A DNA stretch of 64,000 bases from a virus. The stretch lies in the IMG/VR virus record IMGVR_UViG_3300022927_000015, positions 8,313-72,312 of that record; one strand, given 5' to 3'. Below the pieces are notes generated by a model, which made no database searches, was not told the origin of the DNA, and saw nothing but the letters and a program-made list of their open reading frames with translations. Below are positions 1 to 64,000 of the stretch, one piece after another (the stretch's first letter is position 1; each line of letters begins with the position of its first letter). The translations under genes were made by a program, and so were the position numbers.

Positions 1-992
1 ATAATAGTAGCACCAAGCTCCAGGAATAGATCTTCAAAAGGTCTAATGTTTTCTTTATACTTTTTCTTAACATCTTCTTTATCATACTTCTTAACTAATG
101 CAGCTTCATCTTTTCCGATTTGCTTTTCAAGAGATCTCATATTTAAGCTTTTCTTATCGCCGTACGCCCATCTCCGTAAAAGCCCTTCCTTAACATCTTG
201 TGAAAGGTTAGGAAAGTCTGCATCAATCAATTCTCTCCACCACATTTCATGGTAACGAGAAACTTCATCACCGTCATTTAAACCATAACGATTTTGTAAT
301 GCAATAACTTTATCTTCAAACCTTTTCTTATTAGCGCTAAAATCAACATCTCTTTGTAGTTGAAGTATTCTAGGTGGAATAATCTTAAATGTTTTACCTA
401 TATCAGATTTTACTTTGGCTAAGATTTGTGGAATTTCTTTAGCAGGTCTACTATCCGTATCTAAGATATTCCCATCACCATCTGTTTTTGTAATATTATG
501 AAATTGAATAACATCAGTATCATAGTTAATTACATTAGGATTTTTAGAATAGATAAGCTCCATATTCATAAAGTTCTTACCATTATCAAAAATCTCTTCT
601 TGTTTTGGTTTAGGCAATTTAACTAAAAGACTAGCAAGATCTTTAGCAGCAAAAGTAAATGTATCTCTTACCATAGGAACATCATGAGATTCAAACTTTG
701 ATACGAATTGACTAAGACTCATAGGATCTTTTGTATCACCTGTATTTCTGGCAAACATAACATTACCATCTTTCATAGTAACAAATAAGTTTTGCCCATC
801 GGTCTTTTCAATAGGATCCTCTTCAAAGTTCAATTCCCCGCGAAGTCCTGCATCAACGATCTTTTTAAAGTCACCGAAGGTTAATCCTTTATCATCATAC
901 GGATGGCTCATATGACCAGCTGCTCCGCCTTCAAAAAGAAATGGCTGGCTTTTATCGGCCAGCCATTCTTCAAACAATTTAATATGTTTCAT
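1..992 (-). CDS. DUF6267-like protein with ligase/nucleotidyltransferase motif I (3' end outside the window)
   Basis: Not in the ORF track because it runs off the window. Manual translation from ATG 992: MKHIKLFEEWLADKSQPFLFEGGAAGHMSHPYDD...PIEKTDGQNLFVT, with a KxDG motif and the EGGAAGHM signature. Confidence 0.7.
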   Translation of the reverse strand, partial: MKHIKLFEEWLADKSQPFLFEGGAAGHMSHPYDDKGLTFGDFKKIVDAGLRGELNFEEDPIEKTDGQNLFVTMKDGNVMFARNTGDTKDPMSLSQFVSKFESHDVPMVRDTFTFAAKDLASLLVKLPKPKQEEIFDNGKNFMNMELIYSKNPNVINYDTDVIQFHNITKTDGDGNILDTDSRPAKEIPQILAKVKSDIGKTFKIIPPRILQLQRDVDFSANKKRFEDKVIALQNRYGLNDGDEVSRYHEMWWRELIDADFPNLSQDVKEGLLRRWAYGDKKSLNMRSLEKQIGKDEAALVKKYDKEDVKKKYKENIRPFEDLFLELGATI

Positions 993-1006
993 GTAATTAG
1001 TTTATG

Positions 1007-2404
1007 TTATCCCATTGAAGATTGTAACGCCCCAACCATAGCACCGTAATCTCCGCTATACTTAGATTTTAAACCGTCAATAACTTCTTTTGCTTTGGCT
1101 TCATCAAAATCATCGCCGTGAGCATTTTTTAGAATTTCAGTTGCATATTCTTCAAATTCCTTATCAGACTTAATTTCTTTTTCTGATACTTTAGCTTCTT
1201 CAACAGTTTCCTCTTCTTCAGCTTCTACTTCTTCTTCTTCCTTTACAACAACAGTACCTTGTACATCGGCTTCATCTTTTGCAGTTTCTGGTGCAGTGGT
1301 AATGTTTTGGTCTTTAGTAACCAATTCTTCACCCTTTGAATCAGGCTCTTCTTCAGGCTTACCCATATCCATAATATCACCTGCAATACCTGCGGCTGAT
1401 TCAGGACCGTCACCTTTTGCAACCTTAATCACAATGCCGTTTTGATCAGCCGTTTCATCTTTTAATTCAGGACCGTTATCAACTTCTTCAGTAACCTCAT
1501 CTTCATCAGATTCTTCTACCTCTTCGTCTTCTTTAGAACCGTATGCTTCATTAACAAATTTAGAGAAAGACATAATTCTTGATTCGTCTTTCTTGTGATG
1601 CATATCCTCATCCTCTAATTCGTCTTCTTCTTCCTTATCATCAGCAGCATCTTTTTTCAAATCTTCTATATGAGCATAGTCATCTTTTGCTGCGTCTTTA
1701 TCATGTTCAATTTCTTCTTCTTCATCTTCTTCAGCTAACGGATCAGCAGAAGCAGCAATAGGAGCAGCGTAATCTTCTGGCTCCTCATCATCATCATGAT
1801 ACTTAACATTCTTATTAACAGTAACTTCCTTTTCTTTAATGAAATCTTCAAATGCCATTATTCTACGAGTAGCAGCAGGAGTATCTTCTTCCTCTTCTAC
1901 ATCAATACCTGATTCTTCGTCATCACCTTCAGCAGGTACTTCATCAGTAACAGGTTGATCATCAGTAACATTTTCACCGGCTTCATCTTCAACGTCTTTA
2001 GGTTCTCCTATTGCATTTACTTCATCCTCGATGTCTTCAGCAGTATCTTCTTCAACTTCATCCTCTTCGGCAACTTCGCCGGTTCCACCTACTTCTTTAT
2101 CTTCTTCTTTTTCGCCTTCTTCGCCTTCTAATGATTTAGGTTCGCCTTTGGCTTTGCTTTCATCTTCAATATCCTCTGCTCTATCTTCTTCAATTTCATC
2201 TTCAGATATATCTTGCTTTGGAGTAAAGTCTTTTAGTAATGCTTCTAATTTAGACAAAAGATTCTTTTCTTTCTTTAATTCTTCGACACTTTCGTAACCC
2301 ATCTTTTTAACAAGATCCATTACGGCGTCTTGATTGACTTTAGCAGATTCATTAAGCGAATCAGTTGCCGTAGCAATCGTTGAAAACTTTTTGATTGGTT
2401 TCAT
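1007..2404 (-). CDS. Highly acidic prohead core/internal head protein
   Basis: 465 aa, very D/E rich; internal repeat EED(R/T)AEDIEDE..GEPK; CTS-like motifs (RIMAFEDFIKE, RIMSFSKFVNEA); late promoter upstream. Confidence 0.5.
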   Translation of the reverse strand: MKPIKKFSTIATATDSLNESAKVNQDAVMDLVKKMGYESVEELKKEKNLLSKLEALLKDFTPKQDISEDEIEEDRAEDIEDESKAKGEPKSLEGEEGEKEEDKEVGGTGEVAEEDEVEEDTAEDIEDEVNAIGEPKDVEDEAGENVTDDQPVTDEVPAEGDDEESGIDVEEEEDTPAATRRIMAFEDFIKEKEVTVNKNVKYHDDDEEPEDYAAPIAASADPLAEEDEEEEIEHDKDAAKDDYAHIEDLKKDAADDKEEEDELEDEDMHHKKDESRIMSFSKFVNEAYGSKEDEEVEESDEDEVTEEVDNGPELKDETADQNGIVIKVAKGDGPESAAGIAGDIMDMGKPEEEPDSKGEELVTKDQNITTAPETAKDEADVQGTVVVKEEEEVEAEEEETVEEAKVSEKEIKSDKEFEEYATEILKNAHGDDFDEAKAKEVIDGLKSKYSGDYGAMVGALQSSMG

Positions 2405-2468
2405 GTTAATTTATCTTTTTTTGATTCTTTTTTTATATATCCATGTCCCATGTGAAAGATATTCTATA

Positions 2469-3971
2469 TTAGAATCTAACATTCTGAACTTCAAATGGGA
2501 ATTTTTCTTCTTTATATATTTTTCGGCGTTCCATACCATGACGATAAATGTAATTCATCCAATCATGGTCATCAGCTTTATATCTAAAGTCATCAATAAA
2601 ATCATAAATCTTAACAGTATCTTTAGATGCATGCTTTCTTAATCCACGACCAATTGACTGTCTGATAATGACTTCAGATTTAAATGACTCGGTAAAAAAT
2701 ATGTTATGTATGTTTTTAATAGAAATACCTGTAGAGAATGTTCCGTATGAAGCTACAATAATAACATCATCATTCTTTTCCATTCTGCTTTTAAACTCTT
2801 CTCTAAAATCAGACTTTACTGAACCATCTACATAATAGACCTTTTTATCGGTTATAGTTCTAAGCTTTTGATATATCTTTTCACCGTATGCTATTTTATG
2901 GAATAGCACTAATGAGTTGGATGTTGACTTTTTAATTACTTGGCAAATAAAGTCTAATCTTTTTTCACTTTCATTAATAAAGTTCTGTTCTAGACTAAAC
3001 AGTTTTTGTCTATCATAAGGGTTTTTAGATAGAGATGAAAATGCTTCCTTTTGCGCATCGGTTGCATATTCCATGTGGATTTGTAGTACTTTACATTTTG
3101 CAATATAACCTTCATCTTGTAAATGAGCGGCTTTTACTTGAGTAACTAAAGGGCCCATTGCTGACATTAAACTTAGCCTATTAACAGTTCCTCTTTTAGG
3201 AATAGTTCCACTAAGACCAAATCTATAATCACAATGCCAGCACATATCCATAATCTTTTGGATTGAATTTGCTTTGGCTTTATGAGTCTCATCTACAAAG
3301 ACCGCATCAAATTGGCTAAAGTATTCTTCATCCTTTTTGGTCAATGACTGATATGTACCAATTACAACATTAGAACTTTTTCGTATCTTAACGCCTGCGT
3401 ATATCTGTTGAATCTTAATAGGTACCCTACCTTTATTGTATTCTTCAAAATCACCAGTTGCCTGTACAACCAAACTAACATTAGGCACAATCATTAAGAT
3501 TTTCTTTTTACCTAACTGTTCCATCATGTAAGCAACAACCATAAAAGAGATAAGGGTTTTACCTGCAGATGTAGCTAATTCAGCAAGGCATCTTCTATAC
3601 TTAAGAATTTTTAACGCGGCATCAATTTGATAGTCTCGTGGTTTAATATCAGAGTTCTTAAAAAAGTCATCAACCCATTCCCTAAAGACATCCTCAGTAA
3701 TAGAAGTATCAAAGATATCAGTTATTCCATTTAAGGTAAACTGGTAATCATATTCTTTACAAATATCAATAACTTCTTTCCATAAACCTGCAGGAATTTT
3801 ATTTCTTTTTATGAATGAGATATTTCCATCCCAAACTTTCTTTTTGACTAATGGGTGGAATCTCCATCCTTCAATCTTCTTTGTAAGACTAGATTTTAAC
3901 TGCTCATATTCCATCTCGGTACATGAGTCAATTACTAAAAACTTTTTATTTTCTGATAACGAAAGTTCCAT
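2469..3971 (-). CDS. uvsW: UvsW-like SF2 DNA helicase
   Basis: PRDYQ Q-motif, ATSAGKT Walker A, DETH, SGT, QSIGRGLR; T4-like context. Confidence 0.93.
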   Translation of the reverse strand: MELSLSENKKFLVIDSCTEMEYEQLKSSLTKKIEGWRFHPLVKKKVWDGNISFIKRNKIPAGLWKEVIDICKEYDYQFTLNGITDIFDTSITEDVFREWVDDFFKNSDIKPRDYQIDAALKILKYRRCLAELATSAGKTLISFMVVAYMMEQLGKKKILMIVPNVSLVVQATGDFEEYNKGRVPIKIQQIYAGVKIRKSSNVVIGTYQSLTKKDEEYFSQFDAVFVDETHKAKANSIQKIMDMCWHCDYRFGLSGTIPKRGTVNRLSLMSAMGPLVTQVKAAHLQDEGYIAKCKVLQIHMEYATDAQKEAFSSLSKNPYDRQKLFSLEQNFINESEKRLDFICQVIKKSTSNSLVLFHKIAYGEKIYQKLRTITDKKVYYVDGSVKSDFREEFKSRMEKNDDVIIVASYGTFSTGISIKNIHNIFFTESFKSEVIIRQSIGRGLRKHASKDTVKIYDFIDDFRYKADDHDWMNYIYRHGMERRKIYKEEKFPFEVQNVRF

Positions 3972-4420
3972 TAAAATTCTTTATCATCTAAGCTAATACG
4001 ATTCCTAATAGCAAAGGCCATATTATCCAGCGTTTTGATACATTCATAGTAATAATCAATATGAGATTGTAACATGTCTATTTGGGTCCTAAGCGAGGCT
4101 AAGTCTGCTTTAATGAATTGATTTTTTTCACCGTTGGTTAGCTTAATATCATAGTTAACAGAATATTCTCTATACTGTGATTTGTAATACTTATCCCAAG
4201 TAGCGTTTCTTTTATATATTGTTGTCTTAAAATCAGTAACCTTATCTAAGAGTATCTGTCTATAAGATAGCATTCTTACTTGGCATTCTGATAATTCGTT
4301 CATGTTTTTAAGCTTACTTACAAGATCTTTGATCTTTTCTTTCCAATCTTCACGATCTTTAGTTAGTCTTTGTTCTAACTGTTCGTTAGCTTCTTTAATT
4401 TGTGTATCGTCAAATGCCAT
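3971..4420 (-). CDS. uvsY: UvsY-like recombination mediator
   Basis: Helical 149 aa with C-terminal IKTLDNMAFAIRNRI similar to UvsY; adjacent to uvsW. Confidence 0.65.
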   Translation of the reverse strand: MAFDDTQIKEANEQLEQRLTKDREDWKEKIKDLVSKLKNMNELSECQVRMLSYRQILLDKVTDFKTTIYKRNATWDKYYKSQYREYSVNYDIKLTNGEKNQFIKADLASLRTQIDMLQSHIDYYYECIKTLDNMAFAIRNRISLDDKEF

Positions 4421-4635
4421 TAAAATATACCTTTATCGTTGTTAGTCTTTTTATAATTCTTAATCTTAGGTTGAAACTTTTTCTTAGGCTCAGGTAATGT
4501 AAAGCTAGTATCAAATGAATCTACTTTCATCTTACCAAATTTAGTAAAGAGTTTAAGTTTCTTTTTTGAAGTTTCAAAGTCTTTGTAAAAATCATCAAAT
4601 TGTTCAGTCACAAATTCATTATAATTTTTTATCAT
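4420..4635 (-). CDS. Hypothetical protein with CTS-like N-terminus
   Basis: MIKNYNEFVTEQ; translationally coupled to both neighbours. Confidence 0.6.
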   Translation of the reverse strand: MIKNYNEFVTEQFDDFYKDFETSKKKLKLFTKFGKMKVDSFDTSFTLPEPKKKFQPKIKNYKKTNNDKGIF

Positions 4636-5708
4636 ACGAAAATTAAATCTAAATGATTATTTGTAAAATATTTATCCAACTGACTTAGACACCCAGTTCT
4701 ATGTTTGTATTCATACATAACCAGATCGTTTAAGTCTTTAACCTTTTTTGATGGTATTCTAAAATCCTTTAAAAACTTATCCCACATAAAGACAGTATTA
4801 CCTGACTTTAGTTTTTCAATCATTCTTGTCTTTCCTTCTATATCATTATCAAAGAAATACCTAACTGTTGGAATATCATTAAAATCCAGTATTTGCTTTT
4901 TTACACCGGTTAAACCGATTGTGTTTGTCATAAACATAGCATCTATAGGACCTTCAAATACAGTAAAGTCTCTACTCATATCTGCAGTAAGAATTCCAAA
5001 GATCATAGATATCTTATTTAGAGAATCCATTTCTTCTTCAGATACATTAAGTGGTTTTTTAAGCCTATCATAAATCCTTTCAATATTCCAGGTTTTATAT
5101 TTAGGACCACCACCCTCTCCTGATAAATCCCTAGTCTGAAAACCTATAATCTTATTATCAGAAGTTAAGTTAAAAACATACAGCTCCTTTCGTCTAGGAT
5201 CATACCCAAAGTATTCTGTTTTATGATGAAGTAATCTACTCTTAAGATAAGGATATGCTCTGTAGGTAAGAGAGTTAATTGGATAGACATTAAAGCCTAA
5301 TGCAATTTCATCAAATGTTAATGAGAGATCTTTAATTTTTTCAAAGAGATGAAATTCTAAAGTTTCACCTAATGAGAAGCTTTTTCGGTTTTCTTTAATG
5401 AAGTTTAAAACATCAATACGGTCTTCTCCTTCAAAATTTAAATTATGATCCTTTAGAAAAACATCTAAACTTACATGAGCTGAGCAGTTGTAACAGTGAA
5501 TGTATAAATCATTCCAATAAAGGTTACCTCTTTTCTTTCTTTCATTATCAGTAGAATCACCACAGTAAGGGCATGCAAAATTTAAACGTTCTCTTCCCTC
5601 TAAGACTCTTCTTTTTTCAGGATGAGAATGGGTTTGATGAAGAACTCGGACTACCTTATCGATAATCCGAGCCTTCATCTCAGAAGATATTACTCCTTCT
5701 GTTCCCAT
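4632..5708 (-). CDS. DNA primase (T4 gp61-like)
   Basis: Zn ribbon CPYCGDS..HCYNC; TOPRIM EGPIDAMF and FFDND; KDLND. Confidence 0.9.
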   Translation of the reverse strand: MGTEGVISSEMKARIIDKVVRVLHQTHSHPEKRRVLEGRERLNFACPYCGDSTDNERKKRGNLYWNDLYIHCYNCSAHVSLDVFLKDHNLNFEGEDRIDVLNFIKENRKSFSLGETLEFHLFEKIKDLSLTFDEIALGFNVYPINSLTYRAYPYLKSRLLHHKTEYFGYDPRRKELYVFNLTSDNKIIGFQTRDLSGEGGGPKYKTWNIERIYDRLKKPLNVSEEEMDSLNKISMIFGILTADMSRDFTVFEGPIDAMFMTNTIGLTGVKKQILDFNDIPTVRYFFDNDIEGKTRMIEKLKSGNTVFMWDKFLKDFRIPSKKVKDLNDLVMYEYKHRTGCLSQLDKYFTNNHLDLIFV

Positions 5709-5712
5709 AGGA

Positions 5713-6612
5713 TTAAAGATCTAATCCGTTAATGAAATCATCAAAGTCATCTCCACCTGAAGAGCTTTCGGTAGATGAAGCAGTTTCGGTTACAGCTTCA
5801 GCAGCCTTTTCAGCCTTCTTAGGTTCAGGTGCAGCTTGTGGTTTGGTAACAGTTTCAATAGCCTCACCTGGATTACTGAACTGAGAAAGAACGTTCATAA
5901 CTTTAGTTCTCTGTTCATCATTCCATGGTCGGTAATCGAAGTTAGCCAATTCAGGTGCATCCTTAACATAATCCAAAATTGCAGTTCTCCCTGCGTCATC
6001 AGCGGTTACAGATTCTCCGTTGATTGTCATAGCAGAACGAGAGCCTTGGAATTTACATGAATCGTAGTTAGGATAACCACCTTTCTTAGAAATAATCAAT
6101 TCAAAGTTCTTACCTTCGAATGGATCAAACACTTGTGTAGGTTCATCAAACTGTGGGTTAAGTTCCTCATCAATTTTAGCTTTAATTTTGTAGCCAAATT
6201 TCATTACTTTAATTTGACCTTCAAGCTCCTTGTTTTGTGGATCTTTAACAATTTGTACCAGTGCGTAAAATACTTCTCTACGCTTAAGTCCCTCTGACAT
6301 CTTTTTATCTACAGCCGATTCAGAGTTTCTAAGTTTGAAGAACATATCCTGTACCGGACATTTGTCTCCAACGGTAGATGGTGAATCTGCGTAGAATCCG
6401 TTGCCATCTCGGTCTTCTAACCAATAGACATACTTACGAACGAAAGGTTTGCGTGGATTTTTTACGTTAGGTAGAAACCTAATTAATGAACGGTAGGTAC
6501 CGTCTTGTCCCTGATCGGGTTTTGGTGAATACAGATCGCTACTTGGTGCGGGTCTGTCTCCAGTGTCAAGGTCATTGACGCTTACACTGAAAATGTCGAA
6601 TTCATTTGCCAT
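5713..6612 (-). CDS. Single-stranded DNA-binding protein (T4 gp32-like)
   Basis: IRFLP, DKCPV, VKDPQN..EGQI..FG.KI, FDPFEGKNF, YPNYD; acidic tail DDFDDFINGLDL. Confidence 0.92.
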   Translation of the reverse strand: MANEFDIFSVSVNDLDTGDRPAPSSDLYSPKPDQGQDGTYRSLIRFLPNVKNPRKPFVRKYVYWLEDRDGNGFYADSPSTVGDKCPVQDMFFKLRNSESAVDKKMSEGLKRREVFYALVQIVKDPQNKELEGQIKVMKFGYKIKAKIDEELNPQFDEPTQVFDPFEGKNFELIISKKGGYPNYDSCKFQGSRSAMTINGESVTADDAGRTAILDYVKDAPELANFDYRPWNDEQRTKVMNVLSQFSNPGEAIETVTKPQAAPEPKKAEKAAEAVTETASSTESSSGGDDFDDFINGLDL

Positions 6613-6750
6613 TTTAATTGCCTTTTTTTAAGTTTTACTTTTTGTTAATTTAAAAGCCATAACTTAGCATTGCCTATTTGCGTGCCCGGGAATTGCCAAT
6701 ATACTTTGCCTTGTTAGTGCCAGTTTAAAAGTCCCTGAATAATCAGTTCC
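6607..6750 (-). promoter_or_regulatory. SSB 5' leader with phased GGCA array (candidate autoregulatory operator)
   Basis: TGCC on + at 6607, 6619, 6671, 6683, 6694, 6707, 6718; small CTGA-TTAT-TCAG hairpin at the leader 5' end. Confidence 0.55.
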
Positions 6751-6757
6751 TTTGTTA

Positions 6758-6786
6758 TTTATATATTCATATCTATACTTAGTTTC
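6758..6786 (-). promoter_or_regulatory. Class II (middle-type) promoter GAAACTAAG-N12-TATATAAA, overlapping a late AATATATA box
   Basis: Same bipartite motif recurs at 7841, 36367, 44883, 54625, 59868, 62592, 63468. Confidence 0.65.
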
Positions 6787-6804
6787 ACACTAACAAGAAA
6801 AAAA

Positions 6805-7563
6805 TTAAAAATGCCAAATCCCATCACCGTCTCCTTTAAACGCTAATATTTTCCAATCTAAATCAGTTGATACTATCTCATTTTTCCAGAGCCAGTATCT
6901 AATGATCCTTTCATTACTTTTAGAAGTATTCTGTGTGTTATCTTTAATGTATTCCCAAAACTCTATAAAATCATTAAGTCTATTAATACCAAAAGAAAAA
7001 CAAAAACTCGCAGTCCAATTCATTTCATATTCTGTCTGACCAGGCAACATCATATCAGGATAAGCTAGTATTGTATCATATGGATTATCATAATCCCATA
7101 TTCTCTTAAAGTAAACTCCATCTTTATCATTTAAACCACTACCACAATTATCGCTTAAGTTATATCTACCTGATAGTTTTGTCACAAAGTCGTATTCCTT
7201 TAGTTTATGGCTATAATGATTTAAGAATGTAGAATATAAGACAGCTTCGCAGTGTGATTTATTATGATGTGTATTTATAACCTTGGCGGCATCTTTATTT
7301 AAGTTTTCAATTCTTATACATTCTAAATCTTTATATCCCCAGATATTTATTATAAAAGACAAATGAAGATCAGCAGAAGATTCTTTTAATGATCCATCTA
7401 CTAAATAAACCTTTGCATTTGGATACAGTAAGTAAACTGAATTTATTGCTAATAAAGTCTCTACCATTCTTTCTTTATCAGTTTGAGTACTCCTGGTATC
7501 CATGTAATCAAATCTCCCTTTACTAGGTGAGACTACAGATCCTATTATAAATACATGTTTCAT
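6805..7563 (-). CDS. Putative glycosyltransferase-like protein
   Basis: R..ET..AINSV, YLVDGS, NKSHCE, KLSGRY motifs typical of phage GT-like proteins. Confidence 0.45.
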   Translation of the reverse strand: MKHVFIIGSVVSPSKGRFDYMDTRSTQTDKERMVETLLAINSVYLLYPNAKVYLVDGSLKESSADLHLSFIINIWGYKDLECIRIENLNKDAAKVINTHHNKSHCEAVLYSTFLNHYSHKLKEYDFVTKLSGRYNLSDNCGSGLNDKDGVYFKRIWDYDNPYDTILAYPDMMLPGQTEYEMNWTASFCFSFGINRLNDFIEFWEYIKDNTQNTSKSNERIIRYWLWKNEIVSTDLDWKILAFKGDGDGIWHF

Positions 7564-7832
7564 GAATCAAGAATAATTGCAGTTATATCATTCTCACGGA
7601 TACTGAAAATCTTTTCTCCATTAAACTCAAATTCAGTTCCTGCCATGTCATGAAAGAATACTTTAACACCTACTTTAAAATCACTATCCTTAACCTCATC
7701 GCCTACTGAAATGATTGTACCTGAATACGGTGGAGCATACTGCCCTTCGGTTTTTGGCATGTATATACTTCCGATTTTTTCAGGTTGTTCATCTTTTTTA
7801 AGAAATATTCTATTTTTTATTGCCTTTACCAT
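7560..7832 (-). CDS. groES: Co-chaperonin GroES
   Basis: AIKNRIFLK, GSIYMP, GTIISVG, KVGVKVFF, IRENDITAII. Confidence 0.9.
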   Translation of the reverse strand: MVKAIKNRIFLKKDEQPEKIGSIYMPKTEGQYAPPYSGTIISVGDEVKDSDFKVGVKVFFHDMAGTEFEFNGEKIFSIRENDITAIILDS

Positions 7833-7840
7833 GATTTTCT

Positions 7841-7869
7841 GAAACTAAGTTCTAAACTCTATATATAAA
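7841..7869 (+). promoter_or_regulatory. Class II promoter on the + strand with no downstream ORF
   Basis: GAAACTAAG-ttctaaactcta-TATATAAA; boxes and spacing identical to the SSB promoter. Confidence 0.55.
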
Positions 7870-7961
7870 ATTTAACTGATTGATTGAAAGAAAAGTATCT
7901 ATTTACTAGCATTTAAGTATTATGTGGTTTTAGGATTGTGGATTGTAAGTATACTGTGATC

Positions 7962-8621
7962 TCATCCTTTTTCTTTATTTGCATTTAAAATAAAATACGC
8001 ATCTATTAAATCATCCAAAGGCTTGGGGATCTTTTCTGAAAAGTCTTTACCTTGAGTCCACTTCCACAATTCAGTTTTTCTCAGGTTCTTATCATTAAGT
8101 ACATCATCTTGAAATGCCTTAGCCATATAGTGCTTGTTTGCATTACCTTTACCTGCTAGCTTTTTAATATGAGAAGGTTGGTAAATTGATATCTTATTGA
8201 CACCCCATGCATTAACTAGCCTATTTCTTAAGAATGTGTTATACTGTACAATGTCAATAAATGAATTACCTTTAGAACCGTAAGAGAACCCTTCAAGAGA
8301 AACTTTATGTGAGTCTGTTCCAAAGAGTGTTATTAAGATATTTCCAATAAGATCGGCTATAGATTGACCGTCTGTCATTTTCTCTCGTTCTCTAAGTAAA
8401 AAATCCTTACTTGCTACATGCCTATAATAAGGAAAGCCTATTATGGTTTTACTGTCCATCAATTCTTTATGAACTGAAAATGCTTTAGGTATTTTACGGC
8501 CTTCTTCATCCCAGATACGATTACCGTAATTAAAGAAAGTTATAAACTTATATTCACCTTGATGGTTCTGTACACAAACACCTGGGCTATTGAGAGAAAA
8601 ATCAATTCCTGTATAAATCAC
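7962..8621 (-). CDS. RuvC-like (RNase H fold) Holliday junction resolvase
   Basis: GIDFSLNSPG, LEGFSYGS, PSHIKKLAGKGNANK, DDLIDAY catalytic acidic pattern. Confidence 0.8.
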   Translation of the reverse strand: MIYTGIDFSLNSPGVCVQNHQGEYKFITFFNYGNRIWDEEGRKIPKAFSVHKELMDSKTIIGFPYYRHVASKDFLLREREKMTDGQSIADLIGNILITLFGTDSHKVSLEGFSYGSKGNSFIDIVQYNTFLRNRLVNAWGVNKISIYQPSHIKKLAGKGNANKHYMAKAFQDDVLNDKNLRKTELWKWTQGKDFSEKIPKPLDDLIDAYFILNANKEKG

Positions 8622-8631
8622 TTAGATAAGA

Positions 8632-8982
8632 TTAAAGTCTCTTACCAAGAACCGCACCTAATGCAGCTCCTACTAATCGACTGGTTAGAAGATCATATAG
8701 AGCACCCTTCTCAATTCCTAATACTTTAGCAATTGCTTTACCTACCGCCTTTCCTAAAGCAAAACCAGTAAGACCACCTAATACTGAACCTAAGATACCC
8801 TCATTAACAACTTCTTCCATTACTTCTTCAAGATCACGACCACTTTCATGTTCTTTCATTATGCGATCAACCGCTTCATCGATTGCAGCTTCCTGCTCGT
8901 GGGTTAATGATTCGTTTAACAAAGCCTCAATATCTACTGAGTCATTATGGTTTTCGGTAAGGTAATCTTTAAATGTTTTCAT
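8632..8982 (-). CDS. Probable internal virion protein with CTS and glycine zipper
   Basis: MKTFKDYLTE N-terminus; LNES and VNEG sites; C-terminal GxxxG-rich hydrophobic segment; late promoter 9003-9010. Confidence 0.65.
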   Translation of the reverse strand: MKTFKDYLTENHNDSVDIEALLNESLTHEQEAAIDEAVDRIMKEHESGRDLEEVMEEVVNEGILGSVLGGLTGFALGKAVGKAIAKVLGIEKGALYDLLTSRLVGAALGAVLGKRL

Positions 8983-9008
8983 TGTACTCTATTTCCTTTG
9001 TTTATATA

Positions 9009-9563
9009 TTAGGTAAGATTAACTGCTATATTAAGTATGTTATATGTGAAGTTAATATCAAAGGTTTGGAATTCTACTGTATTGCTTGAAAAGTTTAAAT
9101 CTAATGCACTTACACCGGTCATTATCATATCTTTTAGCTGAACGGTAACAAAAATATTTCCTTCGCCGTCTAACATTTGCAAACCTACACCTTCTGGTAC
9201 GAACGGATCTTTACCTGATAGCTTATAGTAATAGTCAAAAGTTTCAACAGCCATCCAATAATTTATCCACCCATCAAATGCTTGCATGGTAACAGTTAAA
9301 GTTTTATCAAATAGCTCTTGTGTAGGTAAGCTACTTCTAAAGCTCCTAGTATTACCTGGGAAGTCATTTTGTGTAACAGGATCAAAAGATGGGCCTGGTA
9401 AATTCATTGACTGTATTCCGTAATTAAAATAGTCAATAGGTTCCTTTATAAGACCACCAGGTATCCTATTTAGATAAGGCCTATACTTATTTGAAATTTC
9501 CTTTGGAATAAAAGTTCTAGGAAACTCAAACCTAAATTGATTATTTCTTGCGCTTAATATCAT
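9009..9563 (-). CDS. Tail tube terminator/completion protein (T4 gp3-like, tube fold)
   Basis: IQSMNLPG, LDGEGN, VSALDLNF, FDINFTY tube-family motifs. Confidence 0.6.
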   Translation of the reverse strand: MILSARNNQFRFEFPRTFIPKEISNKYRPYLNRIPGGLIKEPIDYFNYGIQSMNLPGPSFDPVTQNDFPGNTRSFRSSLPTQELFDKTLTVTMQAFDGWINYWMAVETFDYYYKLSGKDPFVPEGVGLQMLDGEGNIFVTVQLKDMIMTGVSALDLNFSSNTVEFQTFDINFTYNILNIAVNLT

Positions 9564-9566
9564 ATC

Positions 9567-10496
9567 TTACTCTGCTATGAACCCGCCGCTGCCGCTCCTA
9601 GATTGGCTAAGACCTGATGCAACATTTAATTTTCCTGTTACTGGAGTTCTTTTAGTATTAAATTCCTGTAAATTATTAGCGGCCTGTTTGAAGTATCTTT
9701 TTTCTTTTTTCTTTGATGTTTGAATTTGTGCCTTTTTCCGTATTGCAGTAACCTGTTCCCTTTTCTTTTTATTTGCATCAGCTAAAGCCTGGGCTTCTTC
9801 CGCTTCCTTTAGAGCCAGTTCAGATTCTGCAGATCCTAGCTTATCGGTAAGAGTTGCTACTTCATTAGTGAGAGATAAGTTAGATGCTTCTAATGCTTGT
9901 ATAGTTGCAATTTGTTCTTCATCCAAAGATATCATTTCAGCTAATTGAGTATTAAGCCTTTCTATCTCAGACTGTAATTTAGCAAGTTCTTGTGAATATA
10001 GCAATGCCTGTTCATTTAACTTAGAAGTCATTGTTTGTTTGGCAGCATCATTTAAGCCTAAGAATGTACCTGTGTACAAAACGCTTTCATCACTTACACC
10101 GCTTTCATCCTCCATTCTTGTAGAGATATAAAAGTTATTATTATCCAATGATAAAATCTTCTTTGAATTTTCTTTATCAATTTTAAAGAGTACTTGACCC
10201 TGGGAAGGATCCACTTCTTGTACCCTTGTAAAATTAGGAATTCTTATTTCATCATTTTCACCAACAAAAACTAAAGTAAGAGTACCTACATTACTTAAGT
10301 CAATCGGCTTATCCACCAATTCACTATTTTCACCAGTCTCATCAAACAGCGTAAAGATAATGTAATCATCAAATGGTGATATTCTAATAACACCATCACC
10401 CTGTGGTAACGGCTCGGCCGTAGGATTGAGAGTCGTAAACTTTTTATAGTATTCTCTTTCCTTTTTTGTTACTGATATGTTAGTCTGTACTGCCAT
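9567..10496 (-). CDS. Putative structural protein with C-terminal coiled coil
   Basis: 309 aa ORF in the late operon; heptad-rich C-terminal half. Confidence 0.6.
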   Translation of the reverse strand: MAVQTNISVTKKEREYYKKFTTLNPTAEPLPQGDGVIRISPFDDYIIFTLFDETGENSELVDKPIDLSNVGTLTLVFVGENDEIRIPNFTRVQEVDPSQGQVLFKIDKENSKKILSLDNNNFYISTRMEDESGVSDESVLYTGTFLGLNDAAKQTMTSKLNEQALLYSQELAKLQSEIERLNTQLAEMISLDEEQIATIQALEASNLSLTNEVATLTDKLGSAESELALKEAEEAQALADANKKKREQVTAIRKKAQIQTSKKKEKRYFKQAANNLQEFNTKRTPVTGKLNVASGLSQSRSGSGGFIAE

Positions 10497-11856
10497 CGTC
10501 TTCGGTTAATGTTTGTATTTTTGCTGGTGAAATTGCAGCCTTTACATTTAATCTATCCCTAAATGAAGTAACATACTTGGTCTTAACTACTAATTGCTCT
10601 ACAATTTTTTCTGATGTTTCCCCTGGTCTAGTTCCAGAATTTCCATTATTAACTATGATGTTACTTCCATCATCTTTAGATATCTGATTATAGACATTTG
10701 CAACTGTAGGTACTACACCTAAGTTTATCTTCATTAATCTTCTTCCGTATTTCTTAACATCAAATGAAGTTAAATTTGCTTGTTTAATTATCTGTGTATT
10801 ATCAGCTCTATTATAAAGTCTTAATAAGTAATTTATTGAAAAGGATGCAGCAATTGAACTATTTAGTACAATAGGTCTAAATAGGATAGGATTATCAAAG
10901 TTTGTGGTTTGTGTATATACCTGAGTACTGGTTTTGGTAAAGTTAGTACCTATCTGTTCACTTACATTAATTTCATGGAATACAACATAGTCACCACCTG
11001 ATGAATTAAGTTGTGCAATGAAATTAGAAAAAGTAGAACCGGTCACCATCCCAGTTAGCTCAAAGTAATCTCCACTATCCGATTCAACCACACTTGCATA
11101 AAGATCATCATAGATGTCTCTGTTTGCAATAGTAACTGAATTAATTTCTTCTACATTATAATAGCTATAACTGTTTTCAACTATAGTTTCATAAATCCCA
11201 GTAGCCTTAAGTGTAATAGTAGGAGTACCTAAAAAGCCTTGTCCTTCTGTTAACTTATAACCTAGACCGTTAGGTACAGCATTATTAAATCCATTATTCA
11301 TAAAGTAAAGAGAAGGTACACGCCATTCAATATAAGTAGCATATAACTTGTCATTAATTAGAATTGGATCAGGATTAAATACAGGTGTATCCGTCTTTAA
11401 GAAATTTATAGACGATAAGTTTAGCATCTTACCATCTCTTCTAGGAACTAGTGTTTCAAAAATAATTCCATCAAATCCAGTAAAGCTAAATCCTGAAATA
11501 AAATGGACCCTTATCTTATCATATGCAATCAGCTGCTGTGGGCTAAAAGATTGTAAAAGACTTGCACTATCTGTTAAGAGTGGGTCAAAATCATTATAAG
11601 GAACACCTATGTCAGTATCTAAATAAGCATACTGTGTTTTATTTTCATTGATGGCAGCTACAGATATATCACGATAGTTACCCATCTCAGCTGCAACCGC
11701 ATCAGTATTAAATAAGTAACTACCACCCGTATGACCATCTCTCATGATCTCAATAGGGTATGTTGCTGTACTAAACTCTGTTGGATTAGACTGGCTAGTG
11801 TAAATATACTCAATAAGTATACCGTCTGATATTTGTATAAACTTAGATGATTCCAT
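10480..11856 (-). CDS. Putative virion structural protein
   Basis: 458 aa, beta-rich; late promoter 6 nt upstream of the ATG. Confidence 0.6.
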   Translation of the reverse strand: MESSKFIQISDGILIEYIYTSQSNPTEFSTATYPIEIMRDGHTGGSYLFNTDAVAAEMGNYRDISVAAINENKTQYAYLDTDIGVPYNDFDPLLTDSASLLQSFSPQQLIAYDKIRVHFISGFSFTGFDGIIFETLVPRRDGKMLNLSSINFLKTDTPVFNPDPILINDKLYATYIEWRVPSLYFMNNGFNNAVPNGLGYKLTEGQGFLGTPTITLKATGIYETIVENSYSYYNVEEINSVTIANRDIYDDLYASVVESDSGDYFELTGMVTGSTFSNFIAQLNSSGGDYVVFHEINVSEQIGTNFTKTSTQVYTQTTNFDNPILFRPIVLNSSIAASFSINYLLRLYNRADNTQIIKQANLTSFDVKKYGRRLMKINLGVVPTVANVYNQISKDDGSNIIVNNGNSGTRPGETSEKIVEQLVVKTKYVTSFRDRLNVKAAISPAKIQTLTEDDGSTD

Positions 11857-11869
11857 TCTAACTATTTAT

Positions 11870-12640
11870 TTACCATTGCAAAAACTTAGGAGTATAACCT
11901 AGACCTATACCTACATACGGTGTAAATCCATTGCTGCCATACCCAACGCCTAGCTGTAATCCAATGCCTAATGTTTTTCTATTTTGTTTTTGGAGATCTA
12001 AAAAACCTTTACTCGTTTGGTCTATTAGTATTCCTTGTGCGCTATTAAAAGTTGTTCCTGGGTAATCAGTTTCAAGATTTACAAAAACCTCTTTGGTTTC
12101 TCTATCTCTCAATATAGAAGCAGTTAACCAAATGTTCTGGTTAAGATCAATAGTAGCATTACCTAGATCTATTGTACTGTCATGTGCTTCATAAGGTACA
12201 ATAATACCAATCTCTCTAGAGCTATTACCCCAAGTAGCAGAGTCCTTAATTTGAAATGCTGAACTAAAATTACCAATGATAGTATCAACCACGGTAACAG
12301 GTACTTCAACAATAACCTCCTTAATAACAGTCTTGGTTTCTATTATTGTAATAGGTGGTTTATTTTTTTCATACTCAAGTGTTTTCCCTAGCTCATCAAT
12401 AGTTAAGGTTAGTGCCATGATCTCAGCTTCAGCATTACCCTTCTCATTAATGTAGTTTTCAATTTCATCCAGTGAAGCTTTCCAATTATTCTCTATTCTT
12501 GTAGCTTCTCCTTTAGCTTCAGTCGTAGCTTGACACTGTCTTAAAAACAAAATACATAGCACAACAATACCACCTAGTAAAAACATTCTAGTATTTTTAG
12601 GATCAGTAATTACGCTTAATATGTTTTTAAGTATTATCAT
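11870..12640 (-). CDS. Membrane-anchored coiled-coil protein with C-terminal beta-hairpin (spanin candidate)
   Basis: N-terminal TM LLGGIVVLCILFL, coiled coil, C-terminal GIGLQLGVGY..PYVGIGLGY..W. Confidence 0.5.
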   Translation of the reverse strand: MIILKNILSVITDPKNTRMFLLGGIVVLCILFLRQCQATTEAKGEATRIENNWKASLDEIENYINEKGNAEAEIMALTLTIDELGKTLEYEKNKPPITIIETKTVIKEVIVEVPVTVVDTIIGNFSSAFQIKDSATWGNSSREIGIIVPYEAHDSTIDLGNATIDLNQNIWLTASILRDRETKEVFVNLETDYPGTTFNSAQGILIDQTSKGFLDLQKQNRKTLGIGLQLGVGYGSNGFTPYVGIGLGYTPKFLQW

Positions 12641-12879
12641 ATACCCTCTTCATAGATCTGTAATAGCTTATAAGGAGTAACATTACTTTCTCCGTATTTT
12701 TCTATTAAGCTATCCATAAACTTTTTTTCCTTTCCTTTCATTTGCTCAAGCTCAGTAAAAAGACTATCTCTCTTTTCCGCCAAACTTTCAATACTCTTTT
12801 GCATTAGGTCAATAGAAGTTTCAATTTCCTTATACCTGTCTACAAATTCTTTAAGCTCTTTTCTTTCTTTTTTATTCAT
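12637..12879 (-). CDS. Small coiled-coil hypothetical protein
   Basis: 80 aa, overlaps both neighbours; LIEKYGE motif. Confidence 0.65.
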   Translation of the reverse strand: MNKKERKELKEFVDRYKEIETSIDLMQKSIESLAEKRDSLFTELEQMKGKEKKFMDSLIEKYGESNVTPYKLLQIYEEGI

Positions 12880-15701
12880 TATGGTAACATATATTGTATT
12901 GTAAATCTAACACCACTACCATTATTACTAACGGTACTTGCGTATGGGTTCCCGACCCAAATACCACTACCCCATTTAAAGGCTAACCCATTTGTACCAG
13001 CAGCGAAGGCTTCTACTGGCATCATCCGAAATGCATAAGATCCACCTGCACCAGAAAAGAGTGTACCACTTCCGTGTAGAACTGTAATGTTGCCTGATGA
13101 TGGCTTAAGCGGTAATGGCCATATACGCTGAGTAGCATTAGATCCACTAGTCGTAGCAGTTCCGCTAAATGTAACATTACGACCTACTCTTATCCATTGC
13201 CCTGTTATAGAACCTCCACCCGTAATTGTATTAGATGGTCCAAATTCTCCACTTGCAAAAATACCTCTAGTTCTCTCAGGGTTAGATGCATATAATGGTG
13301 TTGAAGGCGGTGTGATCGCGCTGGTGTGATCTATATGAATATTACCTTCCGCATACCAAGTAAACTGTTGCCCATTATAATTAGTGGCTTCATTAACACC
13401 ATACGAAAGTAGTTGTAACTTGTCATCATCAGCATCCATTCTTATACCTACAGGTCTGGATTTAGGGGCTATAACTAACCCATTAGTACCAGCAGCTGTA
13501 GCGGTACCCCTATTAATAATAATGTTATCATTATCATTAGACAGTGGTGAATAATCATCAGTACCTACCTGTGTATGAAATTCTATTGCTTTATCATCAG
13601 TACTATTTGTAAATTTAACAGCACCGTTTCTTGCATCACCTTGTACTGATGAATGATTACTTGATACTGCTAAAGTATAACTTTGCGCGGTAATTGGAAT
13701 ATCAGCATCAGCTGGTTGTTTGATATAAACCCAACCCCTGCTGGATCCGCTAGAATCACCGAAGTTAACATGGGATGAATACTGATATGTAGAGCCATAC
13801 GGCTCGTACCCCAATATAACTCTACCATTAGACGAAATTGCAGACGCTTTTATACCACCAGATATATAAACATCCCCACCACTTTGTAAAGCTGTAGCAT
13901 CACCACCTAAAATAGCTACCTGACGACCTATACCTGATAAACCAAAACCAGTAGCAAGTGAATTTCCTGACCCACCTTTAATAGTTAACATATCTCTTGA
14001 GGCAGGTGCTGATGAACCAGCTACAGGTCCAATTATTGTAGGCGATGTCGCTGTAGCCGAACCGGGTGTACCAAACTCTATCCATGAAGCCGTTGCTGCA
14101 CTTCCTGAGCCTATAGGTTTAATACTCATCACTGACTCAGAATTAATCATGCTTAATCCTGTGCCAGTTTTACCGTAACCAACAAAAACACCATTTTGCG
14201 TCACAGTTAATCCTCTGGCTTCATTACCTGTATTTTCTACATAAATCTGAATTCTATTGCTTAACCCACTAACCCCAGTCGGTACGTCTTCTAATGCTAT
14301 TCTATTATCAACATTACCATCAAAATAGATTCTCTCAATACCTGATCCATCATCACCAATAAACTTATTTCCTGACATGGCTACCAATGCACCGGTATCC
14401 TGTATTTCCCATGTACTTGATTGTATACCTGCAGTACCATCCCATCTAACTATTCTATTATTAGTGCCAGTATCGGATGTTAAGCTTGTGCCGTTCCAGC
14501 CTAGTATACCTGGGCTAAAACTACCACCTGTTGATAGTGTTCCTAGTTTACCACTAGAACTTATACCTAATAAACCGGCTGGTGTAATAGGCACAGATTG
14601 AAGTCCTGGGAAATTCCACTCACCACTTAAAGATTCTATATTAACTAGGTCTTTTGCTATTAGCTTCACCTTACCACTATCAAGTACAATGCTACCTTCT
14701 TTAAGTGTTGCGACTGGCAACGTAACATTACCTGCAGAAATAGATGCATCCTTGCTACCTAAAATATTCATTTCATATTTAGGAAGCTTAGATGAATTAA
14801 CCACATTTAGATTAATAGTAAAATCAGATACATCAAGCGGACCTGTAAGAGTAGGCCCCAGAGTACCAGTAGTAAATGAAATTGATCTACCTGCCCTAAA
14901 ACTTTGTCCTTTTTGTAAAGTATAGAGGTTAAATCCATAAGTATCTTGTAAAGATCCAATTGTTCCTGTAACAGATTTAGGTACATTTATAACAATAGAA
15001 TCATCAATACCTAAACCTATTGAAGATAGATTAGCTAAAGCCGATTGTTCATAATTATCAGCAGCAACTGCCCCACCACCCATAAATTTAATCGCAGACG
15101 CCGAACTATCTTTTTGATGAACTAGCATACTTACGACAGATGCATCGATACTACCAGCCATTGTATTGTTAAGCTGGAATGCAGGAGTAAATGGAATTCC
15201 TGGATTAGCAGAAACATCGCCTGGGCCAACCGCGCCTATTAGAGTAGCAGCAACACCTTGGTTACTAACTGTTATTCCTGTTGTTATTGGAGCTGGGTAT
15301 AAAACATTTTGGTAAGTAGCTGCATAATTAGGATATGGGTTATTTCCAAACTGTGACCACCCAACTGATGCACCAGAAGGACCAGCTGGTCCTACTAGGT
15401 TTATTCCAGTATTAGTCCAAGTTAATCCTGTAAATTCCCATACATCACCGTTACTCTGTAAGTAGTAATCAGCAGTTAGCGGGGTTAAAGTAGGTGGCAC
15501 AACATTAGGATCGGCAGTACCTTCATACCACTCAGTTCCTCTTTCTCCTCTACCGCCTATAGGTCCTGGAGGTCCTAACGGTCCAGCAGGTCCAACTGGC
15601 CCACCGCCGTTAAGTAGTAATTGATCAAAGTTAAAATTGATCTTATCAACTACTTGCGAAATAGTATCGGAGGCAAGTAATTCCTGTATTGTTATTGCCA
15701 T
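12879..15701 (-). CDS. Tail fibre protein with short collagen-like segment
   Basis: N-terminal ITIQELLASDTISQVVDKINFNF fibre anchor; GPVGPAGPLGPPGP; G/S/T-rich body. Confidence 0.75.
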   Translation of the reverse strand: MAITIQELLASDTISQVVDKINFNFDQLLLNGGGPVGPAGPLGPPGPIGGRGERGTEWYEGTADPNVVPPTLTPLTADYYLQSNGDVWEFTGLTWTNTGINLVGPAGPSGASVGWSQFGNNPYPNYAATYQNVLYPAPITTGITVSNQGVAATLIGAVGPGDVSANPGIPFTPAFQLNNTMAGSIDASVVSMLVHQKDSSASAIKFMGGGAVAADNYEQSALANLSSIGLGIDDSIVINVPKSVTGTIGSLQDTYGFNLYTLQKGQSFRAGRSISFTTGTLGPTLTGPLDVSDFTINLNVVNSSKLPKYEMNILGSKDASISAGNVTLPVATLKEGSIVLDSGKVKLIAKDLVNIESLSGEWNFPGLQSVPITPAGLLGISSSGKLGTLSTGGSFSPGILGWNGTSLTSDTGTNNRIVRWDGTAGIQSSTWEIQDTGALVAMSGNKFIGDDGSGIERIYFDGNVDNRIALEDVPTGVSGLSNRIQIYVENTGNEARGLTVTQNGVFVGYGKTGTGLSMINSESVMSIKPIGSGSAATASWIEFGTPGSATATSPTIIGPVAGSSAPASRDMLTIKGGSGNSLATGFGLSGIGRQVAILGGDATALQSGGDVYISGGIKASAISSNGRVILGYEPYGSTYQYSSHVNFGDSSGSSRGWVYIKQPADADIPITAQSYTLAVSSNHSSVQGDARNGAVKFTNSTDDKAIEFHTQVGTDDYSPLSNDNDNIIINRGTATAAGTNGLVIAPKSRPVGIRMDADDDKLQLLSYGVNEATNYNGQQFTWYAEGNIHIDHTSAITPPSTPLYASNPERTRGIFASGEFGPSNTITGGGSITGQWIRVGRNVTFSGTATTSGSNATQRIWPLPLKPSSGNITVLHGSGTLFSGAGGSYAFRMMPVEAFAAGTNGLAFKWGSGIWVGNPYASTVSNNGSGVRFTIQYMLP

Positions 15702-15708
15702 TTTGTTC

Positions 15709-18700
15709 TTATTTTTTAACTATAGTTATACTAAACCCAAATGATTCAGTAAACCCTGTCCTTTTGTTATATATTAGGCTCAGATCAAATAGGTTGGTAT
15801 TAAGTAGCTTTGATCCAACCGCCGTGTTAATAGTTAATCCGCTGGCTGCCTTTTCCGAATTTGTTAATGCAGCAGTTGAATAATTTAACGGTAGATTTTC
15901 TCTAGTACTCTTAACGTAAAAATCAACATTTGCTATTTTGTATAATTGTAAGATATTTTGTCTAATGTATCTTTCAACATCATCATCTAAAGTTTCAATA
16001 TCTGCATAACTAAATTCAGGCTTAATATACTTTTTAAACTGTTCTTTAATAGGTCCAAAGAGATACTCAATTAGTCTCTTCTGAATAAACATATAGAACT
16101 TAACATAAGTATCATTTTCCTCTGTCATAAAGTTACCTTCTATAAGAGACGGTTGTTTAATAGCATCTTTAATAAATTCCTCAGAATGTATAAAAGTTTC
16201 AAGTTCAATTTGTTGTGGGACCTTTAAATACTTAGAACCAAAGAATGATTTTCTTTCAGTCATTGCTCTTGTACCAATAACTGATTGTATTTGGGATTTA
16301 TCAATACTCTTTCTAAAATATGCAGGTTCCCAGTTTGAAGAGAATGTATAAAAATCTCTACTAAAAATACCTACTTCATTAATAAGTGGATATAAACTTA
16401 AGTATGCGCTATCAGTAGAAAGCTCTAATACTGTTGAAGGATCTTCCTCATTAACTTTATGATAAAAAAGATTTCTAATTTGTCCAAACCTTTCAGTGTC
16501 GCTACTATTGAATTGTGTGTTTGCATATCTACACAACTCCATAACTTTATACTTGTAAACTTCATCAGGTATTGGACCACCTGTACTACCCGTTCCAGTA
16601 CTACCCGTTCCAGTGCTACCTGTTCCAGTAGATGTATCAAAGTCAATATTAATATAAGGGTCTCTAAAGAAGAATATATCTAACGAAGTTGGCTCATAAT
16701 AACCGGCATGTCTACCAATAGGTGTAACTCTAGGTTTAGTTTGTAATGATAAGTCATATCCAATAATATCAGTCAAGTTAAACACTGTAGGTTTGGCAGG
16801 ATCCGGTAAGACACCAATGTATACAGATTTAATAATATCTTCTTGTGCTCTAAGTTCAATAGAAAATGTTTGTGCTAAATCTCCATTATTATCTAGGATC
16901 CTATTACCTTCTTTATCAATAGTTTCATAGACAATATTAGGTGCACCTTGATTAACATTTTTAAAAATAGAAGCAAAGCCAACATCGGTTAATCTAGACG
17001 TATATGCATTAAAACCGCCGCCGACCGTAAAGTAACTTGATTCTAATAACTCCAACGAACTAGGGGTTGGGCCACCAGGTATATAAGGGGACCCGTTAAG
17101 AGTAATGGTTGTAGCAAAAAACTGTGAATCAGAAACAACCCTCTGTATTCCACTAATCTCATATATGTCGGATCCAATTTCAAATTTTATTGGATTAAAT
17201 TGTCCATCACTACCTATTGTAATATCACGCAAAAATCTAGGAGGTATACCATTTACATCAACCACACCCTGTACAAGATAGGCTTGTACCGTAGGATTAA
17301 ATGAAGTAGCTAAAAAGCTTATTGCACCCTGTACGATACCACGCTCATATAAATATCCTTGTCCTGATACCTGGATAGGTTGGCAGTCTTGTGTTTGATA
17401 ATCACTTTCAAATGAATACAAAACCGTTCTATCAATACTCTGTGAACCCTTATTAACACACTTGTTTTCTAGTGTAAGAAAGATTAACATTACAACAGTT
17501 TTCCACTTATCATTCTTGATAAATTTAATTTGTGTCTCAGGCTTATCAGGTGCATTTGGTATAAGCATTACCGAAAACCTATAATCATTAAATCTACCAT
17601 CATTAACATATGATAATGATTTTGCATTAAAGTTAGGTTTCTTGTTTATATCTGCTTTTGGTTTTGCAATTATTCTAACACCTCTTAAAAAAGCTTCAGC
17701 AAAATTCTTTTCATCGCCTCCACTAAATCTCCCATATCTAAGTTGCTTATCTATTAAGTTTATCTGACCGCCGGTAGTAAACTTATCAACTATAAAGTAA
17801 TCATTAAAGTAATCCTTGTCAATTTTCTGGAATGTACCTGGTGAATATACTGAACCTGTGAAAGGATTTTCTTCAGTAGAATCTACTGGTGCATTATCTA
17901 TATAACTCCATGAACTCTTAATGGCTTCATTATCAAAATAATCAGGAAACTCACATAAGTAATACCATTCATGTGTGAAGCCTAGTGGATCTTGCCCTAT
18001 AGAATATTTTGACGGCGCAAAATTATTTTGCCCGAATGCTTCGCTTAAGTTTAAACTATACGGAAGATTTCTAACATTCTTACCGTCATTTAAGTATGAC
18101 CATTTGTTTATGTAAGGGATTACTCTAGATGCAACGGCCTGTTGTTTTAAATAGTTTTCTTCAAGCCTATCATACTCAGAATTAATAATAGAATCAAAAG
18201 ATTGATCTGGATCTGAGTCTTTTAGCAATCCTATAAGTGTAGCAAAGCCACCATCATCATAATAAAACTCTCTAATTTCAGGATTACTTCGCCCAAATAA
18301 GCTATTTTTGTAGTAGTATTCTTCATAAGATAGCTCACCCATTTGGCTAAACATTGTGCTATAGAAATCATAGTCAAAATCTCTTATAGGAAATATTGAA
18401 AATCTACCAAACGAAGGTCTATAATCAGAATACAGTGCAACTTGACCACTTCGCGTAGTTTCAATTTGATTATCGTTAAGAGTTATAATTACATTCGTGT
18501 CAATATTATTATAACCAATAATTTTACCACTACTGTTTTTTATCGGCTCCTCTAAATAAGGCACCCAATCACCTATCTGGGCAAATCCATCTTTAGACTG
18601 AACATAGTTACCTTTTACGAACCGATCCTGATCTCCTGCTGTAACTTTAAGTAAAGAACCGGTTACGTCATTTCCACCTACAAAGTTTTCATTAGGATTA

Positions 18701-20340
18701 TTTACCGATGTTGATGGGTAGGTTGATATAGCATTAACCATTAACGGATAATCAGTAAAATCTAATTCAAAATTAAGTCTATTAAATCTTGATCCACTAA
18801 ATCTTGACTCTACATAAACCGTATCATTATTATATGAAGCTTCAAAGAATCTCTTCTCTTTAGGTATACCTATATTTATAGCATTTGTTATGGCTTTTGC
18901 AATTTCTTGCGGGGTTCCATTAGGATTAAAGAAATGATATTTACTTTGTCCTACATTAGGTACTTCGATTGAACTAGCAGCCACTTCACCAACTCTATTA
19001 TTGCTATCATAAAAAGTAATCTTAAAACCATCCACTAATTCATTAGTAATCTTAAAGCTACATGTTGATTGCCCTTTTCTCTGTATTATGCTAGCATTGG
19101 CATAGGTATCAGGTGTTTTAAACCCTGCAAGTTTTGATATATCAATTGTTTTGTCAAACAATCTTATTTGATTATTTCCCCAAGTTGAACCCTTCTTGAT
19201 AGTATGAAAGTCGTTATTCTTATCTTTAACATAAAATATGGATTCAACTTCATTAACTCTATTAGGGGTGGGTAGACCAGTAACGGTTGTAGTTTTTGAA
19301 GGGTCAAGAAAAACTAATACACCGTTACTATTTTCAATCTCAAACGGCGTGTTTAATTGTTCAGATACTTCTTGGATAGTTTTAATTTTCGGTAGCTGTG
19401 TCTTTTCGGTATTCTTAAAGAAGCCTTCTCCTGATATATCAAACCTACCTTCTTCTACTTCATTTACATATAATCCAAAATATCTATTAATAGAATAATC
19501 AGGCGCGTCTTTATCGGAAAACAAAAATTCAAGGTTAATTAAGTTTGCTAAAAGAACACCGTTTCTTTCAAATCCTTGAGTAAAGAAAAATTCATTTTGA
19601 ATAATCGTTGAATCCTGTGCAACAAGATCATCGTATGAATAGCTACCTGCTGAGGTAAAGCCACCTTTCTTATAATTAATACCATTCCACTGTATCGGTT
19701 CATCCTTTCTCCAGCTAACGGTCAACGGCGACTTAGGGAACGATTCTAGGTTACGGTAATTTCTAATATAAGATCCAAGTAAACTATTAGAGCTTAAGTC
19801 AAATGTTTTAATTGCTGTACAATTCTCTAATACATTTTTTGTAAAATTAGCTGATGTTTGTGCATTAAGATAATCTGCGTTTTCTAATTCAGCATTAATG
19901 TTATTAACGGCTGCAGGATTATCAATTCTAAATACAACAAAGTAATTGGGTATTTGTTCATTTAGCCATAAAGGCGCTAACATACCTAGATCCTCAGTAT
20001 ATGCCAATGAAGACACTGATCTTGTACCGGCTGAATAGAACATTTCATATTGATTCTGATACTGAGATAAGACCGAAACGTCTTGATATTCTTGGAAAAC
20101 TTCGTAAGCTAAATCGGTAGGAAATTTACCGCCTTGAAAAAATCTAAAGACATCTTTATCATAAGTATCCTTTCCACTTATCTTAAATGCTTTAAATGTA
20201 GAAGATGCCAATTCAGTATTTGCACTGAATGATTCTAAGTAAAGATTATCGCCGTTACTAACTAACTTAACATTAGCTGTTAATTTAGGATTAGTTCTAA
20301 CAATACTATACGATGCTTTGTCAAAAAGTCTTTCGGCCAT
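15709..20340 (-). CDS. Very large virion structural protein (baseplate/tail associated)
   Basis: 1543 aa ORF in the structural block; late promoter upstream. Confidence 0.65.
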   Translation of the reverse strand: MAERLFDKASYSIVRTNPKLTANVKLVSNGDNLYLESFSANTELASSTFKAFKISGKDTYDKDVFRFFQGGKFPTDLAYEVFQEYQDVSVLSQYQNQYEMFYSAGTRSVSSLAYTEDLGMLAPLWLNEQIPNYFVVFRIDNPAAVNNINAELENADYLNAQTSANFTKNVLENCTAIKTFDLSSNSLLGSYIRNYRNLESFPKSPLTVSWRKDEPIQWNGINYKKGGFTSAGSYSYDDLVAQDSTIIQNEFFFTQGFERNGVLLANLINLEFLFSDKDAPDYSINRYFGLYVNEVEEGRFDISGEGFFKNTEKTQLPKIKTIQEVSEQLNTPFEIENSNGVLVFLDPSKTTTVTGLPTPNRVNEVESIFYVKDKNNDFHTIKKGSTWGNNQIRLFDKTIDISKLAGFKTPDTYANASIIQRKGQSTCSFKITNELVDGFKITFYDSNNRVGEVAASSIEVPNVGQSKYHFFNPNGTPQEIAKAITNAINIGIPKEKRFFEASYNNDTVYVESRFSGSRFNRLNFELDFTDYPLMVNAISTYPSTSVNNPNENFVGGNDVTGSLLKVTAGDQDRFVKGNYVQSKDGFAQIGDWVPYLEEPIKNSSGKIIGYNNIDTNVIITLNDNQIETTRSGQVALYSDYRPSFGRFSIFPIRDFDYDFYSTMFSQMGELSYEEYYYKNSLFGRSNPEIREFYYDDGGFATLIGLLKDSDPDQSFDSIINSEYDRLEENYLKQQAVASRVIPYINKWSYLNDGKNVRNLPYSLNLSEAFGQNNFAPSKYSIGQDPLGFTHEWYYLCEFPDYFDNEAIKSSWSYIDNAPVDSTEENPFTGSVYSPGTFQKIDKDYFNDYFIVDKFTTGGQINLIDKQLRYGRFSGGDEKNFAEAFLRGVRIIAKPKADINKKPNFNAKSLSYVNDGRFNDYRFSVMLIPNAPDKPETQIKFIKNDKWKTVVMLIFLTLENKCVNKGSQSIDRTVLYSFESDYQTQDCQPIQVSGQGYLYERGIVQGAISFLATSFNPTVQAYLVQGVVDVNGIPPRFLRDITIGSDGQFNPIKFEIGSDIYEISGIQRVVSDSQFFATTITLNGSPYIPGGPTPSSLELLESSYFTVGGGFNAYTSRLTDVGFASIFKNVNQGAPNIVYETIDKEGNRILDNNGDLAQTFSIELRAQEDIIKSVYIGVLPDPAKPTVFNLTDIIGYDLSLQTKPRVTPIGRHAGYYEPTSLDIFFFRDPYINIDFDTSTGTGSTGTGSTGTGSTGGPIPDEVYKYKVMELCRYANTQFNSSDTERFGQIRNLFYHKVNEEDPSTVLELSTDSAYLSLYPLINEVGIFSRDFYTFSSNWEPAYFRKSIDKSQIQSVIGTRAMTERKSFFGSKYLKVPQQIELETFIHSEEFIKDAIKQPSLIEGNFMTEENDTYVKFYMFIQKRLIEYLFGPIKEQFKKYIKPEFSYADIETLDDDVERYIRQNILQLYKIANVDFYVKSTRENLPLNYSTAALTNSEKAASGLTINTAVGSKLLNTNLFDLSLIYNKRTGFTESFGFSITIVKK
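16583..16627. repeat. 3x15-bp tandem repeat encoding (GTGST)3
   Basis: gtactacccgttcca x2 followed by gtgctacctgttcca. Confidence 0.9.
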
Positions 20341-20343
20341 TTA

Positions 20344-20386
20344 ATTTTCACTTTTTTTATTTATTCACCAAGATGGAAGTGAAAAT
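20344..20386 (-). promoter_or_regulatory. Late promoter inside a hairpin abutting the start codon
   Basis: ATTTTCACTT/AAGTGAAAAT 10-bp inverted repeat; AATAAATA in the loop; ATG 3 nt downstream. Confidence 0.6.
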
Positions 20387-20392
20387 CAAAGA

Positions 20393-23300
20393 TTAAAAGG
20401 AACTGCCTTCTTGCGCAAACCCTTGCGTTATACCACCACGGCTAGAAGATCCACCAGATCTAACAACATCATTTACTCTAGTGGCAGTAACAGAAGGGCT
20501 TAACTTAGTTAAAACTTTTTCTAAATCATTTAAACCTTTGGTAACTGTCTTTGATGGGAATACATCTAAATTAAGGTTATCTGAACGGAATTTAGCAAAC
20601 ACCTCAACATCATATTGATAGACATCCTGATTATCAGGGAATATATCAAATCCTATTCTTTTTGCATAAGTAACATTAACCGTTGAACCTGTACTATCAC
20701 CTGCAATATTTCCAAATCCACCTGCACTACCAGAACCAGTTCCAAAGTAATCGGTCATTCTATATTGAAATACCATCGGGATATTTATAGAATTCTGTTG
20801 ACCAAATCCAACAATCGTAGCAGACTGTATTGAATCACCACCTACTTGAATATTGTTATGGTCATCTGAAGAAATGAACAGATAAGATCCGCAACTTTCT
20901 TTACCTAAAGTATATTGATCAAATGTTTCAAACGCAGTTTTAACATTTCTACTATACCCAGCGCCGCCATTAACACTTTTTAATGCAATAAGAGATGATG
21001 CGGTCAATGAAGGGCTAGGTTGAATTAATTGACCTGTTGTAAAGCTTTGCCCAGCTAAAGCACCTGTAGTTGTTAATGTTTCTAATTCAACAATATTTTC
21101 ATTTAGGTAAATTGCCTGTTGCTTCCCCTTTGCCTGATCAGACTGTAATGGAATAAATTTTGAATGTCTAAATAAAACATTAGCAGTACCATTACCGTTA
21201 GAAGTACAATCTAAAGCACCTGGTATAGGGTCTCCTACATTTCCTAATGTTGTAGTATCTCCTGTAAATTGGATATATGCAGCTCTAAATGCATCCAAAT
21301 TTTGTATATATGGGTGAGTAATATGAATCTCTAGTGTTTCGTCACCAGTAGCAATTGGGTAAGTCCCTGCGGTTGTTGGTGCACCAGTAGCATCAAACCC
21401 ACCACCCCAAATAAATTCAGCCGGATCAATTGAAACTGTCCCTGTATCTCTACCGTAGAAATTTTCAGCAGAATCTAAATTAAATGTAAAGTCATTGTCT
21501 GGGTTGCGGTAATTGTAAAAGTTTTCCTCAGAAGAAACATCGCTATATCTACTATTAATAAATTGATTTTTATTCTGTGTTGATTGGAAAGGTGCTAAAG
21601 ATGTGGTCTGACCGTAACTCCAGTTACCATCCACAGTAGGATTAGTCAAAAGAACCGGTGTTAGGTCATATTTTCTAACAGTATTATAATCAGCATCGTC
21701 TGAAGTAAACGTTGCAACACCACTACTTTGATTAACCGAACTGTTATCTAACCATGAATAAGTAGCAGGTAAAATAGTACTACCCCCAGTTACCTCACTT
21801 ATTGTGTAATTAGGATTTTCTGATTGTTTAACCATGCGGCCTCTGTTACCGGCAATCCTAGAAATTAATCTTAGTCCAGTTTGTTCATTATTGGCTAAGT
21901 TAATAAAGAATGTTTTAGATATAATAGCCCCTCTAGGATCATCTAGGTTAGATACTTCTTGGGAATAAAAACCAGCAAAAACTTTAGTTAAAGAATTTCT
22001 CTTAAGGTTAGTTACATTACCTTGATCATCAATTAAAGTAACAACCAAATTACCTTGAGCATTTCTAAGTATTTCAGCAAACTCGTCTAAACGATTTTGC
22101 ATTTCTTGTAGCTTAGTAAATAGATCAATTGGCGTTTGGTTCTCAGATAAGAAACCTGATGCAATAACCGGTGTTGAGTGAGCAAAATAAGTTTCGTTTG
22201 CAGTAAATGAACTACTTAAATGCTGGTCAATACCTTTTGCATTTAGATCTTCTTCAAGACTTACTTTAGCCAAATCTTGTTGGTTCTGATTTAGTATTGC
22301 CTCGGTTGCATTATCCGAACTTAAGTCAGCTGGGAATTGAATTATAACTGGATTAGACCAAGAACTCTCTAATGGGTTTGATGGCCATCCTGCTTCACTT
22401 ATTGATTTAACCTGTACCTCTACCTGTTCACCCTTTCTAATTGGTATGTCTAACTGGTTAATATTTACTGAATCTGCATTATCTGCATCAATTGCAATCC
22501 ATTCATATGTACCTGTGATTGGGTTTCTTTCTCTAGGCCTAAGGGTACTTTCAACTATATTATAATTAGAAAATGCACCTTGGCTTTTTCCAGACCCATC
22601 AGTAAAAGTAAACTGATCTACCGGGTTGGCTGCACCATCACTTGATAGGTATCGGTATCTTATCTTAAACTTAACGATTGACTGTGTACCGGTAGCTGGT
22701 GTAGATTTTTCCTGTGGCATTGGCCAAAAACCTCTAGCCCTATATTTAGGTGTTATGCTTGATACTGAATTATCTTTAGATTTAGCATCTATCTCCTTTA
22801 CAACGGATGAATACAGTTGCGCCTGCGAAGATCTCTCTGTAATTAAACCTTGTAATGCATTCTTATCAGCATCTCTTTCAACCTCAGTAGAATAATTAGT
22901 TGTTTGTATCTTTGTTCTACTCTGTGCTATAGCACCATCTAATTCTTTAAGAGTAGCTTCAATGGTATTCTTTTGATTATTTAAATCTGTTAATTCTATA
23001 ATTGCTGGAGAATCACTAACTTGCCCATTAATTAACTTAACATTAAAATCGTCAATCGTCAATTCAGGCGCATTTGGAATAATACCCTCCCTTGTTGTTG
23101 GAATCTTATCATCAGCAAAAGATAATAGCATCGAACCAAAATCAATTGCACTCTGTTGGTAATATTCAGCTAAAGTCTGTTCTACACCTGCGGCATTTAT
23201 GGTAGTTAATGTATTTGTATAAAATGCACTACCCGGTGACCAATTAACAGATGGAATTTTTGAATCTGGATCTATAGGCTTAACGAAAGTAACACATCTT

Positions 23301-24277
23301 TCATTAAATCCTACCGTTACATCAACCTGTACATTATCTTCTAATGCAGAAGATATTTTTAAAATGTCAGCACCAATTCTAATAGGCTCGGATCCTTCAA
23401 CCAATTCCAATATAACTGTATTTGTACTAGAATCAATTTTAGTAATTCTATATCTTGTATTAATAGGATCGGTAATAACCTCAAGACTATCTCCTACTGC
23501 AAGCTGTACCGTGTCGTCAAAATCGGCCTCTGCATCAGTATAAAAAAGTTTATTTAGTTTATATTGTTTCTTTTGAGAAGTGACCGTAACACCGTTAATT
23601 TCCTCTGTAACAGTGGCATCTGATATTCTAACGACGCTGAAGTTGCCAGTATATCTTTTAACTCTAGGTGGTAGATCAACAACAGCTTCATCCAATACAT
23701 ATGAAATATTTCTCTCTACAATTTGTTGTAAAAAGGTATCATAATTAATGTCTGCCCGACCTTCAAAATTATTAGTAAAGTAATTAACTTTAGCTTGTGT
23801 ATTGGTATTAAGAATAAATCTTTGTATGATTGCTCTTTCAGTATCAATAGGTACCTGTCCAGTTAAATCAAATGAAATGTATAAGAGTGGGTTGATTAAC
23901 TCTTCAAAAAACCAATTAGGTTTAATGTTAAAGTTTTCAATTGAATTAATAGATGTTAAGCTATTTGCTTCTGTTGGTAACTTTGCTAAAACTAATTTTC
24001 TAAATGTACCATCGGAAAGTCTAATTGAACTGTTCGAACCATTGACATTAGTAATTGTATTAATATTAGATTGAAGTCTATCTACAGAGTTCTTAAGAAA
24101 ACCGAAACTAGGAATAGTAACCCTGGAATTTGTACCATCATTATTTTGAATATTGATAGTAACCGATTCATTACTAGAAGTAATGGCCTGATTAACCTTC
24201 TCAAAACTTTCTAAAGAATTATTGAATAACCTTAAAAGTTCAGGTAAGAGAGTTGATATAGAATTATTTTCAGCCAT
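20393..24277 (-). CDS. Large virion structural protein
   Basis: 1294 aa; central coiled coil and FN3-like segment (VEVQVKSISEAGWPSNP); late promoter 24300-24307. Confidence 0.65.
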   Translation of the reverse strand: MAENNSISTLLPELLRLFNNSLESFEKVNQAITSSNESVTINIQNNDGTNSRVTIPSFGFLKNSVDRLQSNINTITNVNGSNSSIRLSDGTFRKLVLAKLPTEANSLTSINSIENFNIKPNWFFEELINPLLYISFDLTGQVPIDTERAIIQRFILNTNTQAKVNYFTNNFEGRADINYDTFLQQIVERNISYVLDEAVVDLPPRVKRYTGNFSVVRISDATVTEEINGVTVTSQKKQYKLNKLFYTDAEADFDDTVQLAVGDSLEVITDPINTRYRITKIDSSTNTVILELVEGSEPIRIGADILKISSALEDNVQVDVTVGFNERCVTFVKPIDPDSKIPSVNWSPGSAFYTNTLTTINAAGVEQTLAEYYQQSAIDFGSMLLSFADDKIPTTREGIIPNAPELTIDDFNVKLINGQVSDSPAIIELTDLNNQKNTIEATLKELDGAIAQSRTKIQTTNYSTEVERDADKNALQGLITERSSQAQLYSSVVKEIDAKSKDNSVSSITPKYRARGFWPMPQEKSTPATGTQSIVKFKIRYRYLSSDGAANPVDQFTFTDGSGKSQGAFSNYNIVESTLRPRERNPITGTYEWIAIDADNADSVNINQLDIPIRKGEQVEVQVKSISEAGWPSNPLESSWSNPVIIQFPADLSSDNATEAILNQNQQDLAKVSLEEDLNAKGIDQHLSSSFTANETYFAHSTPVIASGFLSENQTPIDLFTKLQEMQNRLDEFAEILRNAQGNLVVTLIDDQGNVTNLKRNSLTKVFAGFYSQEVSNLDDPRGAIISKTFFINLANNEQTGLRLISRIAGNRGRMVKQSENPNYTISEVTGGSTILPATYSWLDNSSVNQSSGVATFTSDDADYNTVRKYDLTPVLLTNPTVDGNWSYGQTTSLAPFQSTQNKNQFINSRYSDVSSEENFYNYRNPDNDFTFNLDSAENFYGRDTGTVSIDPAEFIWGGGFDATGAPTTAGTYPIATGDETLEIHITHPYIQNLDAFRAAYIQFTGDTTTLGNVGDPIPGALDCTSNGNGTANVLFRHSKFIPLQSDQAKGKQQAIYLNENIVELETLTTTGALAGQSFTTGQLIQPSPSLTASSLIALKSVNGGAGYSRNVKTAFETFDQYTLGKESCGSYLFISSDDHNNIQVGGDSIQSATIVGFGQQNSINIPMVFQYRMTDYFGTGSGSAGGFGNIAGDSTGSTVNVTYAKRIGFDIFPDNQDVYQYDVEVFAKFRSDNLNLDVFPSKTVTKGLNDLEKVLTKLSPSVTATRVNDVVRSGGSSSRGGITQGFAQEGSSF

Positions 24278-24302
24278 TATTATCTTTACGTTCTTTTATT
24301 AT

Positions 24303-26420
24303 TTATTTAATGATATCATATACGAAATTCAGAGTACCTTGTTCTGTACATATAAATTCAATTATAGGTTTCTCTGTAATATCAGAGTTTGTAATGACTC
24401 CCATAGATACTCCAAATGAACCGTTATTTAGTCTACTTGGTGCATCAGTCCAAACACGAATATTCCTAGAACCTATATTAAGATTATTATTGAATGTTAA
24501 TCTAAGAGTTTGACCAGTCTTCCATTGTATATCAGTATCATCAATGTAAATATTCAAATCACCGCCTGCTTGATTTACAGTATCTAATCTTAACATATTA
24601 GTATAAGTAACTAAATCAGCAAATACTTGTGGAATTGCTTGATTAAGATCAAGAGGGTTAGCAGTTGTTATAGTAACCTCATCTGCGTTGTAAGGTATCA
24701 TAAAATTGTATTCCTGTGTTGCTAATGAAATAGTAACAAGATTAGGTGTGTTAGTATCAACCTTAATACCAGTACCTTGTCTAATTACATCAGTGTTATA
24801 CTGTAAAGTAATTGGTACATTACCTGTAGCCAATGCCTGTATTTCATCTGAGTTTTTAGCAATAAGATCTAACAAAACAGTATCATTAGCAAAAGCAAGA
24901 TTAGCTGCATCCAATTGATCCTGGACACTGTTAATCTGAGCCTGTAATGAAGTCACATCGGATACGTTGGCAATTTGATTTTCTAGAGATTGTACCTTTT
25001 GGTCAATCTTTGATATTTCTAATTGCTGCGTCTGGAATATTTTTGCAGATTCTTGTAATTGTGCAGTCGCTTCACTGAAGAGCTGCATTGAAAATGTATT
25101 ATAGTCATTAACGATTGTGTCGATACCGGCCGTTCCTGGTGAAGCATCAAATCGTAAATTAATTTTAAATCCATAACTGTTTCCGTTTTGCCCGGTAACT
25201 TTATTTGGTTTAAACTTAGGATATCTCTGAATGTAACCACCATCAGTTGTTGGAGTAATGTTATCAACAAGAAGAATACCGTATAGGTTAGTAACCGTAT
25301 TTGAAGTATTACTTGTATCAACTAAATCATAATAGACCAACACGGTATTAAATTCAAATGTACCTGCAAGATCAGTTCCATTAAATTGTGCAATAGTAGA
25401 TATTGTAGGGTCCGATGCAATTTGCTCATAATCACCTGGTGTGAAGTCTACTGAGATACCATCAAGCTCAGATCTAACGTAAGCAGATCCACTATATCCA
25501 GCAGGACTTCCATAATCTGCCGGGTATTTTCTAATGTTAGCATTGTTAGCACTAATAAACGAACCAGGTTCAGTAAAATATGAATCTGTTGATGTTGGCG
25601 GATTAGGCTCATTCATCCAGTTTGCATTGGGATCGGTATACCCACCGTTAATACCTGGGCCTAAGAGAGGTTGATCATAATCATAGAATGCATTAATACT
25701 TAACCCTTGTGGATGTATTGTACTAGCATTTCTACCTAATATAAATTCATCCTTGCCTTGTATTCTTAAACTAGGCTGGTAATTTAAATCTGAAATTGAG
25801 TCAAACAAAACAGTTGGAGTTTTACCAACTTCAGTAGGAACATTAATATAAAGTTCAGTGTAAGCTTCTCCTGCTTTATCAACATTATTAACAATATCAA
25901 TATCTCCTATGTATTGTACAACCTTTCTATATTGTCTAGGTCCTGTTAACTGTTGATCTTCTTCAACAAATAAAGGCCTTGTAATACTTGGTGTTTTTTC
26001 AAGATTAGTGGCTTCTCTAAATCGGATAGCACCAGTTTCTTTTAGCCACTTAAAGAAAACACGTTCGGCAACAGATCTTTGGATAGTATTATCATATCCT
26101 GCATCACTTATAATTAACTCTTCTAAATTTAGCGCATAATTTTGAAGGCTTTCTGTAAAGTTAACATTAGGATCTCCTTTTAACCCACCACTTGCAATCA
26201 TACCGTCTATGGTATCAAATTGCATATAGTTTTCATAATTACTAAATGTATTAGGATCAAGTCTATCAAAGTCAGGCAAATTCAAAAGCACAAACTTAGA
26301 AAAGACTAACTTAAGGCTGTCATTATTAAGTGTCTTTGATAAATCTCGTGCAGAAGAAGAGAAGGTGTAAAAAGTACCTCCTTCAGCCTGCGGCGTTTTA
26401 ATTAAAGGCGTGGTTGCCAT
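24303..26420 (-). CDS. Virion structural protein
   Basis: 705 aa; GGTFYTFSS N-terminus; coiled coil; structural context. Confidence 0.65.
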   Translation of the reverse strand: MATTPLIKTPQAEGGTFYTFSSSARDLSKTLNNDSLKLVFSKFVLLNLPDFDRLDPNTFSNYENYMQFDTIDGMIASGGLKGDPNVNFTESLQNYALNLEELIISDAGYDNTIQRSVAERVFFKWLKETGAIRFREATNLEKTPSITRPLFVEEDQQLTGPRQYRKVVQYIGDIDIVNNVDKAGEAYTELYINVPTEVGKTPTVLFDSISDLNYQPSLRIQGKDEFILGRNASTIHPQGLSINAFYDYDQPLLGPGINGGYTDPNANWMNEPNPPTSTDSYFTEPGSFISANNANIRKYPADYGSPAGYSGSAYVRSELDGISVDFTPGDYEQIASDPTISTIAQFNGTDLAGTFEFNTVLVYYDLVDTSNTSNTVTNLYGILLVDNITPTTDGGYIQRYPKFKPNKVTGQNGNSYGFKINLRFDASPGTAGIDTIVNDYNTFSMQLFSEATAQLQESAKIFQTQQLEISKIDQKVQSLENQIANVSDVTSLQAQINSVQDQLDAANLAFANDTVLLDLIAKNSDEIQALATGNVPITLQYNTDVIRQGTGIKVDTNTPNLVTISLATQEYNFMIPYNADEVTITTANPLDLNQAIPQVFADLVTYTNMLRLDTVNQAGGDLNIYIDDTDIQWKTGQTLRLTFNNNLNIGSRNIRVWTDAPSRLNNGSFGVSMGVITNSDITEKPIIEFICTEQGTLNFVYDIIK

Positions 26421-26437
26421 GTATTACTTTCTTTTTA

Positions 26438-27085
26438 TTAACTAATTGTATATCCTACTCCACCAACTAAGTACCAATCACCATTTCCTGTTCCATCATC
26501 AACACATACAAGGTGAACCGATTGACCTTGAGCATCTAATGTCAAGGTTGGTGTACCGCCTGCACCAGGAAGAATTAAAGGATTAACTGCACCTTTAATA
26601 TCTACTGCTCCAGTTTGTGCTTCAGAATAGACAAAGAATATTTCTTGACCAATGACACCATCATTAAGTAAAACTGTAATAGCTGTACCTGTGGAATTAC
26701 CTACTCTTTCAATAGTATACGGTGGAACTGCTGTGCTTGTTCCAACATTAATAGGTGATCCTCCAGCAAAAGTATCATTTAATGTTTGTGGATCCACATC
26801 GTTTCTAACCAAACCTCCACCGTTAAGGTTAAGATTTCCTGTCATATTAACATTGGTTAAAACATCAAAGGTGGATGCATTAATGTCTAAGTAGATTGTA
26901 CTCAAACCAACTCTTAATGATTCTGTTTTAAGATCATTAAGATTAGTAATAGTACCAGCAGTTGGGTTAAAGTAAACCTCCATTGCATTAATCTCACTTG
27001 TCAAGATATTAAAGTTATCGTTTAATACCAGTCTAGATCCGGATAATGAATCTGTTCCAAGAATTTCTGTTACGCTAATTGCCAT
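26438..27085 (-). CDS. Short fibre/baseplate-associated protein
   Basis: ISVTEILGTDSLSGSRLVLNDNF N-terminus parallels that of the 940-aa fibre. Confidence 0.6.
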   Translation of the reverse strand: MAISVTEILGTDSLSGSRLVLNDNFNILTSEINAMEVYFNPTAGTITNLNDLKTESLRVGLSTIYLDINASTFDVLTNVNMTGNLNLNGGGLVRNDVDPQTLNDTFAGGSPINVGTSTAVPPYTIERVGNSTGTAITVLLNDGVIGQEIFFVYSEAQTGAVDIKGAVNPLILPGAGGTPTLTLDAQGQSVHLVCVDDGTGNGDWYLVGGVGYTIS

Positions 27086-27092
27086 TTCTTTG

Positions 27093-30000
27093 TTATTTTA
27101 TTACCAGGATATTCCTACCCTTTTTATATTTATTCCCGTTCGTGTCTGTAAGTTCAAGAGTGATCTCATATTTACCTGGATGCTTAAACAGATAAGTCAA
27201 GTATTTACTCTCAAAATATATATCGGCCACTCTAGAGTTAGTAGTATTCTTAATTATCCATCTAGGATTAGCCTTACCAGGTATCTTACATTTATCATAA
27301 ACAAACATCAACCAAGTCATCTTAGGTAATGTCTTTCCGTTATTTATAAACTTAGCAGTATTCCATGTTGGGTTACTTGCTTTATGTAATCCTTTTCTAT
27401 AAATTAAACTAGGACACCCAGTAGATCCAGTAGATCCAGTTGATCCAGTATTTCCTGTAGATGGGCATACTCTACTACCATCTGCATATACAATATCAAT
27501 GTATGTCCAATCACCATGTACTCCAAAATATCTACATACAGCTTGTATAAATTTTTGATTATTGCTTGCATCATATACTACATTATAAACATACTTATTA
27601 ATGATAGGATCTTTACTAACATTTAAACTTGATGCAGCTTGTGCCAATGTAGTAGTACTTAAATCAAAATAATGCTCGGCAGTATTACCTTTAGTGTCAG
27701 TGATCTTAAGATAAGTATCAGGTATTACTTCAGAAAATTGGAAAAACGCCGGTGTATCCCCGGTTGTACTAGTCATATCCCACCATAAGTGATAGGTATC
27801 ATTCCAACCTCCTATATCTAAGTTATCCCAGAAATACGGTCCTGAAAAACTAGCCTTACCATCATCTTGGTAATTAAGTAATTGGAAGTCAGGAGATGAC
27901 CCTAATCCAAAATTATTCAGTATAGCATTAACACGATCTAACGATTCATATAGGCTAGGAGTTTCTTCTTCCCAAGTAATTGCAGGCTCTATAGGCAAAT
28001 TCCAGTATGAACCATAATCATTCCACTTAAATTTTCCTTCGCTTGACCATGTATAATTTTCTTTACGTGATTGATACCAACCTGAGTATTCAACCTCCCT
28101 GCTTTCAACACAAATAAAATCAGTCTTAACCTTAGAAGATATGTTATTATACAAATCATATAATTTCATTTCAACCGTATAGGTTCCTACATAAGGTAAG
28201 ATTACAGGTAATTTGCTATAGTCTGCAATAGGTCCTCTTATGACTTCAAAATATGCAGGAGATATATCAGTCTCGTCTTTAAATATAGTCCATTCTATTT
28301 CATCAAAATTTCCACGCTCAATAGCATCCCAGGTAAATAAAGTCTCCCCTGGTAACTGCTTAAATAATAATTGTGATCCAACAACAGATTGACATGTTAC
28401 TTTTAATCTATCTACGTTTTGGCCGAATACTCTAACCACATCACCAGTAACAGTATTCTCTTTACTTATATCCCAAAATACCCAAGGATCAACAAATGAA
28501 GTTTTAAGAGCAATCAATTGACTATATAAATTATTAACTACATCAGTATCAGTATCTCCACCAACAGCAGTATATGTTGCACCTGTATTAGTGTCAGGAT
28601 CATTGATTGTAAATATGTCACCTGCTGCTATACCTTGTGGGTCTATATCAAATGAAAAGAATTTATTGGCATCATTTAATTGATTCCATGTTAAGTCAAT
28701 ATTGTTCCATGTTAATGTATTAAATGAAGTATTCTCTAATGTTGTTAATGCACCAACAGGAATTCCAGGTTTGTCAGGTAGATACCAAGAAGATTCGCCA
28801 TCGGGCCATGCACCTATTTTATTTAACTTAGGGGCATACCTAGTAAAGTATCCAACGAAGGCATCAGCCAATGCTTGCACTGTTACATTGGCTCCATCAA
28901 ACGGTGCTCCCATAGGATCATTAAAATCAGGTCCTATAGGCGGTGGTGGGTATATAGTTCCAGTGTTAACTGGGCCTGCTATAATATTTCTACCAACACC
29001 AGTTGTGAAAGGGGCTACATAAGCATTACAGAAATTAACAATGGCTTCATCTACTATTGCTTCACTTCCCAAACAAAAAGAAGAAAAACTTCTAAGATCT
29101 TCTATGTAAATACAATCATCAGTTGACAGTTTAAAATTTGCATCTATACCAGCAACTATTTCTCTCTTATCATTTCTACTTATTGTATTTACTACCTCCA
29201 ATAAACCAAAGAAATCTGCCTCACCAGTAATATCCTTAATATGAGCATTAAGTGGTAAGAATTCTTTTTCTAATTTTTTCTTAAGACCGAATAGCTTAAT
29301 TAAGATTTCTTCAATAGTAAAATCAAAGTTTTCTTCAGTTATTGGTAAATCTTCAATATCATATTTATCAGGTACAATATTATTGATTCTATAAACAAGA
29401 CTAAATAGGCTAGTTTTTCTAAACCTCTTATTAGGTAAAGTTATACTCTTGTCATTATAATTAACAGTTGGATCAAATACACTAATGTTATTACCTTGAA
29501 CATATTTTCCAAACTGTGGAGAATTTGCATCTACATTTTTCCAGAATTCTTTTACTTGTAATGTATCATAACCAAAAAACTTAATAGCATTTACCAAACC
29601 TTTATATGAACCTATGAAAGGGTATACATTAGAACCTTCTAACATTATCTCCTTTCTCTTTAGGTTAACCTCCATGTAATCAGGTAATAGTTCTTTAATG
29701 TTAGTATCTCTAAATACACTACTATCAGATTCCAATATATTATAACCCATATTCTGTGTCATAACCTTTAAGCGCTCATCTTCTCCAACAGTTTCACCCC
29801 ATACTAAAATTTCTGCAATAACTGCATCAGTACACTTATCCTTAATTAAAAGAGTTCTTTTAAAAGTATTTTCAGTTTCAGATCTGATTGCAAAATTAAT
29901 TTGTAATGCCTCTGATGTAATCTTATCTGTAATGGTTAATCCGCTTGGGTCTACTGTTTCTGTAGGATCATAATCTAATGGAATGTCTAATGCACTTATG

Positions 30001-30377
30001 ATTTCTAGTGGTGGCCCATCCTGTTCCATCTCTAATGATGTCTGGGTTCCGGTATCAAAATCCATATCAAACTGGAATAAAAAGATTTCCGTTGGGTCTG
30101 ATGTTTGCCATTCAGCTACCCATTCACAAACGCCATTAGTTGCACCTGTAGTTCCACTAGGTACTTCAATACCATGAGGGAATCCGAATTTCTTAGTGCT
30201 TGTATTTGAATCTATAAATTCTTCAAGTATAAATAATTGACCCACTTCAAATAACCCGATAGATACCTCAGGAAGGTAAACGGTACCAGTCCATTTATCT
30301 GAAGAAGCATCATAATCAAAATTATAATACTTCCCATTCTTATCAAAGAAATTTAAATATTGCCAATTATTAGCCAT
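27093..30377 (-). CDS. Baseplate wedge-like protein (gp7-like) with PKD-like domains
   Basis: GSYKGLVNAIKFFGY (baseplate tail-I-like motif); GTYTVEMKLYD and GKYEITLELTD strands; lies near gp6. Confidence 0.6.
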   Translation of the reverse strand: MANNWQYLNFFDKNGKYYNFDYDASSDKWTGTVYLPEVSIGLFEVGQLFILEEFIDSNTSTKKFGFPHGIEVPSGTTGATNGVCEWVAEWQTSDPTEIFLFQFDMDFDTGTQTSLEMEQDGPPLEIISALDIPLDYDPTETVDPSGLTITDKITSEALQINFAIRSETENTFKRTLLIKDKCTDAVIAEILVWGETVGEDERLKVMTQNMGYNILESDSSVFRDTNIKELLPDYMEVNLKRKEIMLEGSNVYPFIGSYKGLVNAIKFFGYDTLQVKEFWKNVDANSPQFGKYVQGNNISVFDPTVNYNDKSITLPNKRFRKTSLFSLVYRINNIVPDKYDIEDLPITEENFDFTIEEILIKLFGLKKKLEKEFLPLNAHIKDITGEADFFGLLEVVNTISRNDKREIVAGIDANFKLSTDDCIYIEDLRSFSSFCLGSEAIVDEAIVNFCNAYVAPFTTGVGRNIIAGPVNTGTIYPPPPIGPDFNDPMGAPFDGANVTVQALADAFVGYFTRYAPKLNKIGAWPDGESSWYLPDKPGIPVGALTTLENTSFNTLTWNNIDLTWNQLNDANKFFSFDIDPQGIAAGDIFTINDPDTNTGATYTAVGGDTDTDVVNNLYSQLIALKTSFVDPWVFWDISKENTVTGDVVRVFGQNVDRLKVTCQSVVGSQLLFKQLPGETLFTWDAIERGNFDEIEWTIFKDETDISPAYFEVIRGPIADYSKLPVILPYVGTYTVEMKLYDLYNNISSKVKTDFICVESREVEYSGWYQSRKENYTWSSEGKFKWNDYGSYWNLPIEPAITWEEETPSLYESLDRVNAILNNFGLGSSPDFQLLNYQDDGKASFSGPYFWDNLDIGGWNDTYHLWWDMTSTTGDTPAFFQFSEVIPDTYLKITDTKGNTAEHYFDLSTTTLAQAASSLNVSKDPIINKYVYNVVYDASNNQKFIQAVCRYFGVHGDWTYIDIVYADGSRVCPSTGNTGSTGSTGSTGCPSLIYRKGLHKASNPTWNTAKFINNGKTLPKMTWLMFVYDKCKIPGKANPRWIIKNTTNSRVADIYFESKYLTYLFKHPGKYEITLELTDTNGNKYKKGRNILVIK
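27418..27462. repeat. 5x9-bp imperfect tandem repeat encoding STGNTGSTGSTGSTG
   Basis: ccagtagat-type units. Confidence 0.85.
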
Positions 30378-30378
30378 C

Positions 30379-30648
30379 TTAATTTATTTTTTGATAGTCT
30401 TTAGGTACACCAAAGTTATAATAGATTCTAAGGTACTTTACTTTGTTTATCCAAAACAGCATAATAGGTCCTAAGTAATCATTTAAGAAATCGGCTAATC
30501 TATGATTCCTAAACATGTAATTTGAAAAGGAATTTTTCATTAAGTTTTCGTTATAGTCATTACCTAAATTTTTTAGATCCCACCCTTCTTCATAAGTAGC
30601 TTTATAAACACTAGGCATTCCCTTTCTTCTTTCTGTAAATGTATTCAT
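30379..30648 (-). CDS. Hypothetical baseplate-region protein
   Basis: 89 aa, tightly packed in the operon. Confidence 0.6.
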   Translation of the reverse strand: MNTFTERRKGMPSVYKATYEEGWDLKNLGNDYNENLMKNSFSNYMFRNHRLADFLNDYLGPIMLFWINKVKYLRIYYNFGVPKDYQKIN

Positions 30649-30649
30649 A

Positions 30650-32506
30650 TTACTTTCCTCTTATAGCTTTCAATGTTGGGCTATCCTGTAGCCTTCCAGT
30701 ATTTGTACTTCTTGCATTACGTGAAGTTGCAATTGTAGTTCCACGAGTTCGCTTAAGATCATTAAACTTGCTCTGTTGTGTTTTATTGTATAGGTTATTT
30801 GGAATAGCGCCTTTAAAGAATATGTTAAGCGAACTTATAGTATTCTTTTGTGGAATAGGTTCATAGTAAGTTCCATTACGATCTTCCCACCCACCTCTGA
30901 TTATTGCTAAATCATCAGGGCCTATAACCACATCGCCAAATTCATCTAACCCTAATTGTGGATCTTCACCTTCTGCTAATGGTACCTTTTTATTTTCAAT
31001 AAGTACCTTTTGGTCAGTTACAGGATCGGTACCATAAACTGGAACTACATAAAAGCCATCGGTAATTGCCTTTTCATTTTCTGCTGATATAAAGAATACA
31101 TTAACAGAGTCAACACCATCCACATTTTCAATAATTGAAATTATATCAGATCTAGGAATACGATCCCTTCTATTGATTATCATAAAGTAAGTACTAAGAT
31201 TTTCTCTAATCTCTGCATGAATCTCTTCTTTATCAAAACCGTCTACGTATCTTAATACAATATTAAGAGCATACTTTTTAATTATAGGATCATTTATTCT
31301 AACCTCAGCTGTAACAATCTGCCTGCCGCTTTGGTTAAGAATATCATATACCATTTCTTTTTCATCTGCTGTCATAACAAATTCATCCTCAGATACACTA
31401 AAGTAATCTGTGTCACTTGTTATCTTTTTAGCAATATCAGGGATTAAGAAAAGGTAAACAATATTGTCATCATCTAAATACTGATCATCTTTAGTATTAT
31501 ATGCATCTATAAAAGAAAAGTAATCATACTTGCTTAAATAGTAAATGTAATTATTAGGGTTAGCCAATACAAAAGAATTACTTTGATATGGGGCTATTAG
31601 TCTGGTAAATGCAGGATCTTCACTATCTGATCCAAACATTGGATTTCTTACAATGTTTAATGATAGGACTTCATTAAGATCTACGTCGTTACCTTGTGGA
31701 TCGGTACCAGGTTCTTTAAACTTAAGACCTAAATTTTTACCTCCAATGTTACCAGCAGTACCTCTTGTCTTTATATATGTTACCTTAATTATTGAACCTA
31801 ATGCAGGCGGTTGACCAAATTGATTATTACCAAAGAAAACAGTTAAGCCACCGTTTACACTAGTTTTAACCATAGCAGCTTCTTCACCGTTATTCATATC
31901 ATAAAGAGAATCTACCTTTTTCCATTTTTTACCATCTACATAAACCTCAACCATGTATTGATCAGTAGGCTCCTTTGTGGTTAAGTTATAACTCTGTAAT
32001 GCCAATCCGGTACCAGTAAAGGTTTGGTCTTCTAGTTCTCCTTGTATTAGCTGAACATTAGTAAACTGCCGAGTGGTCTTTTCTAATCTAATATAATCAC
32101 TGTCAAATTTTATAAAATAAGAAAGGCCATTCTGAGAAATTTCAAGAGGAGCCATATTTAATATCTGTACATAATCTCCTTCTACGAGGGTTGATGCCGA
32201 GGTGTTTAGTCTTAAACCAATTATTCCTTGTGCAGATATCCCTCTCGTAGGATCGTGACCAGTTAACCTAGAAAGACCATAGATTGATTCAATGTTACGT
32301 GCTCTTGATATATTAAGCTCTGTTGCAACAGCTTCAATGTAAAACATTATAAGCTCGCCTAAGTTAGCAACTACAGTAAGTATCTGACCAAACGGGGACG
32401 CAGGCGTAAACACTTCACCGGCCTGGTCGTATTGTCTTTGGAGATATTCAAATGCGTCATAGAATAACTCCGTTGCTTTTATTCTTGTTTTACTGAAGAA
32501 TGACAT
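30650..32506 (-). CDS. Baseplate wedge protein (T4 gp6-like)
   Basis: ELNISRARNIESIYGLSRLTGH, VFFGNNQFGQPP, GTAGN, VDGVDSV. Confidence 0.85.
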   Translation of the reverse strand: MSFFSKTRIKATELFYDAFEYLQRQYDQAGEVFTPASPFGQILTVVANLGELIMFYIEAVATELNISRARNIESIYGLSRLTGHDPTRGISAQGIIGLRLNTSASTLVEGDYVQILNMAPLEISQNGLSYFIKFDSDYIRLEKTTRQFTNVQLIQGELEDQTFTGTGLALQSYNLTTKEPTDQYMVEVYVDGKKWKKVDSLYDMNNGEEAAMVKTSVNGGLTVFFGNNQFGQPPALGSIIKVTYIKTRGTAGNIGGKNLGLKFKEPGTDPQGNDVDLNEVLSLNIVRNPMFGSDSEDPAFTRLIAPYQSNSFVLANPNNYIYYLSKYDYFSFIDAYNTKDDQYLDDDNIVYLFLIPDIAKKITSDTDYFSVSEDEFVMTADEKEMVYDILNQSGRQIVTAEVRINDPIIKKYALNIVLRYVDGFDKEEIHAEIRENLSTYFMIINRRDRIPRSDIISIIENVDGVDSVNVFFISAENEKAITDGFYVVPVYGTDPVTDQKVLIENKKVPLAEGEDPQLGLDEFGDVVIGPDDLAIIRGGWEDRNGTYYEPIPQKNTISSLNIFFKGAIPNNLYNKTQQSKFNDLKRTRGTTIATSRNARSTNTGRLQDSPTLKAIRGK

Positions 32507-32520
32507 TCACTATCATATTT

Positions 32521-32886
32521 TTAAAATAGAGCACCAATTACTCTTTGTTCATTAATGTAAATATCTACTAAAGCACCATTTCTTTCAACCGTGCTATAGA
32601 ACTGTACTCTAGTATCTACTCCAAAACTTCCATCGCTACTGTTTAAGCAATAGGTTTGGATCTGTGTATTGATTCGTTGAGCAATAACAGATTCATTTAG
32701 CACTAAAGAAAAGATAAGATCATCAAGATTACACCCTACATTAGGGGCTCCTAATACATCACCTCTCCTAGTAAATAATACATTCTCTATTTTAAGGATA
32801 AGTTGCTGTAGCTTATCAGTCACTTCGATAATGTCATCATTATACTTAGGTGCATCTATGTCTCTACTATAAATTTCCTTAATCAT
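32521..32886 (-). CDS. Baseplate wedge/sheath initiator (gp25-like)
   Basis: IENVLFTRRGDVLGAPNVGCNLDDLIF. Confidence 0.85.
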   Translation of the reverse strand: MIKEIYSRDIDAPKYNDDIIEVTDKLQQLILKIENVLFTRRGDVLGAPNVGCNLDDLIFSLVLNESVIAQRINTQIQTYCLNSSDGSFGVDTRVQFYSTVERNGALVDIYINEQRVIGALF

Positions 32887-32887
32887 G

Positions 32888-32914
32888 GAGAATATTCTTT
32901 TATTATATATTCTC
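32888..32914 (-). promoter_or_regulatory. Late promoter inside a hairpin abutting the start codon
   Basis: GAGAATAT/ATATTCTC 8-bp inverted repeat ending 1 nt before ATG 32886. Confidence 0.5.
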
Positions 32915-32941
32915 TACATTTTTTGAGGGTCTTAGATTATA

Positions 32942-33793
32942 TTAACCGGTGAAGAAGTAGTCAACACCTTCGTCGCCTTTAATCTCTTCAACAATCCTAT
33001 CAATCTCTTCACGCCCCTCTCCAGCTATTAAATCGTAGTTTATAGTAATATTACCAGGTAGGTTAAATTGGAAAGTTCCTAGTATTCTAGATAGCTGTAT
33101 TTTGGCCATACCGATACAGTAACGGATAAAGGCTTCATCTTGAAATAAATTACAATCAGGAATAGTATTGTAAACCTGGAAAACACAAGCTCCTCGATCC
33201 GGTAATTTTCCCATAAATCTAAGCTTCTTTGTTAACCTATTATAGTTATAGGAAATCTGAGCCTGTAAAACCTGTCTAGCATTATCAATAAACTTAGAAT
33301 TAATTACATAATACATAAGTTCTTCCGAACCGATACCAGCACCATAGACATCAGAGTATATAAATTTATCTAATGCAAAATCTGGGTCCATACCAGAAAA
33401 AGAATAATCCCCAAAGCCGCCATCTTCACCAGAAAAACCGTTCAATTCAAAAACATTATTAACTGCCCATATAGTATCTGGCATTTTAACCACACCTCTT
33501 GAGTTATTTACATCTGCTTCTGATAAAGTATTACCTCCACTATTATGGCTGATTCCTTGTCTAAAATCCTTTTCGGCCCAAGCAGATGCAGGTAAAGCAA
33601 TAAACATTTCTTCTACACTATCTTCATAGATTTTATAAAAGTAATCCTTTGCCCTATCTATAATTCTAGCCAATTCTTTTTTAGGAACTGTAAAAGGTAT
33701 TTGACAACCTACAGTTAAGTCATCATTAATCTGTTTGATCAAAGCATCTAAACATTCAGCCGCATCCGGGTTACACCAACTTTTGTTTGCCAT
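32942..33793 (-). CDS. Neck protein (T4 gp13-like)
   Basis: YNYNRLTKKL, FIRYCIGMAKIQLSRIL..F.LPGNITIN. Confidence 0.8.
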   Translation of the reverse strand: MANKSWCNPDAAECLDALIKQINDDLTVGCQIPFTVPKKELARIIDRAKDYFYKIYEDSVEEMFIALPASAWAEKDFRQGISHNSGGNTLSEADVNNSRGVVKMPDTIWAVNNVFELNGFSGEDGGFGDYSFSGMDPDFALDKFIYSDVYGAGIGSEELMYYVINSKFIDNARQVLQAQISYNYNRLTKKLRFMGKLPDRGACVFQVYNTIPDCNLFQDEAFIRYCIGMAKIQLSRILGTFQFNLPGNITINYDLIAGEGREEIDRIVEEIKGDEGVDYFFTG

Positions 33794-33795
33794 CT

Positions 33796-35094
33796 TTATT
33801 TAATTTTTTCTATCTCTATTACTTCAGTATCTTTACTGAATCTTGCAAAATTTGTAGCTCTACCTTGTCTAAATATGCCACCTACCATCTCACCGCTAAA
33901 TACACCTCTTTTACCAAAGACGTAACTATCTTCACATACTACATTTTTGCTAACATAAGATTCCTCAATTTTACAATCCTCAACTACAGTAGCTCCAAAT
34001 AAGTTAGATTCAAATACTGAGCTATTTTTAATGTCACATCCAAAGATATCACAGTTAATTATATTACCTTGAATAACAGAATCTACAATATCAATTCCTT
34101 TAACTTCAAAGCATCTCATAAGCTTGGCATCCTTAATTTGTATTCTACCACTATCGGCGTCATAATTAATTAAACCTTCTTTCATATCGGCTTTAGTTAA
34201 TAGCTCAAATATCTTTTCTCTTATGCGAGGATAAAACATTTCCACTATTTGGTCTTCTGTTTTAAGATCAATCATTAAATGAATATCTGGGAACTTTTCC
34301 TTGAATGCCTTATATGTCTTATAGGACTCTATTACATGTCTGTGTTTTTCTAATACAGAATCCAAAAGCTTCAAATCATCTTCAGTGTAATTAGGATTAA
34401 CAAGAGTTTCATAGAGTGAGGTAATAAAATGCTCGGTCATTGAAAGTATAGTGGAATACTTCTTTTCATAATCCTTTCCACCTAAATACCTAAACTCAAT
34501 ATACCCTTTAGGTATCTTAGTAAAGTTTATACCATAATACTTGTCATTAACAAATGCGTAATTTCTCCAAATGTTTTTACCTGGTGATGACTGTGTCATT
34601 CCACTTAAAGGTACAATAAACTTTATTGACTTTGCATAAACAGAATCCTTTCTATTAGGAAAGGCTTCATAAACACGGTCTTCATCAAAATTAAGAACAA
34701 ATTTACCAATATCTAATTTAGACATATTGGTAATAGGTCCTAATTTTTTACCGTCAAACGCAAGATTGACATGGATAGAACACCTTTCATTAGTAGTACC
34801 GTTTTCTCTTATCCACTTTAATGTTTTGGCCATTATTAATTTTGCCTCAACAAAAGGTAAAGGCCCTGTGACCAATTCAATCATCCCTGTACCACCAGAG
34901 TTATCCGGCTCCATTTTAAAGACATCCTCGGTTGGAGCAAAATCACTATGGGCTTTTTCCTCTATTCTAATTTTCTTATTAAGAGTTCTAGAAAGACTCT
35001 CTTTGGCTGAATCTATACTTTCATTTGCAAAAAATTCAAATTCAAATCCAACCTTAGAGGAATGAATAGCATTAAGTTCTTCGTTAGAATACAT
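33796..35094 (-). CDS. Putative amidoligase (COOH-NH2 ligase) with C-terminal beta-solenoid
   Basis: GFEFEF, PDNS, ELVTGPL, CSIHVN, KYYGIN, YIEFRYLGG; C-terminal repetitive I/V-x-x-S/C strands. Confidence 0.8.
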   Translation of the reverse strand: MYSNEELNAIHSSKVGFEFEFFANESIDSAKESLSRTLNKKIRIEEKAHSDFAPTEDVFKMEPDNSGGTGMIELVTGPLPFVEAKLIMAKTLKWIRENGTTNERCSIHVNLAFDGKKLGPITNMSKLDIGKFVLNFDEDRVYEAFPNRKDSVYAKSIKFIVPLSGMTQSSPGKNIWRNYAFVNDKYYGINFTKIPKGYIEFRYLGGKDYEKKYSTILSMTEHFITSLYETLVNPNYTEDDLKLLDSVLEKHRHVIESYKTYKAFKEKFPDIHLMIDLKTEDQIVEMFYPRIREKIFELLTKADMKEGLINYDADSGRIQIKDAKLMRCFEVKGIDIVDSVIQGNIINCDIFGCDIKNSSVFESNLFGATVVEDCKIEESYVSKNVVCEDSYVFGKRGVFSGEMVGGIFRQGRATNFARFSKDTEVIEIEKIK

Positions 35095-35095
35095 A

Positions 35096-35134
35096 TTTAT
35101 CCTGATTTGTTTATATATTCCAAACCAGGATAAA
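35096..35134 (-). promoter_or_regulatory. Late promoter in the loop of a 14-bp hairpin covering the translation start region
   Basis: TTTATCCTGGTTTG-gAATATATAaa-CAAATCAGGATAAA-t-ATG. Confidence 0.7.
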
Positions 35135-35136
35135 GG

Positions 35137-36309
35137 TTATACTAAGTTCATTGTAATCTTACGATCTGCTGTATTGATACTTTGGATCTTAACTTGAAGC
35201 ATGTCTCCTTTAGTAACTTCAGTATCTTTAAGTTTGGTTTTATGTATAAGTCCACTAATACCTTTTTCCAATTCAACAAATGCGCCGTACTTAGTAACCT
35301 TGGTAACTTTACCTTCAGTAACCATCATTGGTTTATACTTTTCTTCAGCACCGTCCCATAGATCAACCTTAGGACCTTGTTGACTTAAAATGATTTTCTT
35401 TTCTGAAATAATTTCTTTAGTCCAAAAACTAATTTCATCACCCGGTTTAATTTCACGGTTTTCAAATTTGGCTAAAGTCTCTTCATCTATTTCATTTTTA
35501 GGAATTAATCCAGTGAGGCATTCATTAAATTCAGCAAAGATACCAAATTTAGTGGTACCTGTGACAAAGCCGGTAATATGATCTTTGATATTTTCTCTTA
35601 ACGACTCAACAGTGGAAGGTATCATAGTTCTTAAATATTCTCTATGAGAAACTACGATAGTTTGTTTTTCGTTTGAATATGTAATAGGCATTACAATAAG
35701 CTCTTTACCAACCAATACATTAAAGTCATAAAGCTTATTTAATCCACCTAAGGATCCTGGCATAAAACATTGGATTCCACCAACTTCAACCCAGTAACCA
35801 CCATGTATTAGTTCTTTGACATAACCAGTAAATCCTACTGTCTTATCTCCTATTGCAGCATAGATTTCATTTCTCTTAACTTCATCTAATGCATCTGCAA
35901 TTGAAGCATAAAGAACCCCTCTTGATTGTCTCTTTACTTTTATATCAACAGACATCCCAACCTCTAATTGGTCTACGATTTCTTTAGGTTCTTTTGTTAA
36001 CACACAAACAGCAGTATTCTTCTGTGAAATATCAATAAGTGCTTCAATTTTAGTTTCAACTTCCACATCATCTATGATTTGCTTAATCTTCTTAATGTGG
36101 ACTATTTCACCTTGTGTTATGTAATTATTTGCTTCTTCTGATTTTTGAAGTCGGACAACTTCCTCATCGGCTAGTTGATACATTTTAATAGCCTCAGCTG
36201 TATATGATTCGTTACATAATAGTTTTGTGCCTTTAGGTACCTGTACCTTTACTGTCTTTGTGTCAAATGGATCGTCGCTAAGCTGGATCGTGATTTCTTG
36301 TTCAATCAT
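35137..36309 (-). CDS. rpsA: Ribosomal protein S1-like protein (about 4 S1/OB domains)
   Basis: GYVKELIHGGYWVEVGGIQCFMPGS, GFVTGTTKFGIFAEF, GKVTKVTKYGAFVELEKGISGLIH. Confidence 0.85.
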   Translation of the reverse strand: MIEQEITIQLSDDPFDTKTVKVQVPKGTKLLCNESYTAEAIKMYQLADEEVVRLQKSEEANNYITQGEIVHIKKIKQIIDDVEVETKIEALIDISQKNTAVCVLTKEPKEIVDQLEVGMSVDIKVKRQSRGVLYASIADALDEVKRNEIYAAIGDKTVGFTGYVKELIHGGYWVEVGGIQCFMPGSLGGLNKLYDFNVLVGKELIVMPITYSNEKQTIVVSHREYLRTMIPSTVESLRENIKDHITGFVTGTTKFGIFAEFNECLTGLIPKNEIDEETLAKFENREIKPGDEISFWTKEIISEKKIILSQQGPKVDLWDGAEEKYKPMMVTEGKVTKVTKYGAFVELEKGISGLIHKTKLKDTEVTKGDMLQVKIQSINTADRKITMNLV

Positions 36310-36391
36310 TTATTTTTTATTAAAGCGTGATTATAGATTATATATTACTCTGTTGACTTATAATAGTTATACACCTAAGTATTCTAATTGT

Positions 36392-36694
36392 TTAAACAAT
36401 GATAGCAGGTGGTGATGGTGCTGTTGTGGCACCGGCTTGAGCAGCAGGGCTACCTGCAGTAGCAACGGCTTGTCCTGGTGGTATAGTAATTGTTTGAGAT
36501 CTTATATATGCATCAATAGCAGGTGTAGCTAATTTAGCAAACACAACAGATGAAGAAGTAACTGCTGCTGTTAGGTTAGCCGCGCCTGAATCCAAACCTA
36601 ATGGGTTAGCTTTAATAACAGCAATAAAGTCGGTTAATGCTGCTGCATATGCTGCAGTCAATGCGGTTTCTAAAGTTGGGGGTACTAATGCCAT
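36392..36694 (-). CDS. Small Ala-rich baseplate spike-associated protein
   Basis: Directly after the gp5-like gene; own late promoter 36714-36721. Confidence 0.5.
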   Translation of the reverse strand: MALVPPTLETALTAAYAAALTDFIAVIKANPLGLDSGAANLTAAVTSSSVVFAKLATPAIDAYIRSQTITIPPGQAVATAGSPAAQAGATTAPSPPAIIV

Positions 36695-36719
36695 AATGTA
36701 TTGTTTATCAGTTTATATA

Positions 36720-37637
36720 TTAGTCAGTAGTATTCTTCTTGCTATATGCAGGTTCAGGTGACGGTACCATGGGAGGACTAGTTGGAGCACCTAAATTACC
36801 AACGTGAGTATGACTATCAACCCAAGCTCTAAAAGTATCACCTTTAATAACAGACTCGGCAGCGGCTTCACCTAACTTGATTCTAGGTGAATTAACATGT
36901 GTTTCACCAGACGCATTAATCTTAGCATCAATACAATTAACAACAGTATTCGTATCTGCATTAATTACAGTATCTGCTCCACTATTAATTGTAAATTGAG
37001 CTGAATGTGTAAATGTAATATTACCGTCATTAAGCATTACGATAGAGTCACCGTTTGCATTAATAATCTCAACCGAGTTATCGGGTTTAATGTTAACTGT
37101 AGTTGGACCTTCTGTGGTTGTATAATCCATCATCAGTCCCTTTTCCTCAGTAAAGAAAACCTTTATATGTTCACCTTCTCTTTCATTTGTTACCTCAGGG
37201 TTCCCAGATTGTAGGTCAGCAGTTAAACCAAATGCTGTATCATATATTAATACATGGGAGTTAGGATAAGCGGCCTCTATCTCCGCCTTCGTCTCATCAG
37301 AAGGGTATAGGGACTCATGATACACGGGTGAATAGTAATTACCGTTATCAAAAGTTACCCTTAATATGGTGCCGAGTTTAGGTACCGAAAATGTACCACT
37401 TCCTGAATTACTTCCACCTGAAGATGCAACTGATGGCCTAGCCCACGGCAAAGAAGCAGTTGGCATAATGTAAGCGCTCTGTGGATCTTCTGGGTCTTGG
37501 CGTTGATCCATTTTACCGAAGACTCTAATCTTAATCCTCCCTTCAAATAGATCATCGTTAGTATCCTCAACGATACCAACCCAATTGCTCCCTTTAAGAT
37601 TATCAGCTTTTAAATCCCTTGTGGTTAATTTACCCAT
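36720..37637 (-). CDS. Baseplate central spike (gp5/gpV-like, no lysozyme domain)
   Basis: OB fold GIVEDTNDDLFEGRIKIRVFG, LPWARP, SVPKLG; beta-helix; C-terminal HTH metal-binding motif. Confidence 0.88.
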   Translation of the reverse strand: MGKLTTRDLKADNLKGSNWVGIVEDTNDDLFEGRIKIRVFGKMDQRQDPEDPQSAYIMPTASLPWARPSVASSGGSNSGSGTFSVPKLGTILRVTFDNGNYYSPVYHESLYPSDETKAEIEAAYPNSHVLIYDTAFGLTADLQSGNPEVTNEREGEHIKVFFTEEKGLMMDYTTTEGPTTVNIKPDNSVEIINANGDSIVMLNDGNITFTHSAQFTINSGADTVINADTNTVVNCIDAKINASGETHVNSPRIKLGEAAAESVIKGDTFRAWVDSHTHVGNLGAPTSPPMVPSPEPAYSKKNTTD

Positions 37638-37640
37638 ATG

Positions 37641-39011
37641 TTATCCAAATATATTAGTTGAATTGAGCGGTGGTCCAGAAGGCTGTGGTGAAAATAATGT
37701 TGTTGAATTTAATCCTCCTGTAAATGAAGGGGTTTGTCCAGCAAAAATATTATCATCAATACTTTGGTTAATACCTTGCGCAGATTGACCAGCAAAAGCT
37801 TGTATTGCGGCACCATTCAATGAATTAATTAAACCTTGCGGATTACTAACAGTATTAACTAAATCATTTCTTAGACCAAAGACATTACCTAAAGCTAGCC
37901 CTTGTGTAAATGAATTAACCGTTCTCTCTGCAAAATTCTTAAATCCTTTAACCGCATTATCCTTAAGGTTTTCAAATTTAGATTCCGCTAATCCACCTAA
38001 TGATTGCTTCTCTAATAGTTTATTCTTAGTACTTATTTGACCATCTAAAGTTTTAGGTTGAAGATTTGCAGTATCTTTTAATGCAGAGTCATAACCAGAG
38101 AACTGGGATTCTACTTCAACATTACCATAAGACCATTTCATTGAAGATGTAGCAAAAGCAGCACCTCCTCCACTAACATTAGTAACATTTGCAAATACAG
38201 TACCGCTTGCAGTGGCATCCCATTTACATTCTGTAAACTTAAATGTTATCATTGATGTATTTTCATTTACAAATTTAGTTAAGTCATTCTCTGGTGAATT
38301 AGGATTACCTGCAGTAGCAGCTTTTCTAACTTTATGAAATTTTCTAATCTCTAATACATCTACATAAACATTAAAATACATTAAGTTTATCGGCAATACC
38401 GTTCTTCTATATTTAACATCATAACATGCAGCTTTATATAGACTAAAGAGAGCAGACATTTTTAAATCTATAGCCTCAAGTAAACCTACAGTAATACCTT
38501 CTCCATCGGCAGACCCAACAAAGGGTGTCATTGTAACTGTCTTATTCCACGCTTCAGTAATACCTTCTATTGTTTGGAAGTAATAAGGTCTCTTCTTTTC
38601 AATTTCTCTCATACCTTGAATAAATCCTCTAAGATAGGTTGCTCTAGTAGTTTCACCAACCGTTTCTAAATACCCAACAGCTGATTCGCCATTAGGAGTA
38701 TTAATTTGTCCTGCTTCTGGTGCACCACCTGAACCAGCAGTATTAGGTACCGATGGGCTACCTTCTTCAGCACCGTTGAATAATGGGCTATGTGCATCAA
38801 ATCTTATATTAAAACCTAAGTATGTTGGATCATCTAAAGTAGTAACACCATTACCTCCACCCTGTGCATTAGTTGCAGGAGTAACAAAAGTTTTGGCAAA
38901 ATCATAAGAACTAGGAAATTGGCCAGTAATGTTACCTAACCTATCGGCATTAAGGTAATCCTGCGGTACCCCCTGTGGATTCAATGGGTTATATAACTCT
39001 AATGTAGGCAT
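37641..39011 (-). CDS. Baseplate/tail tube-like protein
   Basis: DDPTYLGF, PYYFQTIEG, LEAIDLK; context between hub and spike genes. Confidence 0.55.
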   Translation of the reverse strand: MPTLELYNPLNPQGVPQDYLNADRLGNITGQFPSSYDFAKTFVTPATNAQGGGNGVTTLDDPTYLGFNIRFDAHSPLFNGAEEGSPSVPNTAGSGGAPEAGQINTPNGESAVGYLETVGETTRATYLRGFIQGMREIEKKRPYYFQTIEGITEAWNKTVTMTPFVGSADGEGITVGLLEAIDLKMSALFSLYKAACYDVKYRRTVLPINLMYFNVYVDVLEIRKFHKVRKAATAGNPNSPENDLTKFVNENTSMITFKFTECKWDATASGTVFANVTNVSGGGAAFATSSMKWSYGNVEVESQFSGYDSALKDTANLQPKTLDGQISTKNKLLEKQSLGGLAESKFENLKDNAVKGFKNFAERTVNSFTQGLALGNVFGLRNDLVNTVSNPQGLINSLNGAAIQAFAGQSAQGINQSIDDNIFAGQTPSFTGGLNSTTLFSPQPSGPPLNSTNIFG

Positions 39012-39034
39012 ATAAGATTTATTTTATTTATTCA

Positions 39035-40516
39035 TTAAGTAGATGGAACCACTTCTCTTCTACGTAAATGTAATCTCTGTCTAAGACCACCTGGTTTTGT
39101 AAGTATATACTCAATCCCTGTTATAACATAAAAGCCTGTAAGATATTCATTAATAATTCCGTTTTGGCTAGTCTTATCACTTGCTACATTATCAGGTGAT
39201 TCCTTTCTTCTTTGTGAATCATTAGGTACATCCTCGTCATTCTCTGGGGCAGTAAGAGTACTTTTAACATTTGAAGCAAACTCTAAGATTTGACAATAAA
39301 TTCTACTATACCTTAACATAGCAGGATTGATTGTATCTAACTCTAAGACCATTCCAAATTTATTCATTTCTGCTAAGTTTTGAAAATTTAAGATAGATGC
39401 ATAGTAATAGTTTCCATGAACATTATCACCCTGTGTTCCTAAATACTTAAACTTAACTTGATCATTTCTTGGTCCTTCTACTTCACCATTAATAACTCTG
39501 CCTTTTGTTGCAGGTATCATACCGGGTGTATCGTTTGTTAGCGGATCAACAAATTCACTAACAAATTCCTTTGCTTCTAAATCCCAATACTGTGTATATC
39601 TTTTATAGCCATTATTTTTACTAATCTGACCGCTCTTATTTACCTGCTGATATTTTGAAATGTATCTAGCGGTTCCTTGAAACTGTATCATATTACTAAG
39701 CATATTAGGAAATTCATAATCGCTTTCAGCTTCATCACCACTTCCCATCGTATCCATTGCATTTTGGCTAAACATTTGACTGGTTTCTAAATCATCTTCT
39801 TGACCAAACAACTTATTAGCATTAACAAAGGTTAAGTAATAGTAAGGATCAATATATGCTGTAAAGAAAGAATCATCATTAAGATATGAATTAGATGTAA
39901 TATCTTGTATGAAAGTTTCAGCAGTATCATATGGGTTTGTCCAGGTTTGTTGATCTGCAGTATCTTCTTCATTTGATGCAAAACCTAATTGTAATTCTTC
40001 TGCTACAGAAAGTAAAGAATTCCAACTAGTGTTATCTTGAAACTGAACCTTCTCTGTAAATAGGTTAGGTACATGCATTCTACCTTCAATCATTAATTGT
40101 GAAGCTGTATTCGTAGATCCTCCACCACCTAATGGCTTAATATCTTCAACCGTAAAATCAATTCTTATTGGTTTAAATGTGGTTTCATTACCCTGTGATC
40201 TAATGTATACCTGAATAATATCACCATCCTTTGGATAATACCTTGCAGTAAACATACCGTCCCTATCATAAAAAGAAAATCTACATGTAGGATAAAAACC
40301 AGTACAGCTAAGCTCAAACATTTCCAATCTATCCCCCTGTACATCATAACCATTTACTCTAATGATAGGTATCATTGAAGTAAACTTTGTAGGTTTTTCT
40401 TTCATTGATGTTCCTTGTGAGTTTTCAGTACCACTTTCTACATCAATAACTTCTAATTCATCAAGTTCTATTGTCGGTTCTATGACCGTTAATATGTTTC
40501 TTTCTACCGCTGACAT
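39035..40516 (-). CDS. Baseplate hub protein (gp27-like)
   Basis: C-terminal LTGFYVITGIEY..LRRRE typical of hub proteins; upstream of gp5. Confidence 0.65.
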   Translation of the reverse strand: MSAVERNILTVIEPTIELDELEVIDVESGTENSQGTSMKEKPTKFTSMIPIIRVNGYDVQGDRLEMFELSCTGFYPTCRFSFYDRDGMFTARYYPKDGDIIQVYIRSQGNETTFKPIRIDFTVEDIKPLGGGGSTNTASQLMIEGRMHVPNLFTEKVQFQDNTSWNSLLSVAEELQLGFASNEEDTADQQTWTNPYDTAETFIQDITSNSYLNDDSFFTAYIDPYYYLTFVNANKLFGQEDDLETSQMFSQNAMDTMGSGDEAESDYEFPNMLSNMIQFQGTARYISKYQQVNKSGQISKNNGYKRYTQYWDLEAKEFVSEFVDPLTNDTPGMIPATKGRVINGEVEGPRNDQVKFKYLGTQGDNVHGNYYYASILNFQNLAEMNKFGMVLELDTINPAMLRYSRIYCQILEFASNVKSTLTAPENDEDVPNDSQRRKESPDNVASDKTSQNGIINEYLTGFYVITGIEYILTKPGGLRQRLHLRRREVVPST

Positions 40517-40517
40517 A

Positions 40518-41057
40518 TTAGTTTGCTTTAGTGTTTCTACTGTTTAGGTTAGTTCCTAACTTAATCTTACCGCCTTCATACTGTTTGGTTTCTTGACCAG
40601 GCTGTAACATATTAGGAGGCATAGGTTGTTTAACACCAGCTTTACTAGTCTTTGCTTTTTCAATAAGTCTCTGCATTCTTCCTTGATCCTTTTCGCTCTG
40701 TCTACCTGTATCAATATAAGCTTCTTGTGTTGAATTAGGTCTGGATGCAGGATTAGGTCTAGAGTAAACAAGATCTTGTCTAGATAAATTAGGTATGACA
40801 AGAATATCACCTTCGGCAATAGTAAAAGGGTTAAAGATATTGTTAACTACACAAATAGCATCTATGAATTCACCGCTACCAAAATAGAGTTCCGATATCT
40901 TATCAATTCTACCTACTTGGTCAATCTGTACATAATGCAATGCCTTAACACCTAAGTCTGCGTTATATGTAAATGACGGTGCAGTTAGGTCATAATAAAA
41001 CTCACCAGTTCTTTCCTCTGTCAATTTATTCTTTAATGCTAACGATTTAATATTCAT
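40518..41057 (-). CDS. Baseplate wedge LysM-like protein (gp53-like)
   Basis: GRIDKISELYFGS..ICVVNNIFNPF.I.EGDILVIP. Confidence 0.8.
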   Translation of the reverse strand: MNIKSLALKNKLTEERTGEFYYDLTAPSFTYNADLGVKALHYVQIDQVGRIDKISELYFGSGEFIDAICVVNNIFNPFTIAEGDILVIPNLSRQDLVYSRPNPASRPNSTQEAYIDTGRQSEKDQGRMQRLIEKAKTSKAGVKQPMPPNMLQPGQETKQYEGGKIKLGTNLNSRNTKAN

Positions 41058-41058
41058 A

Positions 41059-42855
41059 TTACGAGTCTATCATCATACTAACCAGATTAGAAGTATATGC
41101 AGCATCATCATCGGTGAAAATGTTTGCATTTGATTGCTTCTTAATGTTAGATATTTTATCATTTTTTATATCAGCAGCTTGATTCCCTTGTGTAGGGGAT
41201 AAGCTAACGTTACCAGCCTTAACCGATCCGTATGTTGCTACATCTTGTCCTGCTAGGTTAAGAATATCTTCTTCGCCTGCAGCAGATGCATATATTCTAC
41301 CACGCCCAGCATTAAACATATTTTCTATATCACCTTTATCTCTAGGCTTACCGTGTTTAAGGGTTACTTCAAATTTAACCTCCATCGGAAAATCATCATA
41401 TCCTAAACCATGTCCTAGAGTCATAGTAGCATTATCACAGAACATATTACCCATCATAACAATTGGATTAAGAGGATTTCCCACAGTTACATGCCAATCG
41501 CCAGTAGGCTCTCCGCTTACAAAGGTTTTAGTAGCTTGTGTACCTGAAACAGCTCCTACATTTTCACTTAAGAATCCACCTAACATGTTACCTAATAATG
41601 TTTTACCAACTTTAAGTAAACCATCTAATCCATTTTCTAAATTAAATTCACCGGTACCTCCACCGAATACATTTTTAAAACCAGTCTCCACATCAGTAAC
41701 AACACTTCCAATATAACCGCTAAAGTCACCTTGCTTAAGTTTATTAATATCACCAAACTGACTGGCAACGGCACCTGCACTACCATAGTACCTTTGGCCA
41801 CCACCAAAGAATTGACCGTTATTATAAGTCATGGTTAACATATTACTTATAATATCAATCATTGCAATTTTAGGATTAACATAGTTAAGAGATTTGAGCT
41901 CATATTCAAAATTAAGCTTCATATCTTGACTAAAGTTTAAACCTCTATCCCTAATATTAGTTTTATTAACAACATTAACAGGACCTATTACAAAGTTAGC
42001 ATAAGTAGTTCCTAGCTGATCACCGGTACTATTTAACTGACTTGCAAATTTTTGTCTTGAACTAATTCCTTTGAACGCATCAGCGGTTGCTCTACCAATA
42101 CCTCCCATCTTACTATAAAAAGGCTGCTGTGTATATCCACCATCACCACTGTCTACGGATTCCATCTCATTGGTGATTTCTTTATAGGTTAAACCATAAG
42201 ACATGGTTAAGAGGTCTTCTAATTTATTACCAGCCTTTTCTCCCATATAAGTAACTGCAGTTACACCTGCTGTTTGCGTTGCATCAACTGCCTCAGAGGT
42301 AGTAGCGGTATTGCCATCTTTTGAACCTGGTGTTTTACTTAGGTCAAAAATATTGTCTTCTACAGGAACTGGGAATCTTCTTAGCGTAACTAAATGATTT
42401 ACAGGAATCTGCTTATAGTATTTATTGTATAAAAAGTCCTGTGGCTTATATGATATTCTTGGATAGTTTTCATTATAGAATTCCATCATCTTTGCAATGG
42501 ATATATTCTTTGCATCAGTTCCACCCATTAATGAATTATTGGGGCTATCAAAAAAGTCTTTACTAACATCACCGGTTAAACCACCATACATACCTCTGAA
42601 ATTAAATAGAGCAAACCTATTAAATATAGATCTAGGTATTTCAATGTTTTGCATACCCTCAGAAACACCAAACTGGTCAGGGAGTGCCCTACCTGAAAAA
42701 AACGTCTTAGCAGTTTCTAGCTCTATTTCATGAGCCATGCCAACAGACTCCCCACCATAAACTCCTAATCTAACCGCACTGGGCGAATTAGGGTTAGGTG
42801 GAGTATTTGCATTTACACTACTATTACTTAAAGTTTCGGTCTTGTATGATGACAT
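41059..42855 (-). CDS. Baseplate tail-tube initiator/cap-like protein (gp48/gp54-like)
   Basis: LNFEYEL, WHVTVGNP, DDFPMEVKFEVTLKHGKPRD; context. Confidence 0.55.
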   Translation of the reverse strand: MSSYKTETLSNSSVNANTPPNPNSPSAVRLGVYGGESVGMAHEIELETAKTFFSGRALPDQFGVSEGMQNIEIPRSIFNRFALFNFRGMYGGLTGDVSKDFFDSPNNSLMGGTDAKNISIAKMMEFYNENYPRISYKPQDFLYNKYYKQIPVNHLVTLRRFPVPVEDNIFDLSKTPGSKDGNTATTSEAVDATQTAGVTAVTYMGEKAGNKLEDLLTMSYGLTYKEITNEMESVDSGDGGYTQQPFYSKMGGIGRATADAFKGISSRQKFASQLNSTGDQLGTTYANFVIGPVNVVNKTNIRDRGLNFSQDMKLNFEYELKSLNYVNPKIAMIDIISNMLTMTYNNGQFFGGGQRYYGSAGAVASQFGDINKLKQGDFSGYIGSVVTDVETGFKNVFGGGTGEFNLENGLDGLLKVGKTLLGNMLGGFLSENVGAVSGTQATKTFVSGEPTGDWHVTVGNPLNPIVMMGNMFCDNATMTLGHGLGYDDFPMEVKFEVTLKHGKPRDKGDIENMFNAGRGRIYASAAGEEDILNLAGQDVATYGSVKAGNVSLSPTQGNQAADIKNDKISNIKKQSNANIFTDDDAAYTSNLVSMMIDS

Positions 42856-42863
42856 ATAGGGAG

Positions 42864-42887
42864 ACTATTTTTTGTATATATTCAGCC
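42864..42887. repeat. 24-bp direct repeat, copy 1 (stop codon plus late promoter)
   Basis: actattttttgtatatattcagcc, identical at 49396-49419. Confidence 0.9.
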
Positions 42888-43445
42888 TAAGCTGTTTAGA
42901 TACTTATCAATGTCAATATCTCCTTTTTGGAATTTATCAGTCCATCCTTTTTTAAACCGTACATCAAATTCTTGTGTACTATCAGTTGATAAAGAACCCT
43001 TAAAAAATGGCCTAGCTGAAGTCTCTCTAATTTCTTTAAGATTTTTTGATATGATATAAAACTGAACCTTTTCAAACAGATCCTTTAAATCATTCTTAGT
43101 CTTTTTACACATCACAGATTCTACAATTACATAAAATCTTTCACGGTCTTTTTCGTCAAACCGCTCCTCTAAAGATCGTGTATTTGTAAAGTCTTCTTTT
43201 TTAAGTGGCATCTTTCTAGCACGGTTATCAAACTCATATTTAAAATTCATATCAAAGAAATACCTTTTTAGATATTTCATGTTATCATACATTTTAATAA
43301 TGCGAATCTTATAGAGTGGATTAACTGGATCCCATGATGTATCTACAATAAGACCTTTTATTGGCAATAAAATATTAGGCCTACTATGAGATGATAGTAG
43401 GCAGTATACAGTTTGACCCTTTGTAAATATGCGGTGTGCTTTCAT
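42882..43445 (-). CDS. Hypothetical protein
   Basis: 187 aa ORF coupled to upstream gene. Confidence 0.7.
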   Translation of the reverse strand: MKAHRIFTKGQTVYCLLSSHSRPNILLPIKGLIVDTSWDPVNPLYKIRIIKMYDNMKYLKRYFFDMNFKYEFDNRARKMPLKKEDFTNTRSLEERFDEKDRERFYVIVESVMCKKTKNDLKDLFEKVQFYIISKNLKEIRETSARPFFKGSLSTDSTQEFDVRFKKGWTDKFQKGDIDIDKYLNSLG

Positions 43446-43831
43446 TCAAATTCTACCACGTTCTCAAATAACTTTGCTGCCCCGTTTACATTGATATCAG
43501 GTGAATGATAAATGTTATATTCTATATCTCTATCTGTTAAGGTTTCAACATAATTTTTTACACCTACTACAGTTCTTTCATTAAGATTACCTAATACATA
43601 AAACACTGATGTAGTTGTAGTCCTTTCTAAAATAGTCTGTAACTGTTTCATAAGATAGGAAGATACTACTGCATCAGATGGTTCAAATTGGTAAAAGTCG
43701 TTTTTAGTTAGCTTATTAAAAATATCCATGTAATTAATACATTCAATATTTCTAGGCACCTTTCCTAAAAAACTTTTAATCCTAACGGCATCTTTAGAAT
43801 ATATGAAATTAAATTCTATCCTTGTTTCCAT
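43442..43831 (-). CDS. Hypothetical protein
   Basis: 129 aa ORF in operon. Confidence 0.7.
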   Translation of the reverse strand: METRIEFNFIYSKDAVRIKSFLGKVPRNIECINYMDIFNKLTKNDFYQFEPSDAVVSSYLMKQLQTILERTTTTSVFYVLGNLNERTVVGVKNYVETLTDRDIEYNIYHSPDINVNGAAKLFENVVEFE

Positions 43832-44145
43832 TCCTTTAGCAAATCAATCTCAGCCTGGAGCTCTCTTATTTTACTCTCTACTTCCTTTTTGTTAGGCTCA
43901 TAGTGAGTTCCCCAAACCGTATCAAACTGCAGGACATTCTTGTCAAATTTATTACCACACTCTAAACCTAAGTCTTCACAAAGTTCAAAGAAGAATTTCA
44001 TGATGTACTCATATCTATTTGAGTCTGAATCTGATTCTTCATAAACATCGGTTGAAGTCCACTGTTCTTTACCTCCACCATGATTATCATCAATGACTCT
44101 CTTTATGACACCATTTCTAGCTGGTTCTAGAACTATCTTAACCAT
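43816..44145 (-). CDS. Hypothetical protein
   Basis: Likely start MVKIVLEPARNG at 44145, avoiding a long overlap with the upstream gene. Confidence 0.65.
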   Translation of the reverse strand: MVKIVLEPARNGVIKRVIDDNHGGGKEQWTSTDVYEESDSDSNRYEYIMKFFFELCEDLGLECGNKFDKNVLQFDTVWGTHYEPNKKEVESKIRELQAEIDLLKEWKQG

Positions 44146-44344
44146 TGGCCTCCTTTTGGTCTTGTTCTTCACCTTGTGCGGATATAGCGCGATCTACATT
44201 AGCTGCATGGATTTCTTTTCCTGCTTTAATGTTTTCACGAACATATTCTGCCCATTCTTTGAGTGATGCTTTTGACTTGGCTTTAAGTATACCTTGATAC
44301 TTTAACATTTGTCTGCGCTGTCTACGATTTGGAATCTGTGTCAT
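44138..44344 (-). CDS. Small basic hypothetical protein
   Basis: PNRRQRR N-terminus; late promoter 44359-44366. Confidence 0.65.
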   Translation of the reverse strand: MTQIPNRRQRRQMLKYQGILKAKSKASLKEWAEYVRENIKAGKEIHAANVDRAISAQGEEQDQKEANG

Positions 44345-44372
44345 ATGATTAATTTTATTATATATTACTATG

Positions 44373-44864
44373 CTAGTCGGCCTGGTATCTGGACTTAATC
44401 AGTTGCTTAATACTTTCAAATAAGCTATCCTTTACTAGATCTTCTGATATTTGATCTTTAATATAAGATTCTAATTCTTCATTAACTTCATCCAAGTCAA
44501 ATGATGTGCTAATAATTTCATATATAGCTTTTTTAGGTACATCTATTGGAAACGTAAGATTAAGCTTTACACCATCATTCTTTTTCTGTTTATCAAAAAG
44601 AGTTCTAATAGGTGATGTTACTTTAGGTTGTGTAGTTACCTTTTCTTTATAAGTCTCGGCAGCTTTAGTTAATGCCGGGTTTGGTGGATTAAAGTCAAGA
44701 GGTTCACCATCAATTGGCATTAAGAATTCACTAATAAGAGATGTTGCAATCCTAGAGCCACTTTCAAAAGTAGTCCATTCACCATCATTTCCACTAATGA
44801 CTTCAACAGTACCTATCTTATCACCCTTTATCCACTGAAGCTGTTCCTTTTCCAAATTATCCAT
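44373..44864 (-). CDS. Hypothetical protein
   Basis: 163 aa; class II promoter at 44883-44912. Confidence 0.7.
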   Translation of the reverse strand: MDNLEKEQLQWIKGDKIGTVEVISGNDGEWTTFESGSRIATSLISEFLMPIDGEPLDFNPPNPALTKAAETYKEKVTTQPKVTSPIRTLFDKQKKNDGVKLNLTFPIDVPKKAIYEIISTSFDLDEVNEELESYIKDQISEDLVKDSLFESIKQLIKSRYQAD

Positions 44865-44915
44865 ACTATTATCCTTTAGTAATTATTATACTAGGAAAAA
44901 GAAAATTGTTTACGA

Positions 44916-47900
44916 TTAAAGAGGGTTGTCTTCAGCCCATAGCTTCCAAACTAAACTCCAAGGCTCAGTACTAGCAATATCTCCAGTACCAGCCCACCCA
45001 ATAACAAGCCTATCATTAACAGCGCTAGTGATTGTGCCTGGTGTAAATGTTAAAGTATCACACTTATACCAAAGGGCATCATTTTGGTTTGTCCAGTTTC
45101 CGGTATTATCTGTCGATCCTATTTGGCTTAATTGGAAATCATTACCACTACTAAACTGACCACATGTCCACTTAAATAAACCTACATAAAGATTAGGTGG
45201 ATTTGTAGTACCAACATGAGTACCTGTTATTCTTAACTTATAAACAGTACCATCTGCACCAATATCGTTAATTATTGGTATCATATGAGTTCCGTACGAT
45301 CTACTTAATACTGGCGGAACCCCTGATAGAGAAGGAATTGCATTAGTCCAATCGTATGCACTCCAACCTTCCGCAGCACCACCACCTGATTGGAAACTTA
45401 TACCACCTGTATACGGAGTTACTCCACTTTTAAAATAAATAGCCCCTTCTGCGATTGGGTTTTCATCTCCATAGGTTGAACCGCCAGATCCTGCAGGACC
45501 AGTGGCTCCAATAGGTCCTTGTGGCCCTTGCGGTCCGGTTACACCTGTACCAATTGGCCCTTGTGGCCCTTGAACACCTTGTATACCTTGTGGTCCTTGT
45601 GGACCTTGAACACCAGTGGCTCCAGTAGGTCCAGTTGCACCGCTCTTAGCTACACAGTAAATAGTTTCAGTGGAAGTAGTAAATGTTTGGTTAGGTCCGG
45701 CTGCATGAGAGACTGTTAAAATAATTGCACCTGGCGAACCTCCAATTGGAGTAATCGCAGTAACATCATATGTATCAGGATTACTTGTTCCTTGGGTAAG
45801 AGATACAATATCTCCAGGTAAAGGAAGTTCATTAGTTGATCCTGCTGAATTACTTATAAAGATTTGAGTTACGCCTGATGCCGTAGAACTATTGACCGCA
45901 AATGTACCAGCAACAGATCCACCAACCCTAAAGACTGATGATGGAATTACTTCACAACCTGCACTAACTATTTGAGCACCAGCTGCTCCAGTTGGTCCTT
46001 GTGGTCCTTGCGGTCCAGTTTCACCTTGTGGTCCCTGTGGTCCAGTTTCACCCTGTGGTCCTTGTGGTCCAGTTTCACCCTGTGGTCCTTGTGGTCCAGT
46101 TTCACCTTGTGGTCCTTGTGGTCCTTGTTCTCCCTGCGGTCCTTGAATTCCTCTTGGACCTTGCGGCCCAGCTTCACCTTGTGGTCCTTGTGGCCCTTGA
46201 ATACCAGTAGCTCCTATTGAACCTTGTGGTCCTTGTGGCCCTTGAACACCAGTAGCTCCAGTTTCACCACCCGGTCCTTGAACACCAGTTGCTCCTATTG
46301 AACCTTGTGGTCCTTGAGGTCCTTGAGGTCCTTGAATACCGGTGGCACCAGTTTCACCTATACCGGTAGCACCTATTGATCCTTGAGGTCCTTGAACACC
46401 TGTTGCCCCTATAGGTCCTTGAACACCAGTAGCACCTGCACCAGTAGCTCCAACTGGTCCTTGAACACCAGTAGCACCAGTTAATCCATTACCTACAACT
46501 TTAGTTAGGTTAAAATTAATATTATGACTCGTTAATGCAGGAGTTCCACTATCAACTTTAAATCTTAAATCAATAACATCACCTGCAGTTAAGTCCACTA
46601 AATCAGTAGTTGAAAATGAACCTATACTATTATTAGACATTGAACGACTAGAAACAGTTGATGAAATTGGATTACCGTTTTTATGTACGGCAACCGTTAG
46701 CTTGGCATTTGCATTAAGAGAAACTGTATAAGCAGCAGATATTTGATATACTCCACCTTCTCCTGCTGAAATAACCAGTGTATCACCTTGCGGTGGTCCA
46801 CTAGATGCTACATAAGACATTTGATTTAGTTCACCCTGTATTGCTTCATCCCAGCCTACATAAGAAGTACTTAAGTTAAGAGTATTAGCGCCCTCAGGAT
46901 CTACTTGGTACATTTCACCATAAGCAATTGATCCGCTTATTACACCAGCAGGCCCAGTAGCACCAGTAGGTCCTTGAGGACCTTGAATACCAGTAGCCCC
47001 ATCTGCACCAGTAGCACCAATTGAACCAATCCCGGTTGCCCCTATAGGACCCTGTTCACCCTGTGGTCCTTGAACACCTTGAATACCTTGTGGTCCTTGT
47101 GGTCCTTGCGGTCCAGTTGCTCCAATTTCACCAACACCAGTAGCACCGGTTAGACCTTGTGGTCCTTGGATACCAGTGGCACCAATTCCTCCAGCACCAG
47201 TGGCACCAATTGGTCCTTGCGGTCCTTGCGGTCCAGTTGCTCCAATTCCACCAGCACCAGTGGCCCCAGTTAAACCCGTAGCACCAGTAGCTCCAGTTTC
47301 TCCCTTATCACCAGTTACAACAAATGAAACAATTACTTCTTCATCCATAGTAAACGGTGAAGATGCTGTAGATGCAATTGGAACTACGTCTATTTCCCAC
47401 CATCCGGTATTATCAGTAAGATCACTTATTTGAAATAATATAAATTCTGTTGCATCAGCAGAAGAGCTAATTCTAACATGCCCTTTTGGTATTGATGTTG
47501 ATGCATCTATTGTTTGTAAGAATGTTGAAATATCTCCACCACCAGTATATGCCGTATCGTTGATAGACATTATAGTAGAGGTATTTTGTGTTGCATTATT
47601 TAATGACACATACCCAAACCCAGGATCTGCTACAGATGTAACAGTATTAAAGTCATATGTAAATGAAGCTCCGCCAAAAGTACCATCTGCACCAGTAGCA
47701 CCAGTAAGACCAGTAGCACCTGGAGGCCCATCAACACCTGGAGGCCCTTGCGGACCATTACCACCTATTTCTCCCTGTGGTCCCTGTGGTCCCTGTGGTC
47801 CATCAACACCAGTAGCTCCAGTTTCACCTATGCCAGTAGCACCAATAGGTCCTTGGGGTCCTTGAACACCAGTGGCTCCAGTTGGACCTTGGACACCAGT

Positions 47901-48785
47901 AGCCCCAAACCCGGTAGCTCCAACTGGCCCAGTAGCACCAGCTGGTCCTTGTGGCCCAGTGGCACCAGTATCTCCAGTTAACCCAGCTGCAGCAGGTGAT
48001 ATGTTTATCCAATTACTTCCATTCCATTGTAAGATATCGGAATTTGATGGTGAAGGTGCATTAACATTAGAAAGCATACTTATAGTAGGAGATCCACTGT
48101 TAAGGTTAGCTAAATCTACTTCACTTTCATCAAAATTATAAACTACATTATTATTAACCCCATCTAAATTAGCGGTTAGCGGAGTTCCTGTTGTATTAGT
48201 AGCAGTTAATCCTCTAAAAGTTAGTGTAGTGCCGGACATACCAGCAAAAAGATTATTACCACCAACCCCAATATTAGTACCTTGGTTAACTTCACCGCTT
48301 GCACCTGTGTTTATAAGCTTTATAGAGTTTGTCGTGGTATCATATTGTAAACTCATACCAGGACCTGCAATTAATCTAAATGTGTCATTAGGTGTTGTTG
48401 AAAAAAGAGTCCCATCATCGGTTGTTTGAAAAGACCCTGTTGCTCCAGTATAGTTAAGTACAACTTTACCAAACCCTGGGCTAGCTCCTACTGTAATATC
48501 TCCGGATCCAATACCTCCAATGATATCCCATTCATTTTGATCAAATACACCTCTCGTGGTTCTCTTATTAGCTCTCCACCAAACTAAAGCTTCTGATGAT
48601 ACACTTGTACCGCCAGTAGGTTCAATGACCTCTACTGGGTGATATACAATATGACCTTCTTCATAAGTTCTATCGTCAACCCACGGGTTTGCTACTGCTT
48701 TAAAATTATCATCCACTTCTCCGTTAAAAAGTTCTCTTTTAACTTCTGTTCTATAGATGATATATTCTTTTAAATTGAATGCCAT
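44916..48785 (-). CDS. Collagen-like tail fibre/whisker protein
   Basis: Four Gly-X-Y blocks (GPQ/GAT/GET) separated by globular domains, one resembling C1q/BclA-C; late promoter. Confidence 0.85.
45998..46130. repeat. 27-bp tandem repeat encoding (GPQGPQGET)n in the collagen gene
   Basis: About 4-5 near-identical units. Confidence 0.85.
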
Positions 48786-48805
48786 TTACTTTAGTCTTTT
48801 TTTAT

Positions 48806-49387
48806 TTATTCTGGCGGTTCATTAATAATGTTAGCATCATCATAAGGAAATTCTGCTACATTATTATTAGAAGTTAACGCTAATCTTAGTTGGTTGAGAT
48901 ACCATGTACCTTCCGACCAACCAGGCTCGGCATAACACGGTGAATAAATCCCAGTTTTATATATCCTATAAATTTCATTATAGTACTTCCTATAGTCCTG
49001 TACTGCTTTATCAATGAAAGCTTTTTGTCTCTTAGTTAAAACTGCTCTTTGTGTATTTCTCTGTAAATCAAAGTCTGAACCTGTAGTAAGTCTAAAGTCA
49101 CCTGTTAAATCAGAGGCTCTGTATTCTGTAATAAAGTCATACAAATCACTAGCGGCTAAAAATAACTCAATTGAAACTATGTCACCAACAAAACAGTTAT
49201 CAAAAGGAATGTAATGCTCCTGGTAAAAAGCATTCAATTCCTCTACACTGTTAAAGTCAGTGAATTCTGTTTTTTGACTAGCCTCATCATAAAAGCCTAG
49301 TCTAGTCTTTGACATATTGATCCTATTCTTCTTTAAGTAAACAAAAAAGTCTAGGGTTAATTTAAAAGTTAATGCTTCAACGACCAA
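48806..49387 (-). CDS. Hypothetical late protein (TTG start)
   Basis: TTG lies 9 nt from the repeated late-promoter element, the same spacing as ATG 42855. Confidence 0.65.
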   Translation of the reverse strand: MVVEALTFKLTLDFFVYLKKNRINMSKTRLGFYDEASQKTEFTDFNSVEELNAFYQEHYIPFDNCFVGDIVSIELFLAASDLYDFITEYRASDLTGDFRLTTGSDFDLQRNTQRAVLTKRQKAFIDKAVQDYRKYYNEIYRIYKTGIYSPCYAEPGWSEGTWYLNQLRLALTSNNNVAEFPYDDANIINEPPE

Positions 49388-49395
49388 GAGGACAT

Positions 49396-49419
49396 ACTAT
49401 TTTTTGTATATATTCAGCC
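49396..49419. repeat. 24-bp direct repeat, copy 2 (stop codon plus late promoter)
   Basis: Identical to 42864-42887. Confidence 0.9.
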
Positions 49420-49887
49420 CTTTATAGAATGGTAGTCGTTTATAAGTTTAGAAATATTTCCGTGTGTGATGTTGCATCTATCAAAGATTACTAAATGATC
49501 CATGTCTCGGTAATCATCAATCCAATATACATGTTTAAATCCAGCATTTACTAGGATCTTTGTACACATCTTACATGGGGAGAGGGTAAGCAGAATGATA
49601 TAGTTTTCAGGATCATATTCCTTAAACTTAGCAATCATATTTACCTCAGCATGGATAAACCCACTTTCACCAGGTGTGAGAGACTCTTCTTCTGTTCCTG
49701 TTACATCATTAATGCCAGCTCCGCTATAAGATCCATTATAACCAAAGCTAGCAATTTTACTAAAGTCTTTTCTTAATGCCATACACCCAACCTTTGTTGT
49801 GGATGAATTAGATAAATTCCTAATACTCTTAAGAATATCAGTAAATGCTTCTATCTTTATTTGAAGTCGTCGAATTTTGGTATCCAT
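49414..49887 (-). CDS. dCMP deaminase
   Basis: KVGC, GYNG, HAEVN, SPCKMC zinc-binding motifs. Confidence 0.9.
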   Translation of the reverse strand: MDTKIRRLQIKIEAFTDILKSIRNLSNSSTTKVGCMALRKDFSKIASFGYNGSYSGAGINDVTGTEEESLTPGESGFIHAEVNMIAKFKEYDPENYIILLTLSPCKMCTKILVNAGFKHVYWIDDYRDMDHLVIFDRCNITHGNISKLINDYHSIKG

Positions 49888-50444
49888 TTCTGCTTAATTA
49901 GAGTGGCGTCCATTTTAATGTCTTTATTCTCTCTTGCCAACCTTTTTGCAATATTGACATTTTCCTTATCATCATCAAAGAAGGTAAAGTTTCTAAAGCC
50001 CATTTGGACAAATTTCATAAAGGCTTCTTTTTTCTTTTGGGCAGTAGATCCAGTAAAACCTAGATTAGGATCATTAATAGCAAATATGTAATCTGGGTTA
50101 ATGTTAATTCCATGATGAGATAAGAAATCATAGATGAGGTCAGCACTATCCCTTGCTGTGATAATACCTACTGGCTTACCTTTTGCTATTGTTCTTTTTA
50201 AAATATTGAACACCCATTCAATAATCATACCACCTTTAAGTATATTAGGATTTTGAAAATCAGAAAAATCCATCTTATCATTAGGCCTCTGCTGAAATGT
50301 ATTGAATTCTTGTGGTGTAAGCTCTGTAGAAAAACCGGTTTTAGGATTATGAACTTTAATCTTGCTCTTAGTTACAACAAGAGTATCATCAACATCAAAT
50401 ATAGTGATGTCTTTATTGTTCATATATCCTTCATATAGTTTCAT
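49857..50444 (-). CDS. HAD-superfamily phosphatase
   Basis: FDVDDTL, IITAR, K, FFDDD..N motifs; late promoter 50451-50458. Confidence 0.8.
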   Translation of the reverse strand: MKLYEGYMNNKDITIFDVDDTLVVTKSKIKVHNPKTGFSTELTPQEFNTFQQRPNDKMDFSDFQNPNILKGGMIIEWVFNILKRTIAKGKPVGIITARDSADLIYDFLSHHGININPDYIFAINDPNLGFTGSTAQKKKEAFMKFVQMGFRNFTFFDDDKENVNIAKRLARENKDIKMDATLIKQKWIPKFDDFK

Positions 50445-50505
50445 ACAATATATTTATTAGTGCGTAAGTGTTCTCCCACCAGAGGTGAGATATGGTATAG
50501 ACCGG

Positions 50506-51828
50506 TTAACAGTCTCTACCATTCTCGTATATGTGTTTCACTACCGGGAAGCGGAGCGAATAACCACCCATCTGATTTTGCGATTCCTCAAAGTATTGAA
50601 CAGTTACAGTCTTACCGATGAGTTCATCATGGCGAGTAAGATAGTATTCTCGTTGTTCTTTAGAGAACCCAGATCCTACTGATACCCGGTACCCTTTATG
50701 TTCAATAATGATATTACTTAGACCTTCCTTTTCAATCTGTTGACCGTTTTCAGTCCATCTCATGGTGCCGTTAGCACATTCCAATACCGTGTATTCAGCA
50801 TCATGGAATTTCTTAACCTTCAGTAGGTTGTGGCTTCTCTTACCTTCATAACCGATATCCTTACGAACCATGATACCTTCAAACCCAGCCTCTTCGGCTT
50901 CTTTGACCATTTCGGTAAACTGTTCTTCGGTAGTCAATTGAACCTGTGGTAAGAATTCCAACATATCAGAGTTAATATTTTCTGGTAGGCGGTCATATCC
51001 GTTGCGGAGTCTTTCAGTAAGAGGTGTGGTACCAACCTTATCATCAAATTCATCTAAGGTTAAGTAATCAAATACAAAGAACTTAGGATTTTCAATTTGA
51101 TGATTCTTCTTTCGGATCTGTTTCATAATTCCTTGGAAGTCTTCATTACCATCTTTATCCACCATACAGATTTCTCCATCTAGGATAAAGTCTCCACCTA
51201 TCTTAGAAATTTCATCGGCAAGTTTACCTAGAGTTTCAAATTCTTTTCCGTTCCTTGAGAAGAATGTAACTGTGTTCATTTCCTTACGGCAGATACAACG
51301 GACACCATCCAATTTTCTAGAACCGTACCATTCTCCACTTTGAAAATCCACTCTGTTTGGGTTGTAGGCATTTGCCAAAGCCACCTTAAAGGTAGGAATA
51401 AGTTCTGGGTGGATTGCCTTATTGATAGAGGTAGTGCCACAGCCCATATTCAGATCCCGGTTAAGAATTGAATAAATAACGGTCTCCCATTCTGGCCATT
51501 CTTGAATGAAGCGGTTTACATTAGCAATTGCAGAGTGACCAGTACAGACCCGGTTTCTAAGATCGTCTAATAATGTGAAGATACTACCGTAAGTAAAGCG
51601 ATGTCCTAGAAGATCCGAATTCTTTCTACAGTTCTTTGGGGTAACATTGTACTTATAGTAAGGATTGTAGGTATAGAAGAAAACCTTTTGAAGAAATTCT
51701 CTATCCTCATTCTCCTCAGAATTGTCAGCATATTTTTTGAGGGTTGCAATTTTATGATTCCCTGAAGAAGATGATTGCATTTCTTCTAGGAAGGATTGCA
51801 GATAATTGAGATTTGTGTATTCAGTCAT
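50506..51828 (-). CDS. ATP-dependent DNA ligase
   Basis: KLDGVR, LDGE, FFVFD, EGIMVR, LLKVK, SVGSGF, LRFP. Confidence 0.95.
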   Translation of the reverse strand: MTEYTNLNYLQSFLEEMQSSSSGNHKIATLKKYADNSEENEDREFLQKVFFYTYNPYYKYNVTPKNCRKNSDLLGHRFTYGSIFTLLDDLRNRVCTGHSAIANVNRFIQEWPEWETVIYSILNRDLNMGCGTTSINKAIHPELIPTFKVALANAYNPNRVDFQSGEWYGSRKLDGVRCICRKEMNTVTFFSRNGKEFETLGKLADEISKIGGDFILDGEICMVDKDGNEDFQGIMKQIRKKNHQIENPKFFVFDYLTLDEFDDKVGTTPLTERLRNGYDRLPENINSDMLEFLPQVQLTTEEQFTEMVKEAEEAGFEGIMVRKDIGYEGKRSHNLLKVKKFHDAEYTVLECANGTMRWTENGQQIEKEGLSNIIIEHKGYRVSVGSGFSKEQREYYLTRHDELIGKTVTVQYFEESQNQMGGYSLRFPVVKHIYENGRDC

Positions 51829-51851
51829 ATTCCGTTTAAATTTGTATATTA

Positions 51852-51882
51852 TAAATATAATACAAATAATTGGGAATTGAAA
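51852..51882 (-). promoter_or_regulatory. Class I (early, host sigma-like) promoter TTTCAA-N16-TTATATTTA
   Basis: 24 bp identical to 58167-58190; resembles Bacteroidota TTTG-N19-21-TAnnTTTG. Confidence 0.65.
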
Positions 51883-51911
51883 ATTTTTCTAGGACTTTTT
51901 TCAAAAAGTTA

Positions 51912-52787
51912 TTAACAATTTTCAACTAAGTCTTTTATTCCATCCTTATACAAAACATCAAGTAAATGCAAATCTTTTTTAGCTTGGTTAAAGTTATGTA
52001 TGATCGCAGGCATACAGGAATCGTAATATTCTTTTGTCAATTTATTACTTGTTAAAATATCATAAATCTCATTAACGTTCTGAAAAAATATCATACCAGA
52101 AGTATCGTAATGTTCCCACTGTGGGTGGTGTTCCGTTGACCATATAATAGGAATGGTACCAGTTAAAAAACTATCATTGCATTTTTCTGTTATAATAAAT
52201 GAATCTTCGTTGTCTATTACCACTTCATACATATAATCTTTTAAGCCATCGATCTTTTCTTTAGGATTATTAAATTCTATTAAGTTAGATCTATCGGCAC
52301 TAACTAGGTTTCTTATTTCTTGTCTAAGAGTATGTCCAGTTAGACCAAAGTTCTTATGAGACCAAATAGCAGTAACTAACTTAGTTTTATTGTAAATTTT
52401 TTGATCATTTTCACTAATCCATGTTTCACCGCTTAGTTTATAGTATTTATGTTTTTTGTAACTATCACTCCACCTAAACATTGCAGGATAATGACTAAAG
52501 ATAAGATCAAATATATCACCGTTATAATGTACCCATCTATAAAAATCTATCATTAACGGCTGCGGTTCAAGCATAACTAAAACATTATGTTTATGCCCTA
52601 ATGATTTAACATACTCTCCTAGTTTTTGTGGGGTATTAATTGGGTGAGAAGGTATTCCATAATCAATAAAGATACCTAAGTCTACTTTTTCATTAGTAAA
52701 ATCAATATACTTGCTTTCATGCTTATATGACCATGCTCTTTCTATTACTGATGGCCAATATAAATTTGCTTTAATCTTTTTATCCAT
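51912..52787 (-). CDS. Glycosyltransferase family 10-like (fucosyltransferase-like)
   Basis: MLEP, GHTLR, KIDGLKDYMYEVVIDN..ITEK..D.FLTGTIPIIW. Confidence 0.75.
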   Translation of the reverse strand: MDKKIKANLYWPSVIERAWSYKHESKYIDFTNEKVDLGIFIDYGIPSHPINTPQKLGEYVKSLGHKHNVLVMLEPQPLMIDFYRWVHYNGDIFDLIFSHYPAMFRWSDSYKKHKYYKLSGETWISENDQKIYNKTKLVTAIWSHKNFGLTGHTLRQEIRNLVSADRSNLIEFNNPKEKIDGLKDYMYEVVIDNEDSFIITEKCNDSFLTGTIPIIWSTEHHPQWEHYDTSGMIFFQNVNEIYDILTSNKLTKEYYDSCMPAIIHNFNQAKKDLHLLDVLYKDGIKDLVENC

Positions 52788-53031
52788 TTTTCAGTTGATC
52801 TTGTATATCTTTTATCTTAGCACATCTTTCATAGTCTTCCTTTTCTTCAAAGTGTTTTAAGATTCTATCTAAACTATGGATCTTATGCTTAGCAGTTTTT
52901 TCATCGTAGTGCAATACTTGGTCAGGAAACATAGTGATTACATTGTAACATAAGATCATATAATGGTCCCAGTCTCCATGTTCAAGTTGAGCCAATAGGG
53001 CTTTTAGAAATTCATCATCATTAAATGCCAT
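52780..53031 (-). CDS. Small UVR (UvrB/C motif) domain protein
   Basis: FEEKEDYERCAKIKD. Confidence 0.65.
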   Translation of the reverse strand: MAFNDDEFLKALLAQLEHGDWDHYMILCYNVITMFPDQVLHYDEKTAKHKIHSLDRILKHFEEKEDYERCAKIKDIQDQLKNG

Positions 53032-53833
53032 CTTGTATATCTTTCATTCTTTTAACTAACTCCTCTTGTTCTTCTGTTAAGCTTTGTGGTATATCAACTA
53101 AAACATTAACAAAGAAGTCACCATATACGTTAGGATTATGATAACTAGGAAAACCTTTACTTTTAATTCTTAGCATTGTTCCATTCCTTACACACTTAGG
53201 TATAGTATAGCTTATGGTTTTGTCAAATACTTTAATCTCGTCTTTCGTTCCTAGTAAAGCATCATAAAGATTTACGTGCTTTATTGTATGTAAGCCTTTT
53301 TGGTCCAGGTAAAAATTTGGATCATCTTGGATAAGAACAGTTAAGATAAGATCCCCGTTCTGCTCTTCTGTCATTCCTCTTTGGCCTAATCCTTTAAGCC
53401 TCATCTTTTGACCTGGCTTAACACCACGACTAATATTAACACTTACTGTTTTTGTACCTAGTCTTATTTCTCTCCTAGTACCTAAATAAGCTTCTTCTAA
53501 TGTAATATAGACTTGAGCATTTACATTACCCCCTTTACCATTAAAGCCATACCTCTGATTGAACATATCAGAAAACCCACCACCGTTTGCATTCCTAACA
53601 AACTCATCAAAGAATGCATCGTCAAAACTGCTAAAAGGGTTTGAATTAAATCTTGCTTTTTTCTTAGGGTCAGTTAATACATCATAAGCCTCAGCTATAT
53701 CTTTAAACTTAGACTCGTCACCACCTCTATCAGGGTGATGCTCTTTTGCTAATTGCCTATATGCTTTTTTAATATCTGCATCAGATGCATCTCTGCTAAT
53801 TCCTAGTATTTGATAAGGATCTTTCATTTCCAA
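53021..53833 (-). CDS. dnaJ: DnaJ/CbpA-type co-chaperone (class B, no Zn finger)
   Basis: DPYQILG..HHPD J-domain, G/F region, C-terminal domains. Confidence 0.92.
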   Translation of the reverse strand: MEMKDPYQILGISRDASDADIKKAYRQLAKEHHPDRGGDESKFKDIAEAYDVLTDPKKKARFNSNPFSSFDDAFFDEFVRNANGGGFSDMFNQRYGFNGKGGNVNAQVYITLEEAYLGTRREIRLGTKTVSVNISRGVKPGQKMRLKGLGQRGMTEEQNGDLILTVLIQDDPNFYLDQKGLHTIKHVNLYDALLGTKDEIKVFDKTISYTIPKCVRNGTMLRIKSKGFPSYHNPNVYGDFFVNVLVDIPQSLTEEQEELVKRMKDIQDGI

Positions 53834-54168
53834 AATATCTGTACACAGACCAAAGCCATCGCTAAAAGTAGAGACACTATTGTTTTTAAGTTAATACCTT
53901 CACCTAGAAAAATGTAAGTGCATAAAGCAAAGACAACTATTCCACTTGAAAACCCAATAAACCTACCAGGCCAAAGCACCCCACCGAAATGGGTAACCAC
54001 AGCTGCTGTTGCTTTAATAAAAATGTAACTAGCCAAAGTCCCAAATATGATTGAGATAGTCCATGGGTTTTCTTTAAACCAAGGCCACACAAATTGACCG
54101 TTAGATTGGAACCATATTAGACATTGTCCAATAAAGAAAAGAATAAATGCAAGTATTAAATTATTCAT
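53824..54168 (-). CDS. Small 4-TM membrane protein (DMT/SMR-like)
   Basis: Four hydrophobic helices, LGEGIN loop; likely start MNNLIL at 54168. Confidence 0.6.
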   Translation of the reverse strand: MNNLILAFILFFIGQCLIWFQSNGQFVWPWFKENPWTISIIFGTLASYIFIKATAAVVTHFGGVLWPGRFIGFSSGIVVFALCTYIFLGEGINLKTIVSLLLAMALVCVQIFWK

Positions 54169-54439
54169 TAGTGTAATATTTGTAGCCGTCACGTTCTGCA
54201 TGACTTAACCACATATCTAAGTCTTTGGCAGTTATCCAACTTGAGTTACTAAAATCATTATCTCCTTTTTTCTCTGACCTATAGATGTTCATAAACCATC
54301 TTTCATCAGGATCCTTTTTATCTATCTCCCACCAATACCACACTCTTTGCCAAGATCTAGGTTTCTTTAGGTAGCATTTTTTACCTTCATCTAAAGCTTT
54401 AAGAAATTCCTCCTTACTTATCGGACTGTCTTTCTTCAT
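54161..54439 (-). CDS. Hypothetical Trp-rich protein
   Basis: 92 aa in operon. Confidence 0.6.
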   Translation of the reverse strand: MKKDSPISKEEFLKALDEGKKCYLKKPRSWQRVWYWWEIDKKDPDERWFMNIYRSEKKGDNDFSNSSWITAKDLDMWLSHAERDGYKYYTNE

Positions 54440-54611
54440 TGAGCTTTTTCATTTGTAATGTTTTAAGCTTTTCATCAAGCTTAAACTTCTTTTCTTCTAA
54501 TAGGTTAGCCTTTTCCATCTGAGAACTAATCTTTTCCAAAACAGACACGAGTTTAGGAATATCCGATTCGTAGTATTTTCGGCCCATTGAGGTTCTAAAA
54601 AAATCTGACAT
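54414..54611 (-). CDS. Hypothetical protein
   Basis: Likely start MSDFFRTSMGRKYYESDIPKL just downstream of class II promoter 54625-54654. Confidence 0.65.
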   Translation of the reverse strand: MSDFFRTSMGRKYYESDIPKLVSVLEKISSQMEKANLLEEKKFKLDEKLKTLQMKKLNEERQSDK

Positions 54612-54682
54612 AATAAGTTGTTTATTTTTATATGTTATTTCATGACTTAGTTTCATGAATATATAATCAAAATAACTATCAT

Positions 54683-55186
54683 ATGAAAAAAGTACCATTA
54701 TTTGAAGATTTTGTACCGGTAGGATTTGGTGGAGATAATGCTGCATCGTTTTCTTTAGGCGGTGTAAACAATGTAGAGACCGGATATAACATGGATGCCA
54801 TCGTAGGTCCTGTGGATCAATGCTGTAACCATGTAGCTGAACAGGCAAATATGTATGAGACAAATGATAACCCAGATCATACAGCAGAATCTTACATTAA
54901 AGAAGCCAAGAAACACATTAACGATAAGATTGATGAAGCATGTGAAAACTATAGTGCAACTAATGAAGGTACTATTAATGAAGGTACTGATATTGGTTCT
55001 TGGAATCAAGGTGGAGTTAGAGGTAACGAAAATGTTTTAGTAACTACTTTTGCTGGCCCTAAAGATATTGAAGATTTTGGCTTAGGTAGAAAATGTATGC
55101 AAATAAATGTAGGGAGAAGCTATGTACAATTAAACCCAGCAGATATTGTAGAACTAAAAGAACTTCTTAAAAACTATAAAGTGTAA
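54683..55186 (+). CDS. Probable internal head protein (CTS)
   Basis: MKKVPLFEDFV; TNEG and INEG sites; late promoter 54658-54665 on +. Confidence 0.65.
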   Translation: MKKVPLFEDFVPVGFGGDNAASFSLGGVNNVETGYNMDAIVGPVDQCCNHVAEQANMYETNDNPDHTAESYIKEAKKHINDKIDEACENYSATNEGTINEGTDIGSWNQGGVRGNENVLVTTFAGPKDIEDFGLGRKCMQINVGRSYVQLNPADIVELKELLKNYKV

Positions 55187-55188
55187 TT

Positions 55189-55386
55189 ATGAGCATACCT
55201 AAATTTAATGAATATGTAAACGAAGCAATGGTTCAGGTTGCTGGTGATAAGAAACCTGCAGGTGCAAAGATTTTAGCAAGTGAAATTGTTGATAAATTAG
55301 AAAGCGCAAAAATGCTTAAACCTGGTGCTAATATCAACGCTGTTAAAAACGCAGTACAAATGATCATCATGGATACAACATTTTAA
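55189..55386 (+). CDS. Probable internal head protein (CTS)
   Basis: MSIPKFNEYVNEA. Confidence 0.7.
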   Translation: MSIPKFNEYVNEAMVQVAGDKKPAGAKILASEIVDKLESAKMLKPGANINAVKNAVQMIIMDTTF

Positions 55387-55389
55387 GAG

Positions 55390-56034
55390 ATGGCATTTAG
55401 AAGAATATCATATACAAACGGAGACCCATTAATCAACGAAAACTGGGCATACTACTTTTCTGAATCTTCTGAGGGTGCGGAGTATGAAATTTTATATGAA
55501 GATACCGCCAACACCTTAATTAATACAAACTCGGATTTAGTTCTAAATAAGTATCAAGATTTCTATAACTCACTATCACCCGGTTTAAGTGTTTTGTTAA
55601 TTGGTTACGGTATTGGTAACCCGGTAGATACAATTGCAGCTAATGGTTGTACTCTAACAATCATGGAGAAATATCAAGCGGTGATAGATCTTGCAACACA
55701 GGATCTGAGACCTTATACGGTTCAAGTTACAGATCCCTATACTTTCAATTATGCAGGTGAACCTAGTGCATATGATATTATTCTTTGGGATTTTCTTGAT
55801 TACCAAAACACAAGTACTCTATTACCGGTTACGGAAATGGAATATGCGTTAAGAGATAATGGTAAAATAGTAGCATGGTCAGCCGGTGGAACTAATGAAG
55901 TTAGAAGTATACAAGCAATACAAGCCACTGAAATTGCTAATGATCTAAACGGTCAAAACTATTTTAGATCATTTTCAAAAAATGCACTTGACATCTATAC
56001 AAGAATCAAAACAAAACTAAAACAAAAAGGATGA
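55390..56034 (+). CDS. Spermidine synthase-like/SAM-dependent methyltransferase-fold protein
   Basis: VLLIGYGIG, TIMEK...VID, YDIILWD. Confidence 0.6.
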   Translation: MAFRRISYTNGDPLINENWAYYFSESSEGAEYEILYEDTANTLINTNSDLVLNKYQDFYNSLSPGLSVLLIGYGIGNPVDTIAANGCTLTIMEKYQAVIDLATQDLRPYTVQVTDPYTFNYAGEPSAYDIILWDFLDYQNTSTLLPVTEMEYALRDNGKIVAWSAGGTNEVRSIQAIQATEIANDLNGQNYFRSFSKNALDIYTRIKTKLKQKG

Positions 56035-56279
56035 GCATACCTAAATTTAATGAATACTTAACCGAAGCAGAAGACTATGAATTTAATCCTTCTGAGGCAG
56101 CCTCTAGGCTTAAGAAAAGAGAAAAGGAAAACATTCAAAGATATCGTGCAGCTCAAGATCGTGGGGATAACTTTGCAATTGAGTTGTATAGCCTCAAGGT
56201 TAAGCTAGATAAAATGGACCTTGAAAGACTTAAGGTTCAAACTGCAATACATGATCTTAAAAACAAATACGGCAAATAA
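56031..56279 (+). CDS. Probable internal head protein (CTS)
   Basis: MSIPKFNEYLTEA. Confidence 0.7.
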   Translation: MSIPKFNEYLTEAEDYEFNPSEAASRLKKREKENIQRYRAAQDRGDNFAIELYSLKVKLDKMDLERLKVQTAIHDLKNKYGK

Positions 56280-56695
56280 TGGATAATCAAGAAAGAGACG
56301 ATTTAAGTAAAATCCGCCACTATAAAGGAACAGTAAAAGACTTTAAGAATTACTGGGATGAAATGGCAGGTACAGAAACCAATGCATTTGGTACCCCTGA
56401 ATACCAAGGCTTTAATGATGTACATCCAACTCGCGGTGCTAATGATAGTGAACACTGGAAAACTTCAAACGTAACAGAAGACACTGATATAGGTCATGTT
56501 GATAATGAACCCGGTATGTTAGCCAATGACCTTAGTGTAATTGAAAGATACGCCAAAGAACTAGGTGAAATGATGAATCAATTAGAAATGCAAGGTGAAG
56601 TAGATTTACCTCATTGGTGGCAATCAAAAGTTATCCTAGCCAAAGAATACTTAGTCAAGGCTAAACATTACTTAAGAGCTGAATTAGAGAAATAA
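56279..56695 (+). CDS. Probable internal head protein
   Basis: VKDFKNYW, VTED site, DNEPGM..LPHWWQSKV.LAK.YL domain. Confidence 0.6.
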   Translation: MDNQERDDLSKIRHYKGTVKDFKNYWDEMAGTETNAFGTPEYQGFNDVHPTRGANDSEHWKTSNVTEDTDIGHVDNEPGMLANDLSVIERYAKELGEMMNQLEMQGEVDLPHWWQSKVILAKEYLVKAKHYLRAELEK

Positions 56696-56721
56696 AAAAA
56701 GGAACCGTAAGGTTCCTTTTT
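56696..56721. terminator. Bidirectional intrinsic terminator
   Basis: AAAAAGGAACC-GTAA-GGTTCCTTTTT between convergent genes. Confidence 0.9.
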
Positions 56722-56724
56722 AGT

Positions 56725-57297
56725 TTAATTAAAGAGAGCCTTAAGGTTCTCTTTTTCAATTGTGGACTTCAGCACACTTACATAGTTAGGGGCTTCTGCA
56801 TAACTCGCTCCTAGATATTCAAAATACTCTTCCTCAGAATTAATCTTACTTAAATACCTACATTGGTAAAATGCATAGTCATACACGGATTCCCTCCAAT
56901 GATTATAGTATGCATGATTTCTGGAGGTGCCTTCAGCAGTAGTGATCCTACGTCTTGCTTGTTTCATACCAAAGAGATTATGGTTCTCTAAAAAGATATG
57001 ACTTTTCCAGCGACCGGTTTCAACAATTGACTGTGCCATAACTATGTGTGGGTATTGTACATTAAGATCTTTTAACATCTGTGTAAAAGATTTAACGCTA
57101 AAGCTATCCACTTCCGCAATAATAATTTCAACCTCACCCTCTCGCAATTGTTCAACTACAACTTCTTTTGCTCTTGCTTTGCCAATGAGATACCCGGTGA
57201 ATCCCATCAAAATTAAAACACTTATTAGGTAAAGTGTCCATGTCTTTAAACAAACCTCATCAAATAGAAGCTTGTCTTTATTGTATTTAAATAACAT
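56725..57297 (-). CDS. GH73 glucosaminidase-family muralytic enzyme with N-terminal TM segment
   Basis: AQSIVETG, HNLFGMK, Y.HWRES..DY, YAEAPNY. Confidence 0.85.
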   Translation of the reverse strand: MLFKYNKDKLLFDEVCLKTWTLYLISVLILMGFTGYLIGKARAKEVVVEQLREGEVEIIIAEVDSFSVKSFTQMLKDLNVQYPHIVMAQSIVETGRWKSHIFLENHNLFGMKQARRRITTAEGTSRNHAYYNHWRESVYDYAFYQCRYLSKINSEEEYFEYLGASYAEAPNYVSVLKSTIEKENLKALFN

Positions 57298-57300
57298 AAC

Positions 57301-57471
57301 TTATTCTTTTTCTTCAGTAAATACCCAGATTAATAAATATGCCCAAAACGATCCTGCAACAAATAGGAATAAAATCCTCCATAGAATAGATGGGATTCCA
57401 CTCCATTCACCTAACCCTGTGCATACACCACCAATGTACCCTTTTCCTCTATACAGTTTCTTGTTTATCAT
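57301..57471 (-). CDS. pspC: PspC-domain membrane protein (56 aa, below ORF-track cutoff)
   Basis: Manual translation MINKKLYRGKGYIGGVCTGLGEWSGIPSILWRILFLFVAGSFWAYLLIWVFTEEKE. Confidence 0.85.
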   Translation of the reverse strand: MINKKLYRGKGYIGGVCTGLGEWSGIPSILWRILFLFVAGSFWAYLLIWVFTEEKE

Positions 57472-57673
57472 TTGTAAGTTCTTTAAAAAACTTTGTTATT
57501 TTGTTGTCATTATAAAAGCAATCGGCATCTGTTGCCAAAATGCTATCATGTACGGTTGGGCTAATATCATATAAGGCATTCATATATGATTGACCTTCTC
57601 TTAACCCATGACCTACGTATCGGTTTTTATAAACCTCAAGTAGTCTCAACTGTTGTTTGGTAAGCTTTGCCAT
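57449..57673 (-). CDS. Hypothetical protein
   Basis: LREGQSYMNAL..DCFY small phage-protein pattern. Confidence 0.65.
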   Translation of the reverse strand: MAKLTKQQLRLLEVYKNRYVGHGLREGQSYMNALYDISPTVHDSILATDADCFYNDNKITKFFKELTNDKQETV

Positions 57674-57675
57674 AA

Positions 57676-58146
57676 TTAAAAATCACCAGGTGCAACTTGA
57701 AAACAAGATAGACCGTTATCTCTCCACATATCCACTACTTTTTGCCTATCATCAAACACACAAAAAATCCTGTCTTTTTTATCTCCAGGAAACAGATCAT
57801 CCAACCACATCTTCTTTAGCTTGTCATCGGCCATAAATTTGAAGTTACCACCAGTAGGTCTCATCTTAAGAACACTAAATGGTACTTTAAATTGATTAAG
57901 CCAATCCTTAGTGGCATCTTTGGTAGCTTTACTCCTACCAGAAAAGATTACAATCTGAAAGCCTTTGTCATGGAGTGCCTGTGCAGTTGCAATAACAGGT
58001 ACATTAGGCTGGTCCATACTGATGTTAGCAGGATCAAAAAATTTATCCCAATCCATTTTTCCATTGTCCTTAGTAGAAAAACTTCTCCGAGTATCAATAT
58101 CAGCAAGAGTTCCGTCAAGGTCAAAAATTACAATGTCTTTATCCAT
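57676..58146 (-). CDS. Polynucleotide 3'-phosphatase (PseT C-terminal HAD domain)
   Basis: FDLDGTLA, FSGR, LKMRP, FDDRQKVVDMWR..G..CFQVA.GDF. Confidence 0.88.
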   Translation of the reverse strand: MDKDIVIFDLDGTLADIDTRRSFSTKDNGKMDWDKFFDPANISMDQPNVPVIATAQALHDKGFQIVIFSGRSKATKDATKDWLNQFKVPFSVLKMRPTGGNFKFMADDKLKKMWLDDLFPGDKKDRIFCVFDDRQKVVDMWRDNGLSCFQVAPGDF

Positions 58147-58166
58147 AATAGAATTTGTTTATAGTT

Positions 58167-58197
58167 TAAATATAATACAAATAATTGGGATCTGAAA
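58167..58197 (-). promoter_or_regulatory. Class I promoter TTTCAG-N16-TTATATTTA
   Basis: Matches 51852, 61664 and 63946. Confidence 0.65.
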
Positions 58198-58202
58198 ACT
58201 TT

Positions 58203-58403
58203 TTATGAATTTTTTTCTTGTTCGGATCTAAGCTTCTGTTTGTAAATAGCCTTAAGCTTTTGTTTTCTTTTAACGGATGAAGGCTTTTCATATTCCTTCC
58301 TATCTCTAATTGACTGTACCTGTTTAATTCTCTTAGTCTTACGCTTATACCGTTTAAGCATTGTATCAATAGAGTCTTTTTCGTTTCTTTTAATTATTAT
58401 CAT
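58203..58403 (-). CDS. rpsU: 30S ribosomal protein bS21
   Basis: SIDTMLKRYKRK...RDRKEYEKPSSVKRK..KAIY. Confidence 0.93.
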   Translation of the reverse strand: MIIIKRNEKDSIDTMLKRYKRKTKRIKQVQSIRDRKEYEKPSSVKRKQKLKAIYKQKLRSEQEKNS

Positions 58404-58406
58404 ACT

Positions 58407-59282
58407 TTATATATTATACTTTAAGTCATTTGTGTAATATAGTTTTTTCAATCCTTCATTAAAAATTAAAACATTCCAACTCACGCTGCTTGAAGCACTT
58501 AAAAATATAGGACATTTACTTCCTATTAAAATATCAACATATGTATCAAACCAGTATTTAGGATTAAGTATAAGAGTACACTGTTCCTTATAAAAACCAT
58601 CTTCATCATCAATAGTACCTAACAGGCAATTATCATAATTAACAACCGGAATATCAAAATAAGATTTAAATTCTTCTACTAAATTTTCATTTTCACCCAT
58701 TGCAAATATTTTGTTAATGTTAGGGTTTTCTTTTAATATATGTTTTGCGCAATTAACATAATCATCCATTGTATTTGCTCTATCGCGAATTCCAGTATAC
58801 TTACTATTCTTGGTCATATCACTAAGACGAATATGCACAGCTAAAGTATTTTCATCAATGCTTAGTTTAATGATCTGATCTTTTACTTCCTTTACTAATT
58901 TTTTTGACCAAGGAAAATATTTCTTTTGTGTATTTCTTAGATTAGAATACATCTCATACTTAGTTATATCCATTCCAGTATACATAGGTAAATTATCAAA
59001 ACCACCTAAACCAATATCAGCTATTGTAGTAATATCTTCGGATGACTGGTCTAAAAAAGAACTCCACCAATTATCTAAGCTTTCCCATTCGGAATCAGAA
59101 ATCTGAGGCATGTTAAGATTATTGAAATTAGTACGAGAAATATCCCTTACACCATCGTTCTTAACAAGATAAAAAGAATCATATTTATTGAACTTATCTC
59201 TATTAGAAAGAATGTTATAAAGTACTAATATAAACTGTGTACTTAATCCTACTATATGAGTTTGATTTAATCCTAGCTTCAT
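58407..59282 (-). CDS. Fucosyltransferase-like glycosyltransferase (GT11/GT23 NodZ-like)
   Basis: LAVHIRLSD GDP-sugar-binding motif; DILIGSKC..L...SSVS. Confidence 0.7.
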   Translation of the reverse strand: MKLGLNQTHIVGLSTQFILVLYNILSNRDKFNKYDSFYLVKNDGVRDISRTNFNNLNMPQISDSEWESLDNWWSSFLDQSSEDITTIADIGLGGFDNLPMYTGMDITKYEMYSNLRNTQKKYFPWSKKLVKEVKDQIIKLSIDENTLAVHIRLSDMTKNSKYTGIRDRANTMDDYVNCAKHILKENPNINKIFAMGENENLVEEFKSYFDIPVVNYDNCLLGTIDDEDGFYKEQCTLILNPKYWFDTYVDILIGSKCPIFLSASSSVSWNVLIFNEGLKKLYYTNDLKYNI

Positions 59283-59304
59283 TTTAATTTATTAATTTAA
59301 TTTG

Positions 59305-59379
59305 TCGGGATGGCAGGATTCGAACCTGCGATCTCCTGGTCCCAAACCAGGCGCCGTAACCAGACTAGGCCACATCCCG
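59305..59379 (-). tRNA. tRNA-Pro(TGG)
   Basis: Cloverleaf CGGGATG/CATCCCG; anticodon loop TT-TGG-GA; GTTCGAAT; CCA not encoded. Confidence 0.95.
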
Positions 59380-59383
59380 TATG

Positions 59384-59456
59384 TTGTCCCTGCAGGGCTC
59401 GAACCTACACTCTTCTGAACCAAAATCAGACGTGTTGCCAATTACACCAAGGGACA
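59384..59456 (-). tRNA. tRNA-Gln(TTG)
   Basis: TGTCCCT/AGGGACA acceptor; TCTGA-TTTTGGT-TCAGA. Confidence 0.95.
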
Positions 59457-59475
59457 AGGTACTGTTCACGGTTTG

Positions 59476-59820
59476 TTATTTATTGAATTTAACTAGGAGG
59501 TTTCCTATAGTAGCATCAACCTTCTCTAGTCTTATATTGATTTTGTTTTCAAATTTATCAAGTCGTGAATCCATCATACTTACAATTTCACTGGCTTCTC
59601 CTTGGAAGTCGCGTTCTAATTGATCCATTCTATCATGCAACTCATCGTGCATTTTTCCTAGTTCATCATTTACATCATCTGCTATTTCATTGATGTGATC
59701 CGTGAGATCTCTCTCAACCAAGCTTAAAGCTGAAACTTTGTTCCAAACCTTAACAACACCCACAACCCCAATGATGACTAGGACCGTAAGTATACCTAAA
59801 GTAAAATAAAGTGTTTCCAT
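59476..59820 (-). CDS. Membrane-anchored coiled-coil protein
   Basis: N-terminal TM then heptads; class II promoter 59868-59897. Confidence 0.7.
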   Translation of the reverse strand: METLYFTLGILTVLVIIGVVGVVKVWNKVSALSLVERDLTDHINEIADDVNDELGKMHDELHDRMDQLERDFQGEASEIVSMMDSRLDKFENKINIRLEKVDATIGNLLVKFNK

Positions 59821-59903
59821 ATTTCTTTTGTTTTGTTTTAATTTTATGATGTGAACAGCACCATTTATTATTATATGTAATTTCTTAGTATTGTTTACAG
59901 ACT

Positions 59904-59928
59904 AAAAAAGACCGGATAAACCGGTCTT
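59904..59928 (-). terminator. Intrinsic terminator
   Basis: AAGACCGG-TTTAT-CCGGTCTT-TTTT on the minus strand. Confidence 0.8.
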
Positions 59929-59955
59929 AACCTAAGAGAATAGAATCTCAAAGGA

Positions 59956-60399
59956 TTAGGAATTTTTCACAACTGAACCAGAAGGTACCTCAGTATTAGC
60001 AGGAATAGTAACACCCTCGTACACGGTTACATTATCTCCAATAGTTACACCATCCTCAATGGTACAATTAATATCAATGACCGAATTAGCTCCAATGTAA
60101 ACTTGGTCACCAATTCTAGTTCCTGGTCTAACCAAAGAGCAGCATCCTACAACTAACCCTTTACCAACCACTGAGCCATCTAAAGTTTTACACCCATCAA
60201 AGAGTGTATGAAATAATGAACCATTAAGTACCGTGTTAGCTACAGTAAGTCGGTCATTACCATCCTCTAACGCAATAACCCAAGGCATATCAGCAGGTGC
60301 CTGATCATAATCTGTAGAATCATATTGAGCATAATCTCCCTTAGGAAGAAGCTGTGTAATTTTCTTGGCCCATTCGCCAGTACCATAAATGTTTATCAT
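59956..60399 (-). CDS. Hexapeptide-repeat sugar acetyltransferase-like (PglD/NeuD-like)
   Basis: IYGTG N-terminus; IGDQVYIGANSVI..CTIEDGVTIGDNV left-handed beta-helix; late promoter. Confidence 0.75.
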   Translation of the reverse strand: MINIYGTGEWAKKITQLLPKGDYAQYDSTDYDQAPADMPWVIALEDGNDRLTVANTVLNGSLFHTLFDGCKTLDGSVVGKGLVVGCCSLVRPGTRIGDQVYIGANSVIDINCTIEDGVTIGDNVTVYEGVTIPANTEVPSGSVVKNS

Positions 60400-60430
60400 A
60401 TCTTTAATTGATTTGATTTATATATTTACT

Positions 60431-60506
60431 TGGAGCGGAAGACGGGGTTCGAACCCGCGACCTATAGCTTGGAAGGCTATCGCTCTACCAACTGAGCTAC
60501 TTCCGC
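60431..60506 (-). tRNA. tRNA-Gly(TCC)
   Basis: GCGGAAG..CTTCCGC-T-CCA; loop CT-TCC-AA. Confidence 0.95.
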
Positions 60507-60510
60507 AAAT

Positions 60511-60571
60511 GCAGGATATCGCTTAACCTGCGGTGAGTGTACCTTTCACCTTGTTCCCTTGCGGTACTACG
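60511..60571 (-). ncRNA. Candidate structured RNA between tRNA-Arg and tRNA-Gly (bulged-G/GNRA hairpin plus two hairpins)
   Basis: UAGUA-CC-GCAA-GG-GAA; GGUGA/UCACC; GCAGG/CCUGC. Confidence 0.5.
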
Positions 60572-60582
60572 ATTTTTTAGTG

Positions 60583-60656
60583 TGAACCAGACAGGATTCG
60601 AACCTGTGACCGTCTGCTTAGAAGGCAGATGCTCTATCCAACTGAGCTACTGGTCC
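60583..60656 (-). tRNA. tRNA-Arg(TCT)
   Basis: GGACCAG/CTGGTTC acceptor; TCTGC-CTTCTAA-GCAGA. Confidence 0.95.
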
Positions 60657-60664
60657 ATGATAGA

Positions 60665-60760
60665 GGAAAGGGCTTCGGGTCTTTCGGGGTTCCTGGTTTG
60701 TTGGCTTTACTATGAACCCTTTTTCAATGGTACCAACCTAACAGCTTCACTACCCTTTCC
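60665..60760 (-). ncRNA. Candidate pseudoknotted ncRNA immediately 5' of tRNA-Arg
   Basis: Terminal stem GGAAAGGGU/GCCCUUUCC; crossing helices GUUGGU/GCCAAC and GGGUUC/GAACCC. Confidence 0.5.
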
Positions 60761-60767
60761 AAGTTAT

Positions 60768-61031
60768 TTAATCCAATGTACCTTCACACCATTCTTCATA
60801 GAAGGCGTCATGGATTGGATTATCATCTTCAAGACTTTCCCAACCGTCGTCGGTAAGAACATAGAAGTCTGTTCCTTTAGGCGTTTCAGCTACTCGGAAG
60901 GTTAGCTCTTCACCATCATCAGTACGAATATCATACTCTTTAGTGGTTGCCCACCAAACTTCTTTTGATTCTAAAACTTCAATATTCATTGGCATTTCGT
61001 ATTCATGAGTTTCTTTAACCTCAATAGTCAT
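60768..61031 (-). CDS. Acidic hypothetical protein
   Basis: 87 aa ORF. Confidence 0.65.
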   Translation of the reverse strand: MTIEVKETHEYEMPMNIEVLESKEVWWATTKEYDIRTDDGEELTFRVAETPKGTDFYVLTDDGWESLEDDNPIHDAFYEEWCEGTLD

Positions 61032-61033
61032 TA

Positions 61034-61303
61034 TTAGATAGGCTTAATATCTTCAGCACTGGCCTGGAAGTCATAATAACGTTCTCCGCAGATTGCATCT
61101 TTATAGTTTTTCCAGTTACCAGGACGAAGCCAGTATTTATTGTTATGGCTGCTATATGAAAGGATAACTCCTTCTTTCCAAGTATCCCTGAATACAGGAA
61201 GTACTTCTCCGTTACGGTCAGTCTTACCTTCAGGATGTGGAACGATTGCCATTTTCTTAAGGTACATTACCTTCTCTCCAGATTTAAATTGTGTTTCTGT
61301 CAT
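61034..61303 (-). CDS. Hypothetical protein (SH3/KOW-like)
   Basis: FKSGEKV..EGVI..AEDIKPI. Confidence 0.65.
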   Translation of the reverse strand: MTETQFKSGEKVMYLKKMAIVPHPEGKTDRNGEVLPVFRDTWKEGVILSYSSHNNKYWLRPGNWKNYKDAICGERYYDFQASAEDIKPI

Positions 61304-61321
61304 AATAGTTATTTAAAAGAT

Positions 61322-61410
61322 TGGTACCGCTGGCCGGATTCGAACCGGCACTCACCGTTCGGCGAAAGGGATTTTAAGTCCCTCGTGTCTACCAATTTCA
61401 CCACAGCGGC
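61322..61410 (-). tRNA. tRNA-Leu(TAA)
   Basis: Long variable arm; AGGGA-CTTAAAA-TCCCT; CCA encoded. Confidence 0.95.
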
Positions 61411-61418
61411 ATTCATTA

Positions 61419-61640
61419 TTATTTACTGCTTTTGGTTTGTACACCTGAGTTAAACATTAGGCTTGCCAAAAGGTTAATACCTAAAGCCTGTAAAAAGGTG
61501 ATTTCATTGATAGGATTTACTGCAGGTACTAAACATGAGTTCCACAGTAATTGAACAGGCCACGCCATAATGAGGGCCAATAAGACTGCACCTATTAGTA
61601 GAAGAAATGCAGTTCCAAGGGGAGCGAATACTTTATCCAT
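61419..61640 (-). CDS. Small membrane protein
   Basis: LLWN...ITFLQALG; class I promoter upstream (61664-61694). Confidence 0.7.
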   Translation of the reverse strand: MDKVFAPLGTAFLLLIGAVLLALIMAWPVQLLWNSCLVPAVNPINEITFLQALGINLLASLMFNSGVQTKSSK

Positions 61641-61699
61641 TTTTTAATTTGTTTGTTACAGTATAATTATAACAGGTAGAATAGTTTTCTGAAAGAGTT

Positions 61700-61888
61700 T
61701 TAGTCGTCATCTTTAAAAAACATTCCCCAAATGAAAACTAATACAAAGAAAGGCCATAGGAAAATCCACATAATCCTTTCTCCTACTGAAGGAGGTTCCA
61801 TTTCCATCCGTGAATAAATGTTCTCAAAAGAAAAGGCACAGGCTATTCCAACTAGGAAATATAGCATGGCTATTTGGATGAGGTTCAT
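61700..61888 (-). CDS. Small membrane protein
   Basis: Two TM segments, IFLWPF. Confidence 0.65.
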   Translation of the reverse strand: MNLIQIAMLYFLVGIACAFSFENIYSRMEMEPPSVGERIMWIFLWPFFVLVFIWGMFFKDDD

Positions 61889-62163
61889 ACTTGAGCTAAT
61901 TCTTTAATTTGTGCATCACTAAGGCTACCAATCTTCTTACCTTTAACCTCGCCATTTTCCATATAGACCGTAGTAGGAATAGATCTGATTCCATACTTTT
62001 GAGCCAATTCAGTTTCTTGGTCTACATTTACAAAGACTACCTCTACTTCGGATTGTTCTTCTGCGAATTTTTCCATTCTAGGTTTCATCATTTTACATGG
62101 TCCGCACCATGATGCCCAAAAGTCAACTAATACCCGTGGGCCATTTAAATCTTCTTGTGTCAT
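61885..62163 (-). CDS. trxA: Thioredoxin
   Basis: DFWASWCGPC, VNVD, GIRSIPT. Confidence 0.95.
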   Translation of the reverse strand: MTQEDLNGPRVLVDFWASWCGPCKMMKPRMEKFAEEQSEVEVVFVNVDQETELAQKYGIRSIPTTVYMENGEVKGKKIGSLSDAQIKELAQV

Positions 62164-62169
62164 TTTATC

Positions 62170-62574
62170 TTAATTAGGATTTTCTGTATTTCTTAGCTTA
62201 AACCAATTTGTGATGCCTAAAGTAAGGGCTGTTAAAACTAAAGTGGATCCTATGTAAATAAGACCAGTCCATGCACCTAAAACATCGCCATGGTTTAAAA
62301 CCTGTATTGTAACTAACCCGATAGTAGTGAACCATACAAAAGGCCAAACAAACAAAGGTACACGGTTAACTTTGTTTTCAATCTTTAAAACCTTTTCATC
62401 ATGTACTACTCTACTTAAAGCATCTTGCAAATCTTTACCATAAGCAGGTATCTTTTCAATTGTACCGTCAGCGTTCTTAACGGTGATTTCATATTTTAAC
62501 CAACCATCAAAGGTTTTGCTTTCCTTACGGACTTCTGCGTGAATGGCTTTCCTTTTAGCCTTGTTCTTTTTCAT
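62170..62574 (-). CDS. Hypothetical membrane protein
   Basis: Two C-terminal TM segments; class II promoter 62592-62621. Confidence 0.7.
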   Translation of the reverse strand: MKKNKAKRKAIHAEVRKESKTFDGWLKYEITVKNADGTIEKIPAYGKDLQDALSRVVHDEKVLKIENKVNRVPLFVWPFVWFTTIGLVTIQVLNHGDVLGAWTGLIYIGSTLVLTALTLGITNWFKLRNTENPN

Positions 62575-62631
62575 TACTTATATTTGATTTATTATTATAT
62601 GGAGGAACCTTTTTTGGTTTAAAATAAAAAG

Positions 62632-62706
62632 AGCTCCCTGTAGGAATCGAACCCACAACCTCCTGAGTACAAATCAGGCGCTCTAGCCAAATTGAGCTAA
62701 GGGAGC
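62632..62706 (-). tRNA. tRNA-Thr(TGT)
   Basis: GCTCCCT/AGGGAGC; CCTGA-TTTGTAC-TCAGG. Confidence 0.93.
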
Positions 62707-62772
62707 TTTGGAGTCGTTTTTAAAGGACGCCGCCGGTACTCGTCAGTACTTTAACGGTTTTAAACGACCAAA
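62707..62772 (-). ncRNA. Candidate structured RNA between tRNA-Ile and tRNA-Thr
   Basis: Nested stems UUUGG/CCAAA, GUCGUUU/AAACGAC, UUAAAG/CUUUAA; core containing CUGACGA. Confidence 0.45.
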
Positions 62773-62796
62773 CCTTTTTACCTCACACACGAGTTG

Positions 62797-62870
62797 TAGG
62801 GATGACGGGACTTGAACCCATGACCTTGACTGTATAAGAGTCCTGCTCTAACCAACTGAGCTACATCCCC
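62797..62870 (-). tRNA. tRNA-Ile(TAT)
   Basis: GGGGATG/CATCCCT-A; GACT-CTTATAC-AGTC anticodon arm; A73. Confidence 0.88.
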
Positions 62871-62927
62871 AGATTGATAGCACCTATAGTTTATGTAGAG
62901 GTGCAGAACTCGAAAGTATGTGTGAGT

Positions 62928-63167
62928 TTATTCCGTGACCATTTCCTCGGTAGGCATATAGACTACTTCCACCGAAGAATCAAGGAATGTCGTTCCATCT
63001 CCCTTATCGCACTTTGTAAGAGTACCCTTTTGTTCCATCACCTTAAGCGGTATGGGTCCAAGCGGAGTAGAGATAGTAAACACGGAGCCAGGGAAGAGTT
63101 TCCAAAGCTTATAACGGTTACCCTTAACGGGGTCTTTAGCCATCCAGTCATTCAAGTTTCTTGACAT
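62928..63167 (-). CDS. Hypothetical protein
   Basis: 79 aa, A-rich upstream region. Confidence 0.6.
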   Translation of the reverse strand: MSRNLNDWMAKDPVKGNRYKLWKLFPGSVFTISTPLGPIPLKVMEQKGTLTKCDKGDGTTFLDSSVEVVYMPTEEMVTE

Positions 63168-63278
63168 GGTTTGTAAAATTAAAAGGTTTGTAAAAAAGAG
63201 TTGAGTTTATTCTAAGTATTCCGAATTTCAGCACATTTTTCTAGTGGCGGTCGCACATTGCAGCACATAGTTCACTAG

Positions 63279-63425
63279 TTACGGTAGAAGCCACTGTACC
63301 CAGTCAGCCTCGTAGACGTTTCCGATTGCCAGGATGATCCCCCAGACCAGTGTAGCACCTAAGCCAACACATACCGTGTTCATCAAAAACCATATAGCCT
63401 TTTCTGTTAGCTTTTTAGTCTTCAT
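63279..63425 (-). CDS. Small membrane protein
   Basis: MKTKKLTEKAIW.. single TM; class II promoter 63468-63497 implies a start downstream of the track start. Confidence 0.55.
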   Translation of the reverse strand: MKTKKLTEKAIWFLMNTVCVGLGATLVWGIILAIGNVYEADWVQWLLP

Positions 63426-63495
63426 ATTCACCATTCCATTTAAATACATTGCCGTAGTTAGATTTATTATTATATACATCCATTACCTAATAGTT

Positions 63496-63759
63496 TCAGT
63501 CCCTCTTAGTAAACGTAGGACAATCCTTTTCTATAACAAAGGCCGTGAAGGTCCGTCCGGGTCCCTCTTGTGGTTGGTTACCGAGAGCCGTAATGAAAGA
63601 CCCATTAGCGAAACCAAGAGGGGTGGCAGGACCAGAGTACCATGCGTGTAGTCCGTCTTCCTCGTACTGTCCCTGGGTCGCGCCGCACTGGCAGGTTTTG
63701 GGAGAGTCTACGAATAACCGGAAGGTATCGTTGCAAGAGTTACAGAATAAGAGTTTCAT
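63496..63759 (-). CDS. Zn-ribbon hypothetical protein
   Basis: MKLLFCNSCND..TCQCG. Confidence 0.7.
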   Translation of the reverse strand: MKLLFCNSCNDTFRLFVDSPKTCQCGATQGQYEEDGLHAWYSGPATPLGFANGSFITALGNQPQEGPGRTFTAFVIEKDCPTFTKRD

Positions 63760-63760
63760 G

Positions 63761-63919
63761 TTAGTCGTTTGAGATCATCTTAGTAGCCAAGTGGACCAGG
63801 GTTAGGATTAGGACACACCCGGCAATGGTTACTATACCGGTACTGATCGCGGCTAGGGAATCCGCGATGGAGGCGAGGGCCTCGGCTTGGTTTGTATGAT
63901 TACTTAAGAATGTAGTCAT
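63761..63919 (-). CDS. Small membrane protein (52 aa, below ORF-track cutoff)
   Basis: MTTFLSNHTNQAEALASIADSLAAISTGIVTIAGCVLILTLVHLATKMISND; directly after a class I promoter. Confidence 0.65.
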   Translation of the reverse strand: MTTFLSNHTNQAEALASIADSLAAISTGIVTIAGCVLILTLVHLATKMISND

Positions 63920-63945
63920 GTTATTAGTATTTGTTAATTACAGTA

Positions 63946-63976
63946 TAACTATAACAAGTGGACCTCCATTCTGAAA
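63946..63976 (-). promoter_or_regulatory. Class I promoter TTTCAG-N16-TTATAGTTA
   Basis: Nearly identical to 61664-61694 including the downstream TACTGTAA. Confidence 0.65.
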
Positions 63977-64000
63977 GTTTCTGGACAAGGATTTTTTACA

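Follow-up and report, generated by a model that had tools for sequence, protein, structure and literature searches.

The 75-nt spacer between two tRNA genes of the window (the whole stretch analysed, 64,000 nucleotides, positions 8,313 to 72,312 of IMG/VR record IMGVR_UViG_3300022927_000015) belongs to an uncatalogued family of small structured RNAs that is widespread and strongly conserved in large uncultured phages. On balance, we take the spacer to be the window's single copy of a structured RNA gene of about 60-100 nt that large uncultured tailed phages carry in a tRNA operon, and whose product is probably a stable RNA excised by tRNA processing. The family is absent from Rfam 15. A sequence-only reading of this DNA had proposed a non-tRNA RNA between the tRNAs, and further that it mimics ribosomal RNA and acts as a decoy. 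The first proposal was borne out in outline, since the layout and covariation of the family point to a structured RNA that fills the spacer on the tRNA strand; the second has been largely refuted, the likeness being at chance level and the hairpin that carries it dispensable.

The spacer occupies positions 60507-60581 on the minus strand, downstream of tRNA-Arg(tct) (60582..60656, minus strand; an ARAGORN call with 73.7 bits against the Rfam tRNA model) and upstream of tRNA-Gly(tcc) (60431..60506, minus strand; also an ARAGORN call, 76.3 bits). CCA is encoded in tRNA-Gly and not in tRNA-Arg, in which the discriminator A at 60583 is followed by C at 60582. Read along the minus strand, the spacer begins with the leader A-C-U-A6-U-C-G (60570..60581) and continues with H1 (60554..60568), an rRNA-like hairpin in which AGUA and GAA flank CC-GCAA-GG, and the junction CAA (60551..60553), whose two As before H2 are near-invariant in the family. 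H2 (60532..60550) has the stem GGUGA/UCACC and the 9-nt loop AAGGUACAC, H3 (60511..60531) has the stem GCAGG/CCUGC and the 11-nt loop UUAAGCGAUAU, and the tail AUUU (60507..60510) puts a U just before the next tRNA, at -1, where RNase P would presumably cut. The letters from which the sequence-only reading set out are indeed there, 60570-60511 of the minus strand being GUAGUACCGCAAGGGAACAAGGUGAAAGGUACACUCACC followed by GCAGG-UUAAGCGAUAU-CCUGC. Folded by itself, the spacer was no better than its shuffles (z = -1.26); the reality of its RNA follows from homologues and not from the window sequence alone. The 119-nt stretch upstream of tRNA-Arg also folded as its shuffles did (z = -0.03), and it is present only in near-identical relatives.

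A scan with the H3-loop pattern returned at least 117 viral loci; among the 127 matches listed, 108 were accompanied by the AAAUC anchor and had the two outer pairs of H3. The family amounts to 77 distinct sequences, with the site carried by at least 109 loci, which are uncultured viral contigs almost without exception. The window scored 100.9 bits with the family model (E 3e-22), a value to be read with the window's own place in the seed in mind, and members outside the seed scored 33-77 bits. The layout is fixed: the tRNA discriminator (N73), C, A7 and UCG, then H1 (variable or absent), AA, H2 (5-7 bp), H3 (5 bp) abutting it, a tail of 4-6 nt, and the next tRNA. In the window, the leader has A6 after CACU, whereas the family consensus has C-A7-UCG straight after the discriminator. 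The window holds exactly one copy of the element, and each of five large records out of five (157-271 kb, two of them 100% complete) gave one model match at E<=0.01. Among 185,579 bacterial species genomes there were three pattern matches, two of which the model backs, on contigs of a Gammaproteobacteria MAG (37.5 bits) and of Sphingobacterium (25.7 bits). When two family members were compared by blastn with 50,697 cultured-phage records, the only matches were at chance level and in coding regions, Rfam 15 had no match to members of three subfamilies at E<=10, and literature text searches turned up no description of the motif, which may sit unnamed among the 8,495 candidate RNAs from IMG/VR catalogued in PMC10690425. 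With strict filters and a cut-off of E<=0.1, the model also found nothing in four huge uncultured phages, which is no proof of absence. Those same four phages encode UvsW-like helicases 36-57% identical to that of the window.

The evidence for the structure comes from H2 and H3. In a 96-row alignment, itself fitted to the family model, 98.3% of their cells are paired, both partners have changed in 10 of the 12 pairs, and there are 145 doubly changed cells, a number that 0 of 500 shuffles reached; as a control, sliding the register on the same alignment left only 33-48% of cells paired. RNAalifold on an unfitted 16-row MAFFT alignment recovered the same H1, H2 and H3, and added two pairs within the H3 loop. 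All five pairs of H2 covary, as do the outer two of H3, the inner AGG/CCU being invariant. The strand can also be told from these stems, as they contain 24 G-U cells against 3 non-standard ones, and the G-U pairs would be A-C mismatches if read on the other strand, which places the RNA on the tRNA sense strand. It is on these grounds that a site acting as DNA, i.e., a target for recombination, replication or a homing endonuclease, appears very improbable to us. The single copy per genome would suit such a site, as would the A-tract, the palindromes, and the HNH or NUMOD3 ORFs nearby (the largest ORF family, its longest member with HNH domains, at 24 of 109 loci), but the element always lies on the tRNA sense strand, G-U pairs far outnumber mismatches, and compensatory changes preserve its hairpins as the sequence drifts.

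Conservation extends beyond the stems. Of 74 parsed members, 71 have AA directly before H2, the 11-nt H3 loop (UUAAGCGAURU) is invariant save for two single-base variants, the leader is almost invariant as well, and in all about 25 unpaired or junction nucleotides are near-invariant across the family. Such constancy in very different phages argues for a conserved partner, which the RNA might bind or titrate, and which would most likely be a protein, or another RNA, with a part in translation or tRNA metabolism. In the window, the H3-loop motif GCGAU is complementary to the leader motif AUCGU, and pairing between the two is a candidate long-range contact. Both sides being invariant, no covariation can speak for it, and the rare exceptions are divided: among three true variants, L140 retains a G-U pair, and L141 and L043 have mismatches. 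These came from a scan for H3-loop variants, which gave three loci with two true members (one with the G-U pair kept, one with a mismatch), and a scan for leader-G variants, which gave four loci, including the mismatched L043, with L112 identical to it in sequence, and L247, a chance match. A scan of metagenomes for leader-C variants gave 104 loci, with none family-like among the matches listed. A pseudoknot between GUACC of H1 and GGUAC of the H2 loop was considered and rejected, because many relatives have GGAAC in the loop while their H1 is unchanged.

The H2 loops differ from phage to phage, and most of them contain a self-complementary stretch. Palindromes of 4 nt or longer occur in 29 of 39 distinct loops, those of 6 nt or longer in 15, and those of 8 nt or longer in five; shuffling gave means of 12.4, 2.3 and 0.3, and in 2000 shuffles none of the three counts was attained once. 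The palindromes themselves change, e.g., GAUAUC, GCUAGC, GACGUC, UGCGCA and UGGCCA. This enrichment suggests that the RNAs could form kissing-loop dimers through H2. A comparable arrangement is the retroviral dimerisation initiation site, a hairpin loop with a purine-flanked, self-complementary core of 6 nt that varies between strains and remains palindromic. Several 9-nt H2 loops of the family have that very format (AA-UGCGCA-A, AA-UGGCCA-A, AA-UAGCUA-A and AA-UGUACA-A), although the contexts are unrelated, the family dimer is predicted from loop sequences, and the loop core of the window is 4 nt. In the window's subfamily, the palindrome is weak (GUAC, 4 nt, within AAGGUACAC) or absent (GGAACA loops), so dimerisation may not be universal. 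Among phage RNAs, PMC12286853 describes ROOL and GOLLD as noncoding RNAs of phages and prophages, of unknown function, that are often found by tRNA islands and self-assemble into multimers. They differ from the family in their size (500-800+ nt as given there, versus about 60-100 nt), in forming cages of 8 or 14 copies, where a single self-complementary loop leads us to expect a dimer at most, and in that the family matches nothing in Rfam. If the homodimer is real, it would be a compact counterpart of the ROOL and GOLLD assemblies in phage tRNA islands.

The ribosomal RNA look of one hairpin, H1, is incidental. The window's H1 is like the hairpin at nt 457-471 of E. coli 23S (domain I) and the bulged-G motif of sarcin-ricin type in having AGUA opposite GAA, two C-G pairs and a GNRA cap, and 20 of 23 aligned bases are identical between the window and E. 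coli 23S nt 457-479, which read AGUACCGUGAGGGA-AAGGCGAAA; the Rfam LSU consensus draws only two C-G pairs there, those closing the GUGA loop. At the level of sequence, 60554-60568 of the minus strand answers to a bulged-G (sarcin-ricin or loop E type) test, with a putative internal loop of that type under the GNRA cap. This is a recurrent structural module, confined to the dispensable hairpin of one subfamily, and not evidence of mimicry. In the alignment to 23S rRNA that had been put forward as a check, the spacer scored 24; its dinucleotide shuffles gave that score or a higher one 43 times in 1000, and of the 3456 other 75-nt tiles in the window, 80 did at least as well against the same 23S, which is within chance. 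The Rfam LSU model did not match the spacer, and the family covariance model had no match in E. coli 23S at E<=1. Nor is the combination of AGUA, GNRA and GAA conserved: GUACC-N4-GGGAA is present in only 12 of 60 distinct H1 segments, 10 of them with AGUA, and the remaining segments are unrelated hairpins or 5-8 unpaired bases. The sequence-only reading had itself named similarity within chance, or homologues that do not keep these elements, as grounds for giving up the mimic, and both are what we found. Judged by these segments, H1 is a variable and dispensable part of the family, and its rRNA-like form is limited to one subfamily, in which it would be a peripheral decoration.

Among relatives with AGUA and GAA unchanged, the H1 tetraloop may be GCAA, GAGA, GUGA, GAAA, GUUA or GUAA. 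As a universal GNRA cap H1 does not qualify, since RNAfold gave a GNNA tetraloop in only 15 of the 55 H1 segments that were 11 nt or longer, a count from which about eight further segments of the AGUA subfamily are missing through being drawn one base off. GGUGA, in the middle of the 23S likeness, forms the 5' side of H2 and in relatives covaries to UGUAG, UAUGG and others. Likewise, mimicry of the 16S 3' end (from UCGUA..ACAAGGU and ACCGUAGG..CCUGC) was rejected, as 742 of 1000 shuffles scored at least as high as the window; for the family, the mean best score was 17.5 versus 17.7 for shuffles, and 12 of 75 best matches lay at nt >=1470. For the conserved core, i.e., the A7-UCG leader and the UUAAGCGAURU loop, no likeness to rRNA was found in 23S or 16S. 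A decoy for ribotoxins or ribosomal proteins, mimicking 23S domain I or a sarcin-ricin-like element, is thus hardly credible, even with the 23S-like bases of the window's H1 and the ten further distinct H1 segments that retain AGUACC-N4-GGGAA counted in its favour: chance accounts for the similarity, most of the family has a different H1 or none, its tetraloop is not fixed, GGUGA covaries away, and the 16S likeness does not rise above shuffles. The sequence-only reading had also set the RNA alongside phage bS21 and S1. Both are encoded in the window, bS21 at a distance of 2 kb and S1 as an S1-domain protein, but bS21 occurs in just 6 of 16 motif-bearing records. A tight link between the family and bS21 is ruled out by this count, together with those for motif-bearing records that are at least 90% complete (1 of 6) and for controls (1 of 5).

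A same-strand tRNA ends directly upstream of the element in 58 of 82 distinct instances, with 13 anticodon types represented, tRNA-Arg(tct) being the commonest (15 of 58), and in 50 of those 58 instances the linker from the tRNA end to UCG is exactly C+A7. In 51 of the 82, H3 is followed at a distance of 4-8 nt by the start of a called tRNA, with U as the last spacer base in 45 of the 51, and several of the instances scored as having no tRNA are atypical tRNAs missed by ARAGORN. The flanking tRNAs vary from phage to phage, and those upstream have no encoded CCA. Some members follow non-tRNA sequence and still keep the A-run and UCG, so an upstream tRNA is not obligatory.

This strict spacing could equally mean a cis role on the upstream tRNA, and the main rival to a stable excised RNA is a cis-acting module for tRNA 3'-end processing, which might be a small self-cleaving ribozyme of a new class, a reading that we hold to be unlikely. 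Its cut would fall on the discriminator-C-A7 junction or close by and would leave the upstream tRNA ready to receive CCA, the part taken by theta ribozymes. The latter, HDV-like ribozymes of gut phages, are reported in PMC10879173 to lie within 5 nt of phage tRNAs, 4.5% of which encode CCA, and a role in 3'-trailer processing is proposed for them there. The family resembles them in being small structured RNAs a few nucleotides from the 3' end of mostly CCA-less phage tRNAs, and this precedent speaks for catalysis, as do the start of the motif one base past the discriminator, the rigid linker, the absence of CCA, and the roughly 25 near-invariant unpaired or junction nucleotides with a possible pseudoknot, which are typical of small ribozymes. 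In addition, the window encodes, 2.4 kb from the element, a protein with a PNKP-type 3'-phosphatase domain that could heal a cyclic-phosphate end. Against this, the element occurs once per genome behind 13 tRNA types, which means that most tRNAs in the same arrays manage without it, and members with no upstream tRNA retain the leader. Three consecutive hairpins misfit the nested double pseudoknot of theta and other HDV-like ribozymes, the ribozyme families of Rfam 15, HDV-type models included, were unmatched at E<=10 in three subfamilies, and it is hard to see what a palindromic kissing loop would do for cleavage in cis. The habitats also differ, the runs that hold the window being labelled salt marsh or marine.

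A further proposal concerns the origin of the element and not its function: H1, H2 and H3 would answer to arms of a tRNA of class II, tRNA-Ser for example, with the product possibly a tRNA mimic. The family model weakly matches phage tRNA-Ser(tga) genes at the same loci (17-22 bits, E 0.0008-0.012, in a search of 23.6 kb), and in these matches H1 (GUACC-GNAA-GG) corresponds to the variable arm and the H3 stem (GUAGG/CCUAC) to the T stem. The element is also tRNA-sized, its A-run of 7 nt followed by U stands in the place of the acceptor strand and position 8, and H2 and H3 have 5-bp stems. Descent from a tRNA gene seems improbable all the same, given that members of three subfamilies went unmatched by the Rfam tRNA model (RF00005) at E<=10, ARAGORN makes no call on the spacer beyond the tRNAs on either side, the A-run has no 3' strand to pair with, the likeness of H1 is confined to one subfamily, and the H3 loop is 11 nt and not 7.

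The stable, excised RNA that we favour has its precedent in T4. The sequence-only reading had pointed out that T4 tRNA clusters release stable non-tRNA species; in the T4 annotation, the species 1 and 2 RNAs (rnaC and rnaD) lie in the tRNA operon and, like the spacer RNA of the window, directly 3' of tRNA-Arg. According to PMC9697503, their function is still unknown. They differ in length (119 and 139 nt) and in lying at the end of the cluster, where the family element sits between two tRNAs, and homology was not detected, as the family model run with filters off over the 6-kb T4 tRNA region gave 6.6 bits at best and nothing on rnaC or rnaD. Based on this precedent and the layout, the element would be co-transcribed with the tRNAs, and two steps of tRNA maturation would release it, the RNase P cut that forms the 5' end of the tRNA behind it and the 3'-end processing of the tRNA in front, yielding a tRNA-sized stable RNA. 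The product may adopt a compact fold, in which leader AUCGY pairs with the H3-loop GCGAU while the As of the A-run and the junction pack on the helices, and two molecules might join via the self-complementary H2 loop. In RNA-library run X2, contigs overlap the spacer (records 17-19), none of them with 31 letters either side of a tRNA junction, and in runs X1, X17 and X18 the spacer is without cover; assembled contigs of this kind reveal no RNA ends and prove no transcription, and the libraries may contain DNA.

The puzzle of T4 species 1 and 2 is decades old, and the family offers a much better handle on the extra RNAs of tRNA clusters, being small, single-copy and present at more than 100 loci of uncultured phages, with clear covariation, a near-invariant core and a dimer-like loop. 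Its small size, single copy and conserved core should make the RNA easy to synthesise, fold, mutate and use in pull-downs. There is a smaller chance that it represents a new class of small phage RNA, either a ribozyme that trims tRNA 3' ends or a kissing-loop homodimer that captures a universal component of the tRNA or translation machinery via the leader-loop knot. Should it prove catalytic, the known ribozymes would gain a class with a role in tRNA maturation; should it be a decoy or scaffold, it could lead to a conserved factor, of the host or the phage, that large phages manipulate.

As for neighbouring proteins, no universal one was found within 5 kb of the site, where the most widespread ORF family covers 24 of 109 loci. 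ORFs for HNH or NUMOD3 endonucleases are the commonest neighbours, and the longest member of the largest family, at those 24 loci, has HNH endonuclease domains. The next families occur at 21 of 109 loci (with no assigned identity) and at 19 of 109, the longest member of the latter being RNaseH-like.

The spacer occupies 75 nt on the minus strand of the window (60507-60581), between the genes for tRNA-Arg(tct) (60582-60656, minus) and tRNA-Gly(tcc) (60431-60506, minus), and reads, from 60581 to 60507, A-C-U-A6-UCG-U-AGUA-CC-GCAA-GG-GAA-CAA-GGUGA-AAGGUACAC-UCACC-GCAGG-UUAAGCGAUAU-CCUGC-AUUU, letters that the sequence-only reading had transcribed correctly. The window belongs to a 72-kb fragment, rated at 26% by CheckV, from a large phage of myovirus-like type that encodes a DNA ligase, a UvsW-like helicase and a baseplate wedge protein; its DNA also turns up in runs with salt marsh or marine labels. 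Taken alone, the spacer folded only slightly better than its shuffles (z = -1.26), and neither gathering scores nor a cut-off of E<=10 brought an Rfam 15 match to it. Upstream of tRNA-Arg lie 119 nt of non-coding sequence (60657-60775, minus) with a long-range stem, GGAAAGGG/CCCUUUCC; this sequence folded no better than shuffles (z = -0.03), and a 20-nt probe from it, GGAAAGGGUAGUGAAGCUGU, had matches in near-identical relatives alone (L004, L007 and L008, three of the other loci compared with the window).

When IMG/VR was scanned for patterns taken from parts of the spacer, relatives emerged in which the same element lies between other tRNA pairs, and a scan with only the loop of the 3' hairpin (AGGUUAAGCGAU-NN-CCU) found at least 117 loci; an AAAUC anchor no more than 140 nt upstream, together with both outer hairpin pairs, was present in 108 of the 127 matches listed. 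The family set comprises 77 distinct sequences and 109 loci with a common plan: the tRNA discriminator is followed by C, A7 and UCG, then by H1, a hairpin highly variable in sequence and length or merely 5-8 unpaired bases, by AA (71 of 74 members), by H2, whose stem has 4-7 bp (mostly 5 bp), and by an abutting H3 (N-N-A-G-G, loop UUAAGCGAURU, C-C-U-N-N), whose 4-6-nt tail leads to the next tRNA. From 16 sequences a covariance model was built that gave one strong match per locus, scored other-subfamily members at 33-77 bits, and had exactly one match (E<=0.01) in each of five large records, which measure 157-271 kb and include two that are 100% complete; the window, too, has one copy. The element is nearly restricted to viral contigs, 185,579 species genomes yielding three pattern matches, two of them with model support. 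Searches by blastn with two family queries against 50,697 deposited phage genomes returned nothing beyond chance-level hits, and four huge uncultured phages with UvsW-like helicases 36-57% identical to that of the window had no model match at E<=0.1 under strict filters. One copy, in locus L020 (6109-6183, minus), is truncated: it keeps H2 and H3, whereas sequence resembling the window's pre-tRNA-Arg stretch stands in place of its leader, its upstream tRNA and most of its H1. It looks like a deletion derivative.

Ninety-six matches, 77 of them distinct, were aligned by fitting to the model, a procedure that leans towards it. In this alignment 98.3% of cells held standard pairs and 10 of the 12 pairs showed double-sided change, with 145 doubly changed cells; none of 500 column shuffles attained even one of the five measures, and pairing fell to 33-48% when the registers were slid. 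Because of that leaning, RNAalifold was also run on an ungapped MAFFT alignment of 16 sequences, and it returned the same H1, H2 and H3, six pairs with compensatory changes, and two extra pairs within the H3 loop. The excess of G-U cells in H2 and H3 (24, against three non-standard cells) assigns the structure to the sense strand of the tRNAs, i.e., to RNA. A family with this secondary structure is, to our minds, almost certain. The leader and H3-loop nucleotides outside the H1-H3 stems are extremely conserved, and the leader AUCGU can pair with the loop's GCGAU in 14-16 of the 16 aligned sequences, both sides being invariant. Directed variant scans found three true variants, one retaining the pairing through G-U and two mismatched, and a metagenome scan for leader variants found none that was family-like among the matches listed; a leader-loop knot is accordingly put forward tentatively, with the balance leaning slightly against it. 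Some 25 invariant unpaired or junction nucleotides common to very different phages, along with the conserved AGG/CCU pairs, suggest a compact fold that would be recognised by a conserved partner.

The variability of H1 bears directly on the proposal that the spacer mimics helices 23-24 of 23S rRNA as a decoy for ribotoxins or ribosomal proteins. At nt 457-479 the E. coli 23S rRNA reads AGUACCGUGAGGGA-AAGGCGAAA, where only CC/GG, around the tetraloop, is paired in the Rfam LSU consensus. The alignment of spacer and 23S rRNA scored 24, a value within chance, since 43 of 1000 dinucleotide-shuffled spacers and 80 of the 3456 other 75-nt tiles of the window reached it too. The AGUA/CC-GNNA-GG/GAA hairpin is simply H1 in one subfamily: among 60 distinct H1 segments, AGUACC-N4-GGGAA occurs in 10 and GUACC-N4-GGGAA in two more, the others being unrelated hairpins (GAUG-GAAA-CAUC, CCCG-GUAACA-CGGG), long inserts or hairpin-free. 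The GGUGAAA of the apparent match forms the 5' strand of H2, and relatives have UGUAG, UAUGG, UAUAG, etc. there instead. The feature first pointed at is real and worth bench work, although its interpretation as an rRNA decoy is without support. The family model also weakly matches (17-22 bits) tRNA-Ser(tga) genes of the same phages (L021 7728-7777, L024 259-308 and L065 5784-5833), with H1 falling on the variable arm (GUACC-GCAA-GGU; GUACC-GNAA-GGU) and the H3 stem on the T stem, so the H1 hairpin is at least as like the phage's own tRNA-Ser as it is like rRNA. The likeness possibly points to a class II tRNA as the origin of the element or of its H1; the Rfam tRNA model did not match three subfamily members at E<=10.

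The H2 loops vary between phages in a way that keeps their self-complementarity. Among 39 distinct loops, perfect palindromes of at least 4, at least 6 and 8 nt were present in 29, 15 and 5, respectively (shuffled means 12.4, 2.3 and 0.3), and none of 2000 shuffles attained any of these counts. Examples are GAUAUC, GCUAGC, GACGUC, UGCGCA, UGGCCA, UAGCUA, UGUACA, GUGCAC, UGAUCA and GCUGCAGC, usually flanked by As, the same format as in retroviral dimerisation hairpins. Such variation suggests a symmetric loop-loop (kissing) homodimer, in which the element would pair through its palindromic H2 loop. The argument is weaker for the window copy, since its loop has GUAC only and its closest subfamily includes palindrome-free loops (GGAACA), and for the element at large we consider the chances of a dimer about even.

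ARAGORN placed the end of a same-strand tRNA directly upstream in 58 of 82 distinct instances, with 13 anticodon types, most commonly Arg(tct) (15) and Arg(acg) (8); the linker was exactly C plus seven As in 50 of the 58, and none of those tRNAs encoded CCA. Several "no tRNA" instances are atypical tRNAs that ARAGORN overlooked, and a few members are preceded by non-tRNA sequence and retain the A-run and UCG. Just downstream of the motif, eight loci (L038, L048, L054, L069, L093, L098, L131 and L047) carry tRNA-like genes, uncalled by ARAGORN, in which the anticodon loop has CCA (Trp) and the D-arm region is unusual, and L079 and L083 have similar uncalled tRNA-Ser-like genes. The rigid C+A7 spacing and the CCA-less upstream tRNAs would suit a cis-acting ribozyme for tRNA 3'-processing, the main rival, analogous in role to the theta ribozymes as outlined in PMC10879173; with one copy per genome, members lacking an upstream tRNA and a putative kissing loop, we hold it to be unlikely. 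The single copy, the differing flanking tRNAs and the dispensability of the upstream tRNA argue instead for a free-RNA gene and against a general processing signal.

A tRNA starts 4-8 nt past H3 in 51 of the 82 instances, and in 45 of these the last spacer base is U, the base that RNase P prefers at -1. The boundaries would fit a release in which RNase P cuts at the downstream tRNA and the upstream tRNA is processed at its 3' end, yielding a tRNA-sized RNA, as with the T4 species 1 and 2 RNAs. Assembled contigs from RNA libraries, which neither prove transcription nor show ends, overlapped the spacer in one of four runs, the other three leaving it without cover, and none had 31 letters on each side of a tRNA junction. 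That the element is excised as a stable RNA is, we believe, probable, and the entire scheme of an excised stable RNA with a compact fold, a conserved partner and dimerisation is favoured by a small margin. The T4 species 1 and 2 RNAs lie downstream of tRNA-Arg, as does the window element, and their function is described as still unknown in the account of PMC9697503. T4 rnaC and rnaD did not match the family model, and Rfam 15 had no family matching three different subfamily members at E<=10. Text searches of the literature brought no description of the motif to light; a catalogue of 8,495 unnamed IMG/VR candidate RNAs (PMC10690425) could include it. We place the element, as a new form, among the structured RNAs of phage tRNA islands, a kind already known.

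A neighbourhood search for a partner gave only homing-endonuclease-type and RNaseH-like ORFs in the phage tRNA arrays, each at no more than 24 of the 109 loci: families whose longest members carry HNH (L110 6397-7020 and 23 other loci) or NUMOD3 (13 loci) domains or are RNaseH-like (PF04308, 19 loci), these families being represented also at L067 9707-10375 and L073 1815-2294. The phage S1 and bS21 proteins that had been set beside the RNA are both encoded in the window, as an ORF of 390 aa that carries two S1 RNA-binding domains (35137-36309, minus; PF00575, 47.7 and 37 bits) and a bS21 homologue that lies within the tRNA region at some 2 kb from the element (58236-58394 in ORF 58203-58403, minus; PF01165, 33.2 bits). 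The association with bS21 did not extend far, as it occurs in 6 of 16 motif-bearing records, one of the six such records that are at least 90% complete, and one of five controls. Adjoining the tRNA cluster is an ORF of 156 aa (57676-58146, minus) in which a PNKP-type HAD 3'-phosphatase domain was recognised (PF25109, E 2e-29) and which could serve tRNA repair or end-healing, and small ORFs among the tRNAs encode a hexapeptide-repeat transferase-like protein and a thioredoxin (59956-60399 and 61885-62163, both minus).
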